A stretch of DNA of 64,000 nt from Cirrosporium novae-zelandiae. Taxonomy: Eukaryota. The notes under the pieces were generated by a model, which was not told the DNA's origin, searched no databases, and saw only the letters and a program-made list of their open reading frames with translations. A program made the translations under genes and the position numbers. Below are positions 1 through 64,000 of the stretch, one piece after another (the stretch's first letter is position 1; the number at the start of each line of letters is the position of its first letter). The stretch is taken from positions 62,001 to 126,000 of the forward strand of contig JAPETS010000038.1 of assembly GCA_026023565.1 (NCBI GenBank), read 5' to 3'.

Positions 1-50
1 GTGTGCAACTTTAATATGTATGCAGGAACAGCAATCTGAATGTTTCTTAG

Positions 51-1750
51 GAACCCGAATTCCAATTTGTTCCCTTGCCTGATACAAACCCGATCCTTGA
101 AGGCACGCGGTGGAAGCAATACCACGAAGTTCTTGGACCAACATTGAAAAATGTGCCTCAAGAGAGCTGGGACTATGTCCTGAAGGAAAAGGCCCCAGAC
201 ATGACCCATGTGTTGCAATTTCCATACAACGGAGAACCACCAAAGGCATGAATCAAGCCAACCCTATCATCATATATACCTTTTCTCACAAGACTGCTAG
301 AAACGCCTGGTGGGCAACGCCATAACCTCCAACCAAGACTTTTTTGTTCGCAACCATGGCGGAATTCCGACAATTGACGAAGACAAATATTTTGTAGAGA
401 TTGGTGGTCTCGTCAATGAGCCGAAGAAGCTGACAATGGCCAATCTCAAGAACGAAACGCTCTTCCCACGCCAAAGCAACATTGTTAGTCTTCAATGTTC
501 AGGAACGCGAAGGATTGAGCAGATTCATGAGTACCCTGGAGATGGAGATGAACTTATTAATGCCCCCGTATGCTTCAAGCCTCATCTTATCTACAAATAA
601 TAGTTCTGACAATATCAGTGGGGAGAGGGTGCAATTGGTACAGCTAGGTGGACCGGCGTTAGCCTAAAGAGAGTGATCAAGTACTGCGGCGGGTTAAAAG
701 ACGGCGCAAAGCACCTAGAGTTCGTCTCCGCAGACACCTACTTCAAGAAGGGGAAGATATACAATTACGCTGTCTCGGTTCCTTGGCGGAAGGTGAAAGC
801 AAACGAGGTACTTTTAGCTTGGGAAATGAATGGCAAGCCATTGCCTCATATCCACGGCTTTCCTCTTAGGACTGTTGTGTTTGGCTACATCGGAGCTCGG
901 TAAGCAATCTATCACAAAGAAGATCCCCCAGGAATACCATCTATCTAATATCAATGTTCTCAGGAGTGCGAAATGGCTTACCAGAATCAACGCCCTCCCT
1001 AAACCGAGTAAAGGCCCCGTCCAAATGAAGGAATATCTCTACTACACCCCACAAATCGGAAAACAAAACTCGGCATACAGTAACGGCCTCTCCATCCAAG
1101 ACATGCCAGTATCCTCTGCAATCATGACACCAAGCGATAAATCCCAAATCGTCCATGACGGCAAAATCCACCTAACAGGCTGGGCCTACAGCGGCGGAGG
1201 CCATTTTCCCACGCGGGTCGGTAAGGCAACCCCTATCCCCTCGCCATAAATCCTCTGAATTTCTAACACTATCCCATAATAATAACAGAAGTAAGCGGCG
1301 ACGGAGGTAATATCTGGTACGAGGTCCCCTACCACAACCTTAGCCAAAAATACTTCCACGCCTGGAGAACTTGGCATATGGACCTCCCCGTCGACGCCGA
1401 AGGCTGGCTCGAACTCGTCGTCCGCTGTTGGGACGACGCCCTCAACACCCAGCCAACCTACGTGCGAAGCGCTTGGAACTGGGACCTGCATGTTACGAGT
1501 AGCTGTCATCGAATCAAAGTCTATTCGATTAATCAGACTAAACCGGCAACGGGACAAAGGCTGGCGGAGTTAGCTAGAAGGGGGTTGTCCATTATGCCTA
1601 TTACGAAACCATTGCCATATGATTTGGAGTCTGAAGAGGGTAAGTTTTAATTTTTAGAGAGGGTAGGGGAGGTCATTTATTAATGCTGATTTTGTGATAG
1701 CTTATGACGCGGAAATGGAAAGGAGAGGGGGGCGGGACCCTGAAGAATAG
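51..1750 (+). CDS. Sulfite oxidase-family molybdopterin oxidoreductase (5' end outside window; multi-exon)
   Basis: Spliced translation contains FPYNGEPP, FFVRNHGGIP, the Mo-ligand LQCSGTRR, HGFPLR..VFGYIGAR/SAKWL, GWAYSGGG and NTQP..VRSAWNW. Introns at ~246-300 (GC-AG), 569-619, 900-963, 1222-1288 and 1640-1700. Stop TAG at 1748-1750. Confidence 0.9.
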
Positions 1751-1785
1751 GTACTTTAAAATTCCTTGTAATCACATTCTCTAAC

Positions 1786-1904
1786 ACATACGACCATAGG
1801 CTCAAGAGAACTGGGCATCCCATCCGCTCTGCCAGACATAAACTTGAGACCGGTTGGTTAGTAGTTGGGTCGGTGACGACCAGCGAATACCAACTGTTGT
1901 ATGT
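1786..1904 (+). rRNA. 5S rRNA gene (dispersed copy)
   Basis: 119 nt ACATACGACCATAGG...GGTTAGTAGTTGGGTCGGTGACGACCAGCGAATAC...GTTGTATGT. Terminal ACATAC/GTATGT and CTCAAG/CTTGAG helices are intact. Confidence 0.97.
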
Positions 1905-1916
1905 TTTTTTTTTTTT
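1904..1916 (+). terminator. RNA polymerase III terminator (T13)
   Basis: Oligo-T run directly after the 5S 3' end. Confidence 0.85.
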
Positions 1917-2341
1917 GGTTCCTTTCAAGTATGTATATGTATGGGAGATATGCGAAGTAGACTCGCAAAACGATTTTCCTTGTATAGGAGTATGTGCAAA
2001 CCTCTATATTACACGAGATATCGAATTAAGGGCTATAAGGTTTAAATCCTTAGCACTTTTTGCTATATCTTGTAGCTCTTGCTCGCAACTCCACACACCA
2101 TGCTACGTTGATCATCAACTCATCAACCATGAATTAGCACGTGAATATGTCGATTCCCTTAGACAATCCGCTCCCACATACTTCTACGTGTCAAATTCGG
2201 CCTACCTGAATTTTGAGGTAGGCCGGTCGACATTGAAATTTGGGTAGGCCAAACTTAAACGCAGGTAGGCTCAACCGGCGACCGATCATGAGTCAATGTC
2301 CATATCCCCCCGCCTATTTAATACAAGCAATTCCTTTACTC

Positions 2342-2432
2342 CAACATCAGTTAACTACCTCAGTCCAGTACAGGTTGTCAGCTATAAAAAGCTGTTTGAA
2401 ACACGGTTAATCATCACTGGTGGAAGCAACTA
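2342..2432. repeat. ~90-bp diverged direct repeat, copy 1 (C/D-box-like motifs on minus strand)
   Basis: Aligns by eye with 2748-2836 at roughly 80% identity. Shared blocks are CAACATCAGT, ACCTCAGTC, CTATAAAAAGCTGTT, AATCATCACTGGTGG and AGCAACTA. Confidence 0.85.
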
Positions 2433-2747
2433 TAAGGAATCCTGTTATGATATGTGGGCTTTCAGGTTATAACGTGATTAAATGTGTGTATTTCTCAAGT
2501 CCTAGTTGGAACCACAATTACTATAGCTATCTACCTAACCGAGAGAGCCCATTCCTTCCACTTCCTGATATATAATGGACATAAGTCTTGCAGCATTGGC
2601 AGGGGATGAAGAAGGACGATGATGAGAATGAAATTGGACTTGGTATAAATCAAGGCATCAGTGGTTCTCACGAAATACGTTGAACATCCTCCTCATCATA
2701 TTCTTTGAGTCCCCAAGGTCGACAGATTCTCGCATTCGAGGATTCTA

Positions 2748-2836
2748 CAACATCAGTCGACCACCTCAGTCTGGTATAGGGGTTCAACTATAAAAAGCTG
2801 TTCGTAACAAGAAATCATCACTGGTGGGAGCAACTA
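2748..2836. repeat. ~90-bp diverged direct repeat, copy 2
   Basis: See copy 1 at 2342-2432. Confidence 0.85.
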
Positions 2837-4680
2837 CTTGCCTTGAGTGGATTATCTGTCTCAGAGGGGTGTACATATCTCCGAACATAGAGCAGGGCAA
2901 TCAAAATAGTTGAATAATTCGGGGTCTCCTATGATGAAAAAGGTCGAAGGCCAGGGAAGCCGGTTAGTGAAAGCTGGGCGAGTAAAGCCCTTTAATTCTG
3001 AAGGGACAATTGGGTCACAAAAAGGCTATTAAGGAATAATATGGGTCTATCGACACCTATAAAGCGTCTTGGATCGAGGGTTCTTTTTGACTGCACGGGT
3101 TCCATAACGCTTTTCTTATGCCCTAGAGCTGGCCGGAGATTGAATGAAGAGATGGACAACATCGCCATAGGTATGAAAAAAGGGGATGTAGGAATCTGGA
3201 GAAAAAGTAGAAAGTGCGGGACCGAGCTACAAGCTCATGAGAACTGATGACTAGAAGGTGAACTGGATGAAAATGGTTGCAAAAAAATGGGGGAGAAGAA
3301 GAGCCTGCTCTTATACGTTTTGTAAGTAGGCCCCGAGTCTCCTTGGAACCCAACTCTAGAAGGTAGGGACATATCGATATGTTGATATTGGACCATTTTT
3401 TCATGCGTTTCTGGAAAGCAATGACTACCTACTACTACTAAAGACAGGAAATCTGCTCCAGGTGTTTTCCAAAGCAAGAAGAGCAGAACAGAAACGATGG
3501 TATAAGGCAGGAACCACCCCCCCAAAAAGAGAAAAAAACCAAATTCGGTTTTGGGGAGGCACTCAAGAGATCTCTCTTCCATTATTCGATTCGAATATCT
3601 ACATACCAGCCACTACCCAGCTAAGCAAAAGGGCAAGGATCATCTTTACAGAAAATAGAAAGCAGCCGGTTGTCGATTCTCTCCCTCCGACCATACCTAA
3701 TTACAATTTCCTTATTTGAAAGTATATACATAGGATAAATACACTGCACGGACAAACAATCAATCAAATCCTATTTAAGCTACACCATCTATACCTCTAA
3801 TATCTCCTCTTCCCCTCAGCTTAGGGAAAGCATCTTCGTATATGCACTATCTTCCCCCCCCTCCTTCTCTCTCTCAAAGCATGTCACACTACCTACGAGC
3901 ATGAGCATGCACAAACCAATCAACCGGACGTTAACACCAAAACAAAAAAGAATGAAAAAGAAAAAGAAAAAAGAACTACGATTCTTATTTTAAATTCAAG
4001 CAGGCAAACCCCTTTTTTTTCATTTACTTCCCATACCTGCACCACAACCAACAAAAATCTTCCACTTCTACTCTATACTTTCCGGCCATGGCCGAGGGAG
4101 GGAGGGGGGGGGGTGATCTCTATCCCCACAAGGAAGGAGTTTATGGTTTGTGGGTTATAGATATTTATTCATTTTACTTTGGGGTTTAGGGGTTTAGAGC
4201 TGGGTATATAGATAGATAGATTATTCATTCTAGGCCTTATTTCCCCTTCCTCCCTCTAATCATAATTACATTATGAAGTACTTACTTAACTCCAAGGTGT
4301 CCCGTCTAGATTTATTAACCCTTTTACAAAGGCAGAAAGAGAGTGTATTGTGTATATAATAAAAAAAATAAGAATATAGGGGGTCGATTGGTTGGTTGGT
4401 TGGGGGTTTTAGCTGGGATCAAATAATTACCTGTGTACAGTGTACTATTTTTATCTGTTATTTTCGAACCTAGGCTGTATCTAACAAACACTTCCTAGCC
4501 AGCCAGCTAAATTGTATATGTTTAATTCAGGGACGTAGGGTTTGTGTGGTATTTTCTAGATAGTCGAGGATAAATAGATCAAATGAGGTTTTAGGTATAA
4601 ATCGTTTTGCTTTAATGTTATTGTACTACCGTAGAGCGGTGGAAGCCTATTAAGGGAGTAATCTATATATAGTGGCTATA

Positions 4681-5133
4681 TAGTATATACGTTGTAGGTT
4701 AAGTTAGGTCCGTCGATATCGCTCGTGGGTAGGTAGGTCCGTATAACCGCTCTTACTATCTAAAGTAGGAGCGCTGATAGAAGTGGTTATATAATTGAAC
4801 TGTCGGACTATCTGGTATCCTTATATTTTCGTATCAGAATCCATAGGTCGACTAATAAGTAGAAATGGTGCGTAGCTAGGAACTAGACTGCGACAACAGA
4901 ACCGCCAAACGGCGATATCTGACCACTTCATGTCGTGCGAGCGTACGATAATATTAAAAAATATTTGAATAACATATTGTATTGTAATGTGTTTTGTCGA
5001 AATCAATAACCGGCGTGGCTTGAAGGGTAGTGTCACCAAGGTGGTGTTATAGAGGATGTTGGATCCTATAGTCTAGTTATAGCACCGCGCTTTTGTTGAG
5101 AATAATATAAGATTCCCCTCTAGGCGAAATTCC
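4681..5133 (-). pseudogene. Degraded 3' continuation of the NLR-like reading frame (TPR-like relic)
   Basis: The frame of ORF 5134-6852 continues with many TAA/TAG stops and includes R**ERLYGPTYPRAIST (~4761-4711), resembling the fungal NLR TPR motif ..E..LGP.HP.T. The DNA is TpA-rich. Confidence 0.5.
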
Positions 5134-8100
5134 CTATTGAGTTGGTAGACAGTGCTGGATCTTTCCTCTCTGCCTCTGCCTCCGCCTACGCGCTTTCACT
5201 CTTCCAACCCACTTCTGAGAGATTCGCTCAGCCCTTTCTTTGATAGGCTCCGACCCAAAGAATTCACAGATTTTGTCTTCCATGCCGCATTCCCAGAGAC
5301 TCTTACCGTATAAATGGAGGAATTTTTCGTACTCGCCGTCATGAATGTAGCTAAGATTTGGTAGATCTTTCTCAAAGACTATATTTACCTTTGACCAGTA
5401 CTGCGGTCCGTGTATAGACCATAGATTTAAGTGCTCGGCGCAATAGAGGTTCATTTGGGTATGCATGTAGCATCCAAGGACACTGTTGAACTGACACCCA
5501 ACATTGTGCGCCCATTGATATAGGTCCAACTTGAAAGGAGCGACTGCTTTCTGATACCCATAGTTAAGCCTATAAGGCGGCCCTATTATCACGATTTGTA
5601 TCAAGGAAAAAAGACAGAGACCCAATTGTTCGAGATGTGTCGAATTCTGTGGTCCGTTGTTGGCGGTGATCCATCCGTCTAGCAAAATACTGATGGCTTT
5701 ATTGAAGGAGCTAAATTTACCTACAAAGGTTGCTATAGAATGGCCCTCTAGGGAACCTACTGGTTCCCAGAAAATTTCTAGTATTTGTAGATCCCTCTCT
5801 TGGGGCCAGAGACAAAAACCGCCAGGCAAGAAGTATTTCTCCAGTAGCGCTTGCAATTGACCAGAAAGTAAGAATATTGTTGTCTGATTTCTCATTGCAA
5901 CCCAGTCCAGCAATTTCAACACCACTTCCCACAAGTTTGGTTTTGCATGTGGTGATGAAAAGTTGGAGAACGGGTTAAGTTCCTGTTCTCGTACCAAAGA
6001 TAGAGCAATAAAAACAGTAGATAACAAACATTCATCAAATCCGGTTCCAGCATCGGGGGGAACATTCTTGACCACGTCCCAGATGCTTTGCATATATGGA
6101 TAATATTCTTTAGTGGACATGCTGGGCCGTAGCAAATCTGTTAGAGGCGGGAATGATACCTGAGAGTATAGCAACAACATGGCTCTTTTAACCCACATTA
6201 TTTTCTCCTTTCTTTCGAGCCGCGCTCGAATCCATTCACGTACTAGAGGGTGTAAGGAGATTTTGTCGCTTGATTGGTCTAGGCTGATTAGGCAAAGCGA
6301 ATGTAGTAAACTGATAGCTTGATCAATCCCCAAGTGCTTTTCAAGAAATTTGAGGTTCAGTGCAGCATTTTTTTCTAGTTGCCAGATTGAAATCTCTGTG
6401 TTGATCTTGATCGTCTTTGTCTTTAAAGCATCTTTGAGAATGCTGGTTGGAATACTGTCTCGGTGTAGGAACCCTAGAAGCTGAAGTATATCCGCAGCTA
6501 CGGCATTACCGTCATTTACATGGTTGAATGATATCTCCCAAGTCGTCATCACTGATGCATTGTAATTAGAGAAGGCTTGCTTGAAACCAAGTAGCTCTAT
6601 GCGTTCGTTCTGACAGTTGAAGTAATTGAGGTAATCCGAAAGCGATATGTTTGGAGATTCGCGCAAGAGTGCCGCGGCTAGACTAAGTGCCAAAGGAAGA
6701 CGGCCAACCTTTTCCACTAAGTCCTTAATCAAATGCAATTCTGAAGGGTTAACCAAGGGAGTAAAGGATCTTTCAGCAGTAAAGAGGTCGATTGAATCTT
6801 TCTGAGACATCATTGGGATGTCCTGTTTAGCACCACCGACTGCACTAGACAATCTTCTATCACGCGTCGTAAAGAGGACGTGGCATCCCTGGTGGCCTTT
6901 CGAGTCTCAAGGTAGATATACTTGAAAGTCGATAACTGGGTCATCCGCGTTGTCAAACACGATGAGCAACTCCCTCTGCTTCCCAAGCCATTCGGTCGGC
7001 TCCGGTATTAGATGAGTATTAGTATCCTTCGAAAGCATTTGCTTCAACTTCTGGAACTCGGCATCGAGACTAGTCGTCGTCTCAGCATTCACCTAAACGA
7101 CAGAACGTGGGTTTGCCCGCCATCTATGAGAAAATTCGAGAGCGATTTGAGTTTTCCTTGTCACAAAAATGAGCCCAAGTTGAAGAAGTAGGGGGGCTGC
7201 ATATCCTACTTACCCACTGCCGCCCATGCCCTGAAGGATATATGGGACATCAGGAGAGTCTTCAAAATGCTGGTGAAGATCCTTAAGAAGTTCAATACGT
7301 CCAGTGAACTAAGGATTCCAAGGTGGCATTGAGGAAGCTTGGAAACCAATTAGGGTTGAAGAAACGTCTTTACTTAAGAGACTAACTAATAAATGGAGAC
7401 TCCTTGGGTGAGTCTGTAGTTACCCGCTTTACTAACTCCTTAACGTTTCCGATAACAGGTTCAAAAACATCATCATCAGCGCCGAATTTGCAAATGCCGG
7501 AGTGGTCGTTATCCATAGGCACTTGTTTTTCACGCCGACCTCCAAGACCAAGTCTCGCCGAGTTTGCATCAACAGCCACCTGGAGGCAGATGAACCGGTC
7601 AGCACCGTACAGTCCCATGTCTATCGATGTAGAGTAAGCGTACACGATTAAGAAAGAAATCTAGAGATAGTGCAAGAAATGTAGCGGGTCTAGTCTTTCT
7701 AGTCTCGTAGCAAGTAAGCACTTGATAATCCTCCCATTGATGACTGAAGTCTTCATTCGAGTTGGTTGTAAGAGGGCAGTCAGTGGTCAACGATCTAAGA
7801 ATATCGTTCCGGTTCCTACCACAGAGGACACTTATCACATTGTTCAATGTGTCCGCGACTTATACACCGTTACCACCACAGTGAGGGGTACTGAAGAAGA
7901 TAAATCCGCGAGTGGCATTTCGTATGGAGCCATACGTGTGAGAGTCATTCACGGCGTTTATCAATGCCTGCCAATTTCTAGTTCGAGCCGATGGCCCGAA
8001 TTGCAATGACTTACCTGTTTGACAACAAGACCGCCTAAGCTATGGGCAATGAAAATGATCGGTACCGAATTAGGAACCTATAGCGGTACAAGTTAAAACA

Positions 8101-8488
8101 CTGGTTGTAAACTAGAGAATACTACATACAAATTCGTCACGCTTTCTCTTCAGCCTATCTAAGAGATTGCCTGCATGCTGCTTGATGCCTTGGATTGTCG
8201 CACCAGAAGTCACATTTGAATTGTAGCTGAAAATAAGAACACGGCAGTTCAGGAGAGATGGCCTGAGGAGGTCCTTGGGCCAGAAGACACCGTTTGAATG
8301 AGACCAAGTCTTCATCGCGAAGTCGTCTTTAGATCGTGAGTTTAGGCCGTGAACGAAAACGAAACTTCAGATAAAGTTAACGCTGATATCTCTCTAGCCT
8401 GAGAGGAAACAATATAATAGTGGACTAACTCGACAGTTGGGCTTGTGAAATTTCCATCTTCAGGGTAAACTTGATGTAGATACTCCAT
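5134..8488 (-). pseudogene. Fungal NLR-like gene: alpha/beta-hydrolase (SesB/DUF676-like) + NB-ARC, disrupted by premature stops
   Basis: Hydrolase motifs: FVFVHGL, VFWPKDLL, RVLIFSYNS, nucleophile IAHSLGGLVVKQ, FFSTPH.G. NB-ARC motifs: FTGR, P-loop GMGGSG|KT (split by an intron), Walker B LLIVFDNADD, LFTTR, GRLPLAL, LHPLVREW. In-frame stops at 7860-62, 7309-11, 7093-95 and 6907-09. Confidence 0.88.
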
Positions 8489-9798
8489 GTTGAGTTATCA
8501 AAAGGTGACTGGGTTACTAAGTAACCTAGTATTGCATGTTATATTGAGAATGGTACAGTGCGTAACCCAACACTTCAAACCCTAGAGGGGGAAGACAATC
8601 AGCATTCAGGCTCTGATTTCATCGATAAAACAAGCATCAGTCCTCACCATTTCTAACGAAAGAACATGCAGTGTCGTTGATAACTTGACTAATTGATATG
8701 ATTAATAGAGAGTGACAGGAGAGCTGAAAGATGCCAGCCTTGTTGGTGTAGGCGTGGCAAGTTCTTGGCGCACTGAAGGTCAATTTATGTTGCGCCAATC
8801 ACCTCAACTACAATGAATTAAAGCTCTCCCTCAGTTCCTAAAATGATAATATCCCATACCCACTCAATGTTCAGTATGTTAATCTCGGAATAGCCAGAAG
8901 CTCGCCTTGTTTTCGGTACCACGATGTCTCTGAGACGTACTGCTATCCCGCCTATTATCATAAGGGTTGCTTGAGTTGTTCTTTATGGGTTATGGGATGT
9001 GTGTGGTGGTTGCTTCTAGATGATGGGCTTAGGGGATAGGGGGGTGATGGAAAAAAATGTGGAAAGGGGTGGGGGATGGGACAGTCATGGTTTTGTTTGC
9101 TACTGCTGCTGCTGTTCATTACCTACCTAGGTAGTTATTGTTAGTTAGGGTTGTTGCGTTGTCCCATTTTTATAATTCCTGTTAGAAATAGATGAATTAC
9201 CAAAATGCGGGCAGTTCAAAAACAAAAACACTTTTTTTTTTATTTTTGTGTACGGACAAACTAAACTAAACTATACTAAAGAAAAAGAAATTTCTGGCTT
9301 ATTCCATGTTTGACGGCCAGCGGGATAGAGATATTTAGGACCACGTCTTTGACAAAGGAGGCCAACAGACAGTTGTGCCGAGAGAAGAGAGAGAAAACAG
9401 TCTAAGTACATAGGCTTGTCCCTGATCAGGCATCATCATCTTGTCCCCTCCTTCATTAAGCCTGGTTTTCCTTTTTTTCCTTCCGACAACGACAACAACA
9501 GCACGAAATTAAACACGATCGCTGACAGGATAATACGATTGCCTTGATTACCCCCCCTTCACTACCGCCAACTTTTATTATCACCTTCCACCTGCATCAG
9601 CATTCGTTTCAGATGCACACCCCATTATCCAAGGCAACCACTGTCCAACACATGGGTAAAGAGAAGAAATGAAAGAAAGAAAGAATACTAATGAAGACAT
9701 TTTGAAGCATCGCACAACTCATAACGCATCGATCGAGAATATTTGAATGATCATGGACTTTGCTAGGTAATTTTGGTGCGGATGGGGACGACTGTGCT

Positions 9799-11163
9799 TT
9801 AGTCTATGTCATTTTCGTTTTCAGCAGTCGGACTCATCTTTGGGCCGCAAAAAAGGCTAGTCTGGTTATCGATAGTTTCGTGATCTGTATCGGTGCTTAA
9901 ATTTGTGTTTTCGTTTTCGTTATTAGGGTGATTGTCGGTATTGCTTTCTATGCCACCGTTGTTATCGTTTTCACCGAAGGTAGTGGTATGTTGATGAGGA
10001 TCGTTGCTCATAACTGTGCAACCACCACTTGAGGTAAGAGATCCACCTTCATCCAAAGAAATAATAGTGTTGTTGGGAGAATACTCGACAACTGGGTAAT
10101 TTTTGCCGTAAAAGACAGTTCTAAATCCATCGGATCTAGTTTTCGTGGCTATACGACCATCACCTAGGATATTTTGATGGCTGTTTTCCAAGGTCGTTGT
10201 GGGTTCATGAGCATCCTCATTACTAGGATAATAACTTCCATAAAAGGGAATGGCCTCGTCTTCGAGGGCATTGGTAAGCTCTTGACTACTTTGACCGTAA
10301 ATAGGGAGGCCTGTCAAACCATTCGGTAGATCACCTTTCCTAACAATGGTGTCACTACCGAGGAAGACATAACCTTCCTGTAGTTCTAACTCCCCAGTAG
10401 AAGTAGTTTGAGTGGTACGCTCATGATGAACAGGCTGAGGAAAGCAAGTAATACGACTCAAAAGGTGACAAGAGTGATTTCCACTGCGAACATCATGAAA
10501 AGTACGACGACGAAGGCGGAGTGTGATGTCAGATTCCAGATCATCAATATTGAGATCAGAGATGTCGTGATGTAGAGTCGCCGTTCCATCGTGGTGGATA
10601 TTTTGCGGAAGATCATTACTATTCTGATGAATACTTGAACCGGAAGGATTCCTGTGGGAAAAGGTAGAGTTTTGGTCTTGACTACCATCGTATTGACAAT
10701 TTCTATCAATACGGCATGACTTCAACATGTCGGAGTGTGGGGAGCTATTCGAGAGGGGAGTGGGGGGCACAGATGCACTCCTTATGCCTCCTGGACGTTC
10801 CATTTCAGCGAGGAAATCATAGTAGATGAAATTATCTTTTTCCCAACCAGCATCAGAATCGGAGTCATCCTCGTTGCAAGCCGCACAATTGTCAGTTACA
10901 TTGGTGTTATTGGACTCTTCCAAAAGTTCAAGTCTTGCATCAGCACTTCGGCGTCTTCTGAGAAGGCCACATGAGGAGCACTGGGATTTAGTTGAACAGG
11001 TATCGTTATCACAAGGTTCAGGGCTTGCCCGAGAGGGAGGAGGAGCGTGAAGTCGAAGCCCTCGTGCAATACGAAGACGGGCAAAAGAGAAGATACGAGA
11101 GGAGAGGCTGGGGCCTGTTCGAGGAGCTGCTCTCGTCTGAAGTCGAGATGATCTGTAAGCCAT
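9799..11163 (-). CDS. Hypothetical protein, 454 aa, S/N/D-rich, probably disordered
   Basis: Long ATG-initiated uninterrupted ORF with no recognisable domain. Confidence 0.6.
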   Translation of the reverse strand: MAYRSSRLQTRAAPRTGPSLSSRIFSFARLRIARGLRLHAPPPSRASPEPCDNDTCSTKSQCSSCGLLRRRRSADARLELLEESNNTNVTDNCAACNEDDSDSDAGWEKDNFIYYDFLAEMERPGGIRSASVPPTPLSNSSPHSDMLKSCRIDRNCQYDGSQDQNSTFSHRNPSGSSIHQNSNDLPQNIHHDGTATLHHDISDLNIDDLESDITLRLRRRTFHDVRSGNHSCHLLSRITCFPQPVHHERTTQTTSTGELELQEGYVFLGSDTIVRKGDLPNGLTGLPIYGQSSQELTNALEDEAIPFYGSYYPSNEDAHEPTTTLENSHQNILGDGRIATKTRSDGFRTVFYGKNYPVVEYSPNNTIISLDEGGSLTSSGGCTVMSNDPHQHTTTFGENDNNGGIESNTDNHPNNENENTNLSTDTDHETIDNQTSLFCGPKMSPTAENENDID

Positions 11164-13814
11164 GATAGCGAAATATTTCGATCGAAAACGTCGTATTCAG
11201 AGCTTGATGTGTTGGCAAAGATTCGGTTTGCCGAAGAGGTACTATTGAAGTCAGTGAGATGAGTTAAGGTCCCGACAATGTCTGAGATATAGACTCACCA
11301 GAATATCGAGCTAGAGGTAAAGAACTTGGCTGCGAGTGAAAAGGATAATGGCGAATGTCGATGAAGATGAGAAGAGGTAAGGTAAAGGAAGAAGATATTC
11401 GAAGTGGATGAAAGGATAGTGAGACGAGCGAACAGTGAAACGAGACAACGAATGAGTTGTAGTTTGCTTCGAATCACTTGTAAGAAAAAAATCTTAGTAG
11501 GATTGAGAGACACTCTTGCTCTTAGATGTGATGGGTCAGAGAAATTCTTTGCACATACTTTACATTAATAGCGCTTCCATATATTTCTCGCTTTATCTCT
11601 CTAGTGAGATAGAATAGAAAACACAGCAAACATGAAAAACAAATCTATCAAACCAATACTATTGTGATTTTTATTTGATATGTACAAAATGAACAATAGA
11701 CTTGGTCGCCTAGGAAGCTGAATACCAATGATTTCGAATTGTATGACTCAGTCTCTTTCTTCCATGGAACAGGCTGGGACAAGAGGTTACGTGAGAGTTC
11801 CAGCTCGTGAAAAAGGGGAACTTGATAATGAGACTAGCATAGAGACAATACCAAGCCAATCTGGCTTCACCTCCATACTACATATAATGAGAGTGGTGAC
11901 GGAGAGGACAGAGATAAGAAAAGGGTTGAAAATACTCAAATTAAGAATAAAAATAAATTTGCTTGATACCGACAACTCTCTCTTCGGGTTGCCGCCGATT
12001 TAGCCAATGGATTTTTGTAACAAAATAATATAAACTCCAAGTCCTTTAGAGCAACAGGGTCTCTCTAAAAGCCAGTTAGGTATGTGCTAGCAAATATCCG
12101 TTGAACAAAGGAAATAAATATGGTGCATAACATTGAACATACTGAAGATGAACTAATTTGCACCAAAGTAGTCACTTTAGAACCATGAGTTTTCCCCGCT
12201 TATTAGGGGTTCTCGTCTCTTTCGTATCGATCATTTTTATTCCCATCTTTCAGAAATAGCAGGCAAAAAATTCGTTCCATAATAGTTGTATCTAGAGGGA
12301 TCGCCATACCTTCACTACCTTCAGGCCAAGTTCCAGATCTAGCAAGATAGATGAAGCAGGTGAAGTTGCTTTCCTTTGTTAGAATAAGTACATCATAGAT
12401 GTTGAGGCCCACTAATTTGAAAACAGAATATGGCACCATATCAAAGTCCCTTGATAGTTAATGACAAGCAATTTTCTATGCTTTCAAGAGTATGAAGAGG
12501 AAGATACGTGTAAAGATTTCACGATAAGGACCTCTGATCATGACCTTAGGTGATTCGGTCACTGCCTGACTGGTGTGATACAGATAGACCCTTCTTGGGT
12601 CCACAGTACACCAGATACCGAGAATAGCGGGGCGAGAAATATGGAGATTATAAATCAAGATGAATCGATGCTTTTCTGTAATTTCTAAGATCTCATATTC
12701 TTGCTTCAGTTATAGAAAATCGCTCGACGGTGATAACGTACAACCACGTCTTTATTGCTGATCCGTGCCATCCTATAAAAAGGTTATTTTGACTACATCC
12801 ACATCAGGCCAGCCTAGTCTAATCTACTCTTTCTCCTAGTCAGCATGACATTTAAACTTTTCATAGGACCCCAATGGATTTCGAATTTATGTATTTCCTT
12901 GATTATATTAAAAGATTCATTCGTGTTATAATAAAGTGAAGAGAGGTTCGGGCGATAGGTTTGATAATACCAACATTCAAACAAACAAGTTTAACCATTT
13001 ATGTATTATCCAACAGTATCTATTCAAGACAATCCTCCGGCTCATAAATATAAGAACAAAGAACTGCCTGCACCTGGTAATCACTGGTGGTCACTGGTGG
13101 TCATTGGTGATATAATGTTGTGGTATGCATTGACGTTTAGATTCAAGAAATAGACTAGGCTTACTGCGTAGATGTTGGTCCCCCTTAGCTACAGACCAGG
13201 CACGTGCCAGGGCCAGATTATGTATTTTACTTACAGCTACCAAACTAAATTAGAGCTCTGAAGTTGATAGCAACTACAGTAATATGAATAATAACTACTA
13301 TCCCTTTATCAATTTTTTTCAAAGTAGGAATTGGTTAACATCCTAGATACGAAGTCCGTCAAATCTAAAGTCGAAGAACAGTTGGAGCAAATGTGATAAG
13401 ATAATTAGCCTATCTTTCTTCTCCTCCTTTTGAATTTCATTGTGTCCATCTCTTTGTTTCCGATGCATAGGGCTTTTTCATATTCAACAAAGCACTCCTT
13501 GTTGTCGTAGAATGTCATGAAAGGCCCACTAGGGTCGTCTATTTTGAGTCTTTGTTCCTCCCTTTCATATGAAACAACCTTTGAGAATATTTCAATAAAA
13601 ACTCTACCATCCCCTAAGCTGCCTGATAGTCTGCTTGCTCAATTACAGTCAATTTATCAATTTATATACCTTAATTTTCACATTTTGCCCGGACACTTTG
13701 AAGAATGAACTGAAATTTAATCGTCAACATCTACTACCTTTATATAAACTCTCTTCCAGATCATTACATTGAGGTTTGTTTCATCAGACTCTGTCGTTTC
13801 CATATATAGATAAC

Positions 13815-14774
13815 ATGGCTAAATCAAAGAACAAGAACGGGAACAGAAACAAACAGAACAACAACAACAACGTCAACCAAAAGGCTCCTTGCAGATGGGA
13901 TCCTAGCTGCAACAGAATCGACTGTGAATTTTCCCATCCCAGGCGAAACACCAGCAAAGACAACAGAATCCAGAAGCACAGAAACGACCAAGCAAACAGC
14001 AGAAATTGCAACCATACTGCTGCCCTCCACCGTGCTCTCAATGATCTCCAAGAAGCTGCCAGCAAGACCAATAAGTGCATTTACGATTGCACTACAGCAT
14101 TAAATGAAATCCTCTTCGATCCAATGGACTGGGAGCCCACGTGGAAATACAACCCTTCTGCCGCTGCCCGGCTCAATAACACCTGGGCTCCGCAACCAAA
14201 CAACTATCCTCAGACGATGGAGATAGACTATCAGGATGGAATCGAGAATTGGGGAAAAAGGAATCGTCAAAATGGGAGACAGGAGAAAAACAAGTGGAAT
14301 AATAACGCTAATAATAACTGTGACATACAGAACAAACAGAACAATCAGAACAACCAGGGTCCTCAAAATCAAAAGAATGATCAGCATATTCAGAACCAGA
14401 ATCAGAGAAACCACAACCAGAATCCCATCCAACAAAACAACACCACCCAAGTCCTAAAGAAGCAAACACCCTGTCACTACGACCCCAACTGCAACCGATC
14501 TCATTGCCAATACACACATCCCAAGCGGGACAAACAGAACATGAAAAATGCCAATGGCAATAGAAACCAAAACCATAACCAAAACAACAACAGCATGCGG
14601 GACAAAAACAACCTCAACAGCAATCAAAATGCTAATCGCAATAACAACAAGAAGAATAATAACAGAAACCAGAACACCATACAAAACTCCAACCACCCAA
14701 ACAACAACGGTCTTGGTTTTAGCCCCAAGAATCACAGGAAGCTTCCCCCGAAGCTGCAGTACATAAATGCTTAA
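13815..14774 (+). CDS. N/Q-rich protein with two C-x5-C-x4-C-x3-H (Nab2-type spacing) zinc fingers
   Basis: CRWDPSCNRIDCEFSHP and CHYDPNCNRSHCQYTHP within Asn/Gln-rich tracts. ATG at 13815, TATATAAA near 13741, intronless. Confidence 0.8.
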   Translation: MAKSKNKNGNRNKQNNNNNVNQKAPCRWDPSCNRIDCEFSHPRRNTSKDNRIQKHRNDQANSRNCNHTAALHRALNDLQEAASKTNKCIYDCTTALNEILFDPMDWEPTWKYNPSAAARLNNTWAPQPNNYPQTMEIDYQDGIENWGKRNRQNGRQEKNKWNNNANNNCDIQNKQNNQNNQGPQNQKNDQHIQNQNQRNHNQNPIQQNNTTQVLKKQTPCHYDPNCNRSHCQYTHPKRDKQNMKNANGNRNQNHNQNNNSMRDKNNLNSNQNANRNNNKKNNNRNQNTIQNSNHPNNNGLGFSPKNHRKLPPKLQYINA

Positions 14775-15424
14775 AAGCGATGGTGATGTTCTCCAAGAGA
14801 AGGGATGACCCACTTGTAAATTACTAGAGGCGTGTGCATAATTTCGCTTTCTCTCTCCTATTTCTCCTCGCCCTCTCCCGTGCATTTGTTGTTGATAATA
14901 ATGTTTATGATATTGATTATTGCATCGCATTTATTTTTTTTCTGTTTACCATTGTATATAATCTCCCTCCCTCTCATTATCATCATGAATTATGACATAA
15001 GCGACATAGATGATGTGAATTTAAATATTTTCTGAAAAAAATAAAAATAAAATAAAATTCTCTTTGATGTTTTTTCTTTCTTTGTTTGTTTTATGTAGCG
15101 ACGTAGCTATTCTAGGTGGGTAGGTAGGTTGTAATAAGTAAAGGTCCGTTGGATCTGTCCTATAATATGCATTCACTTTCTGGTTATAGAGTCTGATGCG
15201 TGGTAAGTATTGGTACCACTATTTAGAGGGAACAAAGAGTCCCCAAAGTGGGCATCTCACTTCTTTGGTCTCAAGATGAGGCAATGGTTATAAATCCAAT
15301 CACACGTTTTTTTTTTTTTGAAATATGAAAGTACAATAATATACTATGTGTAGTGGGCGGGGGGGTATACACACACAACCAGTATACACTCAAACCTGCC
15401 TTTAACATTCCATCCATCCACCAC

Positions 15425-17027
15425 CTATTCCGCATCCTTCCTCATCGTCTCGTACCTCTTCCCTCTGAAAGCCCAAACGCCCCAGTTCCCAGCACTCACA
15501 TCGCCAGGGTCCAAATCATTGATCTCCCATCTCAGACTCCTGAATCTGTTTTCCCCAGGCTCCAACAACATATCCACCTCCCCGCCAACCTTCTCCTGCA
15601 CCCATTGCCAGTCCCGCTTCATGTCCCACTCGGTATAGCCCGTACAGATGATGGGGATTTTAGTCTCGAGGAGATTAGGGATGGTGGCGCTCCACTCGTG
15701 CGCGCTAGCCGGATGGCCTAGGCCAGGGTGGAAGAGGATGAAGGCATCGAAGTAGGGGTCAAAGGGCTCGAAGACCTTGGCTTCGTGCAACGTGTGGTAG
15801 TAGTCCACGTACGTGGATATCTTCATGTGGGGGTGCACTCGGTCTTCGACGATGGCGCCGAAGGGGTTGGATGCTGTTCGCTCTGGGAGTGGCCATTCGG
15901 CGTCGCGGTTGGCCATGGCTTCGGGGCCGATGAAGATTAGGTGGAAGGTTGTGTCTCCGAACATGTAGTTCAGTTGCGTCCAGATGTTGCGGGGGAGGGA
16001 GGATTCGGCACGTGCTCCAAGGATGAAGAGGCGGGAGGGGGGGGACGCAATGCGGAGACCACGGATTCCGGGGCCCGCGCCCGTTTTGGGAGGGTGGAGG
16101 GTATAACGGAGAGCTAGGGGGGGGGGGGTATTATTACAGGGTTTTGGGGAGAGGATGGAGGGGAGATTTACCGCTTAAACTTTTCAGGCCTTCGGTGGTG
16201 AGTCGATTGCGGAGGTTGTAAGGGCTCAGTTCGTGAAGGACGCTGCCGATGGTGACGGGGTAGGTCAACATCCTCGTCACTTGTCGCATGCTTCGGGTGT
16301 CGTTGATTGCTTTGAAGTCTCTGGTATATAAAAATGTATCCCAATTGGTCATATTAATCATGGATTCGTATATCTGCTCCTCCGGATATTCAAACTCTGG
16401 GAAAAACCGCCCAGATCTCAGATCATGGTCATCCTCATTGATTTCTCGTAGCCGATCACAGATCTCTATGTGGTTCTCGTAGTCATCAGCCCAGTGCTCT
16501 TCACTGCAATAAACCGGTATGCCACAATCCGGACATTCAAACGATACATGCACTGGAGGCTGTGAGCCTGTTTTACGGGCTTCGGGGTCATTAGGAGATT
16601 CCACTATTCGGGTCTGCCGATGCGATGGATGGGGGCAATATGCATGTTGCTTTATGAATGCGGCGCGCTTTCGAATTTCTGGAGAGGGTGATTGACTGAA
16701 CGGATGGAAGAGATTGTTTGGTCGAAGGAGCGGATTCACGCGGGGTTCGAGAACAGAGCGCTGGGAAAGGCCTGGAAGTGTTTGGGCCTCCCCAGGTTCA
16801 TCGCGGGTAGTTTGTCCGAGGGTGGAAGATGCGCGAGTGTTCTTCAGCTGGGAGAGAGGACGGTTGGAGGGGTTAGAGCTGGGGTCGTGAAGGTGTTGAT
16901 GGTAGGTACTTGATGCGAAACATCTTGAAGGATGGGAGCGGAGGCAGAACTGTTCTGCAGTGAGGTTCCGCCTCAATCCTGAGCCAACATTTCGGACGCA
17001 GCGACGGCAGGTATTTCCAGCTTGCAT
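15425..17027 (-). CDS. MSS51: Mitochondrial COX1 translational activator/assembly factor Mss51
   Basis: CPDCGIPVYCSEEHW..D...H...C..LREINEDDHDLRSGRFFPEF zinc-finger region, ILGARAESSLP, LFHPGLGHP and GENRFRS...NWGVWAFRGKRYE. One intron at ~16115-16171. Confidence 0.93.
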
Positions 17028-17830
17028 GTCGCAGGTTGAACTACAATATCAACTAAGAGGGGAGTTGGTGGGAGGGGGACAACGGATTAAGCTTCTTTGT
17101 AATTGCAGAACGTGGAGTGGTAATAAATTTCATAAATGCTAACTCGATATGGATAAACAAACTACATTTTATATTCTTGACCTCTATAGGACGAGTAATC
17201 TTAAAATATATGTCCTCTATTGATTCTCTGGCATCCTGACCACTGCATTAAAACGTTTACTAATAGGCAAAAGATATCTACAAAGGCGGGACGAGGTAAT
17301 CGTACGAGGGGTGTGAATACTCCCCCATGGCTTGTTCATACTGACATCTCGAGTCTCAAATAGTTTTATGAAATGATTTCTCTTCCTTTATATGTGAAGT
17401 CTTCTAATCGGAAATAAATAGTATCAAATCATCTCCATCATGATATTTTGAGGTGATGGGTCATTGCTGAAGTTGAAGGCAGTAGGCCAGATTGTTTGCA
17501 TTGTTTGATTAGGACTACTACGAGCTTCCAGTTTGCCGTTGTCGCATTCACATTGGAGTCCACATCCTAAATCAAAACTTTCAACCCAACCACCACCTCC
17601 ATAAATAATAATCTCTCAGCTTTTCATACTAGTTCTTTCTCCACCCAGATACAGTGGAGCTTCTCATTAGCTATTTTGAATTTATACAAGAACTGGCTTA
17701 ATTTAAATCATTGAGTACTCATTGATCACTTTATCCTAAATCTCCCCTCTCCGACTATCGTTTTCCCTGCCTCGACCTTGACCTACAAATAATTGAGAGC
17801 TAGGCCCTTCGAGGCTCACTCTCCTTCAAC

Positions 17831-20800
17831 ATGGCGACCACATCTTCCATGTTCCTATACTCCTTAACAATCCAACCTCCTACAGCTATCACCCAAGCTA
17901 TACTTGGACAATTCGCCGGTACAAAAGAGCAGCAGATTGTCACCGCATCAGGATCGCGTCTTACCATTCATAGGCCCGACCCTACTCAGGGCAATATAAA
18001 AACGATACATTCGCATGATGTTTTCGGTGTAATAAGAACCTTGGCCGCGTTTAGGCTTGCCGGAAGCACTAAAGGTATGTTTAATTCCCATATTCGTTTT
18101 TGAGTAACACTTAGTGATTTGTGATATGTGGTGGGCAGCGCGAACATCTGCGTTGTTTTTAGGCTGAACGACAATTTTGCTGTATAGGCAGATTGGAAAA
18201 GCTGAAAGGATATGGCTAACTTGATTTTAAAGATTATATTATCATCGGTTCAGATTCCGGGCGCATAACCATTGTTGAGTATGTACCCGCGAAGAACAAA
18301 TTCAACCGAATACACCTTGAGACATTCGGAAAATCTGGTGTCCGACGTGTCATTCCTGGACAGTTCCTTGCTGTTGATCCGAAAGGACGAGCATGTCTTA
18401 TTGCTTCGGTCGAAAAGAATAAGCTTGTCTACGTGTTGAACCGCAATGCACAGGCAGAGTTGACTATATCTTCACCTTTAGAAGCACACCGGCCTCAAAC
18501 ATTAGTGTTTGCTCTAACAGCCCTCGATGCTGGATATGACAATCCAGTATTTGCGGCCTTGGAGGTTGACTACACTGAATCTGACCAAGATCCGACGGGG
18601 AAAGCTTTCGAGGAGATAGAAAAACAACTGGTGTACTATGAACTAGATCTTGGCCTGAACCACGTTGTCCGAAAATGGGCAGATCCTGTGGATCGAACTG
18701 CGAATATGCTTTTTCAAGTGCCTGGTGGTTCAGATGGCCCCAGTGGAGTTTTGGTTTGCGCTGAAGATAACATTACGTATCGACATTCAAACCAAGATGC
18801 TTTTCGGGTACCCATTCCCCGACGACGTGGAGTGACCGAAAATCCTGAACGGAAGCGGATCATCACTGCTGGTGTCATGCACAAGATGAGAGGCGCATTC
18901 TTCTTTTTGTTGCAAACAGAAGATGGGGACCTCTTTAAGGTTACGATTGATATGGTCGAAGACGACAATGGCGAGCCAACTGGTGAGGTGCGTAGGCTAA
19001 AAATCAAATACTTTGACACCGTTCCAATCGCTACCAGCCTTTGCATTCTGAAGAGTGGATTTTTATTTGTCGCTGCTGAGAATGGAAACCACCATTTCTA
19101 CCAGTTCGAAAAACTTGGTGATGACGATGAAGAGATCGAATTTGATAGCGACTCGTACCCAGCAGATCCTACTGAACCATACGCCGCAGCATACTTTTAT
19201 GCAAGGCCTGCTGAAAATATAAGTTTGGTCCAAAGCATTGATTCTCTAAACCCAATGCTTGACTGCAAGGTCCTTAACTTGACAGATGGAGATGCTCCCC
19301 AAATTTACTCAATATGTGGTAATGGGGCGAGAAGCACTTTTAGAACTCTGAAGCATGGTCTCGAAGTTTCAGAAATTGTCGAGTCCGAATTGCCAAGTGT
19401 TCCAACAGCGGTATGGACAACCAAGAAGACCCAAAATGACCAGTACGATGCCTATATTATTCTTTCATTCTCAAATGGGACGCTTGTTCTAAGCATAGGT
19501 GAGACTGTCGAAGAAGTTACGGATACTGGATTCTTGTCTTCGGCGGCAACATTAGCTGTTCAGCAAGTTGGTGAAGATGCCCTAATACAAGTCCATCCCC
19601 GAGGCATACGGCATATTCAAGCCGGTGGACGAGTGAACGAATGGCCAGCGCCAACACATCGGACGATAGTTGCGGCCACAACCAACGAACGGCAAGTGGC
19701 CATCGCGCTGAGCTCAGGAGAAATCGTGTACTTTGAAATGGACACGGATGGCTCATTGGCTGAGTATGACGAGAAACGGGAAATGACTGGCACCGTTACT
19801 TGCCTCAGTCTTGGAGATGTCCCTGAAGGTCGAATGCGCAGTCAGTTTCTTGCTGTCGGCTGTGATGACTCGACTGTTCGAATTTTGAGTTTGGATCCTG
19901 ATTCATGCCTCGAAAGCAAATCTGTTCAAGCTCTGAGTGCTGCACCATCTGCCCTTTCGATTATGTCAATGATTGATACAACATCCGGAGGCTCCACTCT
20001 CTACCTGCACATTGGACTTTATAACGGACTCTATTTACGGACCGTGCTAGATGAAATTACCGGTGAACTTTCCGATACTCGACTCCGGTTTTTGGGAACA
20101 AGGCAGGTCAAACTCTCCAAGGTCTCTGTGAAGGGGCAAGCCTCTGTCCTAGCCTTGAGCTCCCGACCGTGGCTAGGGTATTCAGACCTTCAAACCAAGG
20201 CTTTCATGCTTACACCATTGGATTATGCTGCCTTGGAATGGGGTTGGAATTTCAGCAGCGAACAATGCCTAGAAGGGATGGTCGGAATCCAAGAGCAGAA
20301 CCTTCGGTACGTACTTCTCTAGATTTCTTCTCTTTTCCTAAATGATGAACACATAACTATGCTCTTTCCGATGTCAATTTGACAATGCGGAAGCAAAAAT
20401 ACTTACTCCAATTGTTCCTACTGAAATTAGGATTCTCACCCATTATTATTTTCTATTTCATACTCTATAACCAATGCTAATTTGAGTGGCTAGGATTTTC
20501 ACCATTGAGAAATTAGACAATAACTTACTCCAGCAATCAATCCCTCTCCAATATACACCCCGCCATTTTGTTCGACATCCGGAAAACTCTTTGTTCTACG
20601 TGATTGAGGCAGAAAACAACGTGCTCTCACCAGCGACCCAGAAGAAACTTCTAGATGAGACTCCAGCTGTCAACGGCGATGGAGTACAGCTGCCATCAGC
20701 AGAATTTGGCTATCCACGCGGAACTGGCCACTGGGCTTCCTGTATTGAAGTAGTTGACCCAATCGAAAAAAAGGAAATTATTTCAAAAATTGAACTGGAG

Positions 20801-21875
20801 GAGAATGAGGCAGCTGTCAGCATTGCGGCTGTATCTTTCTCCAGCCAAGATGATGAAACCTTCCTTGTCGTCGGTACAGGAAAAGACATGGTCGTCAGCC
20901 CTCGCTCCTTTTCAGGTGGCTTCATCCACGTTTATCGTTTCCAAGAAGGTGGTAAAGAGCTCGAGTTTATCCACAAAACCAAAGTGGAAGAACCACCTAT
21001 GGCTCTCCTTGGATTCCAAGGTCGACTCCTGGCAGGCATAGGATCCGATCTCCGAATTTACGACCTCGGCATGCGTCAACTTCTTCGAAAATGCCAGGCG
21101 GAAGTCGTACCTAACCTCATAATAGGGCTACAAACCCAAGGCAGTCGTATAATCGTCAGCGATGTCCAGGAAAGCGTCTTTTATGTAGTCTACAAATTTC
21201 AAGAAAATAAGCTGATTCCATTTGTTGACGATGTGATTGCAAGATGGACCACAGCTACTACCATGGTTGATTACGAATCTGTCGCCGGTGGAGACAAATT
21301 TGGCAACCTCTGGCTCGTCCGATGCCCTCAAAAGGCATCCGAAGAGGCCGACGAGGAAGGTTCAGGCGCACATCTAATTCACGAGCGCCAATATCTGCAA
21401 GGGGCGCCCAATCGTCTTGCTTTGCTGTCCCACTTTTATGCCCAGGATATCCCAGTTGCCATACAGAAAGCCTCTCTTGTTGCTGGTGGGAAAGACGTCA
21501 TGTTCTGGGCTGGTTTCCAGGGCACACTCGGAATACTAGTCCCCTTCGAAGACCGTGCGGATGTCGACTTCTTCCAGAATCTAGAGATGCATATGAGGAG
21601 TGAAGACGCGCCACTAGCAGGAAGAGATCATTTAATTTATCGGAGTTATTATGTGCCTGTCAAAGGGGCTATTGATGGAGATTTGTGCGAACGATATGCA
21701 TACCTACCTATGGAGAAGAAGCAAATGATTGCCGGGGAATTAGAATTGGAGGTTAGGGAAGTGGAGCATAAAATTGCTGTGAGTTTCCCTAAGCTATTTG
21801 AGGTACATACATTGGAGACAGAATATAATGTGCTAACATGGTTTACAGTCAATGAGGACGCGCTGCGCTTACTGA
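17831..21875 (+). CDS. RSE1: U2 snRNP SF3b subunit Rse1 / SF3B3
   Basis: [55 protein letters not shown] and [24 protein letters not shown]. Introns at ~18075-18232, 20307-20492 and 21779-21848. Confidence 0.97.
20336..20432 (+). ncRNA. Intronic box C/D snoRNA, snR41/SNORD62-like guide for 18S rRNA Am541 (yeast numbering)
   Basis: Lies in RSE1 intron 2. Box C ATGATGA at 20342-48, box D CTGA at 20421-24, terminal stem TCCTAA/TTAGGA. Guide TCCAATTGTTCCT is complementary to the conserved 18S sequence AGGAACAATTGGA, and the D+5 rule points to the A after GAGG. Confidence 0.85.
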
Positions 21876-24032
21876 TATGCTGATGAAGATATAGCGAAAA
21901 TGGCAAAAGCGCGGATTTGTATTATAAGTAGTTTTAGTCTGGTGGGGATATGAGAGGAGAAGGGCAAGTGAAATAGTAAGAATATTCCCCAAGTGCGCAT
22001 AAGAATATCAAAATGAATATTGGTCCCCTGTCTTGGCTTCATCCTTCATATACTGTTCTACGTGAAACGTCTCCTGCCACGCTCGATCAGTCCACCTCTT
22101 CCATGTATGATATGGGCCAGGATGCTACGGATTCTTCGGACTCGGCTAGTACGAGACTAGAACAATCTTGGATGGGAATCGACGCTCTTTGAGTACGATT
22201 GCGATCATGCTAGAGGTTGCTGTCGTAATTTAGCTGTCGGTACAGCTTGGTGGACTGTAGATGTGATGGGTGTGTGAGTGCAGGTTTGGTTGGATCATCT
22301 ATGTAGAAGGAACTATGTTTCCTGGTAGCATTAGGGCGGTTGATTGGCGAGGGGTTTCACTATGGAGGTAGAGAAGGGACGTCAGATGTCGAGATCCATG
22401 AGGAGAGGCACTAGGGTATGAAATTTTTTGCATTTCAAATATCTTTGAAAGAAAAACAAATATGCTTAGGTCTAGACCAAAAAATGCATTTGTAAACTGA
22501 TTCGGCAATGGAGGGTTACCAACCCTTGCTAGAACCGCACAATGACAATTATGGGACATCCCTTTGGCCTTATGCACACCACCTTTGGATTTAGCACAGC
22601 AGCCACCTGGAAAAAGTAGGGAAGATGTGATGAATTATGGTGGTCCTGTTATGGCCGGGAGAATGGGAGCTTTTTGACCTTTTGGCCTTTTGGCCTTTTG
22701 ACCTTTTGTCCTTTTGTGCAGTTGAGGCTCGGCGGGTTAGGGCATTAATTAGCGGAAGATTGTCGAGGTTATTTCGGCATATCCGACATCCGATGTCCGA
22801 TGGTCGGAGCAACGGCCGAGGATGGTTCAGTTCACTTGAGCAACAGGCAACGGGCAACGGGCCAACTTGACACGAGTACCACGACATGTCATCTGGCAGC
22901 ATCTGGCAGCATCTGGCACAAGTTGCATCTCGAAACCAATATCCCTTAGAAATGTTTTTGCTTGAAACTGGTCAATCTCAGAAAGCTGAAGCTGTGCAGG
23001 GGAAAAACAGCAATAATGAAGGAATGCTACCATCATGGATGCAAGGGCGTGGTGTAACTGTCACAAGTTTCTAACCAGTCGTCATGTTGGAGCAGATTTT
23101 TGTAGGGCTATCTGTTGCACAAAGTCATGGTTTATCCATAACTCCGAGTGTCACACATTTCAAGGATCGAAAGATATTTCATTAAGGCTATAACTTGGAT
23201 ATGTAGGAGTAGCTGTACAGAAAAAAAAACATGACTGTGCTTCACATCGAGAGTCGGTGACCGATAGGAATATTCATGAGTAATGAGCAACGAAAGGACT
23301 GCTGATGCTGCTGCTGATGATGAGTCAATCAATAATGAGGCTTACAAAAAAGAAGATTTGATGATGGGCTCACGGGCTGTATAGGGTTGAGTTTGACTTT
23401 TTTTTATTTCCTAGATAGATATTGTAACAATGAGAGAGACAGATATTGGTTCATAGTTTAGACTTCCCAAGTACCTTTCCTAGGCCACTCAGGACTGGGA
23501 ATTACTATGACAGGGAACGTTATAGAAGTTGACCGCCGTTTACCTTGGATTTCCTGGATTTCCTGGATTTTCTTGGAGATTCTTTTGGGTCAGGACCTGG
23601 CCATACGGAAATGTAACCGAGAGATAGAATTTGTTTAGAAAAATTATTCCGACAGCTTATCTTTGCTGTTGGTATCCATCGGTATCCATCATCCACCAAA
23701 CAACTTGCCAGCATCAGCCAACATCATCAGCCAGCATCAAGCCAGCAAAGAGATCCCAGGTAATACCAACGACAACGACAACCACCAACCACCAACCACC
23801 AACCACCAACCACCAACCGATATCCAACCAGTCATCCAACCAACACCCTTTCCATAGCTCAACCAAAGCTGGGCAACAATTTGATCTCCCAAAAAAAGCC
23901 TGTCCTCTTCATTTTTTTTGGCTAATCCAAAGCAAACGTCGCCGTCGTTCCACCGAGTCCCTTCCTTATCACCTAGTGCCACCACTTACTACCCACTGCT
24001 CAGTGCTCATTTTTACCTTACTCTTACTCACA

Positions 24033-24058
24033 CCCCCCCCCCCCCCCCCCCCCCCCCC
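24033..24058. repeat. C26 homopolymer tract
   Basis: Read directly from the sequence. Confidence 0.9.
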
Positions 24059-24954
24059 TTCCCTCCCTCTCAGCCCCAAACGAGAATCAAGTCTCGGAAG
24101 ATCTCTTCAGGATGCCATGCCTTGTATACTAAGTAGAGACCCAAGAGAAGCCTTGACAACGTACAAGGAACAAGGGTTTGATACCCCCTCTAGTTTCCGT
24201 CGCTTCCTGGAAGTGACGCTGCCAATATAGCAATGGAGGTGAGCAATGATTTTCAACAATATCTTCATCCCACATTCTTCGCCTCTTTCTTTTTTTGTCC
24301 CTTCTACTCCCCCCTCCTTCCTTTACTACCAATCATTATTTAGGTTGTTCCTGCATATCCTAAACCTTCTGCCATATCCTATCTTTAATTCACCCGTTTG
24401 CCTCTATTCTTCACTTCTCTGCAGCCTTATTTTTAAGTCTTGCTTAGTTGGTTTTTCATTCCTATCAGATGGGATGTTACCTCCTTCTTGCTGACCGACT
24501 TCTCTGATACTTGTACTTGGTTCTCTCACTTTTCGTCTTTGTGTCTTGGATTAGAGCTGGGGAATTCCCATTGAGTGGTTCCGGAACTTGTATGGTCGAA
24601 AGAAGCGAAGATCATGTCCCAAGTCTTGTTCACTCACTTGATTGTTGTCACAGTCCAGAGTCCAGGACCCTCCGTGTCTGTCGGCTGATGGTGCCGTGGT
24701 TATGGTATCAACACCACTGTCTAAGATTCAAAATCTGGTCTAAGAGTTTGCGTTGGGACAAAGTCACGATTCTGTCACCATTTGGCGGCGGTCTGGACAT
24801 TCGTTTGCGCAAGATCCAACTGCTTTAAAATCAAAGAGCCATCACACACCTTTCAGTCTATTCCACCACAAATTTATTCTCCACGTTTAATTCTCGACCT
24901 TGTCTCGCATCTCACAATCTACGTGTCATCAAATTTCATCATTTTGTCGCAACC

Positions 24955-26419
24955 ATGGCATTTACTCACCTTGCAAATTCCCGGAGGCGTCGACTCTCCG
25001 ACGAGTCTGATGCCTCGGCCGATCTTGATGGCACTTCATATAGAAGTGAAATAAGATCTGAAGCAGAAATCATGCTCATGCGATTCATGCAGGACCAACG
25101 GCAGCCGGATCTTCCCCAGGATCCTCAATCGGCTTTTCGCCCCAAATACCATACCGGCAAGCTTCCCAATAGCAAGCTAGGTGAAAGTAAACCCCGATTA
25201 TTATTAATGGGCCAAAGAAGGTGCGAGCTCAACGTGTATTGACGTGTTCAAGTTGCATACTAAACCCTGTGACAGGAGTGGCAAATCTTCGATTGCTAGT
25301 GTTGTTTTCCACAAAATGCCCCCTACGGAAACGTTATTTCTCGAATCAACTGCTAGAATACAAAAGGATTCTATGCAGTAAGCCATGAAATTTTAGTTGC
25401 CATCTACAGCTCATGCTGACATGTTTAGCTCCTTTATGGACTTTCAGGTCTGGGATTTCCCTGGTCAACTCAACTACCTCGACCCTGTCTACGATATTGA
25501 CAGTATCTTTGGCGAAATCGGTGCCCTGATTTGGGTTATCGACGCACAAGATGAATACTTTCATGCCATTTCTCGCTGTGTCAGCACCATCATCGACCTC
25601 CAGCAATCATATCCCGCGATTAACATTGAGATATTTGTCCATAAAGTAGACGGCCTATCCGAAGACTATCGCCTTGACACCTTCCATGACATTCAGCAAC
25701 GCATTTCTGACGAACTCATGGATGCAGGGTTTGAGAATGCACCGGTAGCATTCCACGCCACATCTATATACGACCACTCGATATTCGAAGCCTTTAGCAA
25801 AGTCATCCAGAAACTAATACCCCAACTCCCAACACTCGAAAATCTCCTAGACATCCTTGCAGCCAACTGTCGGCTAGAAAAAGCCTACCTCTTTGACGTC
25901 CTCTCTAAAATATATGTAGCATCCGACACCTCACCCAAAGACCAATCCGCCTACGAAATCTGCTCCGACTATATCGACCTCATCATCGATTTCTCAGAAC
26001 TCTACGGCTTCGAAGGCGGGCCCGACGACGAACCTGTATCCCCGGACCTATACGCCTCGGACCCATCCTCCTCTTCCAACAACTCCACTCCTTCTAACAA
26101 AACCAACAACAGTCCCCACGCCCCAACCTCCCACCCCGCCATCGGCGACATCGAAAAGGACTACTCGGGCATCCAAATCTCCGACGCCGAAAGCTTTGTC
26201 CGCCTCCAAAACGACGAGTTCCTATATCTGCGAGAAATAAATAAATATCTAGCTTTGATGTGCATAATAAGAGAGAAGAGAACCCCAGAGAAGAAAGGGT
26301 TGATTGATTATAACGTGGGCATTTTTCAGAAGGCGCTGAATGAGGTATTTGCTAGAGGCTGGCTGCACGGGAGTGAGAGGAGTAGTATTAATGGGGGAGA
26401 GGGGTCAGGTCAGGGTTGA
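24955..26419 (+). CDS. GTR2: Rag-family GTPase Gtr2 (RagC/D)
   Basis: [50 protein letters not shown] and [21 protein letters not shown]. Introns at ~25221-25275 and 25378-25428. Confidence 0.96.
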
Positions 26420-26739
26420 AGGATGAAGGGTTGAAAGAGGGGTCGGGGGGAGGCAAAGCCATTTCGAAGAAAAAGAAAGAAAGGAAAGAGGTGGATGATG
26501 TATATTCATTCATATTCATCCATACCCACAATTTCGTCATTGTTCTTGTCATTGTTATTGTTATTTGTCCCTTGAAAGTTGGAACTCTTGGATAAATTTC
26601 TTTTAATTTATATTCAAACCAATATCAAATCCACAATCCCAATCCCAATTGATGGAGAGTCGGTCGGTTATATTTTTAAATATACTTGGAGAAGATGAAA
26701 ACAAAGCAGATGAAAAAGAAGGAGACGAAATGATATCTA

Positions 26740-27360
26740 TTTATATGTGTATGTGTATGTGTGTGTGTGTGTGTGTTTCCATTTTCTTTTCCTTTTTCTT
26801 TTCTTTTCCTTTTTAGATATTTCATGAAAAGAATGAAAACATGGAAAGATGGGAAAATTGTCTAGAAAGTCTCTCTAGATGTATGTATGTATATAATAAA
26901 TGTTCCAAGCCAAAGCCTGTTGTTGTTGTTGTTGTTGTTGTTGTTAGTACTATATTATTATAGTCTGGTATGGTATGGTATGTGGTATGTGGTATGTGGT
27001 ATGGTAATTCTCCACAAAACACGCATATACATAACTTACATCCACACATCCCCTTCTTCTTCTTCTTCAAAAAAAAAGCCAAGATTTTTGTTTTATTTTG
27101 TTTTTTTTAGGGGTTTCAGATCTACCTGTCTGTCTGCCTAGATAACTTGCTTGCTTGTCTGTCTGTCTGTCTGTTGTGATTGATATATGCAACCCTAGCC
27201 AAAGCCAAACCAGACCAAGCCAAGCCAAGCTATCCAGAACCCTCACCTCACCTCGACAAGAAAAGAAAAGAACAGAAGAGAACAAAAAAAACCCCAACCT
27301 CCATAAAACCAAATTAAACCAACTAACACTTTGAACCAAACTCAAACCCAAACCCAAAAC
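26740..27360. repeat. Microsatellite-dense spacer: (TG)n, (TTG)n, (TGGTATG)n, (TGTC)n, (AAGCC)n
   Basis: Several simple repeats between the convergent GTR2 and cytochrome b5-like genes. Confidence 0.85.
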
Positions 27361-27366
27361 TCAACC

Positions 27367-28480
27367 TCAAGCTCCCACACCAGCCGGACGTCCCCCCCTC
27401 CCCTCTTCTTTCTTTACCTCCCCCCTCTTCTTTCTCCCCTTCTGTGCATTCTCGCACAACTCCCGAACCTCCCCCCATTCCCCCTCATCCGCATCCACAA
27501 CCCTGCCCACCTCAAAATAAACCCCCCCCTTCCCATTCCGAAAGAACTTCTCCCACCCGCCCACACTCTTCTTCACCATCTCCCTCGCAACCCTCCTCTC
27601 CTTCTCCCTCCTCAATTTCCTCTCCCTGCTACTAATTTGCTCTTCTTCGTCGGGGTCGTCGAGGGGCATGAACATTTCCTCGACGCCGCGGATGTCGGGC
27701 GTGAGGTCGGTGGAGAAACAGCCGGTTACGTAGGCGCGGGTGGCGTCGCGGCCGGCGAAGAAGTGGTAGGAGCCTGTGGGGCCGTAGGTGTGGGGGGAGG
27801 CGGAGACGTCGTAGATTGTGCTATTGATAGCAAGGTAGATTGGGAGGGTGGGGTCGGTGCCGTTGTAGAGGGATAGTTGGGTTGGGGTTAGGAGGATGGG
27901 TCCGGTCTGTTTGGGGGGGGGGGGGGGGGGGGGTTAGTTTTGGTTTTTGTTTGAGTTGGGAGGGTGGGGTGGGGTGGGGATTTATAATATATAGAAAGAG
28001 ATATATATAGATATGTATGTATGTATATATATAGAGAGAGAGAGAAAGATGTGTGATGCTATGCTATGCTATAACTATACTCACAATCCAATGCCTTAAC
28101 CTCGCCGGTCTACTCCACCAAGGCCGATAATTAAAACTAATCGAATCCCCCGTGATGAAATACGACGCCAACGCCGTCACAAGCAGGATCCCGAAAACAC
28201 CGCGCATGACATCCAGAACGATTGAGAGGGCATTTTTGCCGGGTTTTTTTGTTGTTGGTGGCGGAGTTGGTGTTGGTTGTGATTTTGGCGGCGGTGGATG
28301 TGGCGATGGTGGTTTTTTGGGTGGTGGAGAAGGGGATGGAGGCCTTTGAGGAATGCGTTGGAGGGGGCGGGATTTGCGATGGCGGGCTTGGGGTGAGGAG
28401 GATTGTGGTTCGGGTTGAGATTGGGGTTGGGTGGACTCCTCGTCGGAGGATGATTCGGATGAAGATGAGGAGGATAGCAT
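27367..28480 (-). CDS. Membrane-anchored cytochrome b5-like heme/steroid-binding (MAPR-family) protein
   Basis: Exon 1 (28480-28085) has a Pro-rich region and a TM helix. Exon 2 (27906-27367) reads LTPTQLSLYNGTDPTLPIYLAINSTIYDVS....YGPTGSYHFFAGRDATRAYVTGCF. Confidence 0.9.
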
Positions 28481-29541
28481 GTTTTGTGATGTTTGTGTTT
28501 GTATATATATATTTCTTTTTGTAGTGGTGGTGGTGGTGGTGGTGATGTTAGCAATATAGTTATCAAGCTATCGTTATTATTGTTAGGTTAATTTGTAGAT
28601 GAGGAAATGGAGAAATGAATGAACAAGATAAGAATTAGGATCGAGGAAACGGATTGAATTAAGCTATATGCTTTTTGTTGCGCTGTTCTTTGGATTCTTT
28701 TTTGGCTCTTTTGGTAAGGTAATGGTGTGTAATGTAATTCAGAGACCGTTATTGGAGTAAAGCTTACTTTCTACACACGCTTTACTCAACTGGGGTTTTC
28801 CGTCTGAGAGAGATTATCTACCCAGGTAGTGAATTGATTTGATGGACAAAGCTATTGAGTAACCTAGTCGGATCGGATCTGAGATGGATATTCTTAGAAT
28901 ATCATGACACCGTGGTCCTTGAAGCCCTTCGAGCAACATTCTATCGGTTTACTCAGTAGTTTTGTCTTAAGAGGTAACTACCGAGAGCAGGTTATTTGGT
29001 GAGCGAGGGGTCTTAGATGGAATAATATCACGAGGTTGATCTCCTGATTGTTGAGTGTAGTACTTAGTAGATGCATGAACGATGCCTTGGGCGGAGGTTG
29101 TACGCATTCCGGCACCCCCGCTGCCACCACCACAACCTTTATGAAACGGAACTACATGCTCACCGTCGGAATATACGAGTACTTGGCTATCCTTTGGGTA
29201 TCGCCTAATTGCAAAGTATAATGTATAAAAGAGACATCCCGAAAGTTGACAATGGATCCATTCATCCATCGCGATGGCCTAGAGGAGTTGCACGCATGCA
29301 ATCAATTGATTTCATTTGATGTCATTTGAATACATTTTCACACGCTCATAAAACCTTTTCAAAAGAAAAGGCCAATGGAGTTATTCTAGGGGGGTCGTTC
29401 ATATTAGAACTGCTTCTTTTCCCATCCTAGATCGTGTGTCATCAAGCCCCCCGTAGCTGTCTTCCTGTTTGTGCCTGCCTTTCTCACTCATCCCCAAACC
29501 ACCACCGTAACCCTATCATTATATTCATATTGACGGGATAT

Positions 29542-30069
29542 CTAATCAGTACCGCCAACCGCGCGAGCTATTTTTCACCATTGTTAGTTTTCGTTTATTG
29601 AAGGTATTTAGTACTCTAAAATAGGAGTCACGTAGGAGATGGAGACCACTCACTGTAAATGCTCAATTTGCTGTGTCCTACAACCTTCTTGATTTGTCCG
29701 TTGGCCTCGAGGTCATTCAGGGCTTTTCGGGCAAGAGATCCATTAATCTTGAGACGATCGACTAGAACGGCAACGGTGATGAGGCGATAAGATTGTACAT
29801 CTTTGTAGAGTTTGTCGGAAGTGGCTTTGTCGAGGACAACGGCATGGTTGGCCTTGTCCTTAACTGTAAGGAGGAAGAAATATATTAGCATTCTACTATA
29901 GACTTGGAATTGAGGGGGAGATGATGGTCGTCGTACCCTTGCCCTTCGACCACTTCTTCTTCTGTTTCTTGCCGCCGGTAGTTGCTGCGGGTGCCTTTTG
30001 ATGATACCAGTAAGCTGGGGTTCATTCATTTCATACTGAAGATTCTGGGATATAGGTATAACATACCAT
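29542..30069 (-). CDS. RPS25: 40S ribosomal protein S25 (eS25)
   Basis: M|APAATTGGKKQKKKWSKGK|VKDKANHAVVLDK...YRLITVAVLVDRLKINGSLARKAL...IY|TRAVGGTD. Three introns. Confidence 0.97.
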
Positions 30070-30180
30070 GATTGATGGAGTTCTGTGTCGTCGAAAGAGG
30101 AACGTCGGCGATTCTTGAACTTGAAAATAATTTGGGGTGGGTTTGGAGTGGGGTCACGGGAATTACGCTTTGACCAGGCT

Positions 30181-30198
30181 TTAGGGTTGGTGCCCTAA
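30181..30198. promoter_or_regulatory. Tbf1-type palindrome TTAGGG-N6-CCCTAA upstream of RPS25
   Basis: TTAGGGTTGGTGCCCTAA lies ~110 bp upstream of the RPS25 ATG and matches the ribosomal-protein promoter element known from Candida albicans and other fungi. Confidence 0.75.
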
Positions 30199-30507
30199 TA
30201 TATTGGCCCTATTGCCATAACGTCATGGGTTCTTACTGTGCAGTCTACAATTAATTAATTAATTAGGCAAGAGGATGAATATATTAAAAACATAGCGAAG
30301 CTGAATAGTTGCTTGAATTAAAACTCTCGAAATATAGCACCTCAGCTATACCCCAGCAAAGCACTAGAAACAAAGGACGTATTTCATGATATTTTTTTAA
30401 CCCTGAGTACTTGTATGTCCATCCATCGAGGGAATATGACATAAACAGTTATACTATGTAATATTGGTAATACAATATTTTTCCCGTTATCCACTATATA
30501 TAAGACT

Positions 30508-32428
30508 CTAGAGGTAATCCACAAGTTCCTTTACCCTCTCATATAGACCCATAGCAGCCGCATAACCCTGCGTCCGTAAAACGTGTCTAATCACCCAGCC
30601 AACCTGTGCCCTACTAGGTTTAAGTCCCTTCTCGAGATATCTTGTAATTCCGGTATACACCAATGCAGCAGTTAATTCCGATTTCACGGGGAGCCTTTCT
30701 CGGCGTAAGAGCAATAGACATCGGTGCACCTTACGGAATGCACGTCGTGGAGAGAGAGAAGGTGATGTCGAGGCGGAGAGCGCAATGTGATGTAAAAGTG
30801 GGCCTCTTGTTCGTGCGAGGCGGAAAATACGAGACGATTCCTCTGGATTTCCCAAGTTTAGTGGGGGAGGGTAAGAGTATTTGTTCTCTTTTGGGTGACT
30901 TTTTCGAAGCCTTTTCTGCATGGCTTTGTTAACCCGGGCCTGAGGCGGGCAATCCTTTTGTGAACAAGACTCCAAATGGTAAATGGAACGAATAGTTCGG
31001 ACGACCGACATTCCTTCGGGGTTTAGTAGCTGGAATAGTTGCTCATCATATTTAGAGCGATGCGTATAGATCATATAATCTACCAAATGCCGGAGACCCT
31101 TCTTATCATACAGCACTCGATTCCACGCGCCCAAATAGCTTGCAGGAAGCGTCCCCCGCTCTGTTCTCCATTTAATGACTGAGGTTGTTAAAGGAATCAC
31201 TCTCATCGCCATATCGAGAGGGATATTCTTGAGAAATTTGATGATATACCTTGTACATATATCACAATGAGCACCTGGACGGTGCCAAAGATGGTAGCAA
31301 CTTTGTAGCCATCGAATGAAGTGATTCGGCAACTGCTCGACTAAGCGAATTTTTTGGGCTATAGGGCACGTCCATACGAGTGACATAGATAACTTATAGA
31401 CGAGATCAGGATGGGGAATTTCGGTAATTTGGTGTAGCCAAACACGAACGGTCTCATTTTGAAGTGGCTTGTTCTTACTTGCGAGGTTGCTTAAAGAGTT
31501 AGCACTGGCGAGCATCTGCATATGCCAACCTGCGATGAGCTGGGGGTTGATCAAAGCAGACTTAAATATCCTGCGATTAAATATCTTAAGTTTTGACCAA
31601 AGCCTCAGAATCTGCCTTATCTCGCCCTCAAGTAGCCGACCATGAGAAAATTCAGCGGCAATGTACGCCTGAAAGGCACGTAACTGGCGAGTAGAGAGAC
31701 TGGAATCACGATCAATTAGGTAAAGCAAAAAGCTAGAGCAGTTGAGGGATCGTGGATCATTCAGAGAAGGGGTTTTCAAGAAGGAGAGGAGGATTGAAAA
31801 GTTGGCGTTAATTTCCAGCAGATGGTGAAAAGCTGTCCAGCTGTATAAACGTCTTTGATTGTCATCACACGTGAGTCGCTTGAAAAGCGTTCGGATACCT
31901 TCATAAGTGCTGGTTGTAGATAGGATAATTTGGAATTGTATAAAAGGATCAAGCTCATCGAGCTGTGGTTCCTGGATAGGAGGTAGCTCTTCCTTGGGCT
32001 TGGATATTTGGATGAGAGGTTGTAGGAGTTTTTGAAGGAAGTTTGTATCTTTATCGTTTAGCTCAGAGCTCGGCAGCGGGGATATCCTCAGTACCTTTAT
32101 CTTCTGGCTCTTTTACGGGGGCAGATATAGAGGGTGCACTCCACCGTAAATCCTTGGATTGCATTGGCCTGCCCATGCCCAGGACTACTCTTATATCCAT
32201 CGGCGGGTTTCTGTAGGTTGATGCAATGTCCATATGGTGTCTCTTCGCCTGCCTCCGCCTTGCCTCCAAGGGCCCTGGAACTGAGCTTCCATATCTACGT
32301 CCTCCAACCTTGGTCGCAAATCGGGTCCATGCATTGTTGAGGAGGTCATTGCTAATCCATATATGCTCCAGTGGTTGGGATAAGTTTGGCTGTGCTGCGC
32401 ACCAGCAAGTACGCGAGCCCAAGGACAT
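30508..32428 (-). CDS. Fungal hypothetical protein, possibly mitochondrial
   Basis: Exon 1 (HIWISNDLL..AW.RF...RRYGSSVPGPLEARRR) splices across an intron at ~32050-32094 into a frame continuous with the 423-aa ORF. Basic, predicted helical. Confidence 0.75.
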
Positions 32429-32843
32429 GCAAATTGACTGATATTGATAATGAGTTCATCGAAAGTCAATTGACAATAATATCGCTATTGATAGATTTTA
32501 ACTATCACCATAAACCAGAGTAATTGGAGTTGACAGCTTCGCGAGCTTGCGGTTACCGAGATGTTCGTTTTACCTTATTAAGATTTGTGCGGCATTTCGG
32601 TCACGATGATTGGATGAAATTTACCTTATGCCATCATAGCATAATTCCATCTTCATAAGCTTCATAACGCCAATCGCGTTTCTTCCTTGATGAAGAACAA
32701 GTGCAAAAGTCTCTAGCATTTTCCTAATTCCAATTTAGTGAAATTTGTTGATATATTGCCGAGAACTGGCGGAGGACTCTACGCGACTATTTACATACCA
32801 AAATTCCAACTAACATTCTTGTATAACCAAAGCCATTATCATC

Positions 32844-34450
32844 ATGGCCGCGGTCCAGAGCTCCACAGTTGCGCCAAACACTGCCGAGTATGCTGGAGGT
32901 GAGTTCCTTGAAAGCAGTCATAATTTCTGGTTTTTACTGACCACCTGCGATTGTTATAGATGAGATTCAAGCTCTAGTCTTGGACCCAGGATACTCAAGT
33001 GTACGCGCAGGCTTCGCAGGAGAGGACTGTCCCAAATCCGTCGTACCATCATACTATGGCTCGCTCCCATCTGGGTCAGACTCAAAGCTACTTTTCGGCG
33101 ATAACACCATTCATACTACCCTACCGGGTCTAGAAATCAAGAACCCCATGTCCAGAGACACATGGGTGGAAGATTGGGACACAGCTACGAAGCTCTGGGA
33201 ATATGCTATAACATCACGTCTAACGAATATAAAGCCAGGAAATCCTATGGAAAATGGGTTAAACGATCCCGTTCAAAATGGAGATGGAGATGTGGATATG
33301 GAGGCTGTGGATGAAGAAGAGAAGTGTTTGGAGGAAAACCCTCTGTTAATGACTGAGCCCTCGTGGAATACGGGAAAGCAAAGAGAGAAAGCTATCGAGA
33401 TTTCCATGGAGCAATGGGGATGTCCTGCCTTTTGGCTCGCACGAGACGGTGTTCTGGCGGCGTGAGTGAGAATATCCCCGTACAGAATCCCCTCCTCAAG
33501 TATATTGACCGAATTTCAGATTCGCTGGAGGAAGATCTACTGCTCTTGTCGTTGACATTGGCGCCTCAGGCATGACAATCACCCCGGTCCATGATGGTAT
33601 GGTCATGAAGAAGGGCGTCCAACGTTCTCCTCTTGGAGGTGACTGGGTTTCCAACCAATGCCGCCTACTATTTTCTACCGCCTCGCCCCCTGTTACAATC
33701 ACCCCCCACTATCTCCTAACCTCAAAGGCTCCTGTTGATGCCGGAACACGACCACAGGCCGTCTACAAGACCTTCGCACCGGGATCGGAACCCCACGACT
33801 CCTTCCGCAAACTACAGGAGGAACGTGTAGTTCGTGACTTCAAAGAAACTATTGTGCATGTCTGGCAAGGTCCCGGAAGTCTAAGTAGTCCCCAAAACGA
33901 GGACATAGCCAGAGGGTATCCAGGAAAACCATTCGAGATGCCCGACGGTTACAACCAGATCTACAACCTCGAGCGTTTCAAGACCGTCGAGGGAATGTTC
34001 GATCTCAAAGCCGCATACACGGTAAGAACTCGCTCTAAACATATATATATATACACGATACCCCTCCCTCCCTAATCACGCACTAACCCCCACCTCCAGG
34101 ATTCCCAAAACCCCCCTCCACAAAAAGAGCACCTCTTCACCTCCATAATCTCCGCCTCCCTCTCCAACGTCGACACCGACCTCCGCCCATCCCTCCTCAA
34201 CAACATCGTCCTCTGCGGCGCCGGAAGCCAGCTCAACGGCCTGCCCGAGCGCATCAACCAAGAAGTCACAGGCCTGTACCCGAATCCCCGCGTGCGGATC
34301 CACGCGCCCGGAAACATGTATGAGAGGAGGTTCGCCAGCTGGATCGGGGGAAGCATCTTGAGCTCCTTGGGCACGTTTCACCAGATGTGGATTTCTAGAA
34401 AGGAGTATGAGGAGAATGGGGCTGGGGTTGTGGAGAAGAGGTGTAAATGA
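32844..34450 (+). CDS. ARP4: Nuclear actin-related protein Arp4 (NuA4/SWR1/INO80)
   Basis: [56 protein letters not shown] and [39 protein letters not shown]. Confidence 0.93.
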
Positions 34451-35269
34451 TTAGATTCAGAAATAAGTGTATGTGCGGGGGGGTGTGGGTTCCTGATAGA
34501 TAGCCTTCCTCTAAAAGCCATTTAAGTAAAACGCAAAAAGACAAGTAATATAGGCGCTCGTGAGGAGAAGAAAGCTACAAGATACCAAAACTTGGGGCGT
34601 GGGCGTGGGCGTAAGTATATCATCTAATGGTTATGAGAATCTTTTATGGATACAGATACAGCAAGCTTTTGAAAATTACAGGTCACCAGTAATTGGTATA
34701 ATGCTAAGTTAAGCCACGCTCTAGTTCTATGAGAGAGAGATTGTTTTTGTTCACATTTCTATTCAAAAAGTGAATTTTCTTTCTTTCTGTCAAAAAGGGT
34801 ATTTCTCGATCCCATCTTACACATACACATACACACACTAATTATAATAATAAAAAAAAAAAAAAAACTAAGAAATTTCGGAAGGAATGTTTTGCTTTGT
34901 ATGATGTGAAAAAAAAAAAAAACGGGTATTGTGGTTTTGATTATGAAAGCAAAGGGAATATAAAAAGGAAAAAGGATTGTTTGTAGGTGCCTTTTGGTAA
35001 GGTGTGTTTTGTATAATATATATAAAAAAAAAGTGTGAAGAACTTATAACACAGAGATAGAAAGATAGGAACCCCAAGTCACAATCATACATCCGTAGAT
35101 GTCTTCATCATATCGTCGCATCAAAAACAAAAAAAGAGATCGAAAGCCGAATATTAGACACCATACGGTAAAAAAAAATTATCCAATTCCAAGTATGACC
35201 AGACCGCCCTGAAGACCTTTGCACCGTTTTCCTGGTTGCCTGGCCTTGATGTATTGATGTTGGTAGGCT

Positions 35270-37584
35270 TCATCGTTTGACCCACCGTCCATCCGTCCCC
35301 ATGGCCCACTCACCATCACTTCCTAGTGCGACTATGTTGTCATTTTTCTTATTGCCATATGATTCGCTGTTTCCCCCATTGTTATGGCCCAGGGTCAAAA
35401 ATCTCCTGAGACGAGTCTTCTTCCAACTCCCGTCCTTCCCACTAATGCTTGAACTATGAGTTGGCATAGGCGGTATTGCTTTGTTGACGGCAAAGGTTCT
35501 CGTCGTTGCCGTGCTCTTTGCTGTCCCGGGAGGTCTAGGAATTGTATTGATCATCATGCTTGGGGGAGGTGGTGTAGCCAGAAATTCGATGAGATCGGCT
35601 GTGGCGCGGCGGTCCGGAGTGCTGCATGAGCGAGGAATAAGCTTTACGGGCTTCTTAGGTGCGAGGTATGGGACGTCCCCGGGAGAGATGAGACTTGAAG
35701 AACGGGGGCGGGAAGATGTAGGCGAGGGCGGATGTGAGGACAGAGGTTGTGGTGGGAAGGGCTTGAAGTTAGGTGCTTTGGACGTGAGGCGGCCGTTGCT
35801 GTTGGACGCTCGTATTCGCGGAAGGGCAGTTATGGGGGATAGGTGATCGCTATCTGGAGATGGAGAAGTTCGAGGTTGTGGAGGATATAGGGACTCTTGT
35901 TCAGGTTCGGCAGGAATAATGATTCGAGGCTTTGGAGGGGTCGAGGTTACAGATGTCACGGGGGCTGATGCATAGGCAGAATCGGCTCTGTCTCTATCGG
36001 TAGGACTTCGCGAATAGGGTTGGATATTGGTGAATTTGGATGGTGAAATGGGAGAAGGGCTTCGAAGAGACTTTGCTTGTTTTGCAGGTCCAGTACTATC
36101 GCTGTTAGACGTAGATGAATTTGAATAATGCTTTTCGTAATTACGGAGGGGCAGATCACTGCCTTTACGATTCGCAGCTTTGGCTTTGAAGGCATTTCTG
36201 CTATTTCCCGGACCTGGGCTGGTTCTCGGACGCTGCTGGAAAGCTTGTCTGTTATAGTTACGTAGGGATGTTGTTCTCGAACTCGGCTGCTTTTGTTCAT
36301 TCGTATAGTCTTTCATGTCGGAATGAGAATTGGATCGCAGATTAGCATTCGAAACACTCGATCGGCGTATCTGGTCATCACTAGAGGCAGCTCGGGGGCC
36401 ACGAGATGTAGATCTTTCCGATGGCCTTCGAGTTGCCGCAGTTGTATGCGCACGGTGCCGAGTGCTATGGGTTCCCTCGGTTTTCGGCGCTCTTTCATCA
36501 CTTCTATGTTCAGGTTTTATGGACAAGGCCAACTGTGTTGTAGAAATAACCCCGCTCGATTTTTGGGCAAATGCGTTGTGGTTTATGTTTGGCATAGCCT
36601 CCGATGGCTTCGGATCAACAAAATATTTACCTCTCATCGAGCGAGCATCAGCCTATAAGGGGTCGTGAGTAATGGTCATCCAAGAACGGTGGTAATACAG
36701 ACAAGACTCTTCCGCTTCGCACTGCCTGCCCTCTTTTTTATCTCCGCAACCATCCCCTTCAACTGGGCCAACGAGACACCTAGTTTATTTTCCTGGACCT
36801 GGAGTTCTTGGAATGCTCGACGCCAGCCCTCCGTGTTTCCTATCATGGCAATATGCACAGCCTCCATATCCTCCGAACGATCTCTCCAGGAACTCTCCAA
36901 AGAATCCAAATATCTTGCCAGCTCCCCAGTTGCAGAAATGCCCTTTTGTATATCTTTCAGTGTGTCGTTCATGGCAGATGTTGTTCGGTCAATAATATGT
37001 TCAATCTTGTCATTCCCGTCCATGATTGAAGTTCGGAACTTGCGGTCATTCAGCATTGTTTCGAAAACTTGAATATGTTCTAACGGTAGGGTCAGGTAGC
37101 GTATGCGTTCTTGGATATCATCCTGGGCGAGTTGAAAGTCCTCCGTTGTGGTCTCTAGAAAGCCATCTATATCATCCACGTGAGTTTGGAGTATTTTGAT
37201 CACCTCGTCTTCGGATTTGGCGGTGCTTTGAGAAAGAAGATGGACTCCAAATGCGATTTGCGCGACCAACTTCCATAGTGGGTGAAATTTTTCGTTTTTT
37301 TTCTGCTTCCATCGTCCTGCGCAAACACGCTCATAGTTTTCTTTCTCGAGGAGAAGCTTGCGTCTAGCTGGGGCGTCGAGTTGAAGGATTCGTTCTGGGT
37401 CGGAATGGTTTATGGTTTCCAGCATGGATTCCTCGAATGGGCCTTGCATGGTGGATATCGGATGACGAGGTGGATTGTTTATATCGGCCTGAAGTTCTTC
37501 TTCATCAGCATCAGTCTCAGCTGCCTCCCGCATTTTTGCTACAGCAGCCAGCCATTCTATCTCCTCGGGTATTGACATGGACAT
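35270..37584 (-). CDS. Fungal hypothetical protein (helical/coiled-coil N-domain + S/P/R-rich tail)
   Basis: The 302-aa and 455-aa ORFs join in frame across an intron at 36702-36653 (GTCTGT...TAG). Confidence 0.8.
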
Positions 37585-38656
37585 GATGAGAGAACACCAG
37601 GATAGAAGGATCAGTGAAGAGATATGCTAGGAGCGCATCCACGCGAAAAGGTTAGGACATGGGTGTAAAGTAGAGTGAAATCAGCTGTTAGGAGCTGTTG
37701 TTCGTTTAATTTTGGGTTGCTGCAGATAATAATACAAGTTCAATTGCCGTAACTGATGGCCACTTCAAATCTCCTTTCCTGGCAGCGATCACTGAACTAA
37801 GAATGAAGCTTGAGGCAGGCCATAACCAGAAGAGAATGACGGAGTATGAACTTTGACAAGCGTCACAAGTTAGCAGTGGAGAAGAAATGTCTAGATATGG
37901 ATTCAGGAGAGAGACAGCTGTCCGATTTCTGAAAGGATCAGAGGAGATAATTGCTAGGGTCAAAGAACGGCGTGAGACCAGCGCCAACTCTGAATTTTAA
38001 AGCATGGGTTTTTTTGTCAAAAAAGGGTGGGATAGTGGACTTGCACAACTTTGGTTCTTGCCTCTAAGATTGGTTCCTTGATGCGGGACCGTCGAATAAG
38101 GATATTTTCTGGGGTATCCCCGATCATCCAGCTATTTTAGACCAAACATTTGATGGCTGAATTGTTGAACAAAGAACATGCATTGGCCTTTTTTGGCTTG
38201 TTAAATATAGGTTTTTTTTTTGTGTTATAACCATTGATTGAATTATTATTTTCCTTTTTTTTTTTCTTTTGCTGTTTTTGAATTTCAGAGTCACATCAGT
38301 TGAGACTTTTTTTATTAATTCCCCCCTTGGGTCTTGGGTGCACGGGACCCGGAGTGAACGGGTAAGCAAATAGGGCGAGCACTGCAAGCTCCCTAACTCC
38401 AAAAAAAGTCTATTACACATTTTTCAGGTACACGCATTATTACTATTTCGTTTTTTGCCGAAGGAAACAAAAGAATGATTAGTACTATAGTACTACAGTA
38501 CCACGGTTAAAAAAACATGGGAAGATGATAGATAGTTCATTGCTTACATGACGAAACACAAGGATGACAAATCATAAATTTAAAGGTGGTAATATTACTT
38601 ACATTCTATACTGCATACAGTACATACAATACGGTCAACACGTACAAGACATAATT

Positions 38657-38720
38657 ACAAAACAGACGAAACAAACAAAACATGCGAAACATACAAAACA
38701 CACCAGACGTACAAGACATA
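38657..38720. repeat. Degenerate 9-bp minisatellite (ACAAAACAN-like) upstream of PDI1
   Basis: acaaaacag acgaaacaa acaaaacat gcgaaacat acaaaacac accagacgt acaagacat. Confidence 0.7.
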
Positions 38721-39133
38721 CTTACCGCACACGGGGTTTCAGATACAGGAACAGGAACAGGTGGACAACGGAATTATTATTTCTAATCTCGAGGTTACCT
38801 TGTATTAATTGCTGGGTAGCTTTTCATACCTACCTACGGTATCTACTCGATTAACTCGGTCTAGCTTGAGGGGTCCAGGGCTCCTCGCATTGTTCTTTTG
38901 GTGCTCTCGGATGGTGCAGGGATCTAATCAATCACTAATCGATAGAAGTGGCCAGCTTTCAATAAGTGAACGAGTACCTTCCTTTATCAGGAACCTTTCG
39001 AAGCTCCCCCTCTTTTATTTAAATTCTTTCTATCTTTCAACCACTCCTACTCTTGGTGCATTTTCCACCTGCCCTCCATCTAATTCTAGAGTATTGATTA
39101 GACTCACTCATTCATAAAAGGCTTGCGGCCATT

Positions 39134-40883
39134 ATGCGGAGCTTCAGAAACGCTGCTTTCGGCCTGTTGGCTGCGGCGACCATTGCGGTAGCTTCAGACG
39201 TTCAGCAATTGGACAAGGACACCTTTCCTTCATTTATTAAAGAACACAACCTTGTCCTTGCCGAGTTTTTTGCTCCATGGTGTGGTCATTGCAAGGCGCT
39301 GGCACCTGAATATGAACAAGCTGCCACAGAATTGAAGGAGAAGAATATCCCTCTGGTCAAGATCGATTGTACCGAGGAGGGCGACCTATGCAAAGAGCAG
39401 GGCGTTGAGGGTTATCCTACCGTCAAGGTCTTCAGAGGTCCAGATAATGTCACACCTTATAGTGGCGCGAGAAAAGCACCAGCGTACGTTGAACTTCCTC
39501 CTCTCTGCTCATCAGAAAGTGGCGACTAACATTTGACTTGCTAGAATTGTCTCTTATATGACAAAACAATCCTTACCGGCAGTTACCCTTCTGACTCCAG
39601 AAACCATTGAGGACTTTAAGGTTCTGGATAAGGTTGTTCTTGTAGCATATATCGCTGCTGATGACAAGACATCAAATGAAACCTATATAGGTGTCGCTGA
39701 TGGTCTACGAAATGATTTCCTCTTCGGCGCCACCAATGACGCCGAGCTAGCCAAATCCGAGGGTGTGAAGCAGCCAGCTCTTGTTCTCTACAAGTCATTT
39801 GATGAGGGCAAAGTTATCTTCGATGGAAAAATCGAAAAGGATGCCATTGAGCAATTCGCAAAGACTGCCTCTATCCCACTAGTTGGCGAAGTTGGACCAG
39901 AAACTTATAGTAGCTATATGAGCGTGCGTACATCCTTCTCGATATTATACTATCAACTAACATCTTCAAGGCTGGCATCCCTCTTGCCTACATATTCGCC
40001 GAGACACCAGAGGAGCGAAAAGAAATTGCGGACGAGTTGAAATCTGTCGCTGAGAAGCACAAGGGCAAGATTAACTTCGCTACTATTGATGCCAAATCCT
40101 TTGGTGCTCATGCTGGAAACCTGAACCTTGAGCAAGGCAAATGGCCGGCATTTGCTATCCAGGACACTGTCAAGAACGAGAAGTTCCCTTATGATCAGAC
40201 CCAGAAGCTTACTAAAAAATCGGTTGGCAAGTTTGTTCAAGACTTCGCTGATGGCAAGATTGAACCTAGCATCAAATCTGAGCCTATTCCAGAAAAACAA
40301 GAGGGTCCCGTCACTGTTGTCGTAGCCCACTCCTACAAGGATATCGTCTTGGATGATACTAAGGATGTCCTCTTGGAATTCTATGCCCCATGGTGCGGTC
40401 ACTGCAAAGCGTAAGATGCTCTGTCACAGCGTTCATATCAGTTTACTAACAGCTTCCAGCCTCGCTCCCAAGTATGAAGAACTCGCCGGCCTTTATTTCA
40501 ACAACCCAAGCTTCTCCAATAAGGTAGTCGTTGCAAAGGTGGACGCCACTAACAATGATGTCCCTGATGAAATCCAAGGTTTCCCAACTATCAAGCTCTT
40601 CCCCGCTGGATCCAAGGATGCCCCCGTTAACTACCAGGGACCTCGTACTGTTGAAGACCTTGCCAAGTTTATCAAGGAGAAAGGCAAATACAACATTGAT
40701 GCATACAGCGAAAAGGCCGATGAAGAAATGCCTGATGCCGAGAGCATGGGCAAACAAGCGCCCGCAGCTTCTGAGGGTGGTGTGAAGGAATCCGTAAAGA
40801 GTGTGGCTAGTCAAGCAGCCGAGGCTGTGAAGACCGTCGTTGCCGATACTGACGACGTCCACGATGAACACGATGAGCTATAA
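39134..40883 (+). CDS. PDI1: Protein disulfide isomerase
   Basis: Signal peptide, two APWCGHCK active sites and C-terminal HDEL. Three introns. Confidence 0.98.
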
Positions 40884-41458
40884 GCACTAGTAATCTTTAT
40901 TCTGGTAAGAACGGCTGGCGACTGGGTCGATGTTTCATTTCCTCTTGGTTTCTCCTTTTTAAGGTCTATCGGGTACTGGGATAAAATGTATTCTTGAAAT
41001 AGGCTCTTCATTCACGCTTGGGACTAAAAAAAAAACAAGTATTTTGTCGCTTGAGGGTCGACAAAACAAGGGAGGCAGAAGATTGAGGCAGCTCACGTAG
41101 AAATGATGAGCCATGTCTGCAATGAATGATGTTTTAGCTAGGGCGTGGTTCACATATGAATGCAACTTTTTATCTATAATCGTACACGGTACCAAGTTCT
41201 TGAGAGACCTTTAACATATTCTTCCTGTTCACTCGGGCAATGACTACGTAAAGCAGAAATACCCCAAACCCGAACCACAAGGCAAGACAGATGGCATGAT
41301 CTGTCGCTGCTCATGTTCTTTACGAGCATCTAGCAAGGTTCCCCTAATCGCTTTTAGACATAGTCACAATAATCCCTTATACCTGATAGCTAAACTACCC
41401 ATAAACGCCGACGCTCATGCAACACAAACAATCACACTCCCACCTAACAGCCGAACCA

Positions 41459-42641
41459 TCAACTTTCCTCTTTATTTATATCCTCTGCCTCTGGAGGTTG
41501 TGTCGGGCTGGTCGCCATTGGGGGAGGAGGAACTCCCGATCCCACCTTTGGCGGCGGTGGGGGAACCGACATCCTCCCACTAGACGGCACATAATCCTCT
41601 TCGCGGCTCTTCTTCTCGCTTTCCGCAAAGTATTCGTCAAATGCCCTATTTGGAGAGATAGCATGCCGCATCTTCCTCCCGTGAGGTTTTCTTCCGTGTC
41701 CTGGAGCCATTGGCGATGCCGATGAGATTCGCGGTGGGCCTTGGGGAGGGGGCGAGGCGATAGTCGCCGGGACAAGGAAGTTGGGGAAGCCGGATTGGGT
41801 ATCTTGTGGGGAGAATGAGGGAGCGGCGGCGGGGGTGAAGAGATCATCCGGGGAGTCGGACGTGGGAGGAGGTTGGTTTTCGGATTGAGATTCTTCGAAC
41901 CGTGTGTGTTCAAAGAGGGTCTCTCCTGGACCCTGCGGGGGCTCAGTTAATGCGGCGGGGATGCGGTGTAGTGCGCCATATCCTAGGACACAGCCTAGAG
42001 CTCCGCTACCGCCCCATGATCGAGAGGGGGTTATGGTGACGAGGCGGGTAATGTCGTATTCATGGTTATAAACATATAGGCGTAGAGGGCGATCCAGGTA
42101 GTCTTCCAGTAGCTCTGAGAGTCCTGCTTCACCCCGTACAATTCCTTCGGGGGTTCCAATTATATAGTCTCCGTAAGGGAGAAGGCCCGCAGTGTCCGCG
42201 GGGGAGGAGGGGATGATGTCCAGGATATGCCATACGTCTTCGGTAATAAGGATATTATTCCATTGGAGAGTCAGCCCGAGGGAAGGGGATGAAGCGGGAA
42301 CTGGAAGGCGAAGATCAAATGTCCGCTGGCCTTTGGCACTCCAGAGAGTGAGGGACACACTGGAGGAGGCACAGTTACGGACTTCGGTTGCGAAGAGATT
42401 GGGATCCGAATCATCCTAAGAGTCGCGATCAGCATTGCTTCACCCTAATAAGTTAGGGAAGGGAAGAAAGTACGATCAGTCGGCCATTTATACCAACGAT
42501 AAAGTCAAACCACGGCTCGATAGGAATATCCTGATTTTCGTTGCGGAGAACTTGAAAGCCGAATGCGTTCTGCTGCTTTGAGCCCTGAGAGGGAACATCG
42601 GCGTCAAGCCGTGATATAAATCTGTTGAGAGCACCGAACAT
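41459..42641 (-). CDS. GRH1: GRASP55/65 family Golgi reassembly stacking protein
   Basis: MFGALNRFISRLD amphipathic N-terminus, GFQVL, IEPWFDFIVGING, SPADTAGLLPYGDYIIG and WGGSGALGCVLGYGALHRIP. One intron at ~42417-42473. Confidence 0.93.
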
Positions 42642-42870
42642 TGCTGCTGACTGGTTCTTCGGAAATTTGTAGACTTTGGAGGCTATCTTCTCGCAAGCTT
42701 CAAGGACAAGCTGTCGCGTCGCGGGCGCAAGGAGCAAACCGTGCAAACACAGTCAGTCCAATTTCTGCCTCGGTGAAAGCTTCTAACAATTTCGTGGTAA
42801 TCGATAACCATTTAATTACTTTGTATATATAGGCTATGGGAAGAAGACTAATGTCAAGATCAAGACAAAG

Positions 42871-43858
42871 ATGGGGAAGAAACGCTCTCGGAGTCAGGCA
42901 AATAAAATAAATGAAGAACAACCACCACCTGGATGCCAGCATTATTCGTCAATTAGTGAAGTTCCCTGGGATAACCAATCGTATTTTATATTACCCATAT
43001 TACCAAGAGACTGTTTACTTACATGCTCCTTAGATATTGGCACCAACGCTACAGTCTTTTTTCAAGATATGATGAAGGGATCTGGTTAACAGATGATGCG
43101 TGGTTTGGGGTCACCCCTGAACCAGTAGCAGAATATGTATGTTCAAGACCCATTTCCTAATACCATCCATCTGCTAAGTAATCATACAAAAGATTGCAGA
43201 ACATACTAGTACCGCGATATCAGAAAACAAGAGTATTCTCATTGACGCGTTTGCCGGTGCAGGGGGCAACACCATTGCTTTTGCAAAGTCGGGCCGCTGG
43301 AAGAGAGTTTATGGTGTCGAGAAAGACCCGGCAGTTCTAGCTTGTGCAAAGCATAATGCTGAGATATATGGAGTCTCCGACTTAATCACCTGGTATGAAG
43401 GCGACTGTTTTGAGGTCCTCGATGGGCCGTTAAAGGATACTGGAGAATATGCTGTGGTATTTGCCAGCCCCCCATGGGGAGGTATGTATGCCATTCCTTG
43501 CTTTTAGACGGATCGTACTAAGGCAGAAAGGCCCTGGATATCGATCTGATGAGATATTCAATCTTACAACCATGCAACCATATTCTCTCGAACAGCTCTA
43601 TCGGGCGTATGCGAAGCTTACTCCCGATATCATCCTCTACCTTCCCCGGACCTCTGATTTGCGGCAGCTTGCTAAGTATGCCAGTGAAGAAAACAGGGTC
43701 AAGGTAATGCATTATTGCATGGAGGGGGCAAGTAAGGTGAGCAAATGACCTCGGGGTTGTTTAAATATTTCAGGATCACTAACATGGTTGCCTAGGCTCT
43801 CTGCGCTTATTATGGCTCTTTTCAATGGCCAGCTGATGAAAACGGCGTTACTTCGTAA
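42871..43858 (+). CDS. TGS1: Trimethylguanosine synthase (RNA cap hypermethylase)
   Basis: YWHQRYSLFSRYDEGIWLTDDAWFGVTPEPVA, LIDAFAGAGGNTIAFA, AKHNAEIYGV, VFASPPWG|GPGY and LYLPRTSD. Four introns. Confidence 0.94.
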
Positions 43859-43882
43859 ATAGATAGGTAGTTTGCAAAGGAA

Positions 43883-43970
43883 TCTCACATTCCTTTTCAA
43901 AATAGTCTTAAATTCTTATTCAAAGTAATCTTGAATTCCTTTCAAAATAGTCTCAAATTCCTTTTCAAAC
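43883..43970. repeat. ~23-bp tandem repeat x4 (consensus TCTYAAATTCCTTTTCAAAATAG)
   Basis: Four adjacent degenerate units just 3' of TGS1. Confidence 0.85.
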
Positions 43971-44328
43971 TCCTTTACAACAGATAGTAGAAGATATCTC
44001 AAATCCAACCTTTAAAAAAACCATTGGTCTACAGCGTAGTTTATTGAATTCATTGAGGACGGCTGAAGGACTATTCTCATTCGCTAGATTTTGGCGCGCG
44101 CTTATTTATAGAATTTTGCCGCCAATAATTCTATCAAGTTACAACTACCAACATCGATTTACGACTACGCCAAGTATTCACGCGCCAGCGTACCTTGACC
44201 TCACAAATACCATTCTATTCGACGAGACCGACCGGTATCCGAATACTAATGGTAATCAGAACTCACCTTAGTCTTTCGACCTCACGCGCCGAAAGCTAGC
44301 GCAATTTCCGAATCAGCGTAGTTTGACT

Positions 44329-47300
44329 ATGGCCAGCACTATATCTTTCCCAACGATGCCGGATCTTCATTTGTTAGATGATGGGTTACCAAACAACATG
44401 CCACACGCAACAGAACCCAAGAAGGCGCAGAATGATGATGATGATTTCAACAAACTGATGGGAAGCTTAGCGGGGAATGATGGAGAATTTGAATTTCAGA
44501 TACCTGACCTTGGGCCCACAGAGAAGGCAGAAGATGCGATTGACTATGAAGATATAGATGATGATGATTTGGCAGATGAAGAATATGATGAAGTAGAAGG
44601 GGGGGCGGTACAACCCTTGCATAGCGGAAAAGGACTAGAAAGAGATTCTTCCCCTGGTCTAGATGGGCTTTTTGAAGATGGTGCTTTGCCCGAGGGTGAT
44701 GGAGATGGAGCTGGAGATATCGACTTCGACGACCTTTTTGGAGATGGTTCTCCTCCGGCCCCGGAGCCTGAAGTTGCTACTGAGCCTGGTGCTCTAACAC
44801 AACCTACAGACCTGCATAATAGTTTATATGATCATGTTCACGAAGCTCTACGGAGCCCTTCTCCAGACACAACAGATCAACTCCCACCAAGATCTCCCCT
44901 GTTTTCCAGGCCTGGAGCTGAAGATGATGTTCCCATGTCGAGGGAGCAGCAGCTGCAACAACAACTGTTTGCCATGTCCCGAGTTGGCATAGATATTCCA
45001 CCTGCACCTCCACAGAACCTTGAAGAACTTCTTGCGTCCCTCTGGCCTAAATTTGAGAAAGCAAGGATTCCTCGGTTTTTGGAACTGCTCCCCCCTAAGA
45101 AGGCGCACTACGTCGGCAAAACCCCTTTAAAGATCCCTAAAACCGTCCGCCCCACAAAAGTCAATATTGAGATCGCCCCAGAACAAGAGAAACTGTTTCG
45201 GTTGAATGCAGTTGCGGGTCAGCAGCCGCAAGTTCAGAACGAAGAAAACGGATTAATTCCTATTACGGTGGTTGAGACAAATGAACAAAGTAGCGATGTA
45301 GAGGATATTATGGATATTGATCAAGATGATGATGTTGGTGGAGTTGGAATGAATGATTTGCGGATACTATGCGCGGACTGGGATACCTTTTCTTTGCCAT
45401 CAGATACAGAGGATGAACGCGAAACAGTGGCGAACTATCCCAAAACAGACGATATCTATGCGGATTTCATGGATGACCCTTTCCAGCCTCCGGTTAAACG
45501 CCATAAATCAAATGTAATAGAGGAGATCTTGTCAACACCTCGATTCGCCATACCGCCCTCCTTTGACAACTTTGAACAGGCCACACAGAAGCTTGCTAAA
45601 CGTGTTACATTGGATCTCAATGACCCTCATCTTCTAGTCGATATTCGTGCGCCAGAGACTACTCCGAGGAAACGTACCTTTGGCGACTTTAGAAAAGATG
45701 TCAGTGGTAGCCTTACAAAAAAGTTATTTCAACGATTCAACCAATCCAACGACGAATCTTATGACCATCTTAAAGAGAACCACCAGAACAAGGTAAGAAG
45801 CACCCTTGGAAACCTTAGCGTCGTACACAGCATGCCCGCGCAAAGGTTACAATGGCCATATTATCGTACCAAGCTTGGGAAGGTGGAGGCGCGGACATTC
45901 CATAGACCAAAATCTCGATTTCATCCCGGTGTTACTGAGATCTTCTCCCAACCTAACATCGTCAAACGTAAGAATAGAAGGAACAAAGATGCGCCCTCGT
46001 TGTTTGCAACCACCAAGGATTTGTCACTTGGAGATAACTCGTCTGCTTTGCTACTTGAATATTCGGAAGAGCACCCAATCAGTTTGTCAAACTTTGGCAT
46101 GGGCAATCGATTAGTAAACTACTACCGCCGTAAGAATGTTGACGATGACTCACGTCCTAAACTTGATCTGGGCGAAACAAACATATTGATGCCTCAGGAC
46201 AAAAGTCCATTTTCAATCTTTGGACATATTGACCCTGGCGAAATCACGCCAACGTTACACAATGCCATGTTTAAAGCACCGGTGTTCAAACAGGAGCCCA
46301 AATCTACAGACTTCTTATTTATCAAGAGTACCACAGGTGTTCAAGGGTCACGTCACTATCTTCGAAACATCGAAAACCTCGTGGTTGTGGGTCAACAGTT
46401 TCCCTCGGTGGATGTCCCCGGTCCGCATTCGAGAAAAGTCACCACTGCAGCTAAGAACCGTCTGAAGATGGTATCTTACCGAATTATTAAACGAAAGCCT
46501 TCCCACCGCATCGGTGTCGCCGAGGTTACTAAGCATTTCCCAGAGACAACAGATATGCAGAATCGGCAGAAGATGAAAGAATTTATGCAGTTTTCGAAAG
46601 AGCACAAAGAATGGGAGATGAGATCCGGTGAATCGATTCCAGAGGAAGACACTGTTAGAGCCTTGATTAAGCCGGAGGACGTTTGCCTCCTCGAATCTAT
46701 GCAGGTTGGTCAACAGCATCTCATGGATTCAGGTTATAGCAAAGAAGATGAGGAATCCGATAACGACGATGAGAAAGAAGGCCCAAGCATCGAACAACAA
46801 CTTGCTCCTTGGCATACCACCAGGAACTTTATCAACGCAACCCAAGGTAAAGCAATGCTACAATTACATGGCGAAGGTGATCCATCAGGACGCGGTGAAG
46901 CATTCAGTTTCATCAAAACATCCATGAAGGGTGGTTTCAAAGCCATCGGCGAAAGCGCCAACGACAAACTTGATGCTGCAAAACAGAAGGAGCTTGGTGG
47001 CCATAGTTATAATGTTGCACGACAGCAGAAAGCCTATGAAGATTCAATCCGTCGGATCTGGGATTCTCAGAAAGCCAGTCTATCGTCAACGATTGAGCAC
47101 TCAGATGCAGATATGGACATTGACAACGAAGAGGAGCAGGATGGTCTCTATACTAGTGCCCCAACCCCTAGATCGACGGTTCATACTCCAGCCGCTTTCT
47201 CAAGCCGACACGATGATGAGTCCATGAGTCAGTTTAGCCGGTTCAGCACTTCTAGTCAGAATGGCAAGGTGCTCCGTCTCACAAGGAAAATTAAGAATAA

Positions 47301-48069
47301 ACGTGGTGAGATCGAGACAGTTCAGGAGGTCATCAAAGATCATCGGGTTATCAAGCAATACATGAAACGACGTCGTGAGAAAGAGGTATTAGAAATGACG
47401 TATGTCTATTTTAATTCCGTCAGTTTCTTTGCAGCCTCGCAACTAATTAGGATTCTTAGAATTACCGACCTAAAGCCAACCGGAGACGCAGAGCAGGACA
47501 AGGCTAAAATGAAATTGTCTGTCAAGGTTCTCCTTCCCTTTATACTGACTCGCTAACAGATACACAGAGTTGAGAAAGAGTTGGCTCGTCTTCAGCGCAA
47601 TAAAGAACGTCGTCTTGCTCGTGACAAACAAAAGGGTCTTTCTACAGATGCTGTGATGTCGCCAGGTTCACCGGCGACACCTGGTCCTAAGGAAAAGCCC
47701 ACAGGAACACAGAGAAAGTGTGCAAATTGCGGACAAGTTGGTCATATTAAGACAAACAAAAAGTGCAGTGGCAATCCTTCTTTATCTTCACAATAATTTC
47801 TTCTCCATCATTACTCCTTACCCTTTCCGATGTCTAACCTTCCTACCCCTATCTACTTATTTTTTACACTACGACTCAACACTTTTCTCCCTTGATTGTC
47901 CCTTGAATATTTAAATATCCTCCCCAAAATGACCAATATCCTTATACAATGTTATACTAACATAATTTTTGTTGGTAGACTCTGCCCCCTCCTTAACGGG
48001 ACAATGAAGCAAGAAGACACCTTTTCGGGGTCTGCTTTTTCGCTCGGAAACGAGCCTCCTACAATGTAA
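44329..48069 (+). CDS. TAF1: TFIID subunit Taf1
   Basis: Acidic TAND region with DAIDYEDIDDDDLADEE, a DUF3591 core (LLEYSEEHP..LSNFGMG, VPGPHSRKVT, LAPWHTTRNFINATQGKAMLQLHGEGDPSGRGEAFSFIKTSMKGGF) and a zinc knuckle CANCGQVGHIKTNKK|LCP. Three introns near the 3' end. Confidence 0.96.
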
Positions 48070-49027
48070 CATGGCTTACTTCATCCCACGATCCAAGTGT
48101 ACGAACTCCTGATTCTTCCTCATCTTCACTCCAATATGGACATGAACCACTGGGGTCTTTTTAAGGTACTCATTTCTTTGTACAAAATCCAAAAGTCGGT
48201 TTCATATATATATTTTTTAATTCAGCACCATTTAATTTCGATTTCGGCTTCGTCATTTGCAGGCAAATGACAAGCCATGACGAAGGCGTTTAGGGAAGCA
48301 TAACAATGGCATATGACCGGTCATCCCGGGGAGTTAGGGGGAAGATTTGGTTCGGGTTAGTATTTTTTTTTAAGCATTAGCGCTGGATTAGGCAAGTTTA
48401 TCATGGCCTTTTTTCTTTTTACTAGCGACGGGGAGTTTATCTCTTGAAAGGTTGGCTTTTGTTCTCTCTTTCCCAAGGGCGAGCAACTCTAAAAAGCTAT
48501 TTCGAATTTTGGCATTGTTCCTTTTTTTATTTCTCAGTCATTAGCTTTTTTTTGGAGGAGTGGTAGCTCAGCTAAGCTAAGCTACTCGAGACACTTGAAA
48601 CACAAAATCGTATATGTAGATAGTAGGGTTTAACTTGTTATTACCGCTACTTTTTTCAAATGGAAACAGAGAGAGAGATGATACCCAAAGACCCAATTAG
48701 TTTATAGAATGGAATGCATAATTGCAAAAGGTACCTACCTGGTTGGTAGGTATGGTTGTTTGGAATGGAGTGAAGGAGTTGAAGGGGTGAAGTGGAAAGG
48801 GAAGGGGAGGGAAATAACCATTAGTTCGGGATTTTAGAAGGGGGGGGGGAGGATTGATTAATCCCTCCAAGCTGCCCTGTTTTTAGGCGTGCTATGTAGA
48901 GACTAGCTATTGGGGTTGGTTGGAAGGGGAGGGATGTATGTATAGTATGTATGTATGTATGGAACCAAAAAGGGGTTTGAAATGCTAGGTAACCTACCTA
49001 GGTTACTTAGAAAGAAGGGAAGGCCTC

Positions 49028-49080
<53 letters not shown>
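49028..49080. repeat. Compound (TA)n(TG)15 microsatellite in a low-complexity spacer (~48.6-50.4 kb)
   Basis: Read directly from the sequence. Confidence 0.9.
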
Positions 49081-49084
<4 letters not shown>

Positions 49085-50507
49085 AGTGGGAGAGAATGGG
49101 ATAGAAGGGAGGGATAGATTGGAGATTGGAGGTTGGGAGATTACTTACTTGTGTGTGTATATATACGTATATATCAGGGATCAGAGGTGAAGAGATTGAA
49201 AAATATGGGAAATGGTTGTATGAATTAGGAGTATAGGATATATATATATGTATATATCTAGGTACTGTACACATACGTATATACCTCCTACCTACCTCCT
49301 ACCTTCTATCTACCCCCCAATCCATGCGATTTTCTAAACCTCAATCTTGAACCCCCAACCCTCAACCTCCAACCCCTCCTCTCCTTTCCCTTTCCCTTTC
49401 CCCAACCCCTCTTTTCCCTTTTCCTATCCCTTTTCCTCTTTCACCGGAGGTAGGTAGGTGGGTTATAGATATACGCCACGTCCCCTTTTTCTAATCATCG
49501 TTAGGTAAGAGTGTTTGTTAAGTTTACTCTTTTAATACGTTCCTCCAGTTCCTCTACTTCCTCTCTCTCTCTTTCCCCCTCCCTTTTTTTGTTTTCCCTT
49601 GAAGAAAAGAATGCGAAAAAAAAAGGAGGGGTAAGATAGGTTTGGAGATGTGGATATAAGGATTTGGATAGAATGAATAATTTTTCCTTTCCTTTCTTGA
49701 TTTGTTTATTATACATGATATAGTGCTTGTAAGCTTGTAGGCTGTCCCTCACATCTCTCTTCTCTTCTCGATCCTCTCAGATCGATAGATCCCTCCCTTC
49801 CTCGTGATTCATACAAACAACACCAACCAGCCTGCTAATTAACCAAGCCAGTTTGGATTTTGATTTCCAATTCCGAAAATAAACGAGAGGGAAAAAAAGA
49901 AAGAAAAGAAAGATATAAAAAAACAGGGGGAATAGAAATAAATAACTAACCACCTAGATTTGGCAAAACAAAAAAAGGGGATCCGGCCACCATTCACTAC
50001 GCTCATTCATTCATCCACTCACTCGCTACCCCCAAAAAAAGAAAAAGAAATCCCACCCCTCCTGGCCCGCAGGTCTGCCGGTCCCGACTCCTACTCCCCC
50101 ACTCACTCCTGGTGTCTAGAGGGAGTAGTAAAAGTAAAAGTAAAAGTAAAAGTAAAAGAAATGCTGTACTGTGCTATGCTTGCTTCCTTTCCACTTTCAC
50201 GCGTTTTTTTCATTAGTGGTATTTTTTTCAAGATATGATGAGAAAAGGAAGAGAGATTGAGGGAAAGGGAGAGAGAAAGCTCATCCACTTGGTGGTTGTT
50301 TCCTCCGCTCCGCTCCGCTATAATCCATGTCTCGCATCTCTATGCGAGCGCGCGCGTGTGTGTATGTGTTTTCTGTACATGTCTGTAAAAGATGGAGCCT
50401 CCCAGGTGTGAATTTAGTTCCATCCGTTTGACTTTTTTTAAAAAATGTTCATATCAATTATTTGAAAGTTTTTCTTCTTCTGCTTTAACTTTCTTTTTTC
50501 CCAAGTT

Positions 50508-53500
50508 TCAGTCAATGAAAATGACTTCTCTTCCGCCACTTCTTCCACTACCTCCACCCCCGATGCCTCTCCCAAGCTGTGTAGTAGTAGTCGTGGGTAC
50601 CATCGTCATCGTAGCAGTGACCGGTCCAGCATTACTATTTCTTCTCCCTTGTGTTCTCATGTTCCCTTGACCAGCTTCTTTCATCGCTGGCTTATCTATT
50701 TGCATCCGATCAACATCTATGGGCTCTTGGTCATCCTCATCATTACCACTGCAGACCGTGTCCTTCAACCGCCTCAAGAACTTTACTAGATCTTTTCCTT
50801 GACATGCGACCTGTGTCCCGAGAACAGACTGCCCCTTTTCCTTCTTCGAGAATAGCTGTTTCACCTTCTCCTGTGTAGGACTAAGATGCTGCGTTTCTCC
50901 ATTTTCTTGGTGCTGTTGGGATCCTGTAAGTGAGAGGATCTTTGCTAACGAGCCTGCTCCTGTGACCTCCCAAATAATATCGCCTCTGCGGATATTCATT
51001 TGTATATTAAAGATATAGGAGGTTGGATGGGTGCTGTCACCTGCAAAGAAAGTAACCTGGAACCATTCGCTACTGCGGGGGATGACTGAAACTCTGCAGT
51101 CGTCTCTTTCTAGGTCGTCGAAAGCATGCATTATGGATAGGGTGTTTACAAGAAGCATCGCCACTCGTTCAAGCCCCTTATCGCCGTTGTTGAGGTCCTG
51201 AACCAGATAATCCCTGATCCTGAGATGAGGGTTCCCCTCGTCAAACTTCAGATTCATTTTTTCCGCGTTTGGCAAGTCCACAGTCGCGAGATATCGATCA
51301 TTTTTACCATACCCATATTGGAATACCAATCGACTAAAGGCAATCTGTACTGGAACTAACTTTTTCTGTCTAATGACGTTGAAGAAGTCCATCAGACGAG
51401 CAAGGCGATCCAAACGATCAAGAAGTATAGGTATAATATTAGCGCCAAGCGCTAGGCCGATCCGGATGGCGAAATGGCCTGTGTCGGGTTTGAAGACGAG
51501 GCCTTCGGCAGTCTTGCTCTGTAGCTTATGAATATTTGGTATAGCTTCAAGAAGTTTTCCATGCGCGACCATGTGAACCTGGAAAGTATTGTCTTGTGAT
51601 TGTAGAGGAGGTCCACTAAGGCCTATAAATTCGATTTTCATGTTGTTATGAATCCACCTAAGCGCCGGCATCTGAGGCTTAGATGTAGATTTTGGTGGCA
51701 CTTGTTCCTTGGGAAATTCGACGAACAAAACTGGGATTTCCATACGTGGGTTCGGATGAGGTTGAGGTCGTAGAGTAAATTTTTTATTTCTTGACATGAA
51801 CTCATCACAAATGGAGAGGAAAGATATCATAGCTCCCGCAACTATTTCTAGACGACGAAGGAATTCGTAGGTGATTTCAGCTCCGTGGTGTTTGGTACCT
51901 GTTGGGATGTGGTGCACATGGCTTATTTCGAACCTGCTCACCCAAGTTGCAGCTGCTATGGAGAACTTTGGCTTGATAGGCAATTGGGTGCCATTGTCTT
52001 TGAGGTTCACAAGCCAAAATTTATCTTCAGTCATACTCGCAGTATGGGCGATGAGCCAATCCTTATGAAAATACTTCGAGCCTCGAAAAAGGGAGAGTCG
52101 ACAATCATCTTTGCCGAAGAAACGCTTTTTCTCATCAATGTTAGGGGGGGACCATGTGTCTAGCTGGTTCCAGCCTATAGATAGAGCACAGGCTTTAACC
52201 TCCTCCTGTGAAACAGTACGTCTCATTTGGGAAATTAAATTGAATGCATCTTGAGCAACATCCAGCAGACTGTTCACCCTTTGCTCGACCGGAACAACTT
52301 GGGGCCATATGGGGGTAAAAACGAGTCTGCCAGATGTCGGTTCGACTGTGAATTTAACATCCCTCGACCCTGTAAGTCCAAGCTGAACATATGATTCTGC
52401 TCCTTCTGTTTGAGATATAGCTCCGTCTAATGGAAGACGCCCTTTGGAGTATATGGGGGTTTGCTTGAGTTTTTTTGCGATGCTTCTGAGGATATGGCTA
52501 GTGTGGAGAGCGACAATCCGATCCATTGTTCTGTCGAGTGAAAGGTTGATAGTCTCGAATTCCATAGGCTCATCCACGACTTTCTTGCCTTCTCGGTACC
52601 ATTGGAGCTGAAGATATGACACTGGTATCCCTTTACCTTGTCGTCGGCCACTGTTGACGGCGATTTCAATCCAACTTTTTTTACCCGGTCTGTGTAACCA
52701 GTACTGTACAATTAACGTCCGACGGACCAATTCAACTCTAAGTGACCCAGACCAAGGCCCTCGCAACATGTCCCGACCTTGCTTTCGTAGAATATTAAGC
52801 TTCTGGGTCAACACTAGACCATGAAGAAAATCATAACAACGGCTCAATCCTTCTCGTTTCAAAATATCATTGACTCGCATCTCAATTTCGTTTCGTATCC
52901 TGCCGGCAGGGAAAGTAATCGTTGACGGAGTAAACAAAAATCTGAAGTCAATGAAGTAATATTGCGACGATAGATCTTCATCGGCGATTGAGAGATCAAT
53001 TTCAAATTCACCAGTAATCTTAAACGTCACGCGGCCGTCCTTTATTGAAAACTGTCGCAAATGTTCGGGTATGTGATCCCATTCATGGAGATATAGTCGG
53101 ATGTGCAGTAGTGAGTTCATGTGCTGTAGCGCTTTAAGAATTTCTGGAGTATCGAGTTCATCCGTTTTGATATAGTTGAGCTGCGATTTGTTAGCAGAAG
53201 ACATTTATAAGCCAATCACTAGCCATACATTTGGAAATCCAGCTACATCCCCACTCGATAATACTTCTACTGCGATTGGAATATCAGGATTTGGCACCTT
53301 CGCATCTGCCAGACCTGCCTTTATGTGGGCTATCCAGAATAGTGCTTCATCATAAAGCATCCTCTGCTTGTCGAGGAATAGCTTGATATCGATTACTTTG
53401 CTGACATCTCTGGCTCCGCGACTCCATTTCGACAGTACTAGGATTTTTATAAACTCCGCTCTCTTTTCCTGCGCGAACTCAAGTAGCCGTACTTTTTTAT

Positions 53501-53876
53501 TAACGTTGGCTGTGGCTCCCGCATTCCCATTGGTAGCATAGCTCACAGGCATTTCCGACATTTCATCGATGAGATGGGTGAGTTCTTCAAAGGTGGTTTG
53601 GGCAGTTCTGTTAATTAACTTGGACAACGGCTGAAAATTTTGAACAATATGTTCGATCTCATCGGGAAGACGATTGTGCTGTACCGCTGGTGGGGTTGAT
53701 AGGTTGGCCGCCATCTGGGGAGAATTGTCGCTCTCGTGGATGCCGTTGGCAAGTTTTGAAATGCCATTTGGTAGATGGGGTTGAGGTTTCTTCACTCCAT
53801 TTCCGAAGGAGGGCTCTGCATCATGAATGGAATATCTGCCGCGCCCTTCATCTTGCTCCATAATTATCCCCGGCAT
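50508..53876 (-). CDS. MED14: Mediator subunit Med14 (Rgr1)
   Basis: MPGIIM start, KKVRLLEFAQEKRAEFIKILVLSKWS, AKVPNPDI..AVEVL and FSIKDGRVTFKITGEFEIDLSIADED...YYFIDFRFLF. Intron at ~53180-53229. Confidence 0.93.
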
Positions 53877-55428
53877 CTCATTCCCTTCGCGCCACTTCTC
53901 CTTCACCTCCAACTCCGTCTCCTTGGATATCGACTTTGCGTCGGCCAAAATTTTGTCAAAAGGTGATATAGATGTCACTTCCCACAGAGGGATCGCGGTG
54001 GTGAGATTTAAAGATTTCCGTCGCTCTAATTGGATATGTTCGACTGGGAAAGCTGTTGGTCAATGACTAAGGCTGAGAGTGGTAGAGTTCAAGATTTGTG
54101 TTGACGGGGGAAGAATTGAATAAAAAGAGCTTTATTTGAGCGATATTAGATAAGCGCGAGTTCTATGAGATGACGCGATTAGGGATCAAGTGGACATTCA
54201 ATTAAGATTCACTATTATATATTGTTTCATTGGTATTTTCCGATGCTCATCGAGTCTCGAAAGTGGCAGGGTCTTCGGTTTTGAGACGACAGCAGGGATG
54301 CTGGTGAGTAGGCGGTTACTGAGAATCAAAGGCAGTTGAGTTCGATCAGAGACCACTGATGATGACGAGGCGGAGGTAAGTTCCAGACAAAGAGTAGGAA
54401 AGGTTGTGTCTAGGAGTGGATGGTTGAATAGTTAGATGGGAGAGAGCTGGAGCAAGTGATACAAGTTGGAGGGTGGAAGGTGGAGGGGTGCGACGGGTTT
54501 GGGCTGAAAGAAATAATAGACTCAAGGCACATCGGCGGCATTTTCCATGGGGGGGAAAGTTTGATGGTAGTTGAGTTGAGTCGGGGTACGGAGAGTTGTA
54601 GCACCCAGTCAGTTTCTTGATGATTTGTATGTCTGGTTCATTTTTAAAATTGAGCTTTATGGTTAACTAGACGATTTATTAATTATTTCATTGCCCTGTC
54701 ATTTCTCTTGATTAACTATTTTGATGAAAACTGTTGGAGTTGATCATCTGGTGGATTGATTGATGATGATGATAGATATTTGGCAGTCAGTGACATCCAC
54801 CCATACGCAACGTACGTTTGTTTAATTAATAAATGGAAGCTTTATTATTTAGCTAGTAATTAAGCAAGACAAGAGAAGACAGCAAATACAGTATGTAAGT
54901 AATTAATGATACCATACTATTTGTCGTGTCGTGTCGTTGTCGTGTTGTTTGGTTTGCAACTGTGGAACTTATATCTGGGTTGTCACACGCGTATGATACC
55001 AGTACTACATGTTTGTAATGTACTTGGTAATTGTAATAAAGATCTATGGGTCAAACAGCTATTGTGTACAGTCTACTACTAAAGGAGGAGAAGGTCCAAA
55101 CAGCCAGCTATCTGCCCCACGCTGATGCAGTCCCCTTGAAATCCTGGAAATCAAATAAATGATCCAAAAGGCCTGTACTTTTCAAACAAAAAAAATATAT
55201 TAATATCTGAGTATTCTGTGCTCAATACTTCTTTGGTACTAAAACAATGAATTATCCTATAAGAAATCGTTAAAATATTCCCTTATGAATCCCGTTTGAT
55301 GTTCATCCATTAACTTACCCCCATTAACCCCCATCACCCCCCCCCCTCCCCCCCCCCCCCCCAAAACTGCCCATTCATCCCCCCCAAAATCGCCTCCTCT
55401 CATCCGTCTCGTCTTCTTCAGTGAACAC

Positions 55429-57679
55429 ATGGTTCGTTCCTCGGTTCCACTTGCTTTTTCACTATTTCGTCTTTGACTTCCAACTTCCCACTTAAACTAA
55501 CAAACAATAAATGTTTTTCTTACTCTTATTTTCTTTTCTTCCTTCCTTCTTTCTATCCAAAATCAACTCCTTCTGATTTCAATCATTAATATGTAATATG
55601 TCTTGATTAAAGGCCCCTCGCCATGAGCTTCCACCCTTGCGTCCCTTGCGTCCACCGCTTCCTACCGATCAAATTTCCATCGCCAAAGCTTCTATTCTTT
55701 CACCATCTCCCTCCTCCGAAGCCGATGACGAGGGCTCTCTTTCTGATCAACTAAGTATGGATAACGAATCTATTAATTCTCGCCAAGGAGCTATTCCTCC
55801 TCACTATTCTGATGAGGATACGAGATTGACGAGCAAGAAGGAGCTTGCAGGATGGTATAGTTATGGATGGGCCTCAGAAGTCTTCGTTGTTTGCGGTGTG
55901 GGTATGTAACCACAAAATAAATCACCATGGGAAAGGAATAATCTTGATTGACCTTTCAAAGGATCCTTCATTCCCATTACCCTCGAACAACTTGCACGAG
56001 AAAATGGAGTGCTACTATCCGACAAAATTACACCATGCCAGAGCAGCTATCAAACATCGGTTCCTTCCATGTCACCATTCATGACGGATGGACACTCCCG
56101 GCCGACGACAGAACAATGTATTGTCTATATCCTCGGGACTGAAATTAATACTGCCAGCTTTGCAATGTATACATTTTCAATAAGTGTATTATTTCAGGCA
56201 TTACTCATCATCTCCATGTCCGGAGCTGCCGACCATGGCCATTCCCGCAAGAGCTTTCTCTTGATTACGGCATTTATTGGAGCTATCAGTACCATGTTAT
56301 TTCTGCCTGTATCACCAGAAATCTACCTTTTTGGTGCCCTCTTCGCCATTATCGCAAACACCTGTTATGGTGCATCTAGCGTCCTTCTCAACTCCTTCCT
56401 CCCTCTACTTGTTCGCCATCACCCATCAGTTCAAGAGCCCGAGGATGATGCGCCTGACTATTTCGCTCGCGCTGGCCGAGGCATGTCACATGGAAATATG
56501 GCCGGTGGAACATTTCGAAGAGATTCATATTATGGAGAAACGGCCTCAATTACTCCTCTGCTAGCTGACCGTGAACCAAGGATTTCCCCCTCTACCGAAC
56601 CAAGCATGACTTCGGTTGAGCTCTCGCTATCTACACGAATATCTTCAACGGGTGTTGGAATCGGATATATTGCTGCTGTAGTTGTACAATCTTTTTGCAT
56701 ATTCATTGTCGTTGTTACTCACTCTACTGTCTTCTCGCTACGCCTGGCACTCTTTATTGTAGGACTATGGTGGCTTATTTTCACTGTTCCACCTGCTCTA
56801 TGGTTGCGACCACGGCCTGGCCCTCCGCTTCGCCTCCCGAACCGTTCCAAGGACTCAGAGCCTTCCACAGTAGCTTACATAACTCACGCCTGGACTACCC
56901 TTTTCCATACCCTTATGCGTGCTCGCCGCCTTCTCGACATGGTTCTCTTCCTCCTAGCTTGGTTTCTTCTCTCCGATGGAATTGCAACAGTAACAGGTAC
57001 AGCAGTCCTCTTTGCGAAAACCACGCTTTCAATGCCACCAGCATCACTTGCCCTCATCAACATTATTGCTACTCTTACCGGCGTTCTCGGTGCTTTCTCC
57101 TTCTCTCAGCTCACTTCACACTACAACATCCCCGCCAACCGGACTCTCTCTGCCTGCATCGCTCTGATGCTCCTCATTCCACTCTACGGCCTTCTCCCGT
57201 ATATTCCAGCAATTAAGCGCCTGACTTGGCTCGGCCTTCAACACCCCATCGAAATGTATCCATTAGCTGCTATCTACGGGTTCGCAATTGGTGGTGTCTC
57301 ATCACATGCCCGGTCTGTTTTTGGCGAATTGATTCCACCTGGAAATGAAGCGGCGTTCTATGCGCTCTTTGCCATTACAGATAAAGGGAGCAGTGTGTTT
57401 GGACCAGCGATTGTGGCAGCGATAACTGACCGGTTTGGGAGCATCAGACCAGCATTTCTGTTCCTGGCAGTCCTGTTGATAGTGCCATTGCCCTTGATGG
57501 CTATGGTGGATGTTGAGAGGGGGAGGAATGATGCAAGGGCTCTAGTGGTTGATTTAGAAGGAGATGAAATTGGGGGTGTGCACGAAAATGGACGTGCAGG
57601 TGTATTTGATTATGGTACAATTGGAGAAGCAGATGGAGAAACAGACGAAGAAATAGATCCAAGAACGATCATAGATTAA
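55429..57679 (+). CDS. ATG22: Vacuolar amino-acid effluxer Atg22 (MFS)
   Basis: [62 protein letters not shown], and [17 protein letters not shown]. The start is inferred as an ATG-only first exon at 55429 with intron 55432-55612; an alternative ATG is at 55757. Confidence 0.93.
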
Positions 57680-58257
57680 GCATGGGTACGGCGTCAACAA
57701 CTCACTTTGGTTGACGTTTATTTTGGTTCAGGATGAAAATGGCCGGAACCTATTGGTGTTAAATTTGGTTGGAGATCTATCGTGTGAATCCAGAGCATGT
57801 GCGAAGGAGTTTTAGGAAGCATTACGTACAAATGGAGTTGATGCAATCATTGACTCCACTATAGTTAGCCCAATTAATGCGCTTTGGCTGATATTGCAGT
57901 TCATCTAGTAATGGTTTTCTGTAGCCTATTTAGTCTATCGACGTATAGACTAGCTGACTGATAGGTACGTTTTGTGTACGGGCGTATGTATGTATGTAAT
58001 ATAAATCTAGTAAAATTATAATAATACCAAGATATCTTCTAAGGTCCGTCTTTATGATGTTTCGTCTTTCTACCCGCCCAACCAACTAACCATCATGGGA
58101 TGTCCTAATCGTTTATGGTATAATATGGTATACTTCCCAATAACATACCTAAGGTCCTTATATCCTTATTATTTTTCTCTCCTTTTCCTTATCTTGTATC
58201 ATCATCATCATCATCATCTATCTATACCATCCCACCCCACTCCATCCAGTTCCCATC

Positions 58258-60021
58258 TCAAAAGCTCCTAGCAAGCTTACTCATCTTCCTAAGCTGCAGT
58301 CCATAGAAATACAAAATATACACCAGGGCGACGATGGAGAGGGACACGAAGCCCAGGGTGGCCATGGCCCAGGTGGTGCTCATGTTTTCGAACATGATAA
58401 TGCCGATGTGTGCGAAGGCGGCGGCGATGGCGAAGGATGGGATCACGAAGGCGGCGATTGCGCTTGCGGCTACGTTGGGGTAGGCGTCTGTATGGCGTTA
58501 GTGGGTTGTGGGATGCGATGGGGTGGGGTGGGTTTGGGTAGTTACCTGTGATGTAGTTCAACATGCCCAGATACAACAACGGGTCGGAAAACCCGAGTAA
58601 TGTTCCTGCGATGACGGGCGACCAGTACGAGGTTTTGCCGTTAGACGTGAAACCGAACCAGAGTAAGGAGATGGGGAATCCCCACACCGCGACCAGGGAG
58701 GTTAAGAAACGAGCTTCAGGCCGGACGTGGCCGTGCTTGAGGCGATCGCGTTTAAAAAAGTAGGTCTGCACTGGCATGAAGCAGAACATGATTGTAACGC
58801 CGACGATGAAATTCAGGTATGTCAGATCGGCTTCAATATAGCTGAGCCCGTTATTTACAGCGAAGACGTCGAATACACCGTCGAGGTACAGGAAGAGCAA
58901 GCCGTATGCGAAGCCGTTGTAGATGGCTAGGAAGGTGACAATAGGTTCGAATAGCATGATGCGGAATGCCATTGTGGTAACGAAGCGAATCTCGTTGAGA
59001 ATTGCGAGACTGGTCTGTGTGACGGCGAGCTCGTTGGCGTCGGTAGTCCCACGACTCTTGACAGCTCTGGAGATGACAACCCGTGGAAGAGTTTCGGGGA
59101 CGAAGCAGAGTCCGAAGGCGAAGACGCCGCCGATTATGACACTGTGAGGGGGGAATATGTTAGTGATGGATGTTTTCAGAGCTCTGGCGCGCACATAAGA
59201 TGCGCGTAGAGTTTCGTCTCTTACTTGATCCAGAATATCCAGGGTAAGCCCATATTTGCATTATCCGCAATCCATTCACCGATTGGGGAGCCGAGAGAGG
59301 GTCCTGCATTTGCAGCCCAGACGAACAGAGCCATAGCCTGACCAGCTTCATCCGAGTGTCCGAATAGATCGGCAATGGTGCCAGCGACGTTGGAAACTGC
59401 AGTGCTGCCGGCGGTTCCAGAAAGGAATTGGAATATGATGAGCATGGGAAGGTTCTTTGGCAGCGCACAACCCTATATAACATCAGCAGGGAATCTTTAG
59501 GCTGCTGTTGTATGATAAGAGGAGCTCACAATGTTGATGAGAGCAAAACAAAGTATTGAGCCCGAGTATACCCATTTGCGTCCACCTATATCACTTCCAA
59601 TAGTTAGGGACAAATTTCATGGGTAACTTTTCCATGGACGCAATACTCACGATAAGGGTCCCAGAAACGCAGGCCCGATTGCGGTCCCTACAATGAACAT
59701 AGATTGACCCAAGGTGACGACCTGCACATTTGAAGTATTGAATTTTTCTTCAATCAGGAACTCGGCGGAAACATAACTTGTCGAGGTGATGGTAACGAAA
59801 ACCTGTAGCAAGCAGTAGATTGCCGTAATAACCCATTTCTTCCATGCTGGCCAGTGGAGAGGGTGGTCAGGATCGTCTTCATTAACTAGCTGAAGGATAT
59901 CGATGGCCGACTCCTCAACTTTCTCTGTCGTCACATGGTGAAGACCATTATCGAGCGTCTTTTCTCCCTTCTCAGCGTCGGGAGAGCTCTGAATGGCCTT
60001 TTCTTCAGAGTTAGAGTCCAT
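58258..60021 (-). CDS. MFS transporter, DHA1 (12-spanner) family
   Basis: DDPDHPLHWPAWKKW, FLGPLS|DIGGRKWVY, GTIADLF, GPSLGSPIG, CFVPETLP, LLFEPIV-like MLFEPIV and RPEARF. Four introns. Confidence 0.9.
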
Positions 60022-60175
60022 GGCAACGGGGGGAAGCAAGGAAGAAAAAATAAAAGAAAAAAGGACAGGACGAACACGAGGAGAAGAAAGTTCGTCAAGG
60101 AGAAAAAGAAGGAATTAGATGGTATATAGTTCTCCATAGTGGGAACATGAGACCCGATACCCGATCAATACGGTA

Positions 60176-60942
60176 TTATCTACTGGACATCATTGATCCA
60201 AAACAATTTGTCGTATTCTAGCTTATCAGAACTGAAAGGTGTGACGGCGACAAAGGTCGGACATATCAGTAATAAGTCTGGTAGTCATGGATAATCCATC
60301 CCATTATCTTTCAATTTCAGTCAATAAGCAGCCAGATTAAAAGCAAGCAGAGATAAGCAAATGAAGAAGTTCTTGAAAGGAGATCAATCAGTGGTCCTTG
60401 CTTGGTGCCTGCTTAGTTCCCTGTTGAATCCTTCAAGCCGGTTCGTAACAAGACCAACCATCTTGGTTGACCTGAGGTTGCAGTGCTTGGGGTTGAATAA
60501 TGGGTTTCGGGATTACCGTTAATACGCTAATACGCCATGGGTTGGTGGCAGGTGTGGATGTGGTGTGGATGTGATGTGGGTCTTATCGGATTGTCGGGTC
60601 CAGGTGGTCATCATGCATGTCAAACAAACACCACAAATATTTACTCGAGGACCTGCTTGAGAGTCTTGACAAGCAATTTGGCAAATGCTTGACTTCATGT
60701 CCTCTTCAGGTACTAAATACACTACTCTTCAAGGTCTTTTTCGTGTTTGCTTTTACAGCAAACATACCAAACAACAACAAACAACTTTGATATTTAGACT
60801 CTCATGGACATTGCCGCAGATTTTGTGGGACAACAAAAACCTTAACTAACCCACACCATCATTCCAGTTCCCATATCATCCATTCAACCCCCACCCCATT
60901 AGTGGGTTGATCCCCTTCCAAGTACAAAACTTTCACTGATAA
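60176..60942. promoter_or_regulatory. Cluster of HGATAR (GATA-factor) sites in the divergent MFS / 5-FCL-like promoter
   Basis: Sites at 60176, 60223, 60304, 60351, 60583 and 60937, four of them within ~180 bp. Confidence 0.5.
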
Positions 60943-61007
60943 TAATTCTTGTTACGTCTCCTTCCAACAGAGCTAGATTTCACTGTTGTAGCAGTACACC
61001 TTTAACA

Positions 61008-61793
61008 ATGTCTTATCGTCGAAATTCACCCCCTCCCCAGCTAGAGACCAAATCTGCAGTTCGTGAAAAAGTATGGAAAGAGCTACGAAAAGTCGCTCGT
61101 CCTGATTCAAGATTCCATTTTGATTTTGCCGAGTTCATTGCCGATTTTGAAGGCTCTGATCAAGCTGTCAATCGTTTTACCAGCCTTGACTGGTACAAAA
61201 CAGCCCAGATTATATTCATTACTCCAGACAACTGCCTCGAAGGCCTTCGCCTGGCCGCTCTTAAGGATGGCAAGCGAATTCTCATGACCACATATGCCAT
61301 ACGAAGGGGTTTCTGGCTAATCGACCCGAAAACAATACCTGTCGAACATTATCAGTATGCTGCGACCTTGGATGGTATGGAGAAGTTTGGTCGACCTATA
61401 AAGCTTGTTGAAATCATCAAAGAGACTCTGACGGTTGATTTGATGGTCACTGGTACTGGTGCAATCAACGCTGATGGAATCAGATTTGGTAAAGGTCACG
61501 GCTTCTTTGATCTGGAATGGGCTATGCTCTATAGCATTGGTGCCATCAGTACTGAAACCCACACAGCTGCTATTATTCATGATTGTCAGCTCTTAACAGA
61601 GCGGCTGATCCCTGAAACATTTGACACTGTTTGTGATGTTGTAGTCACCCCAACTCAAGTCTTACAAACAGGAAAACCACACAAGCCAGATTGTGGTATA
61701 TTATGGGATAAGCTAGCCCCGGGCATGTTGGCGAGTATTCCCCCGTTGCAGGAACTCAAGAGCATTATATTGGGCCATAAGATGTCAACTTAA
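61008..61793 (+). CDS. 5-formyltetrahydrofolate cyclo-ligase paralog (COG0212/MTHFSD-like), intronless
   Basis: K..VREKVW..L, FIADFEGS, IFITPDNCL..LR..AL.DGK, VDLMVTGTGAIN..GIRFGKGHGFFDLEWAML, IHDCQL and FDTVCDVVVTPT. Confidence 0.85.
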   Translation: MSYRRNSPPPQLETKSAVREKVWKELRKVARPDSRFHFDFAEFIADFEGSDQAVNRFTSLDWYKTAQIIFITPDNCLEGLRLAALKDGKRILMTTYAIRRGFWLIDPKTIPVEHYQYAATLDGMEKFGRPIKLVEIIKETLTVDLMVTGTGAINADGIRFGKGHGFFDLEWAMLYSIGAISTETHTAAIIHDCQLLTERLIPETFDTVCDVVVTPTQVLQTGKPHKPDCGILWDKLAPGMLASIPPLQELKSIILGHKMST

Positions 61794-61845
61794 TTTAGTC
61801 TCATCAGATAGTCAAAAGTTTCATATGCACATCATTACCAGGCGC

Positions 61846-62415
61846 CTAGCTTCTCTTTATACCTCTGGCTGCTCTAGTTTTACTCCAATATACATCAGCC
61901 TCCTCCATAACTATCCTGTCTAATCCTTCCACCGGTCCAATTATCTGAATATCCTTTTGCGGTGTTTTCTCGTCGCTCAGAATCTCTTTGGTGTGCCATT
62001 TCATGGTAAAATTCTCATCATTTCCAGGGCCCGTCAGCTCCTCTAGCTGGTCGTTCGATGCTGCAAAGACAACTCGTCCAATATTTGCCCAATATATAGT
62101 CGCAGAGCACATTGCGCAAGGCTCCCAGGTCGAATAGAGTGTGCATTGCCATAAATATGGTTGTGTGAAATGGCTGGATGCTAGCCGTGCAAGACTTGCC
62201 TCAGCATGATTGACGTGATCAACAGACTGGTGTGTGAGAAGAACAGTGGTATTATCTGGTCCAACAAGGACTCCAGCGAATGGGCGTTTCCCTTGAGTGA
62301 GAGCACGTCTCTGTACCGTTAAACAGGCATCAATCCCGGCTTTCATCTGAGACTCAGTTGGCAACGGTGGACGTTCTGGAAAAAACGTGGATTTGGGAGA
62401 CACTGTATCAGACAT
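61846..62415 (-). CDS. Zn-dependent cytidine/deoxycytidylate deaminase-superfamily protein (GuaD/TadA-like fold), intronless
   Basis: RPFAGVLVGP, HAE, LYSTWEPCAMCSATIYWANIGRVVFA. Confidence 0.9.
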   Translation of the reverse strand: MSDTVSPKSTFFPERPPLPTESQMKAGIDACLTVQRRALTQGKRPFAGVLVGPDNTTVLLTHQSVDHVNHAEASLARLASSHFTQPYLWQCTLYSTWEPCAMCSATIYWANIGRVVFAASNDQLEELTGPGNDENFTMKWHTKEILSDEKTPQKDIQIIGPVEGLDRIVMEEADVYWSKTRAARGIKRS

Positions 62416-62674
62416 TTTGAGTATGACGACTTGAGAGTCAATTGAATCTAATAGTAATCAATTATAAGTAATTGAAGAAATAATTAAATGAAGAAACTGC
62501 AGATTAGCTTTCTTAAGAATGGGGTAAACCCTGAGAGGCTAACAAACGGTCATCTCCGAATATCGCAAGTCGTAGATGATAAGCATACTTGGTAGTTTAT
62601 GCAATTGATTGGTCTCGAATAGTAAAATAGGAGGTGAGCTGGCTATTCCATGATGAGGAATAGGAGTTAATACC

Positions 62675-62731
62675 GTCGTGCGTGTCGTGCGTGTCGTGCG
62701 TGTCGTGCGTGTCGTGCCTGTTGTGCGCGTG
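62675..62731. repeat. 9-bp tandem repeat (GTCGTGCGT)n in the deaminase/UNG1 divergent promoter
   Basis: Four perfect units plus degenerate units. Confidence 0.9.
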
Positions 62732-62935
62732 TACCTGGTAATTTTGCTATGTTTGCATACTCCCAACCTCGTGAACGCGCTCGGCAATCTATCTCGAGCG
62801 TGAGACGCGACTTGCTGCCTGGGATCGTGTCATTCATATATATATATGCAGTTTCGACGCAATCTTGTAAAACAGTCATCCACCATTCTTCATTATACTC
62901 AAGCAGAACCAATTCAATCTATCAATTTCTTCACA

Positions 62936-63971
62936 ATGTCGACCAGTGCCACCAAGCGAAAAGCTGCTGACCTAGCTAAGGATGATGTAAAGAAACCCAA
63001 GGCCAATAGCAGCATTACCTCTTTCTTTAAACCACCAAAGACCGATTCCCCTAGCGCTAGTGGCACCCAGGCAACGTTTCGTTTCAACAAGGAGAAGTGG
63101 GTGGCAACGCTCACTGACGAGCAGAAAGATCTATTGAAACTTGAGATTGCAACGCTACATGAGAGCTGGCTATCACACTTAAAGGATGAGCTTATAACCA
63201 AAGAATTCCTAGAATTGAAGAGATTCTTGAGGAAAGAACAAGAGTCTGGTCAGACAATCTTCCCACCAGCAGAAGATGTTTACAGCTGGTATGATTAGCT
63301 ATAACCCCTATTCGGCGACATCCTAGTATTGACTTTTTCGCTTCTAGGTCAAGACATACACCATTTAATACCGTCAAAGTCGTCATTATTGGACAAGATC
63401 CATATCACAATATCAATCAGGCGCATGGCATGTGCTTCTCTGTCCGCCCACCTACTCCTGCTCCACCCTCCCTGAAGAACATCTACAAAGCCATCAAGAT
63501 CGACTATCCAGAATTCAAGCCTCCACCCAAGAATGGTGGTCTGCTCACTCCTTGGGCTGACCGAGGTGTCCTCCTTCTCAATACTTGTTTGACTGTAAGA
63601 GCCCACCAGGCCAACAGTCATTCTAACAGGGGATGGGAGAGGTTTACACAGAAAGTCATCGATATTGTGGCGAAAATGAGAACGAGGGGTGTAGTCTTCT
63701 TGGCTTGGGGTACTCCGGCAGGAAAGAGGGTTGTAAAAGTTGACAAGGCGAGACATTGTGTCCTACAGAGTGTCCATCCTAGCCCATTGAGTGCTGAAAG
63801 AGGATTTGTATGTGACCTTGTTGTACACAATATACCATATATGATGCTAACTCTTTCCAGTTCACATCCCACCATTTCAAAAAGGCCAATGATTGGCTGA
63901 AAGAGCGATATGGTGATAATAGTGAGATCGATTGGAGTCTTGACGCCCCTGCCAAGGCAGAAGTGAAATGA
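62936..63971 (+). CDS. UNG1: Uracil-DNA glycosylase (family 1)
   Basis: VKVVIIGQDPYH, QAHGMCFSV, PPSLKNIY, GVLLLNTCLTVRAH.ANSH...GWE.FT and SVHPSPLSA. Two introns. Confidence 0.97.
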
Positions 63972-64000
63972 AAACTTAAAAGTTTTGTCATGATTTTTCG

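Follow-up and report, generated by a model that had tools for sequence, protein, structure and literature searches.

What task might a transporter, a paralog of 5-formyl-THF cyclo-ligase (5-FCL) and a zinc deaminase share when they lie side by side in a fungal genome? The question is raised by three neighbouring genes at 58258..62415 of the window, by which we mean the whole 64,000-nucleotide stretch of Cirrosporium novae-zelandiae DNA analyzed here. An earlier note on this DNA had described them as tightly linked, with a divergent spacing of about 1 kb and 52 bp between converging stop codons, and had proposed a salvage function for a damaged vitamin, pterin or aminopyrimidine/purine. The layout was confirmed: each gene has an intact reading frame, the expected domains (MFS_1, PF01812 and PF00383) are present, and the computed spacings are 986 bp and 52 bp. 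The exon pieces of the transporter gene matched MFS_1, and predicted GT-AG introns join its five exons into a single open frame. The trio is most likely a small conserved module for the uptake and recycling of damaged purine bases.

Table 1. Features of the three-gene locus (window coordinates).
Feature	Coordinates	Strand	Details
DHA1-type MFS transporter, Bsu1 clade	60021..58258	-	502 aa, 5 exons, MFS_1
MFS predicted exons	60021-59651, 59593-59530, 59472-59225, 59141-58546, 58487-58258	-	splice model
Divergent intergenic region	60022..61007		986 bp between MFS and ligase start codons
COG0212-type 5-formyl-THF cyclo-ligase paralog, 'type B'	61008..61793	+	261 aa, intronless, PF01812
Gap between converging ligase and deaminase stops	61794..61845		52 bp
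CDA-fold (COG0590-type) zinc deaminase	62415..61846	-	189 aa, intronless, PF00383

Such spacing is by itself ordinary in a compact fungal genome, and the 'shared promoter' of the transporter and ligase is a description of the layout only. What exceeds chance is the recurrence of the ligase-deaminase adjacency in other fungi: judged by locus tags, the two genes are consecutive in three other fungi of two classes, spanning Candelariomycetes and two subclasses of Lecanoromycetes. Linkage of transporter and ligase outside this genome is suggested by one putative case among 20 MFS relatives looked up, in which the contig has the same length as that of a ligase match, and none of the 80 metagenome loci kept matched the MFS, the deaminase or the flanking genes. 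Co-location elsewhere, as the earlier note had envisaged it, is supported for the ligase and deaminase and comes down to that single putative case for the transporter. We are reasonably confident that the trio is one functional unit.

The three genes might instead work separately in an inherited neighbourhood, as a single ancient arrangement may underlie the fungal examples. The deaminase occurs widely among fungi (222 matches), and in bacteria its orthologs are found apart from the ligase (a ligase profile found no match in the genomes of the five closest proteobacterial orthologs). Promoter motif evidence is also weak: HGATAR occurs at six sites in the 986-bp region as compared to 2.5 in shuffles, a count reached by 18 of 500 shuffles in what was one among eight motif-region tests. 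The same region contains no UaY-type site (TCGG-N6-CCGA) and no Rfam match of note, and the 9-mers common to the two promoters were not above shuffles (25/200). However, a merely inherited arrangement fits poorly with adjacency across the lineages named above, with the same gene-type architecture having arisen in bacteria from other transporters and deaminase folds, and with bacterial deaminase orthologs lying beside NMT1-type binding proteins and a xanthine permease. We consider it quite unlikely.

The ligase is distinct from canonical 5-FCL, as had been claimed. It matches PF01812 at 50.5 bits (cut-off 27) and has the 5-FCL fold (Z 14.3, rmsd 3.3, 169 residues aligned to 1YDM; Foldseek E 2.6e-8) at 15-18% identity to solved members. 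The domain, the fold and the database names would all suit a second canonical enzyme, whereas its score of 24.1 bits against the TIGR02727 equivalog model falls well under the cut-off of 84.9. Where canonical enzymes have GxGxGYYD, the window protein has GKGHGFFDLEW (loop RFGKGHGFFDLEW; the YYD/HYD form is found in the canonical gene of this genome and in bacterial canonical genes). That canonical gene, located on a different contig (C46), is no more than 23% alike across 128 residues. A second canonical 5-FCL can practically be dismissed. Residues K15, R19, R159-x-G-K-G-H-G-F-F-D168 and D206 are invariant and correspond to the phosphate loop and C-terminal Asp of 5-FCL, where they presumably bind ATP and Mg.

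Fungal and rhizobial proteins are 60-69% identical to the window ligase. The GKGxGxxDLE loop, a PD motif, H..D and a C-terminal extension are invariant columns of our alignment (A2) and are common to the classic COG0212 type, and a classic-type query against the genome matched only the window ligase (32% over 233 residues). In a quick tree where bacterial type C, which we take from its motifs to be the classic form, stood for that lineage in place of named plant, animal or archaeal sequences, the window ligase fell into a separate clade on a long branch (99 SH-aLRT). The earlier label of COG0212/MTHFSD-like paralog is thus supported as regards COG0212, but not in the sense of the classic MTHFSD lineage. 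Fungal and proteobacterial type B ligases formed one clade within bacteria, and a single fungal clade was not rejected (p-AU 0.51). The window ligase is a bacteria-derived member of a distinct type B subclade of COG0212 paralogs. Types A and B are found together and also as tandem fusions, suggesting that they have several substrates or act at several steps. The 25 longer matches were mostly tandem ligase fusions and included none of ligase to deaminase, which is weak evidence. A 492-aa Ogataea form has a tail that looks unrelated and is probably a merged gene model, and a phmmer match to an RNA polymerase alpha chain was rejected as chance.

The proposed tie of the transporter to Bsu1 was upheld. 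The window MFS and Schizosaccharomyces B6 transporters formed one 8-row clade (100 SH-aLRT) in a 29-row tree whose members were identified by database names and did not include S. pombe Bsu1 itself. Identity was 59% to an Aureobasidium protein named bsu1, 46% to a 'pyridoxal family' transporter of S. osmophilus and 40% to the pyridoxine/pyridoxal/pyridoxamine transporter of the same species. The window MFS is thereby placed in a fully supported DHA1 clade with the Bsu1 (Car1) type and its Schizosaccharomyces 'pyridoxal family' paralog. It is by identity the best Bsu1-like gene of the genome, although the uncharacterized paralog is nearer to it than the Bsu1 type is. Pyridoxine and thiamine are both substrates of Bsu1, which thiamine represses (PMC6253932, PMC4153625).

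The deaminase has the CDA fold and intact HAE and PCxxC zinc motifs; H70 and E72 are invariant, and C100 and C103 are present in 20 of 21 fungal homologs. Its nearest solved relative by both sequence and fold is Msd (Msmeg3575; 5XKO/5XKP/8WLW) of M. smegmatis, a mutagenic-base deaminase that acts on isoguanine and 5-azacytosine and not on natural bases (PMC11963756, PMC9081823). The zinc ligands are kept, and F46 and W109 match F29 and W95 of the Msd ligand-contact set (E27, N46, F29, W95), whereas R44 replaces E27 and Q63 replaces N46. Because these two contacts differ, the Msd substrate is not transferable to the window enzyme. The latter is also only ~27% identical to Msd, has a C-terminal helix and belongs to a separate fungal/proteobacterial subfamily.

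The likely substrate class is indicated by bacterial loci that encode relatives of the ligase. Of 160 such type A/B loci, 25 (18 of 77 locus groups at 90% identity) carry an adenine deaminase gene, Pa0148-like or Ade, where ~0.16 of 160 would be expected given the 14 such genes counted in 135 Mb of sequence from 40 genomes. In four of 11 genomes, the linked enzyme was the only adenine deaminase detected. A nucleoside hydrolase, phosphorylase or phosphoribosyltransferase was present in 13 loci and Xdh (xanthine dehydrogenase) in five; 118 loci contained no purine/nucleoside enzyme among those tested. An NMT1/THI5-like binding protein, whose nearest solved relative is the formylated aminopyrimidine (FAMP) binder 3IX1 (E 6e-14), was encoded in 81 loci. 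The combination of transporter, ligase and deaminase is repeated in bacteria, where the transporters are unrelated and the deaminases are of three folds. Since the ligase relatives sit in loci for purine/nucleoside uptake and breakdown, we favour a purine over a thiamin reading, and the substrate is likely to be a base of the purine type, not a product of thiamin. It can be noted that adenine deaminase neighbours suit any adenine-yielding or general purine-uptake locus.

Salvage or catabolism of thiamin breakdown products (formylaminopyrimidine, HMP-type compounds) has been suggested for COG0212, and the link is in print (PMC4120688, PMC5874261). The substrates and thiamine repression of Bsu1 and the match to the FAMP binder agree with it, and the MFS and NMT1/THI5-type transporters both have characterized relatives in B1/B6 uptake. 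Yet homologs of thiD/E/F/G/O or tenA (the query set lacked thiC and thiM) were found in none of the 160 type A/B loci, as opposed to two of 15 classic-type (type C) loci (L168 and L234). A scan that detects a TPP riboswitch in L168 gave none for the window region and none for 11 bacterial loci, and the TenA-domain genes of this genome are on contigs other than that of the trio. Moreover, deamination of the thiamin pyrimidine would yield a toxic oxy form. We regard a thiamin function as unlikely; of the substrates listed earlier the purine fits best, and the emphasis on thiamin or another vitamin was not borne out. A pterin or folate-breakdown module, acting for example on a formylated tetrahydropterin, is very improbable: although 5-formyl-THF is a ligand of the parent family and deaminases for pterins are known, the annotated recurrent neighbour families include no folate or pterin enzyme (singletons are only partly annotated).

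How might a damaged-purine module work? The Bsu1-clade MFS would import an aminopyrimidine-like base. In the key step, the ligase would apply 5-FCL chemistry to a smaller substrate, phosphorylating the formyl oxygen of a 5-formamido-4-aminopyrimidine, that is, an imidazole-ring-opened purine such as FapyAde, FapyGua or a relative. Attack by the neighbouring amine would close the ring to give adenine or guanine for salvage or breakdown. The Msd-like deaminase could act on another damaged base that enters through this carrier, e.g. isoguanine to xanthine, or else on the ring-opened base itself. Fapy lesions arise alongside 8-oxopurines under oxidative stress and can be converted to purines by chemical cyclization (PMC12135143). 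We propose ATP-dependent formamidopyrimidine ring closure tentatively, from chemistry and neighbours only.

More tentative still is a wider reading in which type A/B COG0212 enzymes would be ATP-dependent 'Fapy recyclases' of an unrecognized damage-salvage route. Bacteria would combine them with ThiY-like, NCS1, Bmp or ECF importers and adenine deaminases, and fungi would have rebuilt the route around a transferred gene, using a carrier of the Bsu1 type and a deaminase resembling Msd. Adenine- and guanine-derived substrates might be split between the A and B paralogs, with the hydrolase, PfkB and SIS proteins stripping the rearranged sugar from Fapy nucleosides. In the literature covered, which excluded most subscription journals, neither the fungal trio nor an enzyme that closes the Fapy ring was found described.

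The same purine/nucleoside neighbours could also serve another substrate or reaction, e.g. another modified adenine or nucleoside, a pyrimidine-ring-opened purine, an ADP-ribose/NAD breakdown product or plain phosphotransfer. Genes of the ADP-ribosylglycohydrolase (16/160) and creatininase (6/160) families and for SIS proteins, found with PfkB kinases (12/160), are consistent with this, as are the paired and fused A and B paralogs. Such alternatives are nonetheless somewhat unlikely, as the transporters resemble aminopyrimidine binders and, to our knowledge, formamide activation and ring closure is the sole established reaction of the 5-FCL fold.

Since 2011 the COG0212 family has stood as an orphan, loosely tied to thiamin. 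The trio and its relatives set apart a subclade with a gene neighbourhood suggestive of purines, and they offer a concrete reaction to test. If correct, Fapy ring closure would add a new reaction to metabolite repair and show what becomes of free ring-opened purines. It would also account for the repeated presence of 'thiamin-like' transporters next to ligase genes and put right thousands of '5-FCL' annotations. Human MTHFSD and its plant counterpart appear to be in a sister clade, and their function would be guided rather than settled.

Among known systems, YgfA/Fau1/MTHFS shares with the window ligase the fold, the ATP-site residues and, as proposed, the chemistry of phosphorylating a formamide and then cyclizing, but differs in family score and loop motif and has its true ortholog elsewhere in the genome. 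Classic COG0212/MTHFSD, a family of unknown function with genes beside ThiY-like ABC and ECF transporters, has the same PF01812 fold and conserved elements, including a C-terminal W extension. It is of the KxNPD type, whereas the A/B subclade of the window ligase has TPDN / GKGHG motifs and purine/nucleoside rather than thi neighbours; some genomes have both types. Ochrobactrum members of the A/B subclade were reportedly counted under COG0212 by Pribat et al. in 2011. Valsa mali HGT29 (VM1G_10361) is an intronless 258-aa PF01812 gene that the accessible part of its source (PMC5025739) lists as a bacteria-to-fungi transfer, with expression up in infected bark (RPKM 1.93 to 9.56). Its length equals that of the Cytospora mali homolog P0108, to which it is probably orthologous given length, domain and species; that part of the source names it 5-FCL with function 'NA' and gives no cluster or reaction. 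The bacterial operons of ligase, NMT1/THI5 ABC transporter and adenine deaminase share the architecture, uniting a transporter, a COG0212-type ligase and a deaminase, whereas the fungal partners are unrelated proteins (MFS and CDA-fold deaminase) and the fungus has the type B ligase only.

The trio lies on contig C61 of a 31.4-Mb genome with protein matches to fungi and comprises an MFS transporter, a COG0212-type paralog of 5-formyl-THF cyclo-ligase (5-FCL; here, the ligase) and a CDA-fold zinc deaminase. All three frames are intact, and an alternative acceptor in the transporter splice model broke the frame. The starts of the transporter and ligase genes lie 986 bp apart and the stops of the ligase and deaminase genes 52 bp apart, just as the earlier note had described. 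The neighbours (MED14 and ATG22 to the left; a uracil-DNA glycosylase, an ApoO-domain gene and an M3 peptidase to the right) are housekeeping genes, and the gene spacing is ordinary.

Features of the trio in the window and consecutive ligase-deaminase genes in other fungi
Feature	Position or locus tags	Strand	Remarks
MFS transporter	60021..58258	-	five exons, GT-AG introns, 502 aa
Ligase	61008..61793	+	intronless, 261 aa
Deaminase	62415..61846	-	intronless, 189 aa
Pycnora praestabilis	M1827_004444/004443		consecutive tags
Bachmanniomyces	MMC09_003263/003262		consecutive tags
Toensbergia leucococca	MMC12_001803/001802		consecutive tags

The glycosylase gene, of the UDG-domain type, is divergent from the deaminase gene across a common region of 521 bp (window 62416-62936), which holds a short GTCGTGCGT tandem repeat of about 4-5 copies at 62680-62720; that a base-damage enzyme sits here may be chance. 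A pyrimidine-rich, branch-point-like stretch with CAG at its end stands directly 5′ of the ligase start (window about 60920-61000) and may mark an intron in the 5′ UTR; no riboswitch was matched at this position. The transporter/ligase divergent region contained six HGATAR sites versus 2.5 in shuffles, a number reached in 18/500 shuffles (one test out of eight). A UaY-type site was absent, and any hint of nitrogen control is weak at best.

The ligase matched PF01812 in a domain search, and the top matches of its predicted structure (pLDDT 85.5) were 5-FCL structures (Z 14.3, rmsd 3.3, 169 aligned). Its TIGR02727 score was only 24.1 bits against a cut-off of 84.9, and the other of the two PF01812 genes in the genome, on contig C46, carries the canonical GRRLGHGRGYYD loop and is 23% alike to the window ligase over 128 residues. 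The ligase is thus not the canonical 5-FCL but a distinct paralog, as had been proposed. K15, R19, R159, G161-K162-G163-H164-G165, D168 and D206 were invariant across 28 homologs. These residues, which we presume to bind ATP/Mg, fall on the phosphate loop and the C-terminal Asp of 5-FCL, so the ATP site is retained, with a change on the substrate side.

Bacterial COG0212 paralogs are of three types: type B, to which the window ligase belongs, type A (about 45% identical to it) and type C (28-33% identical, with a KxNPD motif), which we take from its motifs to be classic COG0212. Types A and B are often found in one operon, also occur as tandem fusions and form one clade on a long branch away from type C (99 SH-aLRT, quick tree, 102 rows). 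The previous label "COG0212/MTHFSD-like" therefore holds for a COG0212 paralog in the broad sense but overstates nearness to the classic lineage. Type C stands beside A/B in some genomes; among 401 Alphaproteobacteria, A/B was present in 3 and C in 10. In Rhodobacterales, classic-type genes (loci L164, L167, L168) have LysR and Bmp-family ABC transporters for neighbours, and the one in L164 adjoins a type A operon back to back. Fusions of GntR to the ligase, seen in Chloroflexota and Actinomycetota, together with tandem two-domain ligases (loci L015, L017, L020, L022, L048; proteins P0021, P0121-P0138), suggest that one paralog can act as a ligand sensor and that the two paralogs cooperate.

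The best 120 of 2598 ligase matches were 60-69% identical (one tandem form, 46%), with lichen and other ascomycete fungi mixed with rhizobia. A tree of 40 rows placed 11 fungal proteins and 15 proteobacterial-type B proteins together in a 100/99 clade inside bacterial sequences and did not reject a single fungal clade (p-AU 0.51). This fits a transfer of the fungal gene from bacteria. A 258-aa intronless PF01812 gene of Valsa mali, HGT29, is listed as a bacterial transfer and is up in infected bark (PMC5025739).

The expectation that the trio is co-located in other fungi was borne out for the ligase and deaminase in three species. Among the best 120 of 222 deaminase matches, a same-species deaminase was found for 3 of 14 named fungal ligases; these species gave the three best matches, with consecutive tags and accessions in 3/3, and cover Candelariomycetes and two Lecanoromycetes subclasses. 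The contigs of a further pair (P0011, P0152) have the same length, 22373. For the transporter, linkage to the ligase is suggestive only: one of 20 MFS relatives looked up, P0269, and the ligase P0004 are on contigs of the same length, 49050. All the fungal cases may go back to a single arrangement in an ancestor.

Bacterial neighbourhoods were taken from 160 A/B loci (1.56 Mb): 80 from genomes (the best of 252) and 80 from metagenomes (the best of 480). These loci are ranked by likeness to the query and are neither random nor independent. The earlier note had emphasized thiamin, and COG0212 has been linked to thiamin in print (PMC4120688 and PMC5874261). That emphasis was not supported: queries for thiD, thiE, thiF, thiG, thiO and tenA matched 0/160 A/B loci, and no TPP riboswitch was found in window 57700-63000 or in 11 A/B loci. 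The same gene queries matched 2/15 type C loci, and type C locus L168 has a TPP riboswitch. The remaining thiamin-like feature of A/B loci is the transporter: NMT1/THI5-like ABC systems occurred in 81 loci (against sugar-type ABC in 13, ECF in 7, NCS1 in 4 and Bmp in 4), and the best solved match of their binding protein was 3IX1, which binds formylaminopyrimidine, though with an E value of only 6e-14.

Adenine deaminases were present in 25/160 loci (19 ADA-fold, 6 Ade; 18/77 identity groups at 90%, 6/28 at 80%) and in 0/15 type C loci; a background of 14 such genes in 40 Pseudomonadota genomes (about 135 Mb) gives about 0.16 expected in 1.56 Mb. The ADA-fold protein matched 3OU8/3PAN (E 1e-112), presumably adenine deaminase Pa0148. 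In 4/11 genomes (incomplete assemblies) no adenine deaminase but the linked one was detected, in keeping with ordinary adenine as the product. Any deaminase was found in 29/160 loci (three CDA-fold ones included), a nucleoside hydrolase, phosphorylase or phosphoribosyltransferase in 13, Xdh in 5, an ADP-ribosylglycohydrolase-family gene in 16, SIS protein in 12, YjbQ in 7 and a creatininase-family gene in 6; 118/160 had none of the purine/nucleoside enzymes tested. A cassette recurs around the ligase (L084, L093, L099, L100, L123, L132, L141, L143, L161) with a sugar ABC, PfkB kinase, SIS protein, YjbQ (UPF0047), nucleoside hydrolase or phosphorylase and a PfkB-ADP-ribosylglycohydrolase fusion; YjbQ and the fusion may have a nucleoside-damage role.

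The transporter shows 59% identity to a protein of Aureobasidium that bears the name bsu1 and, in S. osmophilus, 46% to a 'pyridoxal family' transporter and 40% to a pyridoxamine/pyridoxine/pyridoxal transporter. They fall in one clade with 100% support (29-row tree), in keeping with the proposed Bsu1-type placement, and the window exons are the genome's highest-identity matches to a Bsu1-type query (35-52% versus at most 37% elsewhere). S. pombe SPCC965.13, which is induced in early quiescence, presumably shares the 'pyridoxal family transporter' name and adjoins SPCC965.14c, a predicted cytosine deaminase (compare P0276). B6 vitamers and thiamine are taken up by Bsu1, which thiamine represses, and a cited title ties amiloride uptake to this carrier (PMC6253932, PMC4153625); such cargo shows small amino-heterocycles in general to be substrates of the clade.

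The deaminase has intact zinc motifs, and its best match by sequence and by fold was Msd of M. smegmatis, which acts on 5-azacytosine and isoguanine and not on cytosine or guanine (PMC11963756 and PMC9081823). F29 and W95 of Msd are retained in the window deaminase, which has R44 and Q63 in the places of E27 and N46, so the substrate cannot be carried over from Msd. Deaminase matches occurred in 16/301 Pseudomonadota genomes. Two of the five closest stand beside NMT1/THI5-like binding proteins, and in one of these two cases a xanthine permease is close by as well; three Mesorhizobium-like loci had neither context, and the ligase profile matched 0/5 of these genomes. The deaminase is thus tied to nucleobase uptake, with the ligase not required. 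At proteobacterial L204:3823-7277, two CDA-fold deaminases, with 38% and 47% identity to that of the window, stand around a Rieske oxygenase and a binding protein of the NMT1 type, with a xanthine permease nearby, a possible modified-purine catabolic cluster.

In the literature searched, mostly without subscription journals, neither the trio nor an enzymatic closure of formamidopyrimidines (Fapy, imidazole-ring-opened purines) was described. The trio is a real cluster, conserved in part, and brings known families together in an arrangement that is new. Fapy lesions arise together with 8-oxopurines and also derive from N7-alkylated purines; Fapy bases give purines by chemical cyclisation (PMC12135143). 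By analogy with 5-FCL, we rate Fapy ring closure as the ligase reaction at somewhat below an even chance; it is an unproven but directly testable candidate. Fapy as one substrate class would account for the kept ATP site and for carriers resembling aminopyrimidine binders, with sugar-removing enzymes acting upstream and adenine deaminase, phosphoribosyltransferase and Xdh downstream. In the fungus, where further ADA-family genes exist, the more likely role of the Msd-like enzyme would be a parallel one, on a different oxidised base, e.g. isoguanine. In 5-FCL, the formyl oxygen is phosphorylated and a nearby nitrogen then closes the ring; closure of the purine imidazole by PurM is similar. FapyGua would correspond to the pyrimidine half of 5-formyl-tetrahydropterin, from which FapyAde would differ only in ring substituents, and 5-FCL chemistry on the two would yield guanine and adenine.
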